Source of the DNA: Octopus vulgaris
Taxonomy: Eukaryota
Assembly (NCBI GenBank): GCA_951406725.2
Contig: OX597814.1
Span: 15,686,001 to 15,750,000, forward strand
Direction of reading: 5' to 3'
Length of the DNA stretch: 64,000 bases
Both the position numbers and the translations under genes were made by a program. The notes below the pieces were generated by a model. That model was not told the origin of the DNA, did not search any database, and was given only the letters and a program-made list of their open reading frames with translations. Below are positions 1-64,000 of this stretch, in pieces; within the stretch, counting starts at the first letter, position 1; the number at the start of each line of letters is the position of its first letter.

Positions 1-51
<51 letters not shown>

Positions 52-507
52 TTATATTTATATGTGGATATTTATATATATACACACACATATACACATA
101 CACACATAAATACATATATATGTGTGTGTGTGTATCATATATATATAGACAGACAGATAGATAGATGGATAGATAGATAGATAATTATTTTTAAATCTCA
201 ATCTCTAATATGAAATCTCTCCTGTTTACTCTTCAGTTCAGACGCGCGCGCGCCCAAATACATTCATACACACATACATACACATACACACACATACACA
301 CACATACACACATAAATACATACATCCATACATCCACACATACATATACATACACATACATAAACACATACACACATACACACACATACACATACATACA
401 TACATACATACATACATACATACATACATACACACATACACACACACACACATACATACATACATACATACATACATACATACATACATACATACATACA
501 TACACAA
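1..507. repeat. Compound microsatellites (TA, GATA, CA/TACA)
   Basis: Directly visible. Confidence 0.95.
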
Positions 508-854
508 CTGATTGATTTACTGGTTGATTTACTGATTGTTTCATAATTAACCATCGATAACATTCCATGTTTACCGCTGAATAGTCAGCTGGCGATTGGA
601 TATTGAATTTTAAATGATATATTATACCAAATTATAAATTATGATCGATTTTGTCACAAATTGGCAAATGCGAAGGTGGTTGAAGACATCGCATCTTTCA
701 TCCCGTTTCACACGACATTTCGGATATACATGAGTAAAGCGAACATTTTCCACGCATGAATGAAAATTTAATTACGTACTCCGATTACCTTGGATTTTTC
801 TTCTATAAACTATTAATGCAATTTTGTTTTATTAACTTCGGTTAATATTGATTT

Positions 855-1269
855 ACTCTTTTACTCTTTTCTTTTTTACTTGTTTCAGTCATTTGACTGC
901 GGCCATGCTGGAGCACCGCCTTTAATCGAGCAACTCAACCCCGGGACTTATTCTTTTAAATCCCAGTACTTATTATATCGGTCTCTTTTACCGAACCGCT
1001 AAGTGACGGGGATATAAACACACCAGCATCGGTTGTCAAGCAATGCTAGTGGGACAAACACAGACACACAAACATACACACACACATATATATATACATA
1101 TATCCGACAGGCTTCTTTCAGTTTCCGTCCACCAAATCCACTCACAAGGCATTGGTCGGCCCGAGGCTATAGCAGAAGACACTTGCCCAAGGTGCCACGC
1201 AGTGGGACTGAACCCGGAACTATGTGGTTGGTAAGCAAGCTACTTACCACACAGCCACTCCTGCGCCTA
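855..1269 (-). mobile_element. SINE family A (tRNA head, CORE-like box, internal TA/TG microsatellite)
   Basis: Head aggcgcaggagtggctgtgtgg (A box), ggttcagtccc (B box), accttgggcaagt; tail (gtaaaaga)n. About 20 copies in the window. Confidence 0.85.
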
Positions 1270-2690
1270 TTTGTATAAAAAAAAAACACAGGAGTATAAA
1301 TTTAATAAGAAGGATACCATTCGATTATATAGGCTGTAATATTTTGCTAGTATTCATTTTATCGATCTCAGGACCATGAAAGTCAATGTCGCTCATAGCG
1401 AGATATGAACTTCGAACGTAAAGAGACGTAATTTAATAACGCATATGGTTTTCGGCTACTGCTCTCCCGATTCTGCTGATCTATCCTTCTTCGGTGAAAT
1501 ATTGATTTCAAATTTGACACAAGGCCAGCACATTCGGGGGAGCAGGTAAATCGATTACATCAGTCCCAGTGTTCAACTGATATTAATTTTAGTATGAAAG
1601 GCCGCATTTGAACTGAGGACTTGAAGTCGAAAAAAAATGTCGATAACCATGTTTCCGCTACGCTAACGATTCTGCTAGTTCGCCGTCTTCTTCGGTGAAA
1701 TGTAAAGTCGCAAGAAACGAAGATCAGCGTATACAGCTTGATGTTACAATAATCTACTCCTTACTCTTTACTCTCTTAATATTTCAGTCAGTTGACTGCG
1801 GCCATGGTGGAGCACCGCCTTTAGTCGAGCAAATCGACCCCGGGACTTATTCCTTGTAAGCCTAGTACTTATTCTATCGGTCTCTTTTGCCGAACCGCTA
1901 AGTTACGGGGACGTAAACACACCACAATCGATTGTCAAGCGATGGTGGTGGGCAAACACAGACACACAAACATATACTCACACATACATATATACATACA
2001 TATACATACATACATGCATACGTTTCTGCCAGCTCGCCGCCTGTATATACTGCTCGCATGTGACCGGTATCAGAACACGACTAGAATCGTTATTTTTTTA
2101 TGTTTTATTTTTTCTTAGTTTATTCAAGCACGCTTACGTCCGAATGGATTGTACTGATATGTAAGAAAATGAAGATTTTGAAACTGAAGGAGTACAGCCT
2201 TTCAATCAAGCATTTATTTTCTCAAGCCCTGTACGCATTCATTTGGACAATGTCTGCCTAATTTAGACTCTTACTTGATAAGACTTAATATATCTAGTGG
2301 ATGAGTTTCCCCAAAAACCCCTCCATACAAACATTTCTAACATCTCATAGACTTCATAAACAATAATTTATTACTGATATAGTTGTTGTAGATAATATAT
2401 ATTAATCACTTTATTTATTTTGGGCTACACTAAAATTATGGGTTTTAAGAATATTTGCCCTTATCCCACCCGTGAAACTTCGTTTATGCTTCAAAGAAGC
2501 CCGCCTTGGCAAACGAGTTTGATTTCTTTGCTTTTGTATACCGACGATAATCTTTACGCAAGTTGTGATATTATATTTCACGAAGTTTTAGCCGTGTTGT
2601 TTATCTGAGACCTGACAACACTTGTTTACAATTAGATACAGGAATGATGACAATTGATTTGATATTTAATTGCTAACAAAAATTAATATC

Positions 2691-3105
2691 TATTTCTTTA
2701 TTACCCACAAGGGGCTAAACACAGGGAGGACAAACAAGGACAGACAAACGGATTAAGTCAATTACATCGACCCCGAGCGTAACTCGTACTTATTTAATCG
2801 ACCCCGAAAGAATGAAAGGCAAAGTCGACCTCGGCGGAATTTGAACTCAGAACGTAGCGGCAGACGAAATACCTATTTCTTTATTACCCACAAGGGGCTA
2901 AACATAGAGGGGACAAACAAGGACAGACAAACGGATTAAGTCGATTACATCGACCCCAGTGTGTAACTGGTACTTAATTTATCGACCCCGAAAGGATGAA
3001 AGGCAAAGTCGACCTCGGCGGAATTCGAACCCAGAACGTAACGGCAGACGAAATACCGCTAAGCATTTCGTCCGGCGTGCTAACGTTTCTGCCAGCTCGC
3101 CGCCT
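2691..3105 (-). mobile_element. SINE family C (Meta-domain-like) with tandem partial duplication
   Basis: Core gcctttcatcctttcggggtcgataaa..agtaccag occurs twice. 17-bp target-site duplication taacaaaaattaatatc. Confidence 0.85.
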
Positions 3106-3519
3106 TAACAAAAATTAATATCATGATATTTTACTTTTAAACCATATGTCGCCAATGGGAAATTTGAAAAGTTATGTGATATACATTCATCAAAGGTACC
3201 ATTTTGCTTTTTCATTTATTTTTGAGAGACAGGATTTGTTAGCAAGTCATTGGGTCAACTGAAAGGCAAATATCTTTAAAATTACTCCAGTCTATTTCCA
3301 GTGTAATTGTCTTTTAGGAGACACGGAAATATGTTTGAATGGCCGAGGTCCCCATTACAAACGAATATTTTCTCGAACTCAAGTAGCAAAACTTCTCGAA
3401 AAAAGTCCATAAATTTTCATTAAGTATTATCAATCATCAAGGTGGCATGTCAGAATGTAGTTAATATGAAAGATTCACTAGAGAGTATTCGGGGTAAATT
3501 ACAGCTACCTGGAATAGAA

Positions 3520-3904
3520 TGGAAGCACTCCGTCGGTTACGACGACGAGGGATCCGGTTGATCCGAATCAACAGAACAGCCTGCTCGTGAAATTAACGTG
3601 TAAGTGGCTGAGCACTCCACAGACACGTGTACCCTTAACGTAGTTCTCGGGGATATTCAGCGTGACACAGAGAGTGACAAGGCCGGTCCTTTGAAATACA
3701 GGTACAACAGGAACAGGAAGTAAGAGTGAGAGAAAGTTGTGGTGAAAGAGTACAGCAGGGATCACCACCATCCCCTGCCCGAGCCTCGTGGAGCTTTAGG
3801 TGTTTTCGCTCAATAAACACTCACAAGGCCCGGTCTGGGAATCGAAACCGCGATCCTATAACCGCGAGTCCGCTGCCCTAACCACTGGGCCATTGCGCTT
3901 CCAC
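3520..3904 (-). mobile_element. SINE family B (tRNA-derived, resembles octopus OR-type SINEs), tail type 1
   Basis: Head gtggaggcgcaatggcccagtgg..ggtttcgattccc; tail ..cgtaaccgacggagtgcttcca. Confidence 0.85.
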
Positions 3905-4071
3905 TACTACCTAAAATGAGCATCAACCGCATGAATCACATCAGTCTTGAACGGACTACGAAGACGGCTTGTTCTCTTGCTATAAAGGTGATCATTAATG
4001 TATTGACATCTGAAATTACACATTGTACAGTTAGCTTTCTCCACCCGCGAGCATCTTTTCAGTAAAATGAT

Positions 4072-4299
4072 ACTCTTTAACTCTTTTACTTGATTCAGTC
4101 ATTTGACTACTGTGTCCATGTTGGAGCACCGCCTTTAGTCGAGCAAATCGACTCCCAGAACTTATTCTTTGTAAGCCTAGTACTTATTCTATCGGTCACT
4201 TTGCCGAACCGCTAAGTTACGGGGACGTAACACACCAGCATCGGTTGTCAAGCGATGTTGGGAGGACAAACACAGACATACAAACGCATACACACACAC

Positions 4300-4372
<73 letters not shown>

Positions 4373-4530
4373 TACGACGGGCTTCTTTCAGTTTCCGTCT
4401 ACCAAATCCACTCACAAAGCCTTGTTCGGCCCGAGGCTATAATAGTAGACACTTGCCCATGGTGCCACGCGGTGGGACTGAACCCGGAACCATGTGGTTG
4501 GTAAGCAAACTACTTACCACACAGCCACAG
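4072..4530 (-). mobile_element. SINE family A
   Basis: Homologous to 855-1269. Confidence 0.85.
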
Positions 4531-4682
4531 CCGGAAGTTGAAATCATGGCATTTTTACATTAATGCATACTTTATAACCCTGTTACCATTATAAATGACC
4601 TGATACTATGCACCAACTAGTAACCTTAATATGGTCGCTTGGTTTACTAAATCTAAAATTTAAAGACATTTTTTATATTACA

Positions 4683-5081
4683 CTAGCAGTATCGCCCGGC
4701 GTTGCTCGGGTTTGTAAGGGAAATAACTATATTAGCATTTTTAGAGAGTTATAGCCAAAAAATAGCAAAAAAAAAATGCATTAAAAATGGAAAAAAATTA
4801 TGGTAATTTTTTTTTTTAATCGTTGACTCATCGTAGACATTTTTAGAGAGTTACTTCCCTTATATAATAGCGAAAAAAATGCATTAAAATGGAAAAAAAT
4901 GATGGTAAATTATTTTAAATCGTAGACTCATCGTAGACGCGCGCTAATACCCAGAAGGGCTCGATATGAATCATGACTATAAGATACCCGGTTTTGGTTA
5001 AACTGCACCGCAAAATGTGGGAGTAGTTAGGAATCTAAATCTTAGGAGACAGACACACAACCTCTCTTTTATATATAAAGA
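4683..5081 (-). mobile_element. Non-autonomous Helitron
   Basis: Minus strand: A|TCTTTATATATAAAA...CCCG-agcaacgc-CGGG..CTAG|T, i.e. 5' TC, subterminal hairpin, 3' CTAG and an A|T insertion site. Three copies in the window. Confidence 0.8.
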
Positions 5082-8000
5082 TTACATTTCATGTGGTGGA
5101 TAATGTATTTTTAGATACACTGTATGAAAATTAATGTCTGGGTCGTCATGCCAAGACTATTTCGATAGATTTAATAGAATTACTCCTTTGCAAGCGTTAC
5201 GAATAAACCCCATTTCCTTCCTCGCAAATGTATTCCCCGCTGACATTGACTTGTCGATATAGAATCTCATCATTGTCAGATGGTGATATTCTACACCTGC
5301 CTTCGTTAAGAGCACTAATTCAACTCGTTTCAGAAAAAGCGCCAGCGAAAAGGAAACTGTACCATCAGTAAATTGAAACCGTATCTCTTATTTAGGTCAT
5401 TCCTAATTTTTATTTGTCACTATAACATTATCAAATAAATAATTACTTGAATTTGTTAAAAAGAAAAAAAAGATGCTGTAAGTAAAGATAAAAGTCATAA
5501 AATGAAACTTTGACAAACCTTGTTAATAAATAAATAAATAAATAGATGGGAAAAAATCACTAAAAAGTACTAATGCAACAATATCTCCAATGTTCTTTGA
5601 AATTTTCACAATTAAAAGTCATAAATTAATTAATTAACGAAATACTTTTAATTTGTTTCTTTCTATTCTTGGATTTTTTTCGACATATTTTCTTTTTTTC
5701 TTTTCATATTTTCTTTTTTCTTTTCATTTTCTTTCCGGTCTTTTGTTTTAATTATTTATATTCATTGCCCCTGTTGTTGTTGTTGATGATGATGTTGATG
5801 TGGTTGCTGCTGCTGCTGCTGATGGTGATGGTGGTGGTGGTGGTGGTGGTTTTGGTGGTGATGGTGATGGTGATGAGGATGTTCGTTTTGAGGAAAAAGT
5901 TAATTGAGTTGAAAGTAACTCTTAAAGATGCACTTGTTTTGTTTGTTTTTTTTGCAAAACCGAAAATGACAAGTACAAAGATAAATAAAACAAATATATA
6001 TAATAATAATAAAAAAATAGATTTTTTTTTCATAATCCTTTCATCATAAGTTGAACAATACAATAGCTAACAGCAATAACAATAAATATTAATAAAAATA
6101 AATATCGGTTTTGGTTTGATCTGACCATCAGCTCTACGTATCATGGCTCAGTACGTGTGAAAGAAACGAACACAAATTTTCTTTAGGTTATTTCCAATCG
6201 TTTTTGAAAGGGTGATGCAAAGTTTGTAGTGTAAAAGTGGTGCAAATATGATATTGCTATCTTCATTTATTATATAAAATCCGTTCTGTCTGTGTGTGTG
6301 TGTGTGTCTTCTAGGATCTCGGGCATCCTCCATCCGATTGCGCTCATAGTAACTCTTAAAGATGCACTTGTAATTTGCAAAACCGAAAATGACAAGTACA
6401 AATATAAATATAACAAATATATATAATAATGATATATATATATATAATAATATACAAATATATATAATAATATGTAGATACCGACGGTATCAGGGCGTGT
6501 ATAAGTCTTGAAAAAATTACAAAAATCGAACCCAGGTGATAATGCGATCGATAAAGCCATGGGAACGTGCATTTATACGCGCAAGTACATCAGCTGTTAC
6601 GACCGATACTACGCGTACGCCAGACAAATGCACGTGCAGTTTGCGCAAAAAAAGCCGGCTGACTTGAAAGAATGTCACAAAGTGCAGTATATTTAGGAGA
6701 CCAAAAAACGTAAGATGCGAAAGAGATATTTTCTTCAAACTTAGCATGAAGGAAGGAAAGACTATTTGGTTTCTCAAGAAGTTTTTTTGCCTTAACTTAG
6801 TTTAACAAAACCAAAAATTTTATTGAAATAAATGCATGCTTAATTATTTTTTTAATGAAAAGAAAACACTGATTGCTTTTTATTCAGCAGATATGATTCA
6901 GCAGCGTCCATTGGACGGGGGGTGCTTTGCTCGTATTTATATAATGAGGCTTGACAGTTTGGCCCAATCTAGGTAATATTCGACGAATTGCTTCATGGAG
7001 ATTAGCTATGACTAATGTTCCACCTTCAAATTCGTCACGTTGGTTTCGACATTCGTCCAGAAGTACGAAGTCGATAAAATGTATACCAGCTGGTAGAATC
7101 GTTCGCACGCCGGGAAACGTGCTTAGCGGCATTTCGTCCGTCTTTACGTTCTGAGTTCAATTTCCACCTTTCATCCTTCGAGTATCGATAAAAGGAGTCC
7201 CAGTTGAGCACTTACCCATGCCAGAAAATACTGGCCTTGTAGCAAAACTTTAAAACCAATATATACTCGCTGCATTCGATTGCGACTGCTATCATTACAC
7301 TTTAACGTGCACTGCTTCACATGGGTGTCAAGAATAACCAAATCTCATAATGTCAACCACTGTAGACAAGCATTCTAACTGGCTGGGTGATTTAGCTTTT
7401 ATCTACTTAATTATATAACTGTAGAAACTCAGTGATAAGATATTATGAGCGCTTCTATGTTCCAACAGTATCTTTACTCTGTGTTTTGCATAGTGAAACA
7501 GCCATCCACTTTCTGCAGCCTTCCAAGTTAATCAAATCTAGTTTAATATAATCCTGAAACAGAAATTACTAAATCAGTCGATATACAACCAATAGTTTTT
7601 AAATTTTTCCTTTTTCTTTTCTGTTTTGGTCGGTTGTTTTAAATTACCTAATCATCATATTCGCATTCACTTGATGGTGACATTTGTTTACTACTAAGAA
7701 GTAATTTTATCTCACGCAACAATAAAAAATGGTAATTGAAACATTCAAATTTCTCTTTTTCTCTTCCACTCTTGCCCTATCTAATTTGCTGTCTCTTTGC
7801 CTCTTTCTCTTTCTTATTCTTAGTCTCTCCATCGTTTTTTCTCATTCTTTTTTTAGCAGGCATTTTGGATATTGGATATATCAATTACGATTTCTTAACC
7901 CTTGGAGAATATAATAAACATGCTATAGCGCAAGTTAGGCTGACATGAACGTTTTTTTTTTTTAATTTTAATTTTACCGAACTGCACACATTTCCATCTC

Positions 8001-8329
8001 CAATGACTTAAAATTCGTTGGTGTGCATTCAATGAGGTATTTTTTCCTCGTTTATAGCCATTGTGTAGCAATGCTTCAGAGAAAATGCATTCAAACAATG
8101 TTTTGACACTTTATTGTTACTTGGCGCCACCAAACAACTCCGATTGATATAACTCATAGAAAAATCAACAAATCTCTGTTGTTAAAATCCAATGTTTTCA
8201 TTTGTGTCTATTTGCTACTTTACGAAACCAAACATGTATTATTATATATAGCAACTAGAAGTCCGTGGATGCCGGCAGCAGTAAAAGCTTCAGACATAGA
8301 TAGATATACGAATTATGTGTGTGTGTATG

Positions 8330-8360
<31 letters not shown>

Positions 8361-8483
8361 GCATGTATGTATATATGTACAATCTTTGTATGTATTTGAA
8401 TACACGTAAATACACATGCTCGAACAGACATAAGTACATACATAAATATATACAAAATAAAGCTACATACACACACGCGTGCG

Positions 8484-8521
<38 letters not shown>

Positions 8522-8638
8522 TACATGCATACATATACGCAGAAGGAAGAAACTAGAAGGTAATTAGATATAGTTGCAATTATCCAGCTAAATAAAATGC
8601 AAAAAGAATGCGATTTTATGGAAATGCCCGAAAAATCC

Positions 8639-8734
<96 letters not shown>

Positions 8735-8780
8735 TGTGTCTGGGGAGAGTCATTCTCTTTTAGTACCTTATACACACACA

Positions 8781-8831
<51 letters not shown>

Positions 8832-8932
8832 TTAATCATATCAAAGGGAAATGGAAAGTATTTATAATTTTCCTTTCCAGTGGCCTAACGAGTAAAAATT
8901 TAGTCCAAAGACTATGTATTAGTCATAAAATA

Positions 8933-9161
8933 CAGTGTACACTTAAAAACATGAGGAATCTACTCGTGTGATTCAACACGCTAGAAAGAACAGCTAGGTT
9001 CCATAACCACAAAATTAGGGATAAAATTCGACAGGAACGAAATGAAAAAATAAAATCATTTTACCATCTAGCTTCCTGGACCAATTTTGTGGTTATGGAA
9101 CCTAGCTGTTCTTTCTAGCGAGTTGAATCCCATGAGTGGATTCCTCATGTGTTTAAATGAA

Positions 9162-9166
<5 letters not shown>
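8933..9166. mobile_element. MITE-like element with ~84-bp terminal inverted repeats and TA flanks (Tc1/mariner-like)
   Basis: 8933-9016 and 9083-9166 are imperfect inverted repeats. Starts ta|CAGTG and ends CACTA|ta. Confidence 0.6.
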
Positions 9167-9204
<38 letters not shown>

Positions 9205-9212
<8 letters not shown>

Positions 9213-9485
9213 TGAAGTTGTGTGTCTGTCTCCTACGATTTAGATTCCTTACTCCCACATTTTGCGGTGCAGTTTAACCAAAAGCGAGTATCTTATAGTC
9301 GTTATTCATATCGAGCCCTTCTGGTTATTAGCGCACGTCTACGATGAGTCTACGATTTTAAAAAAATTTACCATCATTTTTTCCCATTTTAATGCATTTT
9401 TTCTATTATATAAGGGAAGTAACTCTCTAAAAATGCTTATATAGTTATTTCCCTAAACCCGAGCAACGCCGGGCGATACTGCTAG
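9205..9485 (+). mobile_element. Non-autonomous Helitron, shorter copy
   Basis: Same sequence as 4683-5081, ending cccgagcaacgccgggcgatactgCTAG|t. Confidence 0.78.
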
Positions 9486-9523
<38 letters not shown>

Positions 9524-9579
9524 ATTTGGTATTATATGATATGATTTGTTATGATATGATATGATATGGCATGATATCA

Positions 9580-11800
9580 ACACATTTAGATTCACATTCG
9601 GGTATGGTGCAGGTGAGAAGTTGTCGGAATTAGCATGTAGAAAGAACATTAACGAACAGCTTTGGAATGAACAACTCCTTGCAATCGCAAAAAATAAAAT
9701 GATTTGCAAGTTTCACTATGCTAATCTAATCCATGTACTGACGTTCCATAGATTACCAGTACGCTCCTAAATCCAATGATAATCACTGGCAACGAGAGCT
9801 GTTCTGTGATATCTCGGAGTTGCTGCTTAAGAGATTGTTTGAAGGCTGTAAATGTATGATGGCAGACAGAATTACGTTTCTTCGGCAGCTGCTTCAGCGC
9901 CTGAGTAGTCTTTTTTCCGTAAGGTCCACTTTGCCCACACTGCATGAGTAAATGACGAGAAAAAGTGCCTCGAATGTAGCCTGTCTGAGTCCCCCTAATG
10001 GATTTCTTCATTCGGATGCGTCACTTTATGCAGACGAAAGAAATAATACATTAAAAAAATTTCAATCTTTTGATGTTCTGATGCTTATTGATGAGTCGAA
10101 TAACCTTCGGTAAACGACAGGCAGCAGTCATTTCTAGTGAATGAAACGCTTAAATACGAACATTCATTGTAGTCATTGACGAAACAAATCTAATCGATAA
10201 GAGACAACAGAAGTAATATGGCGACACATACTTTCATTTTGAAAGTAATTCCTTCAGCAGAATGTCACTTACATGGTCTCCTTGATAGGTTACTGAATCA
10301 CCAACTGGCATCTATGAAATATTTATCATCGTGAGCTTATAGCTTGATGGTTTTATCAATTACCTGATAGATACCAGGCTAATACTCCCACACTTGTTGC
10401 AAATATGAAATCAAAGAGGATTTTATACTATATTAGACTGCGTTCTATCCAGAATGTGAAAATAAGATAAAGTTATTTGAAGGGTGACTTCACAGCCAGA
10501 GATGGCAAAGGCTGAATGGCACAAATGCAGGGATATGACGATGGAAAGGCTGACTCAAATTACGTCCCTGCTTCAAATTAAATATGAAGCATATGACATT
10601 CCAATTACCAACTCAGTATTCTCACAAGCAAACAATTTGAGTATTGCTGATAACACCCACGATCAAAGCAGTAAGCACCTTGAATGAATCAATTTAAAGA
10701 ATCCGCAATGACATGGGTGTGCATTTAATAGGTGTCGCTGACAATTAATTCTCGGGCCAACGAACTACTGATAAATGCGATGTAATGTGCAAATTCAACA
10801 AGCTCTAAGGTGACGTCGACACCGGAAATGACACCATTGGAATGTTACACTGAGTTTCAGACTCTAAAAAAAAAATAAGAATGATAGAACTTCATCAGAG
10901 TCTACTCGATACATTATCACCCATCTACCTTAAAATTGTGACAATGTTACTCTTTTAAGGTAGACATCTAAGCAGCTTATGAAGAGTTTCTGCGTTTTAC
11001 CTCAGAGATACATCAAGATGAGGTGATAAAATCAATGAGCAAATCAGCAGCTGACTGAAGGAATGGGAGCATCTTTCCATTCCTACCAAAATATGAGGAA
11101 TATCGAATGCAAATGAAAAACCTGCATTTCAGAAACATACACACGCAAAGGACAAATAAATTATGACAAGAGTTATTTCTTCTGTGAAGTTAAAGTATTA
11201 TATAGTCTTACTACAATAGAGCTAACAATTCTCATGTCTAAAGATGGTACACAATTTATAACAGAAGGCAAGCAGCTATTAACTGATGGAATTATCGTTT
11301 TGAAAACTTGTTTGATCGCGACGGTAAAACCAAAGAAAAATTTATAGATTATATTGCACAAAGACTTAAATATCAACAACTTAGCTCGCCACTTGATATC
11401 GCATAAGCCAAAACCTCAACCCGATCGCTAAAAAATAAATTGCGCGGATCCGACGATATTCTGTTTGTGATATGTTAAGTTTTGATATGAAGTATTACAA
11501 ATAAAGGAACACGTGATTTTCTTGCTAATCTGGACGTGAAAACAAATATAAAAGCTGAACTCAGACATATAGATATTTTCTTCAAGAAGGGAGACAAATT
11601 AAAGTGTGGCAACAAGAGAAGAAACTTGTTGGAATAAATGTCGCTAGAATCCTACTTAACTGGCTAAACCTACTATCGGAAATTCACCTACTAAAATTTC
11701 GACATAGTTTCGAGCTTCCAGGGGTAGTATCAATAAGGAATTCTGTACACGCCAGTTAGTGGGGGACACACCGTAAGCAACATGCTCCGCTATACAAGAC
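9580..11800 (+). pseudogene. Probable highly degraded hAT (Charlie/Buster-like) transposase relic
   Basis: Non-repetitive 2.2 kb with broken motifs in the expected order: LIDES (~10084), EEF..F (~10981), YQQL (~11371), GS..FDMKYYK (~11447-11500). No intact ORF or clear TIRs. Confidence 0.35.
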
Positions 11801-12004
11801 TAAAGCCATTATTGCAATCAATGCATAAATGGTGGCGTTCTGTAAAAGTGTAAAAGAATTTGGTAAAGCATAAAAATTCCTCGCAATCACGCTGCTTCTA
11901 CAACACAATACAAAATTCTTCTCGTCCAACATCAAGATATTGAAAATTTTCTGAATAGTATGTTGCATTTCTTTCACATTTTTCGATTACAAAACTTAAT
12001 ATTT

Positions 12005-12861
<857 letters not shown>

Positions 12862-13664
12862 TGCGTGTGCGTGTATGTGCGTATGTATGTGTGTATGTGT
12901 GTCGCTATACTTCAGTAATTTGGCATCTCTATGTATGTAATTTGGTTTTAAGCTAATCTTCTGTCTGCAATTCATGTTAATAAATTCTTGCAAATTGTTT
13001 TCAATTTAATCCTTTCTGTTCCTTTGGAATAAAAGTAAAAAGGCATAAATCTTTAAATATGAACTTAATGAGATAAATTTTCAATAATCAATTTTTGTGA
13101 GGGGAAATAATCGAATATTAATGTTTAAAGTTAATAAAATGAAATAGCAAACTGTTCATTTTTATCGAATCCTAATTCATATTTCTGGAAAACGAATATG
13201 AGAAATAAATGCAAGCAAAACAAGAAATAATTGGAATTTATATAAGAAGAAAAGGAAATTATTTTGCAATTTTGCACACAGCAGCCTATTCTCCTCATTG
13301 TTTACTTGCTTTTTGTACAATTTTAGCGAATATTAATAATTTATTTGCCAAATAATAATTTCAGTTTCGTCTTTATGCAAAGAAAATAAACCGTTAAATT
13401 TCAGCTGACTTCCTTAATTAATATGAATGGTCTTTAAGAAATAAAAATAAATTTAAAGACAAAGTAATATGAAAATATAAAAATATCGATTTCAATATTT
13501 TTGACAAGGTACTGGACTTTGCGAGAAACTCGATTAAAAACTCACACCATCAAAAGAGAGAGAGAAAACACAGAAACCATGTATAGGAACGTTAATTCTG
13601 TCTCTGACAAAGTGTTTATTTTTGCATGAGTGTGGAATACAAAAGAATTAGCCCAAACACTCTA

Positions 13665-13986
13665 TCATGCATGCGCTGGTACGGACCTGTCCCCTGTCAC
13701 CCGCTAGAACATCCTATCAGAGCTTTACTCTCATTCGACGCAGCGGCTGTGGGCTGGAAGAGGCCTCGTGGTAGGCCCTGCACCAGATGGCTGGGCATGA
13801 TTGGGGAAGGTTTCCAGAAGCTCGGCGTCATCTTGGAGGATGCAGAAGAGTTGGCACGGGACAGACAGCGATGAAGAGCACCGGTCGGCTCTACGTATGC
13901 TGACGCTTCTGGGACCACTAACTTGGATTGACCCCAGCCTTATCAGGCCTGAAGCCACGATCCAGTCAGACTCTATCATGGACTAG
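13665..13986 (+). mobile_element. RTE-clade LINE 3' fragment
   Basis: RWYG..HP..GWKRPRGRPCTRW..AEELARDR, typical of the RTE ORF C-terminus. Confidence 0.7.
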
Positions 13987-14873
13987 CGATGAATTCTGTT
14001 TTCCTTTAGCCCCCAAATAGGCCTAATTCTGTAGATCTATTATCATTGAAGCAACATTACCATGTGTATCTTTATTTCCTTCTGATATAGTTTACTGAAT
14101 GTCTCCAATTTTGCGACAGACCGTTGGGTGTAATTTAAGTGTGTAATGTGTTAGAAACCAGCTTCGTCTTCTAAGGAAGGATTTAAATAATCGAAAACAG
14201 AAGACTAAGAGGGGCAGACTGGAAGACAGACAGATAGACACACACACACACACATGCACCCACATCACACACACATTTTTTTTTTCGGAAGGAGAATTAC
14301 TACTAGCTCTCGTAGAACATCCAAAACCCATTTGAAGAAATAGACACAGACAGACACACATGCACGGACAAAATACACACACACACAATCATTTTTCTTT
14401 CGCAGGTAAGATTACTTACTGACCCTAATGGAAGATTCAAAAAACCCTTTCAATGAACGGAGCTAGTTTAGGTAGAGTGGGTAATTGCACGGACGCTCCC
14501 TTCTTAACGCATCCAGCACAATTCTATGTAAATGAAACGTATCTTGTTTGCTCTTGGCATTCGTTGTACTAATTCTTATAATAGCGACTTAAACGTGTTA
14601 CCCCTACTATTTGGACTTGCGATGGGAACACTAAATAAAAGTTTTCGTGCACACTCTCCAGCGTAATTGAGGGTAGATTTGGCTGCTATTTTTACAATAT
14701 TAATTAACTGTATAGAGGGCATTGAATGAGTAATAAGTGTCCTAACCATAAACAGGACACTGTATTGGTGACAGGATACGAATCAACCAAATGACCTCTT
14801 AGCATATCCACTCCGTCCATTGTAGACTAAAAGGTTAGTAACTGGTCAACTTAATGTTAAATATTAGTTCCTC

Positions 14874-15057
14874 AAGGCGGCGAGCTGGCGGAAACGTTAG
14901 CACGCCAGGCGAAATGCTTACGAGTATTTCGTCTATCTTTACGTTCTCAGTCCAAATTCCGCCGAGGTCGACTTTGCCTCTCATCATTTCGGGGTAGATA
15001 AATTAAGTACCAGTTGAGTACTGGGGTCGATATAAATCGACTAGCATTCCCCTCCCC
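14874..15057 (+). mobile_element. SINE family C
   Basis: Head aaggcggcgagctggc plus the core. Confidence 0.8.
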
Positions 15058-15175
15058 TCAAAAATGTATGTATGTATGTATGTATCTATGTATGCATGTA
15101 TGTATGTTTGTATTTATGTATGTGTGTATGTAGGCACGTGTCTGTACGTATGTATTTGTGTATGTGTGTATGTAT

Positions 15176-15577
15176 AGGCGCAGGAGTGGCTGTGTGGTGA
15201 GTAGCTTGCTAACCAACCACATGGTTCCGGGTTCAGTCCCACTGCGTGGCATCTTGGGCAAGTGTCTTCTGCTATAGCCTCGGCCCGATCAAAGCCTTGT
15301 GAGTGAATTTGGTAGACGGAAACTGAAAGAAGCCTGTCATATATATGTATATATATATATGCGTGTGTGTATGTCTGTGTTTATCCCCCTAGCATTGCTT
15401 CACAACCGATGCTGGTGTGTTTACATCCCCGTTACTTAGCGGTTCGGCAAAAGAGACCGATAGAATAAGTACTGGGCTTACAAAGAATAAGTCCCGGGGT
15501 CGATTTGCTCAACTAAAGGCGGTGCACCAGCATGGCCGCAGTCAAATGACTGAAACAAGTAAAAGAGTAAAAGAGAG
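15176..15577 (+). mobile_element. SINE family A
   Basis: Full-length copy. Confidence 0.85.
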
Positions 15578-15944
15578 TATGTATGTATGTATGTATGTAT
15601 GTATATATGCATGTATGCATGTATGAATATATTGTGCCAAGGGCTCAATGTTAACCTGGTGTTAAGTAACAGCATAGCAACCACAGCAGCAGTAGTAGCA
15701 ACGGCAACAACAGCATCTGCAGCAGCAACAATAATGCATACATTCATACACACATATGTACATACATGCATAGATATACACACAAACATACTGTCTGATA
15801 ATGAAAATAGCTTATCTAAAACCTTTGTTTGACTTCCTAAACCTTAGTGACCTAATGTAAATCTGATAGCTGTAACGGAATTCTTGTTCATACTTATACA
15901 TACATACTCACATACACACCGTAAATCCATTATATATATATATA

Positions 15945-16089
15945 TCATCATCATCATCATCATCATTTAGCGTCCGCTTTCCATGCTAGCATGGGTTGGA
16001 CGTTTCAACTGGGGTCTGTGAAGCCAGAAGGCTGCATCAGGCCCAGGCTGATCTGGCAGTGTTTCTATGGCTGGATGCCCTTCCTAACG

Positions 16090-16093
<4 letters not shown>
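15945..16093 (-). mobile_element. Retroposon 3' fragment with (ATG)n tail
   Basis: (cat)n-ttagcgtccgctttccatgctagcatgggttggacg..ggctggatgcccttcctaacgcca, resembling an RTE-related tail. Confidence 0.5.
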
Positions 16094-16161
<68 letters not shown>

Positions 16162-16165
<4 letters not shown>

Positions 16166-16556
16166 CGTAGGAGTGGTAAGTAGCTTGCTTACCAACCACA
16201 TGGTTCCGGGTTCAGTCCCACTGCGTGGAACCTTGGGCAAGTGTCTTTTACTATAACCTCCGGCCGACCAAAGCCTTGTGAGTGAATTAGATAGACGGAA
16301 ACGGAAGGAAGTTCGTCGTATATATGGATGTGTGTGTATATGTTTGTGTATCTGTGTTCCCCCCCCCAACATTGCTTGACAACCGATGCTGGTATGTTTA
16401 CATCCCCGTAACTTAGCGGTTCGGCAAAAGTCACCGATATAATAAGTAGTAGGCTTACAAAGAATAAGTCCTGGGGTCGATTTGCTCGACTAAAAGCGGT
16501 GCTCAGGCATGGCCACAGTCACATGACTGAAACAAATAAAAGAATAACAGAATAGA
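16162..16556 (+). mobile_element. SINE family A
   Basis: Near full-length copy. Confidence 0.85.
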
Positions 16557-16569
16557 ATATATATATATA

Positions 16570-16775
16570 GAGGCGCAATGGCCTAGTGGTTAGGGCAGCG
16601 GACTCGCGGTCGCAGGATCGCGGTTTCGATTCTCAGACCGGGCGTTGTGTGTGTTTATTGAGCGAAAACACCTAAAAGCTCTACGAGGCTCCGGCAAGGG
16701 GTGGTGATCCCTGCTGTACTCTTTCACCACAATGGCGGTGCCCCAGCATGGCCACAGCTCAAGAGCTGAAACTGG
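16570..16775 (+). mobile_element. SINE family B head fused to a family-A-like tail
   Basis: Head as in family B, then ggcggtgccccagcatggccacagctc..ctgaaac. Confidence 0.7.
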
Positions 16776-16792
16776 AAAAACAAAACAAACAA

Positions 16793-16829
<37 letters not shown>

Positions 16830-16831
<2 letters not shown>

Positions 16832-17237
16832 TCTTACTCTTTTACTTGTTTCAGTCATTTGACTGCGGCCATGCTGGAGCACCACCTTTAGTCGAGCAAA
16901 TCGACCCCGGGACTTATTCTTTGTAAGCCCAGTACTTATTCTATCGGTCTCTTTTGCCGAACCGCTAACTTACGGGGACGTAAACACACCGGCATTGGTT
17001 GTCATGCAATGCTAGTGGGACAAACACAGACACACAAATATATACACACACACTTATATATATATATACATATATACGACAGGCTTCTATTTGTTTCCGT
17101 CTACCAAATCCACTCACAAGGCATTGGTCGGCCCGGGGCTATAGCAGAAGACACTTGCCCAAGATGCCACGCAGTGGGACTGAACCCGGAACCATGTGGT
17201 TGGTAAGCAAGCTACTTACCACACAGCCACTCCTGCG

Positions 17238-17241
<4 letters not shown>
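16830..17241 (-). mobile_element. SINE family A
   Basis: Full-length copy in (TA)n. Confidence 0.85.
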
Positions 17242-17283
<42 letters not shown>

Positions 17284-17381
17284 TGTGAGAAAGAGAAAGA
17301 AAGAGAGTGTGTATGTGTGTGTGTATATATATGTATACATATATATATACATATATATATATATATAGAGAGAGAGAGAGG

Positions 17382-17697
<316 letters not shown>

Positions 17698-18092
17698 TAT
17701 GTCTGTATATTTAAATATAAATACATATAGGAGTATTTGATTAAAGTTACGATGTCTAACGTTTGTTGTCTGTATATATGTGCAAACATAGAACAGCGTT
17801 AACTGACATATTTTGTCTGTGAGAAACTTCTCTTAACAGACTTTGTGTTTTTCAAACAAAGAGCTTGCTCAGATTATCGACGGCGAGTGTCTAAAGCAAA
17901 ATATTTCAGGGAGCACCGTTCTATATTTGTATATACATCGTAAATGTTATTTACACATAGTTATTTATATCTTTTATCTTTCACTTGCGTCAGTCATTGC
18001 ACTGCGGCCATGCTGGAGTACCGCCTTCAAAAGCTTTAGTCGTACGAATTGATACCAGTACTAATTAGTTTTTCTTCTTTTTTATAGCCTTT

Positions 18093-18507
18093 TAGGCGCA
18101 TGAGTGGCTGCATGGTAAGTAGCTTGCTTACCAACCACATGGTTCCGGGTTCAGTCCAACTGCGTGGCACCTTGGGCAAATGTCTTCTACTATAGGCTCG
18201 GGCCGACCAAAGCCTTGTGAGTGTACTTGGTAGACAGAAACTGAAAGAAGCTTGTTGTATATATGTATATGTATATGTATGTGTGTGTGTGTTGTGTGTT
18301 TGTGTTTGTTCCCCCCAAACATCACTTGCCAACCGATGCTGGTGTGTTTACGTCCCCGTAACTTAGCGGTTCGGCAAAACAGACTGATAGAATAAGTACC
18401 ACGCTTACAAAGATTAAGTCCGGGGATCGATTTGCTCGACTAAAGGCTGTGCTCCAGCATGGCCGCAGTCAAATGACTGAAACAAGTAAAAGTGTAAAAG
18501 AGTAAAA
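18093..18507 (+). mobile_element. SINE family A
   Basis: Full-length copy. Confidence 0.85.
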
Positions 18508-18645
18508 GAGCCTGGTACTTATTCTGTCGGTCGCATTCTCCGAACCTCTAGAGTATGAGGACTTCAACAAACCAACACTGGTTGCCAAGCGATGGTGCGG
18601 TGACAAGCAAAATGACACACACACACATACACACATGCACCTACG

Positions 18646-18688
<43 letters not shown>

Positions 18689-19356
18689 CTACAGTGTGAT
18701 GGCCAGCTGGCCTAGTAGCTCCGGTGTTGCACTCATATTCGCGAGATTGTGGTTTCACTTCTTCAACCGGGTGGTATGTTGCAATCTTGACCAATACACT
18801 TCATTTCTCGTTCCTCTGAAATCACTGCAACCTTTGGCGTATAGTACACCACGCCCCTGTTAAGGTAACATCCATTTCACAGAGAAACTGAGCTGTTGTG
18901 CAGCACAGATATATGTTCACTATGAGCAAACAATTTATGCCGATATTCCGGCAAGAAATTACAGAACCTCTTTTCTCGGACTAAGAGAGATTGCCATCAT
19001 TCGGTTACCATCTACCAGATCCACTCACAAGGGTCTGATTGGGACGGGGACTAGAATAAAAGTATATTGTAGGGATGCAAACCTCTTAGTACGCTGCCAC
19101 GCCTGCATCTCTTAGCACACTGCCACGCCTGCATACATATATACATACATACAAACGTACATACATACACACATCAATACATACAAACCTACGTAGATAC
19201 ATACGTACGTACGTACATACATACATACATACATACATTCATACATATGTACATACAAACATACTTATATACATACATAGGTACATACATACATTCATAC
19301 ATAGGTACGTACATACATATATACATACATACATAAATACTACGTACGTACGTATG

Positions 19357-19430
<74 letters not shown>

Positions 19431-19784
19431 CATACGTCCATACATACATTCTTACGTACATACATACGTACGCACGTGCGGGCATACATACATACATACG
19501 AAGTACATACATACATACATACATACATGTCAGAACCAGCAAGTATTCATACCTTTAAAAACAAGGAATACCGTTGAAACACCTCAATAAAAACATCAAT
19601 TTAGTGCAAACATAACAGACCTGATATTTTGTTGTGTGTCAGCTGCCCAGTGGTTGTAAATGTACAATCAAACGTCCAAGCAAAACAGAACACTTATGGC
19701 GAATTAGTAAGCAACTTTACAGCTCTTGTAACCTGACTGTGATTTCTCATTTGTATCTATTATCACAGATGCGTTGGGTTATCC

Positions 19785-19858
<74 letters not shown>

Positions 19859-19914
19859 ATATCAGTCTGTCTATCTATCTATATGTCTATCTATTTATCT
19901 ATCCGTCTGTGATA

Positions 19915-20092
19915 CACTATCCCTATTGATCGTTTTTTTCTCTCTCTCTTTTTATGATCCCTTTTGATCGAAAACCTACTTCTCTTTTTATCTTTTATTT
20001 TTATTTTTCTTTCTCTTTTCTCCACAAAAAGAAAAACTCTACTTTGTAATTTGTCCCCTCTGTGTTCAGCCCTGGGTGACTAATAAAGAAAC
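19915..20092 (+). mobile_element. Probable LINE 3' UTR end inserted in (CTAT)n
   Basis: Pyrimidine-rich UTR ending tttgtcccctctgtgttcagccctgggtgactAATAAAgaaa, with CTAT repeats on both sides. Confidence 0.45.
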
Positions 20093-20160
20093 ATATCTAT
20101 CTGTCTGTCTGTCTATCTATCGATCTATTTACCTATCTGTCTAAGGTGGGTAAAATTTCC

Positions 20161-20372
20161 GAGATCTATGGATGAGTTCTCCCCAGAGGTCTTTGTCCCT
20201 CATCACCACTGATGGTGCATTAGGTTATGTACCAACAAATTTGCACTAAGACCTAGAAATACTTGGTTTTACGGAGAAAAAAAAGAAAAAGAATCTGATA
20301 CAGATTCTCCAAATCTAATCTATTAGTGGTACAGTGAAGATTTGTAAGACATTCCAAAAATTCTCCATCTGA
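20161..20372 (+). mobile_element. Degraded C-terminus of an RLE-type non-LTR retrotransposon
   Basis: Remnant GALGYVPTNL..LEILGF..SISGTVKICKTF, typical of RLE-element C-termini. Confidence 0.5.
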
Positions 20373-20526
20373 GATTCTTAAGCGAATAGAGGCACATACT
20401 TGGGGTTATGCATCGACATTTTAACCGACAGATCAACTTAACCAAATATTTACAAACATGGGGAACTCAAAATGTCTTACCGCTGTGTTAGCGATCGGCT
20501 TGAATTCTCTCAAGAACTTACATACA

Positions 20527-20930
20527 TAGGCGCAGGAGTGGCTGTGTGGTAAGTAGCTTGATTACCAACCACATGGTTCCGGGTTCAGTCCAACTGCGTG
20601 GCACCTTGGGCAAGTGTCTTCTACTATAGCCCCGGGCCGACCAATGCCTTGTGAGTGGATTTGGTAGACGGAAACTGAAAAGAAGCCCGTCGTATATATG
20701 TATATATATATATATATGTGTTTGTGTGTCTGTGTTTGTCCCCCTAGAATTGCTTGACAACCGATGCTGGTGTGTTTATGTCCCCGTCACTTAGCGGTTC
20801 GGCAAAAGAGACCGATAGAATAAGTACTGGGCTTACAAAGAATAAGTCCCGGGTCGAGTTGCTCGATTAAGGGTGGTGCTCCAGCATGGCCACAGTCAAA
20901 TGACTGAAACAAGTAAAAGAGTAAAGAGTA
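20527..20930 (+). mobile_element. SINE family A
   Basis: Full-length copy. Confidence 0.85.
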
Positions 20931-21024
20931 AGAGTACATGCATGCAAACATACATATGTATAAATGCACACACAATCACACATATGAGGGTGTGTGTATG
21001 TCCTTGTGTGTGTGTGCGCGCGCA

Positions 21025-21068
<44 letters not shown>

Positions 21069-21070
<2 letters not shown>

Positions 21071-21360
21071 TGTGGTCACGTGACCGATCAAACTATCAGA
21101 TGTTGCTACACATCACTGGTCACAATGCGCTTCGCATTGTTTTAGCCTTCAAATGACGCCACCCCGCTGGCTAAGCGAGCTAGCCAACAGAAGAAAGAGT
21201 GAGAGAAAGTTGCGGCGAAAGAGTACAGCAGGGATTGCCACCACCCCCTGTCGGAGTTCGTGGAGCTTTAGGTGTTTTCGCTCAGTAAACATTCACACCG
21301 CCCGGTCTGGGAATCGAAACCGCGAGTCCGTTACCCTAACCACTGGACCATTGCGCCTCC

Positions 21361-21362
<2 letters not shown>
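21069..21362 (-). mobile_element. SINE family B, tail type 2
   Basis: Same head; tail cttagccagcggggtggcgtca..ggtcacg, as in 34797-35097. Confidence 0.8.
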
Positions 21363-21412
<50 letters not shown>

Positions 21413-21528
21413 ACCGGAGTAAACACATAAATGTGAAACAAGGTGGAAAAAAAGAGTACTCAAATACCAGTGGTAGAGTAATATGCTTTATTTAAAGCAG
21501 CAGAAAATTCAACAAAATTGAACAAAAC

Positions 21529-21566
21529 CTGTTACTCTGAGTTTCACGTTGCCGTTCATCGGACAG
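21529..21566 (-). ncRNA. Mirror copy of the hammerhead-like motif
   Basis: Exact reverse complement of 21580-21617. Confidence 0.6.
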
Positions 21567-21579
21567 ATTCTAGCAAAAG

Positions 21580-21617
21580 CTGTCCGATGAACGGCAACGT
21601 GAAACTCAGAGTAACAG
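21580..21617 (+). ncRNA. Minimal hammerhead-like ribozyme with CCGAUGA core variant
   Basis: ctgt CCGATGA acg-gcaa-cgt GAAA C tcaga G TA acag. Perfect stem I, stem II closed by a GNRA loop, short stem III. Confidence 0.65.
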
Positions 21618-21667
21618 GTTTTGTTGAATTTTCTGCTGCTTTAAATAAAGTATATATATATGTGTGA

Positions 21668-22051
21668 GTGGAGGCGCAATGGCCCAGTGGTTAGGGCAGC
21701 GGACTCGCGGTCGTAGGATCGCGGTTTCGATTCCCAGGCCGGGCGTTGTGAGTGTTTATTGAGCGAAAACACCTAAAGCTCCACGACGCTCCGGCAGGGA
21801 TGGGGGTGATCCCTGCTGTACTCTTTCACCACAACTTTCTCTCACTCTTACTTCCTGTTTCTGTTGTACCTGTATTTCAAAAGGCCGGCCTTGTCACTCT
21901 CTGTATCACGCTGAATATCCCCGAGAACTGCGTTAAGGGTACACGTGTCTGTAGAGTGCTCAGCCACTTACACGTTAATTTCACGAGCAGGCTGTTCCGT
22001 TGATTCGGATCAACCGGAACCCTCGTCGTCGTAACCGACGGAGTGCTTCCA
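21668..22051 (+). mobile_element. SINE family B, tail type 1
   Basis: Full-length copy. Confidence 0.85.
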
Positions 22052-22295
22052 CATATATATGTGTGTGTGTGTATGTGTGTATAATTCTCTTATATCCTTA
22101 TTCCTTATACTCTTTATCGTTCATGTCTATAAACATATGCAGAAACGTTTATCTCTTAAGCCTTTTTCTCCTGTTATTTAATGGTTTTTTGTGACTTGGT
22201 TTTATCTATTATTACCTTTTTTTTTACTTTTATCAGTCTTTTTTTTTTATTTATAATTTATTGTTCCATATCTGAAAAGCTTTATTTTATTTTTT

Positions 22296-22359
<64 letters not shown>

Positions 22360-22390
22360 CAGCAGCAGCAGCAGCAGCCGCAGCAGCAGC

Positions 22391-22451
<61 letters not shown>

Positions 22452-22452
22452 A
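22296..22452. repeat. (CAG)n/(TAG)n compound microsatellite
   Basis: Directly visible. Confidence 0.95.
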
Positions 22453-23169
22453 TGGTGTCGGTGGTGATAGAGGGGGATGATGGCGGCAGGTTTTACAGCC
22501 TTGTGCAACCTGGATGTTGTTATCTATGGTGATCTCTTTCAGAGTTGATGCCTGTTGTATAGGTTAATGTTACAATAAACGTTATAGATTCTTCCTACTG
22601 GTTAGTTTCTTCATATCTTCTCAACCCGACCTTAGATTTCAAACATATATAACTGAAAGGAATTCCCACTTTCTCTCTCAGCCTCTTCCCTCTCTCTCTC
22701 TCTCTTTCACTTACTCTCACTTTGTTTTCCTTCATTTTATTTTCTTTCTCATCTACCTCGTTCTCTTTACCTTTCTCTTTCTTATACCCTTTCATTCATT
22801 ACTGTCTTTTTTTTCTCCTTTTCCTTTTGTTTTGCTTTCTACCTCAATTCATCCATCCAATCAGTAAACGATGTGTTTCGGTTTTCCACTAATTTCTATG
22901 AAGCATTGAATGTTTATATAGTGACGTAGACAAAGAAGGAAGTTCAGATACTTTTTAAGAAATGGTCAGCCGAACAAAATCAAACGAAAGCTTAAAATAG
23001 AACGAAACGAAAAGAAAATAAAAACTGATGGAAAAAAATGTCATTGGAATTCAGCCATAAGATTATTCCGGATTGATATGATAAGCAATATTTGAATTTC
23101 TTTTCTTTGTTTATTCCCTATATTTTTCTATACCATTCGTATTTCTTTTTCTTTTCACATTATTGAAAA

Positions 23170-23602
23170 ATGTCAAGATCAAAGCGTAAACGGAGAGCTT
23201 GCTTAAAAGCGTACTGGTGTCTCGGATTGGTTTTACTATGCTTCAAGAAATTATTCATGTTTCTCTTTTCCCACGTTGGTTTAACGGGATGTGTGGTTGG
23301 GTACAGCATTCTGGGAGGATGGATATTTCGAGGACTGGAAGGCAACCATGAACGAGATATCAGAAAACAAGCAGAGAAAATGAGGGAAAAATATACATTG
23401 AAGTTACTAAAGTTTTCAGAAAATGAAGACAGTTTATCTGAAAATGATTTTGAGAATATTACTATTTTAGTTAAGGAATTTGAAGAGGAAATTGTGCACT
23501 TTACAGAATCAACTGGATGGAATGGACTCTATAGTGACAGTGAACTTCAGTGGTCATTTGCTGGTTCTCTGTTATTTTCTGTAACAGTAATTACTACTAT
23601 TG
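23170..23602 (+). CDS. Coding exon (probably first) of a two-pore-domain potassium channel, K2P/TWiK family: TM1, cap, pore helix 1
   Basis: ORF reads LFSHVGLTGCVVGYSILGGWIFRGLEG (TM1), a helical cap, then QWSFAGSLLFSVTVITTIG (P1 pore helix and start of the TIGYG filter). It is followed at once by the donor g|GTAAGT at 23603, phase 1 in the Gly codon. Confidence 0.92.
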
Positions 23603-23743
23603 GTAAGTAAAATCGATGTTTATTTATTTGTTTTGTTTTTTTTTTGTTTCTTTGTATTTTGTATTTTATTTTTGTGTGTGTGTGTGGTTTATGGCACTTG
23701 TAAATATAATGATTCAAAACTTTCAAAAATTGTCATTGTGTGT

Positions 23744-23786
<43 letters not shown>

Positions 23787-23883
23787 AAGAGGGAGAGAGA
23801 GGAAAGAAATAGAAGGAGAGAGACATATATATATATACATACATATACATATGTATATGTGCGTGCGTGTGTATGTATGTATG

Positions 23884-23936
<53 letters not shown>

Positions 23937-23949
23937 CACACACACACAA

Positions 23950-24007
<58 letters not shown>

Positions 24008-24342
24008 AGAGAAAGATAGACAGAGAAGGACAGAGATACATACATATATATATATATATATATGTATACCTGGGTACGTATGTGTATATGTGATGACCTT
24101 CAATATAGTATAGTGTATAGTAATACCATCAAACGTTAGATAACATTTAAAGAAGATAAATAACATGCCACGCGTGCATTATGTATCTAAAGAAGATACG
24201 AATTCCCTACTGGATGCTTTATTTATTTGGAACATAGATGTTCTTAACGGAATAACTTTTGGTGGTTTAATTTAGCCTAACTTAGTTTCTTGTATTCCAT
24301 GAATATATTATTGTTATTGTTTTTGTTGTTGTTGTTGTTACT

Positions 24343-24892
24343 TGAGTGTGAGAGCAGTGCAGGCCATCAAAGTGACACGGGGGGGGGGGTAGAATATACA
24401 AAGCCCATTATACCCACCATGACTACTCGTCTGATAAAGGTACACCACACACACATGCATCACAACCATATGTGCCTGACATTGTGGTCTGATATCAAGC
24501 TAAACACCGCATGACCTTGCAGGTGAGGCCCAGTTAGAATTTTCTTCAGGTTGGGAAGCCCAACCCACACAAAAGAAGTCCCTGAATAAGGTTCGTTTAA
24601 GGATATCGAACGAAACACCCATGCTTCCAAAGGTGAATTATTCAGATCCCAAAGAATTCCTCTCAATACATGGCTATGACGCTTCCCCACTACTCCTGCT
24701 CGGGATCTGAGATGCACATCGTGACATAGGAACATGTTCAACTGGTTAAGGTGAAGCAACTGACAAGCAAACCTGTGATATTGAGCAGAATATTTACTGT
24801 AGCTCATCATTTATACCAACACAAAACATGTACATGATAACACTTCCAATCAGTTAAGACCAGAAGCCATGAGAGTCACTGCCTGGTACTGC
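24343..24892 (-). mobile_element. Copy of the ~550-bp repeat
   Basis: Reverse-complement homology to 32648-33193. Confidence 0.7.
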
Positions 24893-25003
24893 AACAGTAT
24901 AATTTCTTCTTCTGCATTCTTTATATAAATCTCCTCACAGATTGTTATCTATATCTGTGATGTCCCCCACATCTATGTCCCTGTGGTTAATAAATGAAAT
25001 TAC

Positions 25004-25078
<75 letters not shown>

Positions 25079-25095
25079 CATCATTATCATTATTA

Positions 25096-25144
<49 letters not shown>

Positions 25145-25146
<2 letters not shown>

Positions 25147-25620
25147 GTTTGACTTTTGCCTTGTATTTGTATTTGTAAAAGTTGACTACAAGTCACATCC
25201 AGAGACCTCAAGAGACAACAAGTTGGAAGTTCATGTTGATGTTATGTCTAGAGTGTCATATATTTGGTTTTACACTTGGTATTGTTACAGAGAATGTTTA
25301 AGAAAACAAGAAAATTATGAGTTTGTTTTAAAATTTGACATTACATATACAGTATTTTACGTAGGATATGAGCAGTTACCATGAGCACTAGCTTTTGAAT
25401 TTCTGCCATTTTGGGGGTTTCCTGTTATCTGAGCTAGGTGGGAATCAACCCCTTTTGCTATCATTCTTGGGCACCTATGACAACAGGTGTTGTTTTAGTT
25501 TTGACGTTTCACATATTGCCAATTTCTATTTCAAGATCTTTATACTTGCTCAGTTTTTGGTAGGTCTTGACAGATACATTTATGTCGATTGGGACAGTCA
25601 TATCAATCAGGGGGCATGAT
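25145..25620 (-). mobile_element. 3' fragment of an RLE retrotransposon between (ATT)n and (ATC)n tracts
   Basis: Reads CPLIDMTVPID.NVSVKTYQKLSKYKDLEIEI. Its 3' UTR (acaagtcaca..agagacctcaagagacaa) recurs at 30168-30300. Confidence 0.75.
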
Positions 25621-25653
25621 TTTATTTTTTGAAGCCTTTCAGTTATTATTATT

Positions 25654-25737
<84 letters not shown>

Positions 25738-25779
25738 TTCCGATTGAATTGCGTTTTGTTTTATCTTCTGATCTGGACC

Positions 25780-28410
25780 CAACCAGAGAGACCTAAGGCA
25801 CATATATATATATATTAGATGGAGTGAAAATTCCAGAGAATGTGGACGGTTGATGTCAACACAATTTTTTACGATTCATAGATTGTTGATTTCCCAGAGA
25901 TCAGGTTAAAAAATTGTCAGTAACTTTCTTGATCACTCCCAGGGCACCAACAACAACGGATGGTTTCGGTTTTTAACTGCCACGTACCAGATATCTCAAT
26001 CTCGAGGTCCGTATATTTCGACAGTTTATCAAATTCTTTTGCTGGGATATTTCTATCAGTTGGTACTGTCATGTCAATTAACAGAGATTTTTTTTTGTTT
26101 GTTTATTATAGATCTTTGATGACGATATCTGGTCTGTTAGCATTTATTTACCTTTCTGCATGTATTCCACAATCCCATAGGATGGTAACATTCTTTCCCT
26201 CAGTGACTGACTCTGGATGGTGTTCATACCAGTTCTTACGATGCGAAATACCATAGTGACACCATACGTTCCAGTACAAGTATTGGCCAACTAGATCATG
26301 CCTGATTTTATATTCTGTAGGGGCAAAGATTGAGCAACCGGCAACAATGTGGTTAATACTCCCAGGTTTGTCATTGCAGAGTCTACATTTTGTGTCTACC
26401 TCATTGTGTGTGACATCAGCCTGATAATTCCGAGTGAGGAGACTGTTCTTGTGCTGCTAGAATGAATCGTTGTGTTTCGGCTTTCGAACTAACACTCTGC
26501 AGCCATTGATGGGTCATTCTTATATCTACCTCAGTCTTCCCAGCTCGTTTGCGCTATTACACATGCTATGGCTTTTCTTTCGGCAGTCTTAATATTTCCT
26601 TCAAGCTTTCCTGCTTGGCTTTTGTTTTACCCATTTTTACTGCCTTAATGGGTGGTGTATCCTCCTTATCATCATCATAATCAGCCAGATTAAGCTTTCG
26701 TCTGTATTTATATGCCTCTATTATGATTAAGTGTAATTTCTTGATCTGTTCATGTTGCCTTACCAGCTGTATCATTCAGTCACGAGAGGCGCAATGGCCC
26801 AGTGGTTAGGGCAGCGGACTCGCGGTCGTAGGATCGCGGTTTCGATTCCCAGACCGGGCGTTATGAGTGTTTATTGAGCGAAAACACCTAAAGCTTCACG
26901 AGGCTCCGGCATGGGATGGTGGTGATCCCTGCTGTACTCTTTCACCACAACTTTCTCTCACTCTTACTTCCTGTTTCTGTTGTACCTGTATTTCAAAGGG
27001 CCGGCCTTGTCACTCTCTGTGTCACGCTGAATATCCCCGAGAACTACGTTAAGGGTACACGTGTCTGTGGAGTGCTCAGCCACTTACACGTTAATTTCAC
27101 GAGCAGGCTGTTCCGTTGATTCGGATCAACCGGAACCCTCGTCGTCGTAACCGACGTAGTCCTTCCATCCATCCATCATTCAGTCAGTGTTACTTGGGAT
27201 GTACACTTGAAGTTCTATCGCGATCGTTTTATAGGACATTTCACGCTGGATTAGGCCTCTGCCATCTTCCTTTCGCGAGATATAGAGCCTATGGACGTCT
27301 GACTTTGGTGGTGCATCCTGTTTAGTATCAGCAGTTTCCTGGTCTTTATGTCCATACGCTAGATATCACTCATATTCCAACTGATAACATTAAGGCTAAA
27401 CTGGACAATTGATACCGACAGGGAATTTTTAGCTGCAATTCTACTCTGAGAGTTCAGCTCAGTATTCTGGGCCATTCTAATACGTCAATAATAGTCTTTC
27501 CTTATCTTCTCTTTTATTGATCCGTAATGAATCCCTTTGCCTTCGTGTAACCCAAGACACTTGTAAAAGCCTTCTTGGTCCACATCCTTGATAGATATAT
27601 CAGGATCAAGTTGAGTCGTGGTATTAGATGTCAGTTTCCCACATTTCAATGAAGCTTTTGCAGACCTGCCAATGCCAAATTCCATATTGATGTCATCACT
27701 GAATTTTTTCACGGTTATTAATAGCTCTTTCAGATCCTTGTCATCGTTTGCATATCGTTTGCATAACTTCAGATCGTCCATATCGAGCAAATGTGAGGCG
27801 ATCTTGTCAAACACTTTTTACCCGTAGTTTCTTCTATTCAGATCGTGGAACAAGGGAATGAGGGAAAGACAGAAGAGGAGAGGGGAAAGTGAATCCCGTT
27901 GGAATATTCCACGATCTATTTTCGTGATCGAGAAATAATTTTGTATTCCACAGTCCCATACTGTGCTGTAGAAAACCTTTTATAAAAGGAGGCATGTTGT
28001 ATTTATCCAGTGCCTTGAACATTCAGCGATGTGGGACACTGTCAAATGCCTTACGATAGATTCCATGCTGTGCTAAGATTTCATTTTTTGGATGAGCAAT
28101 TTTCGAGCATCATATGGTTTATTAATAGCTGGTCTTTGCAGCCGTATGAGTTTCTTTTGCAGCCTTCTTGTTCAAGGGGAAAGATGTTGTTCTCATCGAG
28201 GACATAGTGCTGTCGTGGAACCTCCGGGTTATAGAGTTCGGATCTCGCGGAATAAATCTACTCAGCACTTTGGTTGAGCGAAACTTTTGCCCCCAGATGT
28301 TATACCAAAATTGGCGGGTTGCTTGTGCCTCAGAAGGTTTACTATCTTCTGTATTTCCTCCCATGTTCTTCAAAAACTGCCTCTGATTATTTGAGAATAA
28401 TCGGTTTTTA
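25780..28410 (-). pseudogene. Older degraded R4/Dong-like element with RT core, interrupted by a SINE
   Basis: Minus-strand remnants YRKAFDSVPH (~28030-28060), GIFQRDSLSPLLF (~27870-27910), HLLDMDDLKL..FSDDINMEFG (27485-27814), then CCHC and RLE remnants (25900-26450). Many stops and frameshifts. Confidence 0.8.
26786..27174 (+). mobile_element. SINE family B, tail type 1, inserted into the R4-like relic
   Basis: Target-site duplication atcattcagtca at 26771-26782 and 27175-27186. Confidence 0.88.
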
Positions 28411-28429
28411 TTATTAGTATTATTTATTG

Positions 28430-28577
28430 TCTTTGCACAGTTTCTAACGCTACAGATGTACTACGGTGCCAGCTGTTCACTACCAGTGAACTAAGGTAAC
28501 ACACCTTATTTTTCGAGCACCATCCAGAGTATTCGAGTAGTTCCAAGCAGTGCTATTTTCTGCAAGTACTCCAGCCT
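28430..28577 (-). mobile_element. Very short 3' end of another RLE retrotransposon
   Basis: Minus strand reads LEYLQKIALLGTTRILWMVLEK*, followed by a short UTR. Lies between ATT/ATC repeats. Confidence 0.65.
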
Positions 28578-28594
28578 TATCATCATCATCATCA

Positions 28595-30450
<1,856 letters not shown>

Positions 30451-30559
30451 GGATTACAAACTTAGGATACAATTCGATATTTAAGAGATGACGAATTATA
30501 TACATTATTTACATTATTTGCATTTCACGGATATTTGTCCTCATCTTGTTTCTTGTGTG

Positions 30560-30666
30560 GCATATATTCTTTTTCACTGAGTTGGTATTCAATGCCTGGT
30601 CCTGGGCCGCGATGATTAGGCTTTCAGTATTCTTTTTTAGGTCACCCTTGTTCAGCAGTCTCCAAT
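30560..30666 (-). mobile_element. Internal fragment of an R4-like retrotransposon
   Basis: Minus strand reads WRLLNKGDLKKNTESLIIAAQDQALNTN. Confidence 0.65.
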
Positions 30667-30737
30667 GGGCTTATGGTGTAGTGGTTAAGAGCGCGGGCTA
30701 TTATCCCCAAGATTCCGAGTTCGATTCCAGGCAGTGA

Positions 30738-30742
<5 letters not shown>
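30667..30742 (+). mobile_element. Minimal tRNA-derived retroposon followed by (AAT)n
   Basis: A box tggtgtagtgg, B box gagttcgattcc, then gcagtgacctg(aat)n. Second copy on the minus strand at 56971-57028. Confidence 0.65.
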
Positions 30743-30827
<85 letters not shown>

Positions 30828-30828
30828 T

Positions 30829-30902
<74 letters not shown>

Positions 30903-30904
<2 letters not shown>

Positions 30905-32641
30905 TGGTAAAGACAATAATGAACTTGAAGGCCTATTGCGCACCGTGAAAGCATTCAGCGATGACATCGGGATGGAGTTTGGACTTGAGAAGTGTGCCAA
31001 GGCCACTTTCCAGAAAGGGAAAGTGAAGACCACAAATTCAGTCGTGTTAGATGTTGACACAGTCATAAGAGAGCTTGAGCAAGAACAAACATACAAATAT
31101 TTAGGGATAAATGAAGGCTCTGGTATTCAGCATGCAAGCATGAAAGAGAAAATCAGGAAGGAATGTTATAGGAGAGTTCGTGCAGTCCTGAAATCTGAAC
31201 TAAATGCACGTAACAAGGTGTTAGCTATAAATTCCTTAGCAGTTCCAGCTGTTACTTATAGCTACAATGTGTTGAACTGGAATATGAGTGAAGTAAAGAA
31301 TATAGATAGAAAAATACGCAAGCTGCTGAGTTGTAATAGGATGCACCACCCAAAGGCAGACGTAGATCGCCTTTACCTTCCCAGAGCCCAAGGAGGTCGA
31401 GGCCTGATCCAATTTGAACTAGCTTACAAAACAACTACAATTGGACTGGCCAAATATCTCGAAATATCGAATGACTGGATGCTAAAGCTCATGGAAAATC
31501 ACGAGAGACGAAAGAAGCTTCATTCTATCATCAAGGAAAGCAAAAAATTTGCTATTGATCTCGTGCAGGATACCCAAACTGAACAACCCGAGGGAAGTAC
31601 GGCAACTATTGTTGCAAAGACGGTGAAAATGATGGCAATGAAAAAAGCGCACGAGCAATTGGCTGATAGGTGGGAGGAGAAACCTCTGCACGGCAAATAT
31701 GTGACCCGCAGCAAACAAGCTGATGTTGACCAGAAGCAAACCCATCAGTGGCTGCGAAGCTCAGGGCTAAAAGCAGAGAGCGAAGGTTTCATCCTGGCTG
31801 CTCAAGACCAAAGCCTATTAACCCGGAACTACCAGGCCAATGTGATGAAAAATGGAGCAGACCCAAAATGCCGATTCTGCAACGACATGATTGAAACAGT
31901 GGACCACCTAATCTCTGGATGTAAAGTCTTAGCACCAGTGGAGTATAAATTAAGACATGACAGAGTTGGCCAATGTCTCCACTGGCTAATAAGTCGGCAT
32001 TACAATATCAAAACTGCCGACAAGTGGTATAATCACCACCCTGAGGCTGTAACTGAAGGAGAAAATGTAACCATTCTGTGGGACTTTCCAGTACATATAG
32101 ACCGAACCATCAAGGCCAATAAACCAGATATTGTTGTGAAAGACCAAAACAATAAAGTTTGCTTATTGATCGACATGAGCATCCCCTGTGATCATAATAT
32201 CTCAGCGAAAGAGTTTGACAAGCTCAGAAAATATAAAGACCTACTCATTGAAATTGAGAAAATGTGGCATCTCAAGGCGGTTACAATACCAGTGATCGTA
32301 GGAGCACTAGGAATGATCAAGAAGGGAACCGAAAATTATATGAGAATGATCCCTGGCTTACCATCCCTGCAAGAAGTGCAAAAGATTGTCTTAACTGGTA
32401 CATCACACGTATTGAGAAGAGCATTGTCGATGTGAGAACTGTTGCTGCTCATGTATTTTAATTTAACTTAAAAAAAATAATAAATAAATAAAAAAAATGA
32501 ACGAACTACTGAGTTTGGTTTAATGGCCTACCAATGTATGCTATGAGCTTCTTTGCCCTAGGAGTCGGGAAGACACTCGGCAAGAAATGGAAGAAAATTT
32601 GAAAGAAGAAAAAAAAAAGTAATAATAATAATAATAATAAT
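30903..32641 (+). mobile_element. 5'-truncated R4/Dong-like non-LTR retrotransposon (RT C-terminus, CCHC finger, restriction-like endonuclease) in (AAT)n
   Basis: Open frame 30903-32435 with FSDDIGMEFGLEKCA, RLYLPRAQGGRGL, AAQDQSL, CRFC..ETVDHLISGC, RHD, KPDIVV..LLIDMSIP and K..KY. A 3' UTR follows, and AAT repeats lie on both flanks. Confidence 0.9.
30936..32435 (+). CDS. Uninterrupted C-terminal part of an RLE non-LTR retrotransposon ORF (RT thumb, zinc knuckle, PD-(D/E)xK endonuclease)
   Basis: 499-aa ORF with the motifs listed for 30903-32641. It begins just after the position of the RT YMDD motif, so it is not a complete protein. Confidence 0.85.
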   Translation: MRTVKAFSDDIGMEFGLEKCAKATFQKGKVKTTNSVVLDVDTVIRELEQEQTYKYLGINEGSGIQHASMKEKIRKECYRRVRAVLKSELNARNKVLAINSLAVPAVTYSYNVLNWNMSEVKNIDRKIRKLLSCNRMHHPKADVDRLYLPRAQGGRGLIQFELAYKTTTIGLAKYLEISNDWMLKLMENHERRKKLHSIIKESKKFAIDLVQDTQTEQPEGSTATIVAKTVKMMAMKKAHEQLADRWEEKPLHGKYVTRSKQADVDQKQTHQWLRSSGLKAESEGFILAAQDQSLLTRNYQANVMKNGADPKCRFCNDMIETVDHLISGCKVLAPVEYKLRHDRVGQCLHWLISRHYNIKTADKWYNHHPEAVTEGENVTILWDFPVHIDRTIKANKPDIVVKDQNNKVCLLIDMSIPCDHNISAKEFDKLRKYKDLLIEIEKMWHLKAVTIPVIVGALGMIKKGTENYMRMIPGLPSLQEVQKIVLTGTSHVLRRALSM

Positions 32642-32647
32642 ACTGAT

Positions 32648-33208
32648 GCTGTAGCAGGCAGTGGCTCTCGTGGCTTCTGATCTTAACTGATTGGAAGTGT
32701 TATCATGTACATTGTTTTGTCTTGGTATAAAAGATGGGCTACAGAAAATATTCTGCTCAATACCACAGATTTGCTTGTCAGTTGTTTGACCTTAACCAGT
32801 TGAGCATGTCCCTTAGTGGCTGACGATATGTGCATCTCTGATCACGAGCAGAAGTAGTGGGGAGCATCATGGCCATGTGTTGGGGGGGATTCTTTGGGAT
32901 TTGAATAATTCACCTCTGGAAACATGGGTGGTTCTTTCAACATCCTTAAACTACCCTTATTCAGAGACCTTTTGAGCGGGATGGGCTACTCAACCTGAAG
33001 AAAATTCTAACTGGGCCCCACCTGCAAGGTCATGTGCTGTTTATCTTGATATGAGATTACCATGTCGCGCACATATGGTTGTGATGCATGTGCCTGGTGT
33101 ACCTTTATCAGACGGGTAGTCATGATGGGTATATTGGGCTTCGTATATTTTACCCCAGTGTCACTTTGATGGCATGAACTGCTCTCTCACTCAAAAATAA
33201 TAATAATA
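32648..33208 (+). mobile_element. ~550-bp non-coding retroposon-like repeat with (AAT)n tail
   Basis: Homologous minus-strand copies at 24343-24892 and 34303-34600. Ends ..gatggcatgNactgctctctcactc followed by aat repeats. Confidence 0.7.
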
Positions 33209-33270
33209 TTAATAATAATAACAGTGAAAAACACCTTGGGAAGGAGAACCCAGGTTCGAAATTTCCCCAA

Positions 33271-33316
33271 GACCCCTGATGAAGGCTGAAGGGAATATCA
33301 GCCGAAACGTTGTGTT
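33271..33316 (+). ncRNA. Hammerhead-like variant lacking stem III, in a Penelope-type repeat fragment
   Basis: gaccc CTGATGA a ggctga..tcagcc GAAACGTT gtgtt. A homologous copy lies on the minus strand at 56594-56639 (gacac CTGATGA..GAAATGTT gcgtt). Confidence 0.5.
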
Positions 33317-33367
33317 AACAACAAACAAGATGAGGACAAATATCTGTCAAATGTAAATAATGTGCAA

Positions 33368-33792
33368 TCTTAGGATATTTTTCTTTGGATATCAGCAAAT
33401 CTCATGTGCGCTATATTTTGAATTTTTTCCATTTTTAGATTTCGTAGTATCTGAGATAGGTAGCAATCAGCCTCTTATGCTATCATTCCTAGAGCAGCTA
33501 TGACAACAGGTATTGTTTTAGTCCTGGGGTTCCTCATTTTGCCAATTTGCATTTCAGAATCTTTATATTTGCTCAGTTTTTGGTAAGATACATTTATGTC
33601 GATTGGGATAGTTATATCGATGAGTAAGCATTATTTTTCTCTGAAATTCTTCAGTATAATGTCAGGTAATTTTGCATCTATCTTTCTGTTGCTGGATGTG
33701 CAAGCACTGGAGGTGGTTTGTGCTCCCACTAGTTTTATCATGGTGCAGGTTCAAGTCTTTGAAAATTACCCAGTGAATACATTGTGCTACTC
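33368..33792 (-). mobile_element. Degraded RLE retrotransposon 3' fragment
   Basis: Minus-strand remnants LPDIIL, CLLIDITIPID, QKLSKYKD, IPVVIAALGMI. Adjacent to (ATT)n. Confidence 0.65.
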
Positions 33793-34283
<491 letters not shown>

Positions 34284-34302
34284 TATTATCATCATCATCA
34301 CT

Positions 34303-34600
34303 GAGTGAGAGAACAACGCATGCCATCAAAGTGACACTGAGTGTCACATATACATATACGAGGCCCAATATATCTATCATAACTACCTGATGGGTAATTA
34401 TGCTGGGCATATGCATCACAGTCACATGCATCACAACCATATTTGCATGGCATTGTGATCTTATATCAAGATAAACAGTGCATTACCTTGCAGGTAGGGC
34501 CCAGTTAGAATTTTCTTCAGGTCGAGTAGCCCAACATGTACGTGATAATACTTCCAATCAGTTCAGATGAGACACCTCGCGAGCCTGCGTCTGGTATTGC
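34303..34600 (-). mobile_element. Internally deleted copy of the ~550-bp repeat
   Basis: Reverse-complement homology to both ends of 32648-33193. Confidence 0.6.
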
Positions 34601-34796
34601 TATTACCATTTAGACAGCAAGCTAGCAGAATCGTTAGTGCGCGCATTCTACGCTTAAATCCTACGAAAGTCAGCTGCCCCTTTTTATCTTTTCGGTGTTG
34701 ATAAAATGAGTAACAGTCAGGCACTGGTAACAATATAATCGACTAGCTCCACTACCACCAAATTTCAGGTAGTATGGTTATGGCTATATTACAAAT

Positions 34797-35097
34797 GTGG
34801 AGGCGCAATGGCCCAGTGGTAAGGGCAGCGGACTCGCGGTCGTAGGGTCGCGGTTTCGATTCCCAGACCGGGTGTTGTGAGTGTTTATTGAGCGAAAACA
34901 CCTAAAGCTCCACGAGGCTCCGGCAGGGGGTGGTGGCGATCCCTGCTGTACTCTTTCGCCACAACTTTCTCTCACTCTTTCTTCTGTTGGCCTGCTCGCT
35001 TAGCCAGCGGGGTGGCGTCATTCGAAGGCTAAAACAATGCCAAGACGCATTGTGACCAGCGATGTGTAGCAACATCTGATAGCTTAGTCGGTCACGA
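34797..35097 (+). mobile_element. SINE family B, tail type 2
   Basis: Poly-A after the tail; target-site duplication atattacaaat (34786-34796, 35106-35116). Confidence 0.85.
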
Positions 35098-35191
35098 AAA
35101 AAAAAATATTACAAATATTTCTTATCATTAATTGTAATTGCTCTAATTGATCTTCCTTCTCAATAGGTTTTTCATTTATTTTATATACAAG

Positions 35192-35600
35192 TATGGCTGT
35201 GTGGTAAGTAGCTTACTTACCAACCACATTGTTCCGGTTTCAGCCCCACTGCGTGGCACCTTCGGCAAGTGTCTTCTACTATGGCCTCGGGCCGACCAAA
35301 GCCTTATGAGTGGATTTGGTAGACGGAAACTGGAAGAAGCCCGTCGTATATATGTATATGTGTGTGTGTGTTTGTGTTTGTGTGTCTGTGTTTGTCCCCC
35401 CACCAACCAACATCGCTTGACAACGGATGTTGGTGTGTTTACGTCCCCGTAACTTATCGGTTCAGCAAAAGAGACCGATAGAATAAGTACTAGGCTTACA
35501 AAGAATAAGTCATGGGATCGATTTGTTCGACTAAAAGGCGGTGCTCCAGCATGGCCGCAGTGAAATGACTGAAACAAGTAAAAGAGTAAAAGAGTAAAAG
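35192..35600 (+). mobile_element. SINE family A
   Basis: Near full-length copy. Confidence 0.85.
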
Positions 35601-36416
35601 ACACGAACTTCTTTATCGTAACCATCGTTGCACGAACTTACCGGTTCTCAACTCACTTCCGCTAAACTTTCTTACTCTAACTTTCCCCACTGTAAAGTTC
35701 CTTGCTCTAAAATTCTTTGTTATGAACTTCCTTATTCTGTCCATGCTTGCACTAAACTTGTTCATTTTAACCTTCCTTTCATTTTCCCTACTCTAATCAA
35801 GTTAGCTATTTGCGTTGATGTATCATGCTTGATTTTGTTTTTTTTCCTTTCATACGATAATCAACCCATAATAATTCTAAACTCTAATCTTTCTTGCTCC
35901 ATGTTTAAATTGGACGTTGTTTGTGATATCATTAATCCGTCTGGAATAATTGATACTTTGTTTCAGAGATCATAATTAAAATTGTTGATGCACACTGTTC
36001 ACAGTAATAACCTGTCTAGTTCTTTATCATTTAATATTCTCAGTTCGTTTAACCATCTTCTCATGATATTGAGACTTTTATACACGCAGTGTAACAAACG
36101 ATTACAACTTCGTTCATTATTGTCATTTAATACTTATTCACGTACATAAAGCGGTGAGCTTCTAGAATCGTTACCAAGCCGGGCAAAATGCTTAGCGTCA
36201 TTCCGTCTGTCTGCACATTCTGTGTTCAAATTCCGTCGAGGTCGGCTGTGCCTTTCAACCTTTCGAGATCGATAAATCAAGTACCAGCTGAGCAGTGGTG
36301 TCGACGTGTCGACGTATTCCGCTACCCACGCCAGCACCCTAACTTGATGGCCTTTTACCAAAATTAGAAACCAATATCTATTCATGATTTGTTTTTATAA
36401 AATACAATTTCTATGA

Positions 36417-36824
36417 AGTGGCTGTGTGGTAAGTAGCTTGCTTGCCAACCACACGGTTCCGGGTTCAGTCCCACTGTGTAGCACCTTGGGTAAGTGTATT
36501 CTACTATAGCCTCGGGCCGACCAAAGCCTTGTGAGTGGATTTGGTAGACGGAAACTGAAAGAAGCCCGTCGTGTATATGTATGTATATATGCATATATGT
36601 GTGTGTGTGTGTGTGTGTGTGCGTCTGTTTGTCCCCCAACATCGCTTGACAATCGATGGCGTGTGTTTCCGTCCCCGTAACCTAGCGGTTCGGCAAGATA
36701 GACCGTTAGAATAAGTACTAGGCTTACAAAGAATAAGTTCTGGGGTCGATTTGCTTGATTAAAGGCGGTGCTCCAGCATGGCCGCAGTCAAATGACTGAA
36801 ACAAGTAAAAGAGAGTAAAGAGTA
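36417..36824 (+). mobile_element. SINE family A
   Basis: Near full-length copy. Confidence 0.85.
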
Positions 36825-37115
36825 ATATGAGTACCAAACCATAACAATCTCTGACTGGTATCAGCCATGGGACTATGACCACGCTAGGTTACAGCATTCA
36901 GGAATGTATTTATATTGACCTCATAAACAGTAGAATGCTACTTATTTCATCAACCCTGGTAAAAGAAATATGGTAAATCGATCGTTAACAGACGTAATGA
37001 AATACCATTTTGTATTTAGAACATGGTCAAACTATTCTGCCATTCTAGCCTAATCTTTTATCTTATAATAAATCTCTGAGTGAGGTATAAACAGTAGCTG
37101 CTCGACATCATGAAG

Positions 37116-37271
37116 TATATTTGCCACTTAAATGTGGCTAACCCTTAAGGGTGGATGTTACTGTAGCTTGTAGCCCCAGGTGAACACCTCCAGCTGGCTA
37201 TTGACACACTTTCTGTGCCCTATCAGTAGCATTTACCCTTAAGTGTTAGCCACATTTAAGTGGCAAATATA
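37116..37271. repeat. Fold-back element with ~48-bp imperfect inverted arms
   Basis: tatatttgccacttaaatgtggctaac..ctg (37116-37163) versus cag..gttagccacatttaagtggcaaatata (37224-37271). Confidence 0.7.
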
Positions 37272-37688
37272 TTTTTATCTTACCTTTTACGTATGCCAGT
37301 CATTGGATACCCTCTTGAAGGGTTTAGTCAAACGAATCGGCTCTAGAACTCATTTTTTAAACAGTGATAATTATTGTATAGATCACTTTTGCCGAACTCG
37401 TAGATTATGGTGACATAAACAGACACCGGTTTCCAAGTGGTGGAGGGGAACAAAGATGAAGATAAACACACGCACACATATATATATATACATAGTTCAA
37501 ATTTATAGAAAATCAAAGACAAAGACATCTATAAGAACAACAAGTAAGTGTTGTTTGAAGCACGGGAGAAATGAAAAAAATCTTTTACGTTTCGAGCCTA
37601 CGCTCTTTGACAGGAAAGAATAGGAGGAAACAAACAGAGAGAATGAAAAATAAAAACTTGTTGAGTTCCGTGGTCCAAAATGGTGAAT

Positions 37689-37731
<43 letters not shown>

Positions 37732-38495
37732 TCACGTCCGGTTTCTTTCAGTTTCCGTAGACCAAATCTACGCACAAGGCTTTGGTCGGCCCAAGGCTAT
37801 AGTAGATGACGTTTACGATATCCAATGTGTCCTTTCCACATGAAAATGATTCTAGTATTTCTTTTCACCGTCGAGATATTCTAAATATTATCAAAATAAT
37901 ATTGGCTAAATCAAATTTTACTAATATTGTAAATTCATTAAAACAAAGCCCTTAAGGTTAAATTTTCTAAATTAAAATTACAAATTCTGTTTCGCTGATG
38001 TTAATTTCAAAATTTTATTATGAATACTTCCTATTCAGGATTTAGAATAATCCATGTTTACTGGGATCAGTTATTTCCTATGCCATTTGTGAAATCATTT
38101 CTAAATTATATTGCCTACTTCAAATTTTAGTATATACTGAATTGCATTAGAAAAAAGACTACACTATTACTATACCAAACATAATTTTCCTCTTATCAGA
38201 CAGCTACAGGTTTCTTTGCTTGTTTTGTACTTTTGACGATCAAACGATTTAAAATTTTGAACTTTGAATGTTTTTAAGCAATATATCTCAATACAGATCT
38301 GCTTTAAAACTACGGTCAGATTAAATGCTGCTACTGTCCTTCTAGCTGACTTTTGCTGTCTGTGATGGTGGTGGTAGTGGTGGTGGTGGTGGTGGTAGTG
38401 GTGGTGGTGGTGGTGGCGGTTCTCTCCTCCTTAGACTTGGTTCATAAAAATAAGTCATAGCATGGCAATCACGTCATGATACATATATGCGCGAA

Positions 38496-38727
38496 AGGCG
38501 GCGAGCTGGCAGAAACGTTAGCACGCCGGGCGAAATGCGTAGCCGTATTTCGTCTGCCGTTACGTTCAGAGTTCAAATCACGCCGAGGTCGACTTTGACT
38601 TTCATCCTTTCGGGGTCGATAAATTAAGTACCAGTTAAGCACTGGGGTCGATGTAATCGACTTAATCCGTTTGTCTGTCCTTGTTTGTCTCCTCTATGTT
38701 TAGCCCCTTGTGGGTAATAAAGAAACA
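38496..38727 (+). mobile_element. SINE family C, full length
   Basis: Target-site duplication gatacatatatgcgcga. Confidence 0.88.
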
Positions 38728-38771
38728 GATACATATATGCGCGAGAACACGCCCACGCGTACAGACATATC

Positions 38772-39178
38772 TCTCTTTTACTCTTTTACTCTTTTTACTT
38801 GTTTCAGTCATTTGACTGTGGCCATGCTGGGGCACCGCCTTTAGTCGAGCAAATCGACCCCAGGACTTATTCTTTGTAAGCGTGGTACTTATTCTATCAG
38901 TCTGTTTTGCCGAACCGCTAAGTTACGGGGACGTAAACACACCAGCATCGGTTGTCAAGCGATGTTGGGGAGGACAAACACAGACACACAAACATACACA
39001 CACACATATATGTATATACATATATACGACGGGCTTCTTTCAGTTTCCGACGACTACCAAATCCACTCACAAGGCTTTGGTCAGCACGAGGTTATAATAG
39101 AAGACACTTGCCCAAGGTGAAACGCAATGGAACTGAACCCGGAACCATGTGGTTGGTAAGCACAGCCACTCCTACGCA
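38772..39178 (-). mobile_element. SINE family A
   Basis: Near full-length copy. Confidence 0.82.
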
Positions 39179-39276
39179 TATCTGTAGATAAATTAAATAA
39201 AAATACTGATAAATTGGACACATACATATAAGTGTTTAAATGCATGAATGTATGCATATATATGTGTGTTCGTGTG

Positions 39277-39331
<55 letters not shown>

Positions 39332-40102
39332 ACGCATGTGTGGCCGCAGTGAAATGACTGAAACAAGTGTGTAGGCGCAAGCGTGGCTATGTGGTAAGAT
39401 GCTTGCTTCCCAACTATATGGTGCCGGGTTCAATCCCACTGCATAGCACCTTGAGTAAGTGTCTTCTATTATAGCTAATTTTACCTTAATAAACTCGAGG
39501 ATTTTTTTCATATGAGTTAAACAGATGTTATAGAACACATACCGAAACTCGAATAAACTCTAGCTTAGGAGCATGAAACTAAGTCACCAATGGAAACAAA
39601 GAACTCTAAAAATCACTTTAACTAATTTCTAGAAAATCTATCGCTAATATAGTTTCGAAGTCAACATGGCGGTGCCCCAGCATGGCTACAGATCGTGAGC
39701 TGAAACTAGAATCAATCAATCATGTGCAGTAAGTGGGAAGGACGTCGGAAGCCAGCATGTTAATGCTTTTAGACCAAAGGTTATCATCCGCGGCTCCCAG
39801 GGTGGTATGCAGCCTTCAAGCGTCCTTCCGACAGTCTTCCCTCTATAAGCATGGTAATTTTTTTCCTTAATCGACTTGTGTAATTTTTTTCCTTAATTGA
39901 CTTTTGATGCCCCCTAAAATATCCAGATTTCGGATCTGGTCGGTCATTAAAAGGAATGTGAACTACTGATGCAAACACACAGACACACAAGGACATACAC
40001 ACAAAACATGCACTCACACACACATGCACACGCTATCTTTCTCTCTCTCTCTCTCTCTCACAGACACACACACACAAACACACACACACAAATACGCACT
40101 CA

Positions 40103-40147
<45 letters not shown>

Positions 40148-40541
40148 TAAATATGCTAATTCCCACACTTCGGTTAGAAATATCCTGCCCCCTGTTTTTA
40201 AAATAACACAATATTCTTGACCCTGCCATATGGACAACCTCAGCGAACGCAATACAAGTTTTCGAATAATCGAGTGCTCGGATACTTTTGACCACTGGGA
40301 ATGCAGTCAGCTACCAATCGGCTCGTCGGAACCTTATCTTAGTACAACTCTCTCACAGCACTATTATTCACGACGCTGTTGTTTACAAAAGATTGAATGT
40401 ATAAGAGTGAAATCTGAGGAAACGGTGTTTGCAACAATTATTTCATTGTAGAGATCATAGATGTGTTAGATGTGTCAGAAATATTCAAGAATATAAAGTT
40501 TCGGATCATTGTACTGAGACTGAGGATGGTAGATAAAATGG

Positions 40542-40852
40542 TGTGGAGGCGCAATAGCCCAGTGGTTAGGGCAGCGGACTCGCGGTCGGAGGATAGCGGT
40601 TTCGATTCCTAGACCGGGCGTTGTGTGTGTTTATTGAGCAAAAACACCTAAAAAGCTCCACGAGGCTTCGGCAGTGGGTGGTGGTGACCCCTGTTGTACC
40701 CTTTCGCCACAACTTTCTCTCACTCTCTCTTCCTGTTTCTTGAGTAGCACTGCGATGTACTGGCATCCCGTCCAGCTGGGGGGGGGGGACACATACGCCA
40801 TAGAAACCGGGAAACCGGGCCCATGAGCCTGGCCAGGCTTGAAAAGGGCAAC
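40542..40852 (+). mobile_element. SINE family B, tail type 3
   Basis: Same head; tail ..gaaaccgggaaaccgggcccatgagcctg; tagataaaat repeated on both flanks. Confidence 0.8.
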
Positions 40853-41145
40853 ATTTATAGACGTTTTTTTAGATAAAATAGTAGCGTTGCTACCATTTTA
40901 TCTACCATCCTGAAAGACGTGGGACGATAGGATCAAAAGTTTGAGAGATATGAAATGGACAGAGAAAGATTCAATGCTTCAGGTGGAGAATTTGCTGAAA
41001 GTAAAGAGACTCATAGACGAAGAATGGGCAAATCCAGAAACAAGTACTTACAGAAACTTTTTTTTTTCATTTATAGGAGAAGTGTAATGTGGAGATGGAT
41101 GATGCATGCCAGAAGAAATTTGAGCACTGTGTGTAGTGTGCTACT

Positions 41146-41351
41146 CATTTATTTGTTTCAGTCATTTGACTGCGGCCATGCTGGAGCACCGCCTTTAATC
41201 GAGCAACTCGACCCCGGGACTTATTCTTATTTGTAAGCCCAGTACTTATTCTATCGGTCTCTTTTGCCGAACCGCTAAGTAACGGGGACATAAACACACC
41301 AGCATCAGTTGTCAAGCAATTCTAGAGGGACAAACACACAAACATACACAT

Positions 41352-41430
<79 letters not shown>

Positions 41431-41597
41431 TACGACAGGCTTCTTTCAGTTTCCGTCTACCAAATCCACTCACAAGGTTTTGGTCGGCCCGAGGCTATAG
41501 CAGAGAACACTTGCCCAAGATGCCACGCAGTGGGACTGAACCCGGAACCATGTGGTTGGTTAGCAAGCTACTTACCACACAGCCACTGCTGCGCCTA
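41146..41597 (-). mobile_element. SINE family A
   Basis: Full-length copy. Confidence 0.85.
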
Positions 41598-42566
41598 AGT
41601 GAGCAAAGTAAGAGAAAGTTAAGAATGGTAGAGTTAAAGCATAATGCAAGGCCAATGTAGAAGAAGCTAGACGAAGAGAGCGGGAAGAGAAAAGTCGTGA
41701 GTTTAGAGAGCAGGGAACTAATACCCACACAGCATCAAGAAAATATAGCTTCTACGAAAGGCTGAATATTGGTCAGTAATATAAATCACATGTTCATAGA
41801 TAGCATCCTTCATATGTACATACACATAACCACATACAAACATACACACATACACTACCGTCAGAAATTAATTAGCACCCTTGACTTGCTCTTCACTCAA
41901 GGTATGTGCTGTCACCTAGTGGCCATATCTCGAACTATTGCTTTGTTGCGAGTTCACTGTTGCGCAGAACGATGACGTAACTTTGTTTGCAGAGCAGTTT
42001 GAGAGTCTACAGCCTTATGATGTTGACATAGCAGTGCAACAACAACTTGGAGTGCGGATGCAGACAAATCTTCCTTTGTTTAATAGATATAGGTAGCGCC
42101 TCGCAAGGACCGAAATCACACCATATTAAGTTTTCTCATTGCGTAAGACGTTTTGAACAGCTCATAGGTTAATTGATTTAACCTATTTAATGTAGAAATT
42201 TGAGAAGTGCTAATTAATTTCTGACGCAAGTGTATGTACATACGCAACTAAGAAGTATGAAGGAGAATATGCATTCATATATCCAAGCATACCCGTGACC
42301 ATTACAAAAAGGCGGTTTGAGAAAATCTTAATTTAAGGAAGAGGTTGAGGTGATTACTGCGGTTGAGTTTAGGAAGGGAGCTGGGGTGTACTGTTTTGTG
42401 GCGCGAATGTTTGTGTTGAATAGGAGACGCTTCGTCTTTTTTTTCCCCCGTTTATCATTTGCAACTGGAAGTCATTTGAGTGGCCAGGCAAGTTAGTGTG
42501 ATGGGTTATTGGTTTGAGCGCTCTCTCGGCATAGTACAGATGGATATCAGTAAAATATTCGCGGAA

Positions 42567-42800
42567 ACCTATTTCTTTATTACCCACAAGGGGCTAAACA
42601 TAGAGAGGACAAGCAAGGACAGACATAGGTATTAAGTCGATTACATCGACCCCAGTGCGTAACTGGTACTTAATTTATCGACCCCGAAAGGATGAAAGGC
42701 GAAGTTGACCTCGGCGGAATTTGAACTCAGAACGTAACGCAGACGAAATACCGCTAAGCATTTCGCCCGGCGTGCTATCGTTTCTGCCAGCTCGCCGCCA
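42567..42800 (-). mobile_element. SINE family C, full length
   Basis: Homologous to 38496-38727. Confidence 0.85.
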
Positions 42801-43833
42801 GATGACGATGTTCAACACCTATATAGAATGGACAGTGGAACTCGTATTATAAAACAAAGTAGACGCAAAAACGTTTTGTTATAAAACAAGAATTCCATTT
42901 ACAATGGTTTTCTAACTCTTACATTTTACATCTCATTATTTTTCTTGCTATACTCTCTCTCTTTCGATTTCCCATACTGGCCGTTCTTCCTCTCTAATAC
43001 CCCTTCCATACCCCCCTATAGTCGCCAACTGAAATATTTATTCACCTGGTTACAAAGATATGTATTTATTTAGTTAGAATTTGTAAGCCGTCAATCAGTA
43101 AAACGCATTCACTCACACAAATTACATAATATTGTATTATCTCCTTTATTCAAAACGACCATGTGTTGTCTTCCTCTCGATTTAGTCGCACATTTTCCTC
43201 ACCCAATCACCATAACCACACGTCTGCATTAAAGATATGTGCCAGCAATATCACTCCTCTTTGATAATCCTGTAATATTTCCTTTAGAAAATATCAAAGA
43301 GAATTAACACTATGCATATATTTACTGATATGGTTCAAATAATTAACCCAAGAATATTACCCTGTGCATCGATATCGTTTAGTCAATACATAAGTCTTTC
43401 AAGTAGTGTATCTTCTCGTTAGAATAAGATCAAGTGTTAATAGCTTGGTCATCAAAGCATATTATGCTTCCACTTATTTATTTCTGACAGATAGTTATCG
43501 TTCTCATGAATTAAAATTCTTCCGCGTGTCAGTCTTCTTTCTTACGTGCAGTTTATATAAATTTCTATATATTGTTTCTTTTCTTTTCGTTCCTTTAATC
43601 ATTTTTTTTCAACATAAATTTTTTATTTTTTTTTACTTAGTCTACAAATAACTTATTTTAGTTTTGTTCTGTTGAACAATTTAGACTAACTGACAACAAA
43701 AAAACAATTTAGACTAACTGACAACAAAAATACTATTTCTAAAACTACCTTCGTTGAATAATTTCCTTGTATTGGTTTCAATACCAACTCAAAAAAAAAA
43801 AACTAAAAAAAACAAGGGCTAAATATGGATATC

Positions 43834-44216
43834 GGAAGCACTCCGTCGGTTACGACGATGAGGGTTCCGGTTGATCCGAATCAACGGAACAGCCTGCTCG
43901 TGAAATTAACGTGTAAGTGGCTGAGCACTCCACAGACACGTGTACCCTTAACGTAGTTTTCGGGGATATTCAGCGTGACACAGAGAGTGACAAGGCTGGC
44001 CCTTTGAAATACAGGTACAACAGAAACAGGAAGTAAGAGTGAGAGAAAGTTGTGGTGAAAGAGTACAGCAGGGATCACCACCATCCCCTGCCGGAGCCTC
44101 GTGGAGCTTTAGGTGTTTTCGCTCAATAAACACTCACAAGGCCCGGTCTGGGAATCGAAACCACGATCCTATGACCGCGAATCCGCTACCCTAACCATTG
44201 GGACATTGCGCCTCCA
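43834..44216 (-). mobile_element. SINE family B, tail type 1
   Basis: Full-length, with tggatat repeated on both flanks. Confidence 0.85.
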
Positions 44217-44418
44217 TTTGGATATAGCTTCCAACTGGAAATATATTCTCTTATAAATCTGTAAATAGTCAACAATATGTAAACAGGAAATAATGTATTG
44301 GCTATTGTACAATATCTATAAATTTGAATAGGTTTAATTTAACATGAAATTAAGTGTATGTGTGTATGTATGTGGGCATATATCACTCTATCTTTATATG
44401 TATGTATATGTGTGTATG

Positions 44419-44450
<32 letters not shown>

Positions 44451-44503
44451 AAGAATAAAGAATAAAGGAATATGTATACATACATACTTACATACATACA
44501 CAC

Positions 44504-44535
<32 letters not shown>

Positions 44536-44564
44536 GTGTGTGTATGTATGTATACATATTCCTT

Positions 44565-44874
44565 TATTCTTTTACTTGTTTCAGTCATTTGACTGCGGCC
44601 ATGCTGGAGAACCGCCTTTAGTCGAACAAATCGACTCCAGGACTTATTCTTTGTATATATACTCTCTCTTTTACACTTTTACTTGTTTCAGTCATTTGAC
44701 TGCGGCCATGCTGGAGCACCGCCTTTAGTCGAGCAAATCGACCCCGGGATTTATTCTTTGTAAGCCCAGTACTTATTCTATCAGTCTCTTTTGCCGAACC
44801 GCTAAGTGACGGGGACGTAAACACACCAGCATCGGTTGTCAAGCAATGCTAGGGGGACAAACACAGACACACAA

Positions 44875-44911
<37 letters not shown>

Positions 44912-45150
44912 CATACTCGCCCAAGATGCCACGCAGTGGGACTGAACCCGGAACCATGTGGTTGGTTAGCAAGCTACTTACCACACAGCCACTCCTGCGC
45001 CTATACGGCAAGTTTCTTTCAGTTTCCGTCTGCAAAACCCACACTCAAGGTTTTGGACGGCCCGAGGCTATGTTAGAAGACACTTGCCTAAGAACTGAAC
45101 CCAGAACAATGTGATTGGGAAGTAAGCTTCTCACCACATACCTACACGCA
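44565..45150 (-). mobile_element. Nested and partial SINE family A copies
   Basis: 3' fragment 44565-44652, internally deleted copy 44666-45003, older head 45005-45150. Confidence 0.75.
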
Positions 45151-45389
45151 CTGACACACACACACACACACACACATATTTATAAAACAATAAATACTAT
45201 GTACGAAGAAAATTTTATCATTATTTTCGATCTGACCTTAAAAATCTAACAATTGTTTCGATTGTATTAACATATAAATATATGTATAAACACATATATA
45301 TACGGAAATATATTAGCATATGAATCATAAATATATCATATATATATCGTATACATACATATATACATGCATACATACATTGATATATA

Positions 45390-45768
45390 TAGGCGCAGAA
45401 GTGGCTGTGTGGTATGTAGCTTACTTACCAACCACATGGTTCCGCGTTCAGTCCCACTGTGAGCGTCTTCTACTATAGCCTCGGGATGACCAAAGCCATG
45501 TGAGTGGATTGGTAGACGGAAACTTAAAGAAGCCCGTCGTATATATGTATATGTATATATATGCGTATGTGTTTGTCCACACAACATCGCTTGGCAACCG
45601 ATGCTGGTATGTTTATGTCCCTGTAACTTGGTGGTTCGGCAAAAGAGACCAATAGAAAAAGTTCTAGACTCACAAAGAATAAGTCCTGGGGTTGATTTGC
45701 TCGACTAATGGTGGTGCTCCAGCATGGCCGCAGTCAAACGACTGAAACAAGTAAAAGAGTAAAAGAGT
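45390..45768 (+). mobile_element. SINE family A
   Basis: Diverged copy. Confidence 0.8.
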
Positions 45769-46387
45769 AATATATGTGTATGTGGGTGTATGTGTGTATA
45801 AATACACACACACATATATATGCATATATACATACACACATGTAGAAAGTATTAGTATGGCTGAGTCTGCGTATATGTGCAAACGCAGAAACGTCTAGAC
45901 GAGCGCGCGTTGTGGTCGTGTTCTCGCTAATTCCTAATTCTTTGACGATTTCCTGGTTTCCAACAAAGACACGGAATTCCATGAATGGAATTCACACGAC
46001 AACTACAGAAAATTTGCTACAAGCTAAATTTTAGAACAGCCTTCCATTTTCAGAATGTGCATGAATGACAATTTTCTTCCTTTACCTGCAACCAATAAAA
46101 TTTTTGAAGATTATTACCAAAGCATTAAATAACTTAACCAAGTCTGCTAATAGTTAATACTTTTTTTTTTAGTTTTTGGATAGTTCTAACATCAATGCTA
46201 ATGTAACTCTTGAGAACAACCTTAAGCAATGAATATTCTAATGACTTTGAAGCTGTCTCTGCGTGTGTCTCGGTATAAATGCCATCTCTGAGGTACGTCT
46301 AGACGAAATGTATTTGTATCTATGCAACAGGTATGAACGTAAATATGTAACATATAAGATATATTATATAGATCATATGGTATATAT

Positions 46388-46456
<69 letters not shown>

Positions 46457-46460
46457 TATG

Positions 46461-46530
<70 letters not shown>

Positions 46531-46534
<4 letters not shown>

Positions 46535-46912
46535 CTTGTTTCAGTCATTTGACTGTGCCCATGCTGGAGCTCCACCTTTAGTCGAGCAACTCGACCACAG
46601 GACTTATTCTTTGTAAGCCTAGTACTTATTCTATCGGTCACTTTTGCCGGGGACGTAAACACACCACCATCAGTTGTCAAGCGATGTTTGGGGGACAAAC
46701 ACAGACACACAAACATACACACACACATACATATATACACATATATTCGACGGGCTTCTTTCAGTTTCCGTCTACCAAATCCACTCACAAGGATTTGGTC
46801 GGCCCGAGGCTATAATAGCAGACACTTGCCCAAGGTGCCACGCAGTGGAACTGAACCCAGAACCATGTGGCTGGTAGGCAAGATACTTACCACACAGCCA
46901 CTCCTATGCCTA
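46531..46912 (-). mobile_element. SINE family A
   Basis: Near full-length copy. Confidence 0.82.
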
Positions 46913-46927
46913 TAATATTCCTTCTAG

Positions 46928-47150
46928 AGCCATGTCAGGCTCATAAGGGCTGGTTTCCCGGTTTCAGTAACGCAGAAATTCCCCACCTTGATGGGACGCC
47001 GCAAGATTACTCATTTTTGCCAGCTGAATGGACTGGTGCAACGTGAAATGTAATGTTTTGCTCAAGAACACAACGCATCGCCCGGTCCAGGAATCGAAAC
47101 CACAACCTTAGGATCATGAGTTCGACACCCTAACCACTAAGCGTCTCCAC
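46928..47150 (-). mobile_element. Older tRNA-derived SINE sharing the type 3 tail
   Basis: Minus-strand head tagtggttaggg..ggtttcgattcctggaccgggcg; tail gaaaccgggaaaccagcccttatgagcctg. Confidence 0.65.
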
Positions 47151-47157
47151 ATTTTTT

Positions 47158-47553
47158 TTTACTTGTTTCATTCATTTGACTGCGGCCATGCTAGAGCACC
47201 GCCTTTAATCGAGCAACTCGACCCCGGCACTTATTCTTTGTAAGCCCAGTACTTATTCTATCGGTTTCCTTTGCCGAACCGCCAAGTTATGGGGATGCAA
47301 ACACACCAGCATCGGTTGTCAAGCAATGCTAGGGGGACAAACACAGACACACAAACATACACACACATACATATATATATACATATATACGACAGGCTTC
47401 TTTCAGTTTCCGTCTACCAAATCCACTCACAAGGCATTGGTTGGCCCGAGGCTATAGTAGAAGACACTTGCCCAAGGTGAAACGCAGTGGGACTGAACCC
47501 GAAACCATGTGGTTGGTAAGCAAGCTACTTACCACACAGCCACTCCTGCGCCT
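47158..47553 (-). mobile_element. SINE family A
   Basis: Full-length copy. Confidence 0.85.
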
Positions 47554-48317
47554 ATGTTTTAACTTTGTTTAACATTGTTTAACATTGTTTAAACTTATTT
47601 AATATATTTGATATATCTGTTAGATGTGGTGATGTAACAGGCTTAAGTATAAAGCTGCAATATATAGCATATAATACGTATAATATGTAATGTAATATCT
47701 AAAATTTAATGTTTAACAAATTACAAGGCGGTGAGCCGGCAGAATCCATAGCGTATCAGGCAAAATGCTTAGCACCATTTCGTCTAGCTTTATGCTCTGG
47801 GTTCAGATTGCACCACGGCTGATTTGCTTTTTAGCCTTTCGAAGTCGATGAAATATGTGCCAGTTCAGCAAAGAGTTGGTGTAATCGATTATCCGCTCTT
47901 CTCGAACTTAGTGGCCTTGTTACTAAAGTTTTAAATGAATATTTGATATAAATATCATAAGGGAAGAGATGTTACAGATATTAATGTAAATATAATATAA
48001 TATAATATAATATAATTTAATATAATATAATATAATATAATATAATATAATATAATATAATATATATATATATATGTATATGTATGTATATGTATGTATG
48101 TATGTATGTATGTATACAAGTACAGTTGATACAAAAGTGACGGAGGGTGCTAGTAAGCACCAGCGTTGCTCGGAATAAGAGTCAAAATAAGTCTTAGCCA
48201 CGTGGTAGCACTTTTCTAACGACTTAAAAGGGAGACAATCTCCCTCCCTACGACAAGCGAGATGGAGTCATATTAGCGCTGATTTCAGATTACTCAAATA
48301 GTCTCAAAAGGTCTTCA

Positions 48318-49077
48318 TGTGAACGTGACCTGGGTGTTATTGTCGACAGTGATTTGCGTTGGACAAAACACATCGCTAAAATTGTCAAGATGGCTGAGGG
48401 TGTCTTGGCATCACTCACCAAATCCTTTGTGAGCCGCTCTCCGGCTATCTATCTGCGGCTTTATATAGCTATGGTAAGACCTCACCTGGAATTTGCATCA
48501 CCGGTCTGGAACCCCTATCTTGCCCAGGATATCAATCGTCTGGAAGCTGTTCAGCGACGTGCAACCAAAAGAATACCCTCCATCAGGCATTTGCCATATC
48601 CTGAACGCCTTACTTCCCTGGGCATGGACACATTGAAACTCCGACGTCTGGCAGCTGACTTGGCAGACACCCATAAAATTATCAATCATCGTACAAACAA
48701 TAACTCTGAGCACCTTTTCAAACTCCACCCATCTAACACCTGTGGACATATTTACAAAGTCAGAAAACAGCACAGCTCCCATGACTTCAGGAAACATTTT
48801 TTCACGATGTGAGTTGCTGAAGCATGGAACAAACTGCCGGCATCAGTTGTTAGTTGTCGGAGCAATGCATCCTTCAGGGCTTCCATGCTTTCTGGGATTC
48901 GCCAACACTACACCTGATTTTCTCCCCTCCATACACACACAAGCATGTATCTGACTCATACATTGTTCGCTTTCCAGACATTTTTACATTACTGCATGTA
49001 CTTTATATGCACTTTCTGACAAGTTGTGGTGCACCTGAGCACTGTATACAATAATTTCATTATTATATTATTATTAC
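48318..49077 (+). mobile_element. CR1/L2-group LINE 3' fragment
   Basis: ERDLGVIVDSDL..RPHLEFASPVWNPY..LEAVQRRATK..RKHFF, then a 3' UTR and an (ATT)-like tail. Confidence 0.85.
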
Positions 49078-49138
49078 TCCGTCACCGAGTGTTAAAGAAC
49101 CTAAGTCACCTTGTCAGCTTTATATAGAACACCATAGG

Positions 49139-49193
<55 letters not shown>

Positions 49194-49980
49194 AAGTGAA
49201 TGTACACGAAGTTCAGTTATTGCTAGAAATAGTATCCGGTAAGTTATTTATGTCCCTTGCATATCTTTTGCCTGATCTTGGTTCGAATTTTGACAGGGGT
49301 TTTCAGCCGAGTGAACAGGCAGAGATGTAGTGAATATTTTGAAACTTCAGTCGTTAACGGTACATTCAACTGAAGAGGACCGATCGGATTCGTCTGCACG
49401 TGATCTGAAAAGTCTGGAACTGCAGTTTTGAATTATCCTTCATTCCTCTAACGGACTTCGTAGAGGTTTCATAGAATTTTCCTATATTCACCACCTGCAA
49501 ACATCTCTACCTGTGAACATTCAGTGAAGCTCAACGTAACATCGATAACTTACCGGTTTCTATTTCTAGCAATGATCGTACTTCATGTACATTCGCCTAG
49601 TATGTATAATTCTACATTTTATGGTGCTTTATTCTTCCTGGATATTAATATTATTATTTTTAATAATATTTATATCTCTTGTGTATATATATATATAATT
49701 TTGTGTTTGACATATAATAAGCAGAGAGATGTTGAAAGATTTGAAATAACTGTCCATCAATAAGTTTCTTTCTCTTGGTGAATTCAAATAAATTATTTCG
49801 TTCACTGGACAGATATATATGTTTTCTGCTTCAAACAACTACTTCAAGCCAGTAATTTTGGATCTGCAAAGAAAGAAAATCCAGGGGCTTTGATGCATGT
49901 ATGCATGTATCTATATCTGTCAATTGAGCTATCTACCTGTCCGTCTGTCTGCCGGTCTGTCTGTCTGTCTGTCTATCTAT

Positions 49981-50027
<47 letters not shown>

Positions 50028-50305
50028 ATCTATCTACTATATTTATCTATCTCATTCTATATATGTGCATGTACATATTATCTATATATAGATGTATTTA
50101 TACACGCATGTATAGATGAATATATATATATATATACACATACATGTATTAAATATGTATGCCTGTATTTATAGAGGAATATACATACATATGTATATAT
50201 ATATCTATCTATATATATGTATATATATAATATGTATGTATATATATATATATGTGTGTATATATATGTGTATATATAATATGTATGTATATATATATAT
50301 ACATA

Positions 50306-50345
<40 letters not shown>

Positions 50346-50789
50346 TATATCCATGTATATATATATGTGTGTGTGTGTGTCCGTGTCTGTGTGTGTGCGT
50401 GTGTGTGTGTGTTTGTGTGTGTGTGATAATCCTGAGACGGATTTTACAAACCTGTAATGCATCCCTGCGCGCACTTCTACAAATCACGTATCATGTCGAA
50501 ATCCGTATTCCAGGGATGATCGCAGTGTAGTCCATAGTATCCGTGGGCATCCGGTTGATCATCTTCATGCGATATAACATTCGTGGATGAGCCACAAAGG
50601 ATTGTCTTCCCTTTTTACAAATCTGAAGGTCATGTGAGATACGTGGGCATTTCTGTGTGTTTTTGGTGGGAAGGAGTGGAAGGTGATGGAAATAAAGGAA
50701 GGAATGTTAGTCATATGGGGATGGAGGAATGTGGTGGTGGTGGATTTATTTTGCTATTCATTCAGCAGATTTTATGGATGGGTGGTACC

Positions 50790-50940
50790 CGCCGAGGTCG
50801 GCTTTGCCTTTCATTCTTTCGGGGTCGATAAATTAAGTACCAGTTACGCACTGGGGTCGATGTAATCGACTTAATACCTATGTCTGTCCTTGTTTGTCCC
50901 CTATGTGTTTAGCCCCTTGTGGGTAATAAAGAAATAGATA
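50790..50940 (+). mobile_element. SINE family C, 5'-truncated
   Basis: Core and tail only. Confidence 0.8.
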
Positions 50941-51620
50941 CATTCTTTGTTTGATTTCATTTAAGGCATGACTAAATCCAATGAATTCTAAACTCAACAG
51001 TTGGTCAAAAACTGCTACTATTAATTGACTGAATCCTTATGGTGACACCTTCATTGTTTCTGTTGGTATAAGGTTTTGCATCACAAATATTGGTTGGTTC
51101 ATTTATTTGTTTGGGTTCCTTCGCGTTTCTACAATGTATGATTTTGTTGTCGTCGTCGCCGTGATATGATCACGAGTAGAATTACTTTAATTATTGGTCT
51201 GTTCGCTCAAGAGTGGCAAAAAGAACAAAAATCTAAATTATTATTCTTGCCATTTCTAAACCGCCCACAACAGCGCTGATTCGCATTGGAAATAATTTTT
51301 CTGTCTTCATTGTGTGTAAAAAAAATTCTGCCACAGGCTAACCTCCATCTCATCGCATGTAACCAGCGCACATACATCACCAAACTGCTCTATCATATTT
51401 GTAATCTCTCCGGTTCTGTTTTTCATCATATTCATGTTAATGTTGGCAGTCTTAAAGTTTTTTTGCTTCAGAGGAAAGGAAGAGTTTCCATTGATGATGG
51501 TGGTGGTTGTGGTGGGAATTGCAGATGATTGGTGGTTGTTGTCCGTCTGCACCTAAAAGAGAGTTGTGCTGAGATAAACACACACACACACACATGTATA
51601 TATATGAGTGTATATATATG

Positions 51621-51686
<66 letters not shown>

Positions 51687-51704
51687 AACTCATATATATA
51701 TATG

Positions 51705-51750
<46 letters not shown>

Positions 51751-51828
51751 CATATATATATGTATATATATATATGTATATATATATATATACATATATA
51801 TATACATATATATGTATACATATATATA

Positions 51829-52234
<406 letters not shown>

Positions 52235-52317
52235 CATATACATACATAAATTTATTACCAAGATCACACAGTTGTTGTGTGATAAACTCTATTAAAAGAC
52301 TAACCTTTAAAAATTTC

Positions 52318-52400
52318 TGTCTCTGATGAAGGAAATGCGGCCACCAAAGTCAAAAGAATAAGCTTTTGCTTTGCGTATTCCCTGAAACGATCGTAAGATA
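52318..52400 (+). ncRNA. Minimal type I hammerhead ribozyme (Penelope-type)
   Basis: tgtct CTGATGA aggaaatgcg..cgtattccct GAAA C gatc G TA agata. Stem I tgtct/agata, long imperfect stem II, palindromic minimal stem III CGATCG, predicted GUA cleavage after 52395. Confidence 0.75.
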
Positions 52401-52737
52401 TCTCACTTCATTATATTTCTATTTAATTCGTGAACTGCTTTATTTTATTTCATTCCAAGACAATTATAAATTGCCTTACTCTATTTAATTTTACTTCATA
52501 CGAGGACTATTGTAAATCTTTTAAACATCTCACCCGCTCGTGATTTTAATTTAACTTATTCTATCTGATGTAATTTTCTGTATATGCATTGTGATAGGAT
52601 TATAATAAGATATATATATATATATATTTGATTGCATTTCCAATTTGAATATGTATTGGTTGGACCAGAAGTATGATAAACTAATCTGTCTTCTCTCCCT
52701 CCTTGAACTTTGATTTATATTTTTGTGAGTGAATATG

Positions 52738-52793
<56 letters not shown>

Positions 52794-52813
52794 GTTACAT
52801 TACTCGGTAGTCA

Positions 52814-52876
52814 AGATAAAACTCTGAGTTTCAGATGCCGAAGTGGAAATCCACAACACCATCTCTTCGGTTATCT
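52814..52876 (-). ncRNA. Inverted-pLTR copy of the hammerhead-like motif
   Basis: Reverse complement of 54022-54084. Confidence 0.55.
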
Positions 52877-53204
52877 GGCTATTTGAAAACGTTATGAAAA
52901 AATACCGTTAAAAATGAAGGGAAATTACTCTGTTATAACTCTGCTTTGCCTGCGTACTTATACATCGCTCGCATTTTTCGTCATAAAAATTATATAAAAA
53001 TACATAAAAATATATAAAATATATAAAAATATATAAAATCTTCTTGGGACATAACACAGAAAGCATGTTCTATCCGTTTTCTTTAGGGGACCAAAAATGT
53101 AACAGAAATTTAGTCACATGTGGGCATGATCCGAAAAGCTCTGTCCTTGTATTTAGACATGTGGTAGGGTCTAAGCTGCTTTTCCAGATAAGCCATCAAT
53201 ATAG

Positions 53205-53837
53205 GTGGCCTTCAATATAGGTAAATATTTCCTAGCACTGATAGATAGACATTTTCCAGTTAACCATGCTTATAGGAAACTCTTCAATAGACACAATTTA
53301 AAAATTAGTTTTAGTTCAACTACCAATTTTAAAAACATAATCAATCATAACATACAAAAAACACAAGAAGAAAACAGCTATTCATGCAGGAATAAAGAAT
53401 TGTGCCCGCTAAATGGACCTTGCATGTCCAAGACCATCATATATGAAGCTACCGTAAACTCTATAACCACTAAAGACACCGTTTCGACGAAGAAATACGT
53501 GGGCCTGACAGAGGGTAATTTCAAGGCCAGGTTCAATAACCACACTTTGAGCTTTAGGCACTGGAACAAAAGAAAAGCGACACAATTATCCAATCATATT
53601 TGGTCTTTAAGAGATAAAGGTGTCGATTATAACATACAATGGAAGATTTTGGCCAGATGTAAGCCCTATACTAACGGCAGCGGAAGGTGCGGTTTATGCG
53701 ACATGGAGAGATGGCTTATCTGGAAAAGCAGCTTAGACCCTACCACATGTCTAAATACAAGGACAGAGCTTTTCGGATCATGCCCACATGTGACTAAATT
53801 TCTGTTACGTTTTTGGTCCCCTAAAGAAAACGGATAG
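53205..53837 (+). CDS. Penelope-like GIY-YIG endonuclease domain (truncated ORF)
   Basis: CRNKELCPLNGPC, IIYEATV..KYVGLTEGNFKARFNNH, TQLSNHIW, CGLCDME, LNTRTELFGSCPH. Confidence 0.88.
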   Translation: MAFNIGKYFLALIDRHFPVNHAYRKLFNRHNLKISFSSTTNFKNIINHNIQKTQEENSYSCRNKELCPLNGPCMSKTIIYEATVNSITTKDTVSTKKYVGLTEGNFKARFNNHTLSFRHWNKRKATQLSNHIWSLRDKGVDYNIQWKILARCKPYTNGSGRCGLCDMERWLIWKSSLDPTTCLNTRTELFGSCPHVTKFLLRFWSPKENG

Positions 53838-54021
53838 AACATGCTTTCTGTGTTATGTCCCAAGAAGATTTTATATATTTTTATATATTTTTATGTATTT
53901 TTATATAATTTTTATGACGAAAAATGCGAGCGATGTATAAGTACGCAGGCAAAGCAGAGTTATAACAGAGTAATTTCCCTTCATTTTTAACGGTATTTTT
54001 TCATAACGTTTCCAAATAGCC

Positions 54022-54084
54022 AGATAACCGAAGAGATGGTGTTGTGGATTTCCACTTCGGCATCTGAAACTCAGAGTTTTATCT
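54022..54084 (+). ncRNA. Hammerhead-like motif in the Penelope pLTR (CCGAAGA variant)
   Basis: agataa CCGAAGA gatg..catc t GAAA C tcaga G TT ttatct. Stem I agataa/ttatct; one extra base before GAAA. Confidence 0.6.
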
Positions 54085-54182
54085 TGACTACCGAGTAATG
54101 TAACATATTGTATAGATAAATTTCCTCTATTTACATAATATTGAGGTCTCTTTCTTTCTTTTGTTATCTTACCGTTTTATCA

Positions 54183-54216
<34 letters not shown>

Positions 54217-54254
54217 ATATATATATAACTATCTATCTATATATATATATATAT

Positions 54255-54507
54255 TGATAAAAACGGTAAGACAACAAAAGAAAGAAAGAGACCTCAATAT
54301 TATGTAAATAGAGGAATTTATCTGTAAATGTAATATGTGACAATTATTAGGTAGCCATGATAAAACTCCGAGTTCTGGATGCCGAGGTGGATTTTTTCAT
54401 AGCATTTTTCCGATGGCCGGATAAATGAAGAGATCGCGGCGTAGTTTTCCACCTCGGCATCCGAAACTCGGAGCTTTATCATGGCTACCGAATAATTGTC
54501 TCATATT
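54255..54507 (-). mobile_element. Second, diverged Penelope pLTR fragment, tail-to-tail with the previous element, with its own short fold-back
   Basis: 54255-54325 is a near reverse complement of 54113-54185. Segments 54335-54391 and 54447-54507 are inverted copies of each other. Confidence 0.75.
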
Positions 54508-54620
54508 ATATATATATATACTCTTTACATGAACACCACCCTGTACTTAACTCCATGTCCCCCTACATGGCCTTGCTATTTGCTTTTGAGCCAAATTAAC
54601 TAACTAACTAACTAACTAAC

Positions 54621-54704
<84 letters not shown>

Positions 54705-54709
<5 letters not shown>

Positions 54710-54976
54710 GTTGTCCGGAAAGTTCGTGCCGATTTTTAAAGGAAAGAAAAAGGTCAATAAATACTTGCCATTATATTTTTAATCAACCAAATATGAACCA
54801 TTTTCTTGCATAATGCGTCTCCATCTTTCCTTTAACTTAAAAATACCCTCTTCCCAGAATTGACGTGGTTTCATGGCAAAGAATTCACCAAGGTATCTTT
54901 TTACGCCATCCAATGAATTGAAATTTTTACCGTTAAGACTATTCTGCAGAGACCTGAATAAGTGGAAATCCGAAGT
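54705..54976 (-). mobile_element. Mariner transposon 3' fragment (transposase C-terminus plus TIR)
   Basis: SDFHLFRSLQNSLNGKNF..GIFKLKERW..NGSY, with terminal ttgggttgtccggaaagttc next to TA. Confidence 0.85.
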
Positions 54977-54978
54977 TG

Positions 54979-55482
<504 letters not shown>

Positions 55483-55899
55483 TTGTAAATTTTCGGATAG
55501 CAACGGCCATGTCATTTGCTGGAAGTGTAGAGTGGATGAGTTCTACGTAAAGGGAATAAGTAGGCGGTAGGTTAGCGCGACCAGAGATTAGGGATGACTG
55601 CAAAGTTGGAGGAATTAGGAGTTGTGGTGGGCGTTCTTGGTGTGTGATTACTAGAGGAGAATAGTTATGGTTGGAGTGAGAGTTGGTGGGTTTAAAGGAA
55701 ACGAAAGAGAATAGAAATTAGGAAATTTAAGCAGGAATCACAGAAGGATGTGAAATGGAGGGAAGAAGAACGAAGCTGATGAGAAAGATTAAGGAGCTTA
55801 GTGTTTCACTGGAAAAAGAGGTAGCGCCGGTACTGACATTATTATGACTGTATATATCTAGTGTGCAACCACTGAGCTAGGAAGATATTTAGGACTCAA

Positions 55900-56373
<474 letters not shown>

Positions 56374-56656
56374 ATCCAACAACTAAGTTGGCGTTTCTTG
56401 GTTTATTTTTGCTTCCATGGACACCCTAGTGATTTTGTGAGTGGAATTTATTTTAAAATGTTTAATAAGTGGTTTGGGCTTAGAAGATATGATTTCATAT
56501 ATTTCTGAGGTAGAAAGTTTGCAAGACACTTTTGTTTTCATTATTTACATTATTTTCATTTGACGGATATTTGTACTCATCTTGTTTGTTGTTAACGCAA
56601 CATTTCGGCTGATATACCCTCCAGCCTTCATCAGGTGTCTAAGGTATTTTTCGATG

Positions 56657-56888
56657 AAGGCGGTGAGCTGGCAGAAACGTTAGCTCGTCGGGCGAAATGA
56701 TTAGCGGTTTTTCGGCTGCCGTTACGTTCTGAGTTCAAATTCCGCCGAGGTCGACTTTGCCTTTCATTCTTTCGGGGTCGATAAATTAAGTACCAGTTAC
56801 GCATTGGGGTCGATGTAATCGACTTAATACTTATGTCTGTCCTTGTTTGTCCCCTCTATGTTTAGCCCCTTGTGGGCAATAAAGAAAT
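56657..56888 (+). mobile_element. SINE family C, full length
   Basis: Target-site duplication aggtatttttcgatg. Confidence 0.88.
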
Positions 56889-56920
56889 AGGTATTTTTCG
56901 ATGTTATTATTATTATTATT

Positions 56921-56960
<40 letters not shown>

Positions 56961-57545
56961 CTATTATTATTCAGGTCACTTCCTGGAATTGAACTCGGAA
57001 TCTTAGGGGTAGTAGCCCGCGCTCTTAAGCGTCAAATATAAATAATGTAAATAATGTACATAATTCCTCATCTCTTAAATATAGAACTGTACTTTTTTTG
57101 TTTTGTTTGATATTTTTGGCATATGAAATATTTCCTAGGAGATATCTAGGATATCAGAATTTTTTAAATTTCCATCTAAATTCCTATAATGAATATGTAT
57201 AGTTGCTAAATCAATTTTTGGAGAAGTTTGCACTGAATACAATATTTGAAAACGTCTTTGATCGTGTGTATCGAGGGGAAGATTTTAATGGAAAAGTTGA
57301 GTGCAATGAGGTTTAAGGAATGGTGAATGAATGATGAAAATGATTGATTGATTGGTATGAACTGTAGTACAAGAACATATTTGTTACATTTGTTTTCCAT
57401 GACAATTCCTAAGAGAGAGAGTATGAGGTTTTTCTTATGGTCGCAGTTATTTGAATGATTATCAGCTCTTGGTTGGGTTTTGCATAGATAAATCGGCTTT
57501 TAGTGTAGAAAGTTATGAGTGAAGTGACAATAAATATATTTATTA

Positions 57546-57942
57546 GTAGCAGTATCGCCCGGCGTTGCTCGGGTTTGTAAGGGAAATAACTATATAAGCA
57601 TTTTTAGAGAGTTATAGCCAAAAAATAGCAAAAAAATACATTAAAAATGGAAAAAAATTATGGTAAATTTTTTTTTTAATCGTTGACTCATCGTAGACAT
57701 TTTTAGAGAGTTACTTCCCTTATATAATAGTGAAAAAATGCATTAAAATGGAAAAAAATGATGGTAAATTATTTTTAAAATCGTAGACTCATCGTAGACG
57801 CGCGCTAATACCCAGAAGGGCTCGATATGAATCACGACTATAAGATACCCGGTTTTGGTTAAACTGCACCGCAAAATGTGGGAGTAGTTAGGAATCTAAA
57901 TCATAGGAGTCAGACACACAACTTGACTTTTATATATAAAGA
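57546..57942 (-). mobile_element. Non-autonomous Helitron
   Basis: Near-identical to 4683-5081. Confidence 0.8.
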
Positions 57943-57943
57943 T

Positions 57944-58164
57944 TTACTCTTTTACTCTTTTACTTGTTTCAGTCATTTGATTGTAGCCATGCTGGAGCAC
58001 CGCCTTTTAGTCGAGCAAATCGACCATAGGACTTATTCTTTGTAAGCCTTGTACTTATTCTATCGGTGTCTTTTGCCGAACCGCTATGTTACGGGGTCGT
58101 AAACTCACCAGTATTGGTTGTCAAGCGATGTTGGGCGGGGAGACAAACACAGACACACAAACCT

Positions 58165-58212
<48 letters not shown>

Positions 58213-58375
58213 GACGGGCTTCTTTCAGTTTCCGTCTACCAAATCCACTCACAAGGTTTTGGTCGGCATGAGACTATAGTAGAAGACACTTGCCTAAGGG
58301 GCCACGCGTAAGGACTGAACCCGGAACCATGTGGTTGGAAAGCAAGCTACTTACCACACAGCCACTCCTACGTCT
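57944..58375 (-). mobile_element. SINE family A
   Basis: Full-length copy. Confidence 0.85.
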
Positions 58376-58664
58376 ATTTTTTTATTGCGTTAAATGATAT
58401 TAGTGAAAGTTTTATCCTCTGTTTATATGTCGGAATACTGTCTCCTGTAAACAACGAAAGCGACAAATTTCGACAAGGCATATGGTTGCTGGTACACTTC
58501 ATTGACAAGGTACGAAAGGCTGAAATGCATCCTGCGTTCTTGCCAGCAGCTGCCGATACATTTCGTCTCCCTCCGATATATATCATGTTTTTAACATTAT
58601 TCGTCTACAAGAAAATTCATATCTCGGAAAAAACCCCACAGGATTTTACCTGTCAACGGTATAT

Positions 58665-59023
58665 ATGGAAGCACTCCGTCGGTTACGAGGACGAGGGTTC
58701 CGGTTGATCCGAATCAACGGAACAGCCTGCTCGTGAAATTAACGTGTAAGTGGCTGAGCACTCCACAGACACGTGGTTCTTGGGGATATTCAGCGTGACA
58801 CAGAGAGTGGCAAGGCCGGCCCTTTGAAATACAGGTACAACAGAAACAGGAAGTAAAAGTGAGAGAAATCTGTGGTGAAAAAGTACAGCAGGGATCACCA
58901 CCATCCCCTGCCGGAGCATCGTGGAGCTTTAGGTGTTTTCGCTCAATAAACACTCACAACGCCCGGTCTGGGAATCGAAACCGCGAGTCCGCTGCCCTAA
59001 CGACTGGGCTATTGCGCTTCCAC
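58665..59023 (-). mobile_element. SINE family B, tail type 1
   Basis: Near full-length; flanks aacggtatatat and aacagtatatat. Confidence 0.85.
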
Positions 59024-60684
59024 TAAACAGTATATATATGTTAAGTATAAATACATAGATTGATTTTTTAATGCTGTTTTTATGATATTTGTGGTAAGGT
59101 AGAAAATGTTTTTGGAAAAGATACGAAAAAGTTTTCCGAAAGAAGTTTTTAGTTCTAGGATATAAGGTGGATTACATACCAGATTATGTTTCCTTTACTA
59201 TTTCTGGTCTTTTGCTGTTAGAGTTTTGCTGTTTTCTTATGTTAAATGATTATAAACTAAAAATATTTTTATAAGACTTTTAATACAACATATATTTGTA
59301 AGTCATACAAGCTTATATACCCACACATATAAACATTCAAATATTTAAACAAGTAAATTTATACATCTCAAACATACATCTCTGCTTAGACTCCAGCGTA
59401 TTTTTAAAAATAAAACGTTTTCAGCTTTCAGCTTAATTAGTTATATAAACTAATAGTTTGAACATCTTCTCAGTTCATCTTCACACTTGACTGATTACTG
59501 ATCTCTGTTCATTTAACTTCTTTATATACATAAATATATTTTTTTTATTCATTCATGCTGATTTTTATTTATTTTGGGTTTTTTTGTTTTGTATATATTT
59601 GATCTATGTTTTCTCTTCTTTCTTCACCTTGTAATGTTTGTTCACCTGTTTGACTTCTCGGATCTACATTAAAATTTGTTATTTGACCTTTGGCCTTCTG
59701 ATCAGATTTCTGCCGCCAATAAAAATTAAAATCTCTTCTGTTGTACATTTAACATCAAATGTACATTACTACCTAATTATTATCTTCGTTTAATAAGTCT
59801 TTTCTGCTGATAACGTATATAAAAGCAAAAAGTAAATTTTTCTTCACTTGTTAACACAAGCGTTCACATCGCTCTCTCAAATGTAATATTTATTCACATT
59901 GTTTTGAATTAATCATGCAATATCTTGTAGCTTCGAGATTTCAATGTGACTGTTTATATTTAGAATGACAATGTAGAGTACGTATGGCTGGTCTGAATAT
60001 GGAACAAGTAGAATATTTAAGGTTGATATAGTTAGTTTCAATGCGAAAGTTGAAGTCGCAATCAAAAGAAATTTTATAGTAAATTTGATTCTACTCTCAG
60101 CATTGGGTCCCCCCATCAATAAATAGACTGATGTTATTTCTGAAATTTGATTTAAAAGAATAATCCCACTTATGTGTGTCTGTGCCTGTGTCTGTGTGAA
60201 TGCGTGTATGCATGCGTGCATGTTGTTTAATTCTAGATCAGCTTTAAACAATCACATACATAGACTAAGAAATGACGTGTGTGAATGCGAGAAGATTATC
60301 ATCATGTGGGATGACGATATGTAGAGAGATTTACCATCTAAAGAGCTGAGGAGCTAGGTGGGAAGGAGAGAATTTGGAGAAGTAAAGAGCGTAAGAGACT
60401 TGTAATTAAACATTTAGATAATCCATTTAGGTAGTTGAAAATGAGAAAGGTAGAGAAAATAAAAATGGAGACTGTGGGAATGTTATCTTAAATCTTTCAG
60501 AGAGTAAAATTTTCCTGTTCTCTCCCAACCAGTAAAAGCACTAAAATATTTTTTAATCGCAATATTCGAAGCATTTGTAGAAGATAATAATTTTCCCTTG
60601 TTTAAGTTGTTCATAAAATTATTGTTGTGTTTTTCTAACTCATTGCTTCAGACAACACAGTTTTATAACTCATAACGAAATATG

Positions 60685-60693
60685 ATTCTTCTT

Positions 60694-60782
<89 letters not shown>

Positions 60783-61145
60783 TATTATTCCTCTTCTTCT
60801 TCTTCTTCTTCTTCTTCTTCTTCTTCTTCTTCTTCTTCTTCTTCTTCTTCTTCTTCTTCTTCTTCGTCTACTTCCATTTACATTTATCTACCTATCTCTC
60901 CCTCTTTTCTCTCTTTCTCCCACTTTCTCTCTCTTTCACTTCCTCTTTATCGCTCTCTCTCTCTCTCACTTCCTCTTTATCTCTTTCTCTCTCTCTCTCT
61001 CTCACTTCCTCTTTATCTCTCTCTCTCACTTCCTCTTTATCTCTCTCTCACTTCCTCTTTATCTCTCTCTCACTTCCTCTTTATCTCTCTCTCTCTCTCT
61101 CTCTCCCTCTATTTATCTATCTATCTATCCATCTATCTATCTACC
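60685..61145. repeat. (CTT)n/(ATT)n plus a CT-rich minisatellite (cacttcctctttatctctctct units)
   Basis: Directly visible. Confidence 0.9.
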
Positions 61146-61671
61146 TTTACATCTCCTCGCAATAGACAATCTATTAATATATGGTAATTTATAATCACTT
61201 CAATTTTTATCAGAGTTTAATTCACTTTAACAGGTTTTATCTCATCATCTCTATTCCATTAACTTTGTCTTTTACAACTATCATTATATAATCTAATTCT
61301 ATCATTAAAAATACTAGTAATTATCAACATAAATTAAACAGATTAAATAACAACCACCTCGTAATGAAGATATCTCTAAATAGAGATTATGTTATTTTCT
61401 TTAACATTATTCATCCCATGTTATCTGTATTTTATTTTCTTACCGTTCTTCAGGTTATCTTAGATAATTTTAAAATTTTAATTCTTTCTATTTCTTCCAA
61501 ACACTTTAGATAATGATATCATTTTTAAAAAGTGATATCTTTAAATTTTCAGTTTAAAAGTTTATACTTACGTTGGACTATTTTGTACTCGATGCGAAAA
61601 AATTATCTATATCCATATCTTTTTAAAATTCTGTTTGTGTTCTACGATATCAATGTATATATATATATATT

Positions 61672-61723
<52 letters not shown>

Positions 61724-61741
61724 CACACATATATATAAGTG

Positions 61742-61773
<32 letters not shown>

Positions 61774-62167
61774 TGTATGTATGTATGTATGTATTATGTA
61801 CGTACGTAGTTCGAAAATTTAAAACATCCTGGCAAAGCGGAAGGAAAACTATAGCCGATTTATTCTCTATTTAGACTGACTCTTCATGCATACACATACA
61901 TACACACACAAGCACAAACATACGCACACAAATATATGTTCACAGAAATATGTTCATATTTATAAATAATTAAGATTCAGTTGAATTTAGGTTCTTAAGT
62001 TGAGGTACCAAGTCAGTCCGGTTTGGTCCACACAGTGCGAAGTAAGGTGAATAAAAAGCAAGTAAGTAACAAGGATGTCTATTTGCTGTTTATATTTATA
62101 TATCGTAAGGAAGATAAAATTGCACAACTTTGCTAAAAAAGTTATATTCCTAATATACATACATACA

Positions 62168-62222
<55 letters not shown>

Positions 62223-63805
62223 CAAATAACAAAGCAAATATTTTCATATTTAGTTCATCGCAATCCTTGAGCTACTCAACGGGAAGCAGGGGTCTTTATT
62301 TGAAGCACCTTTTAAAAGAAGTTACAGTTTACCGCACTCGTCTTTATAAGGAAACACGTTATTCACAGATATTAATAATCAAACTTTAAGCACGGTTCAT
62401 ATTTCTTAATAGATTGCTTAATCTTGCCGATCCACTGTTGCTCTGTAATTGACTTTGAATATTATAAATTAGAAATATTTAAAAATTTAGCTAGGTTCCT
62501 GCTCGTATTGCTACAGGTCAATTTGACAAAATTTTTCTGATGTCTTCAGAACTGATTTGCTCTCTGTGTCCTGTCAGTCATTTACTCAATGACAATTCGG
62601 TTTGTCAGATGTAATTTTCCAGAAACAAGTTATTGTATAAATTAAATTTTGAGAGGTGCAAGTAAAACGTTTTTTTACTTTAAATATTTAATCCTCCTAA
62701 AACTTGAACATAGTTCAATCAAATAGATGTATGTAGTTTAATTTAGTTTTTCACATTTTACAATCATGTTTATTAACTTTGTGTTGTATGTGTATATTTT
62801 TATGCCAAAAGTTGACTTTTGCATTTGGTGTTTTGTCTATTTTTTGGAAGCGCTTTCCTATCCGATTTCCGCAAAAAATAGGTCAGTAAAGATATAGTCA
62901 AATAGACACATAAGATACCTTTCTGGCAAATTTTGTCTTCGTTTTTCATTTTATTCTTCTTATATCGTGAATATCAACACGTTTTGCTCGTTTTATTCTA
63001 TTTATAGTTAAACTTAGTAGAATATCTCGTAGTGGAAATATTTTTCATTTTTGTGGGTTTCGATACCAATGTCTAAATTCTTTTTGCTAGGTTGAATAGA
63101 TTGTCCCTTCTTGTATGCTTAGGATTACGAAATGTGAAGAAAAGATATTGCTTTTAATCTGTGGGCTTACACTAGAAAAATATTTTTATCTTCTCACCTA
63201 CTTTCGTAATTAAAATTTGTAAAAAGAGTAGCCCCTTCCCGTTGAAATCCACCGAGAATATAATGCTATGATTTATGCGTTTTTCAGGATTATTCTGCCT
63301 TTAAATAAAACAGTCATCTAGATATCGTTTTCAGTTGATGCCAATGTGTAAAATTTGTGAAACGTGTTTCCAAATATTAATAAAGATTTATCACAAATTT
63401 TATTCTCATAGTACACATCACTAAATTGGTGTAAATAGGAGCTGCAGCCATGTTCATTGCAGTTCCTAGTATTTATCATAATTCTTTGTGGTTGTTTTCG
63501 TTTTCATATTAATTATTATTTTTTAACATTTAAGTGCAATTTCTTTATATTCAATAATACCGTATCATTGAAAACAACAGTATTACCTTTATTGTATCCT
63601 TTAATTGTAATCCCAATGTCTTTTTTAAATCGTTTAAATTTTCTATTCTTCTTTTGATAAATTCGATATTATAGTCTAATTTTCAATTATTTTAATACAC
63701 AAATTCATAATATATTCACAATAAATGCCAAGTTATTTATTCCTTCTTTCCATTAGGTACAAAATAAGTCTTCATTTCTAGCTGGTTAGAACTTTGAGCA
63801 GTAAA

Positions 63806-64000
63806 CTCTCTTTACTCTTTTACTCTTTTACTTGTTTCAGTCATTTGACTGCGGCCATGCTGGAGCACCGCCTTTAGTCGAGCAAATCGACCCCGGGACT
63901 TATTCTTTGTAAGCCCAGTACTTATTCTATCGGTCTCTTTTTGCCGAACCGCTAAGTGACGGGGACGTAAACACACCAGCATCGGTTGTCAAGCAATGCT
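63806..64000 (-). mobile_element. SINE family A, cut by the window end
   Basis: 3' half only. Confidence 0.8.

Follow-up and report, generated by a model that had tools for sequence, protein, structure and literature searches.

What purpose, if any, is served by a palindrome that carries a hammerhead ribozyme motif on each of its strands and lies close to an ion channel-like exon? The palindrome lies in a 64,000-nucleotide stretch of Octopus vulgaris DNA (GenBank assembly GCA_951406725.2, contig OX597814.1, positions 15,686,001 to 15,750,000), here called the window. The original prediction, made from the letters of the window, described twin ribozymes with an unusual CCGA core and proposed that the hairpin is a built-in off switch. 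We searched the genome (2.8 Gb in 227 contigs) for related sequences, and definitions were taken from a review (PMC6765202) and a preprint on retrozymes (bioRxiv 10.64898/2026.07.22.740005). The explanation that accounts best for the whole, and that we hold to be very probable, is that the palindrome is a by-product of head-to-head insertion, that its ribozyme is likely permanently inactive at this site, and that CCGA is an inherited, tolerated U4C state.

Sequence comparison within the window bore out the near-perfect inverted repeat with its 13-nt spacer, and the letters proposed for each motif were found in both arms (Table 1). The element reaches 72 nt further left than had been recognized, and as a whole spans 21414-21650. 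Stem I and the GCAA loop are as described. However, stem II has just 2 to 3 bp, and stem III is an interrupted palindrome. The spacer has the length given, but it is the element's own upstream sequence, and folding predictions pair it with 21618-21629. Head-to-head repeats at 21186-21379 and 21651-21859, 82% alike, flank the palindrome and form a larger imperfect inverted repeat around it. We take them to be a tRNA-like SINE; there is a weak Rfam tRNA match at 21673.

Table 1. Coordinates of the palindrome, its flanks and the longer inverted insertion in the window
Feature	Position	Strand	Basis
(TA)n target microsatellite, left side	21362..21413	.	sequence; (TA)n flanks also in other copies
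PLE tail, ~72 nt from the start of the following tandem unit, on one arm only	21414..21485	-	matches bases 1-75 of the 3,365-bp unit at 97%
Inverted arm, element 3' end with hammerhead motif; 10-nt duplication near 21511-21520	21486..21566	-	
Minus-strand hammerhead	stem I 5' strand 21566-21563; core 21562-21556; predicted cut 21533/21532	-	
Spacer, part of the element that lies 5' of the plus-strand hammerhead; 5' strand of predicted extended stem I	21567..21579	+	
Inversion junction	left edge of 21567..21579		
Plus-strand arm of the inverted repeat	21580..21650	+	sequence comparison
Minimal type I hammerhead motif, laid out like Hydra-clade motifs in the literature	21580..21617	+	
Plus-strand hammerhead: 4-bp stem I; CCGAUGA core (U4C); 2-3 bp stem II with GCAA loop	core 21584-21590	+	
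Plus-strand hammerhead: palindromic stem III and predicted cut	stem III 21604-21612; cut 21613/21614	+	
Remaining element 3' end: extended stem I 3' strand (to ~21629) and terminal AATAAAG	21618..21650	+	
(TA)n target microsatellite, right side	21651..21660	.	sequence
Family 2 (second Hydra-type PLE family), longer inverted insertion	52777..54121	.	
Family 2 CCGAAGA hammerheads	54028-54078 (+), 52870-52820 (-)		
Family 2 endonuclease-coding fragment	53205-53801		

The inverted repeat is not a product of chance, because none of 200 shuffles folded as well as the 246-nt stretch (-135.9 kcal/mol, z -19.2), and because a reversed-pattern control for the motif gave 0 matches against 1,467 real ones. 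The 38-mer behaves differently as a monomer. Its hammerhead fold is worth just -1.0 kcal/mol, its minimum free energy is no better than that of shuffles (z 0.37), and with the extended stem I it reaches -12.6 kcal/mol. Rfam gave no match in the window at gathering thresholds. The hammerhead model was absent among 36 weak matches below threshold, which were generic hairpin matches. A microRNA precursor family was rejected on the same ground, with a best score of 49.1 bits against a gathering threshold of 90.

An intact copy elsewhere in the genome revealed the parent element, which we call family 1. Its unit is 3,365 bp long and has a 727-aa reverse transcriptase (RT)-endonuclease open reading frame (ORF). 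The plus arm in the window corresponds to unit bases 3282-3365, and the minus arm to 3292-3365 followed by bases 1-75 of the next unit. Its sequence identifies the palindrome as a Hydra-clade Penelope-like element (PLE) that was inserted into a (TA)n run head-to-head and with extreme 5' truncation, the clade being assigned by motifs. The suggestion of a Penelope-like origin, with inverted pLTR copies and a minimal type I hammerhead, is supported. The arms are the ends of an ORF-bearing element. Intact units also occur in tandem and inverted arrangement at one locus (L091), where inverted copies are 99.8% alike, and this arrangement with a one-sided tail was found at loci L091, L097 and L100. 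The copies examined start and end with the same bases inside (TA)n, as at the flanks in the window.

A Pfam search gave no family for the 727-aa protein. It carries YRDD at 360 and GVVY/YTG at 596/614, as in a C-terminal GIY-YIG domain. RWK, DKT, CxCX5C, CxxC and CxH are present both in this protein and in that of family 2. These are the marks given for the Hydra clade by Craig et al. 2021 (PMC8557442), with DKG changed to DKT and CxCX5C as a linker. PLE features reported in that paper include (TA)n targets, copies that are inverted and cut short at the 5' end, and tails at one end. Its Hydra-clade elements, among them Hydra-1_Obim, Hydra-2_aMil and Penelope-13_HM, resemble family 1 in having an RT with a C-terminal GIY-YIG-like domain and the RWK, DKT and CxCX5C marks, in a (TA)n target with an inverted 5'-truncated copy and one-sided tail, and in a hammerhead with a 4-bp stem I and an ACUC-N-GAGU stem III; the stem I of Hydra-2_aMil is identical. 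Family 1 differs in its 2-3 bp stem II and in a tail of about 72 nt rather than 30 to 40. Its unit of 3,365 bp and the family 2 period of about 2,580 bp compare with a typical Hydra length of "<3 kb". Compared by eye, Hydra-1_Obim is unlike families 1 and 2 in its printed hammerhead and N terminus; a close relative of its hammerhead, also judged by eye, is among the CTGAAGA matches listed. Just left of the window (L101:3751-6180), a 2.2-kb inverted repeat encloses an open frame of 810 aa that matches RVT_1 and GIY-YIG; judged by its sequence, this element is a PLE of another clade.

A gapped pattern with arms no more than 30 nt apart found 1,067 twin-hammerhead palindromes genome-wide. Among the first 50 of these, 39 have CUGA in both arms, 10 have CCGA in both and 1 is mixed, and the spacers measure 6 to 29 nt. 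The same inverted geometry recurs with arms of 1.1 to 3.5 kb in 7 of 10 larger loci, as well as in family 2 and in older families. Inverted copies with hammerheads on opposite strands are already published PLE anatomy. Cervera and De la Pena 2014 (PMC4209133) reported dual motifs on opposite strands in metazoan PLEs, with single motifs inactive and dimers weakly active. Their minimal type I hammerheads share with ours the palindromic stem III, the lack of evident loop-loop contact and the many truncated copies. However, their dual motifs lie about 100 to 700 bp apart, and those of the octopus palindrome 13 nt.

So many short palindromes could also form a non-autonomous family whose 240-bp unit is copied as a whole, in the manner of a MITE or a retrozyme. 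A spacer of 16 nt is modal (23 of the first 50), and a 241-bp query, for which 40 of 1,111 candidates were scored, had short palindromes 90 to 100% like itself at all of its best 30 scoring loci, although these were chosen for likeness. However, spacers of 16 nt come in several different sequences and are found in both subfamilies, alongside spacers of other lengths. The ends are asymmetric, with one tail, and are not terminal inverted repeats. Non-LTR retrozymes (bioRxiv 10.64898/2026.07.22.740005) are likewise short, non-coding, PLE-related sequences with a type I hammerhead. Yet they are described as head-to-tail tandems in which each monomer has a hammerhead, whereas the octopus locus is head-to-head with a single copy per strand, and no tandem same-sense monomers of that kind were found. 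We consider a palindromic family very unlikely.

We suggest instead that each palindrome arises anew at insertion. Both nicked target strands would likely prime reverse transcription within the (TA)n run. Two RT starts, one at the tail end and one at AATAAAG, as inferred from Anolis PLE biochemistry, would give the one-sided tail, and two short cDNAs joined just upstream of the hammerhead motif would leave a head-to-head double copy. In the Anolis PLE, both strands are nicked and extended, and two internal RT starts bound the tail (Frangieh 2024, PMC11167929). In octopus, 5' ends gather in the 14 nt upstream of stem I at 17 of 30 consecutive CCGA sites and at 17 of 30 CUGA sites. This hot spot (21567-21579 in the window) is sharp in both solo and inverted copies, and it falls on the 5' strand of the stem I extension that folding predicts. 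Simple microhomology fails to explain it, because the hot-spot site self-anneals more weakly than stem III (-3.8 versus -7.8 kcal/mol) and yet accounts for 1,067 junctions against 167. The sharpness with which cDNAs end at the extended stem I offers a clue to PLE integration. We also considered whether truncation where the ribozyme should cut is a sign of cutting in vivo, and rejected this. There was no clear pile-up, and among the first 50 of the 167 junctions, inspected by eye, many were centred on the stem III palindrome.

The joining step could differ. A single tail-primed cDNA might stall past the extended stem I, fold back and copy itself to AATAAAG, and then jump to the other (TA)n end. 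The position of the hot spot fits such a stall, some junctions swap the 5' strand of the extended stem I for the exact complement of its 3' strand (L049), and the core state agrees between the arms in 49 of the first 50 palindromes. However, solo copies truncate at the same site without inversion (4/17 and 15/31 short CCGA arms), kilobase inversions with asymmetric arms fit two primed cDNAs, and priming from both strands has been demonstrated in vitro for another PLE (PMC11167929). The junction data fit both routes and do not separate them. We regard fold-back as the less probable one, though with a real chance of being right; it would alter the joining step only, and the palindrome would still be a by-product.

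We then consider whether the antisense arm is kept to silence the ribozyme, and thereby regulates the element or the neighbouring two-pore potassium channel (K2P) gene. As had been pointed out, antisense does come before sense in transcripts of either direction; the hairpin dominates, tight palindromes are common, and a K2P-like start codon is 1.5 kb away. The hairpin at -135.9 kcal/mol dwarfs the hammerhead folds, and therefore read-through RNA has one state. It is predicted to form a 71-bp hairpin, in which the ribozyme is likely always off and not switched. The idea of a built-in switch is not supported, since there is no "on" state in read-through RNA. The locus is also 1 of 1,067 palindromes, whose junctions vary and which belong to CCGA and CUGA subfamilies alike; the inversion recurs at kilobase scale and in other families; and inverted copies are standard PLE products (PMC8557442). 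In addition, the motif is of the dimer-dependent type, so that a single copy would be expected to be inactive in any case. In an intact element, two same-sense copies of the hammerhead are expected to act together as a dimer, paired through the palindromic stem III and possibly helped by protein. The stem III duplex between two such copies is predicted at -7.4 kcal/mol, and in this model an opposite-strand copy cannot supply the partner. We find a regulatory off switch scarcely credible, and the insertion by-product is the reading that we retain.

The first coding exon of a K2P-like gene occupies 23167-23607, with its ATG at 23170, 1.5 kb downstream of the palindrome, and ends at a GT donor. 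Its Pfam match to Ion_trans_2 has an E value of 0.0013, which is below the curated cut-off, and the exon had no cover by four runs whose RNA label is a guess. Nothing beyond distance links the insertion to this gene.

The core of the motif raises a separate question. With the consensus C3-U4-G5-A6-N7-G8-A9, G12-A13-A14-A15.1 and U16.1-H17, all positions are present except U4, which is C. Exact 20-mers genome-wide number 1,467 for CCGA and 3,912 for CUGA, and the controls gave 0. Decay from CUGA to CCGA at the window locus is ruled out by the 1,467 exact copies. The view of CCGA as a family trait rather than decay is supported by these copies, by full-length CCGA elements and by intact family 2 ORFs. 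A prevailing CUGA consensus, or stems without covariation, had been named as evidence to the contrary. The first of these holds in part, since CUGA does outnumber CCGA in family 1. Stems with different sequences are kept paired across families. Full-length CCGA copies in family 1 (L211, L212 and L222; 3 of 20 long loci) are frameshifted, and they rule out a non-autonomous CCGA subfamily.

CCGA copies are older than CUGA copies, since their mean pairwise difference is larger (3.4% among 67/70 arms versus 0.7% among 29/30 arms). In an older sister family, picked by its CCGA pattern, unselected partner arms read by eye had CCG in 6, CCA in 3 and CTG in 0 of 14 loci. The CCA arms look like CpG decay of CCG. 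A tree of 47 of 88 tailed arms separated family 1 from this sister family with 100/100 support, and its inner branching was without support. Because this outgroup has CCG or CCA and no CTG, the CUGA of young family 1 is likely a reversion. Across 212 family 1 arms, enriched for CCGA by the search, core variation is frequent at U4/C4, N7 and 11.1 only. This confinement argues for continuing constraint on the motif. Position 10.1 is A in 211 of the 212 arms, and 11.1 is G, T, A or C in 104, 54, 45 and 9. Family 1 thus lacks the G10.1-C11.1 pair typical of the base of stem II in minimal type I hammerheads, and because position 11.1 varies, its stem II has just 2 to 3 bp.

The same change had been reported in a different element at 54028, and the CCGAAGA core was found there with an inverted partner (Table 1). 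The CCGAAGA pattern matched 4,913 times against 801 in the control, and family 2 accounted for 88 of the first 100 matches listed. Intact relatives (L161 and L162) have 717-aa ORFs in 99.7% identical tandems with CCGA. The tandem array at L161 (G000:C1:57208000-57217500), with a 2,580-bp period, carries YKDD in its RT active site in place of YRDD. Of 100 listed members of an older family 2 subfamily, 84 have CTG, 4 have CCG and none has CCA, which rules out CpG decay as the source of their CUGA, and the stem II of young family 2 is in none of the first 100 CTGAAGA matches listed. In family 2, CCGA marks the young subfamily, with intact ORFs, and CUGA an older one. A further CCGA-family pattern gave 862 matches against 389 in the control, and a pattern for family 3, which was too tight, gave 5. 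Stem I pairs of 3 to 12 bp, different in sequence, are kept in representatives of families 1, 2, 3, 5 and 6, and the palindromic stem III has 4/4 self-pairs in every family representative examined. At least five hammerhead families carry CCGA, with changes that apparently went in both directions. At 54420-54500, an older family 2 relative has a damaged core (AUGAAGA) and an intact palindromic stem III at 54463.

U4C has precedent. It considerably lowers activity in vitro and keeps enough activity in vivo for viroid infectivity (Ambros and Flores 1998, as cited in Perreault 2011, PMC3088659); the latter also notes that 2-bp stems II occur. The viroid variant has the same core substitution, tolerated at reduced activity. 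In octopus, by contrast, U4C has become fixed in subfamilies of autonomous retrotransposons, in thousands of copies, and it is present in several families. A 2026 survey (PMC13481778) uses CYGANGA as its core descriptor; the family 1 core fits CYGANGA, and does not fit CUGANGA. The Hydra rows of the table of Craig et al. have CUGA in 26 of 26, in contrast to octopus families in which CCGA is common. The core variant reported by Cervera and De la Pena is U3-A8, not U4C, and one supplement of that paper has CUGA 58 times and CCGA twice, both outside the core. We found no report in the literature of CCGA cores fixed in PLE families, although Lunse et al. 2017 may already list U4C. The window locus itself is ordinary transposon debris, a usual PLE insertion, and the CCGA core is modestly new as a variant fixed in PLE families.

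CCGA motifs may not cleave at all, because single mutants in the CUGA region are of low activity (Roberts 2023, PMC9901934). They could then be dead ribozymes, in which U4C abolishes cleavage and drifts since the hammerhead is dispensable. The lowered activity of U4C in vitro is in line with this, as is the finding that hammerhead catalytic mutants of the Anolis PLE still insert in vitro, with a ribozyme that needs protein (PMC11167929). However, the other core positions and the stem pairings are kept across families, and without constraint we would expect erosion at the subfamily level. Viroid infectivity on U4C and the appearance of CYGANGA in print point the same way. We think it rather doubtful that these ribozymes are dead. 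Under the reading that we prefer, a tolerated core, U4C likely makes cleavage weaker while still permitting transposition.

What PLE hammerheads do is an unsettled question (PMC8557442, PMC11167929), and thousands of young octopus copies with intact ORFs sit on a core known to cut poorly. Sister subfamilies that differ at U4 in both directions provide matched natural pairs for cleavage and transposition assays. One further signal bears on the cleavage site. At L091:5191-5192, which are A17 and A1.1 of a family 1 hammerhead, A>G made up 7 to 11% of contig depth in three runs from three studies whose RNA label is guessed; for A17, run X15 gave 0.01%, and none of the 212 genomic arms had it. Coming from contigs of a multicopy repeat under that guessed label, this is a weak hint of A-to-I editing of the cleavage-site base. 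It is conceivable, though in our view improbable, that octopus-type Hydra PLEs repeatedly tune their hammerhead down instead of losing it, with U4 flipping between U and C independently and with the host editing A17 to inosine in a tenth of transcripts. The U4 switches would then run from U to C in young, ORF-intact family 2, and from C back to U in young family 1. If this is true, these elements form a natural series in which the purpose of PLE hammerheads could be studied. Searches restricted to CUGA miss thousands of motifs in the octopus genome. A canonical CUGAUGA...GAAAC motif, from a different repeat family, lies in the window at 33276-33308.
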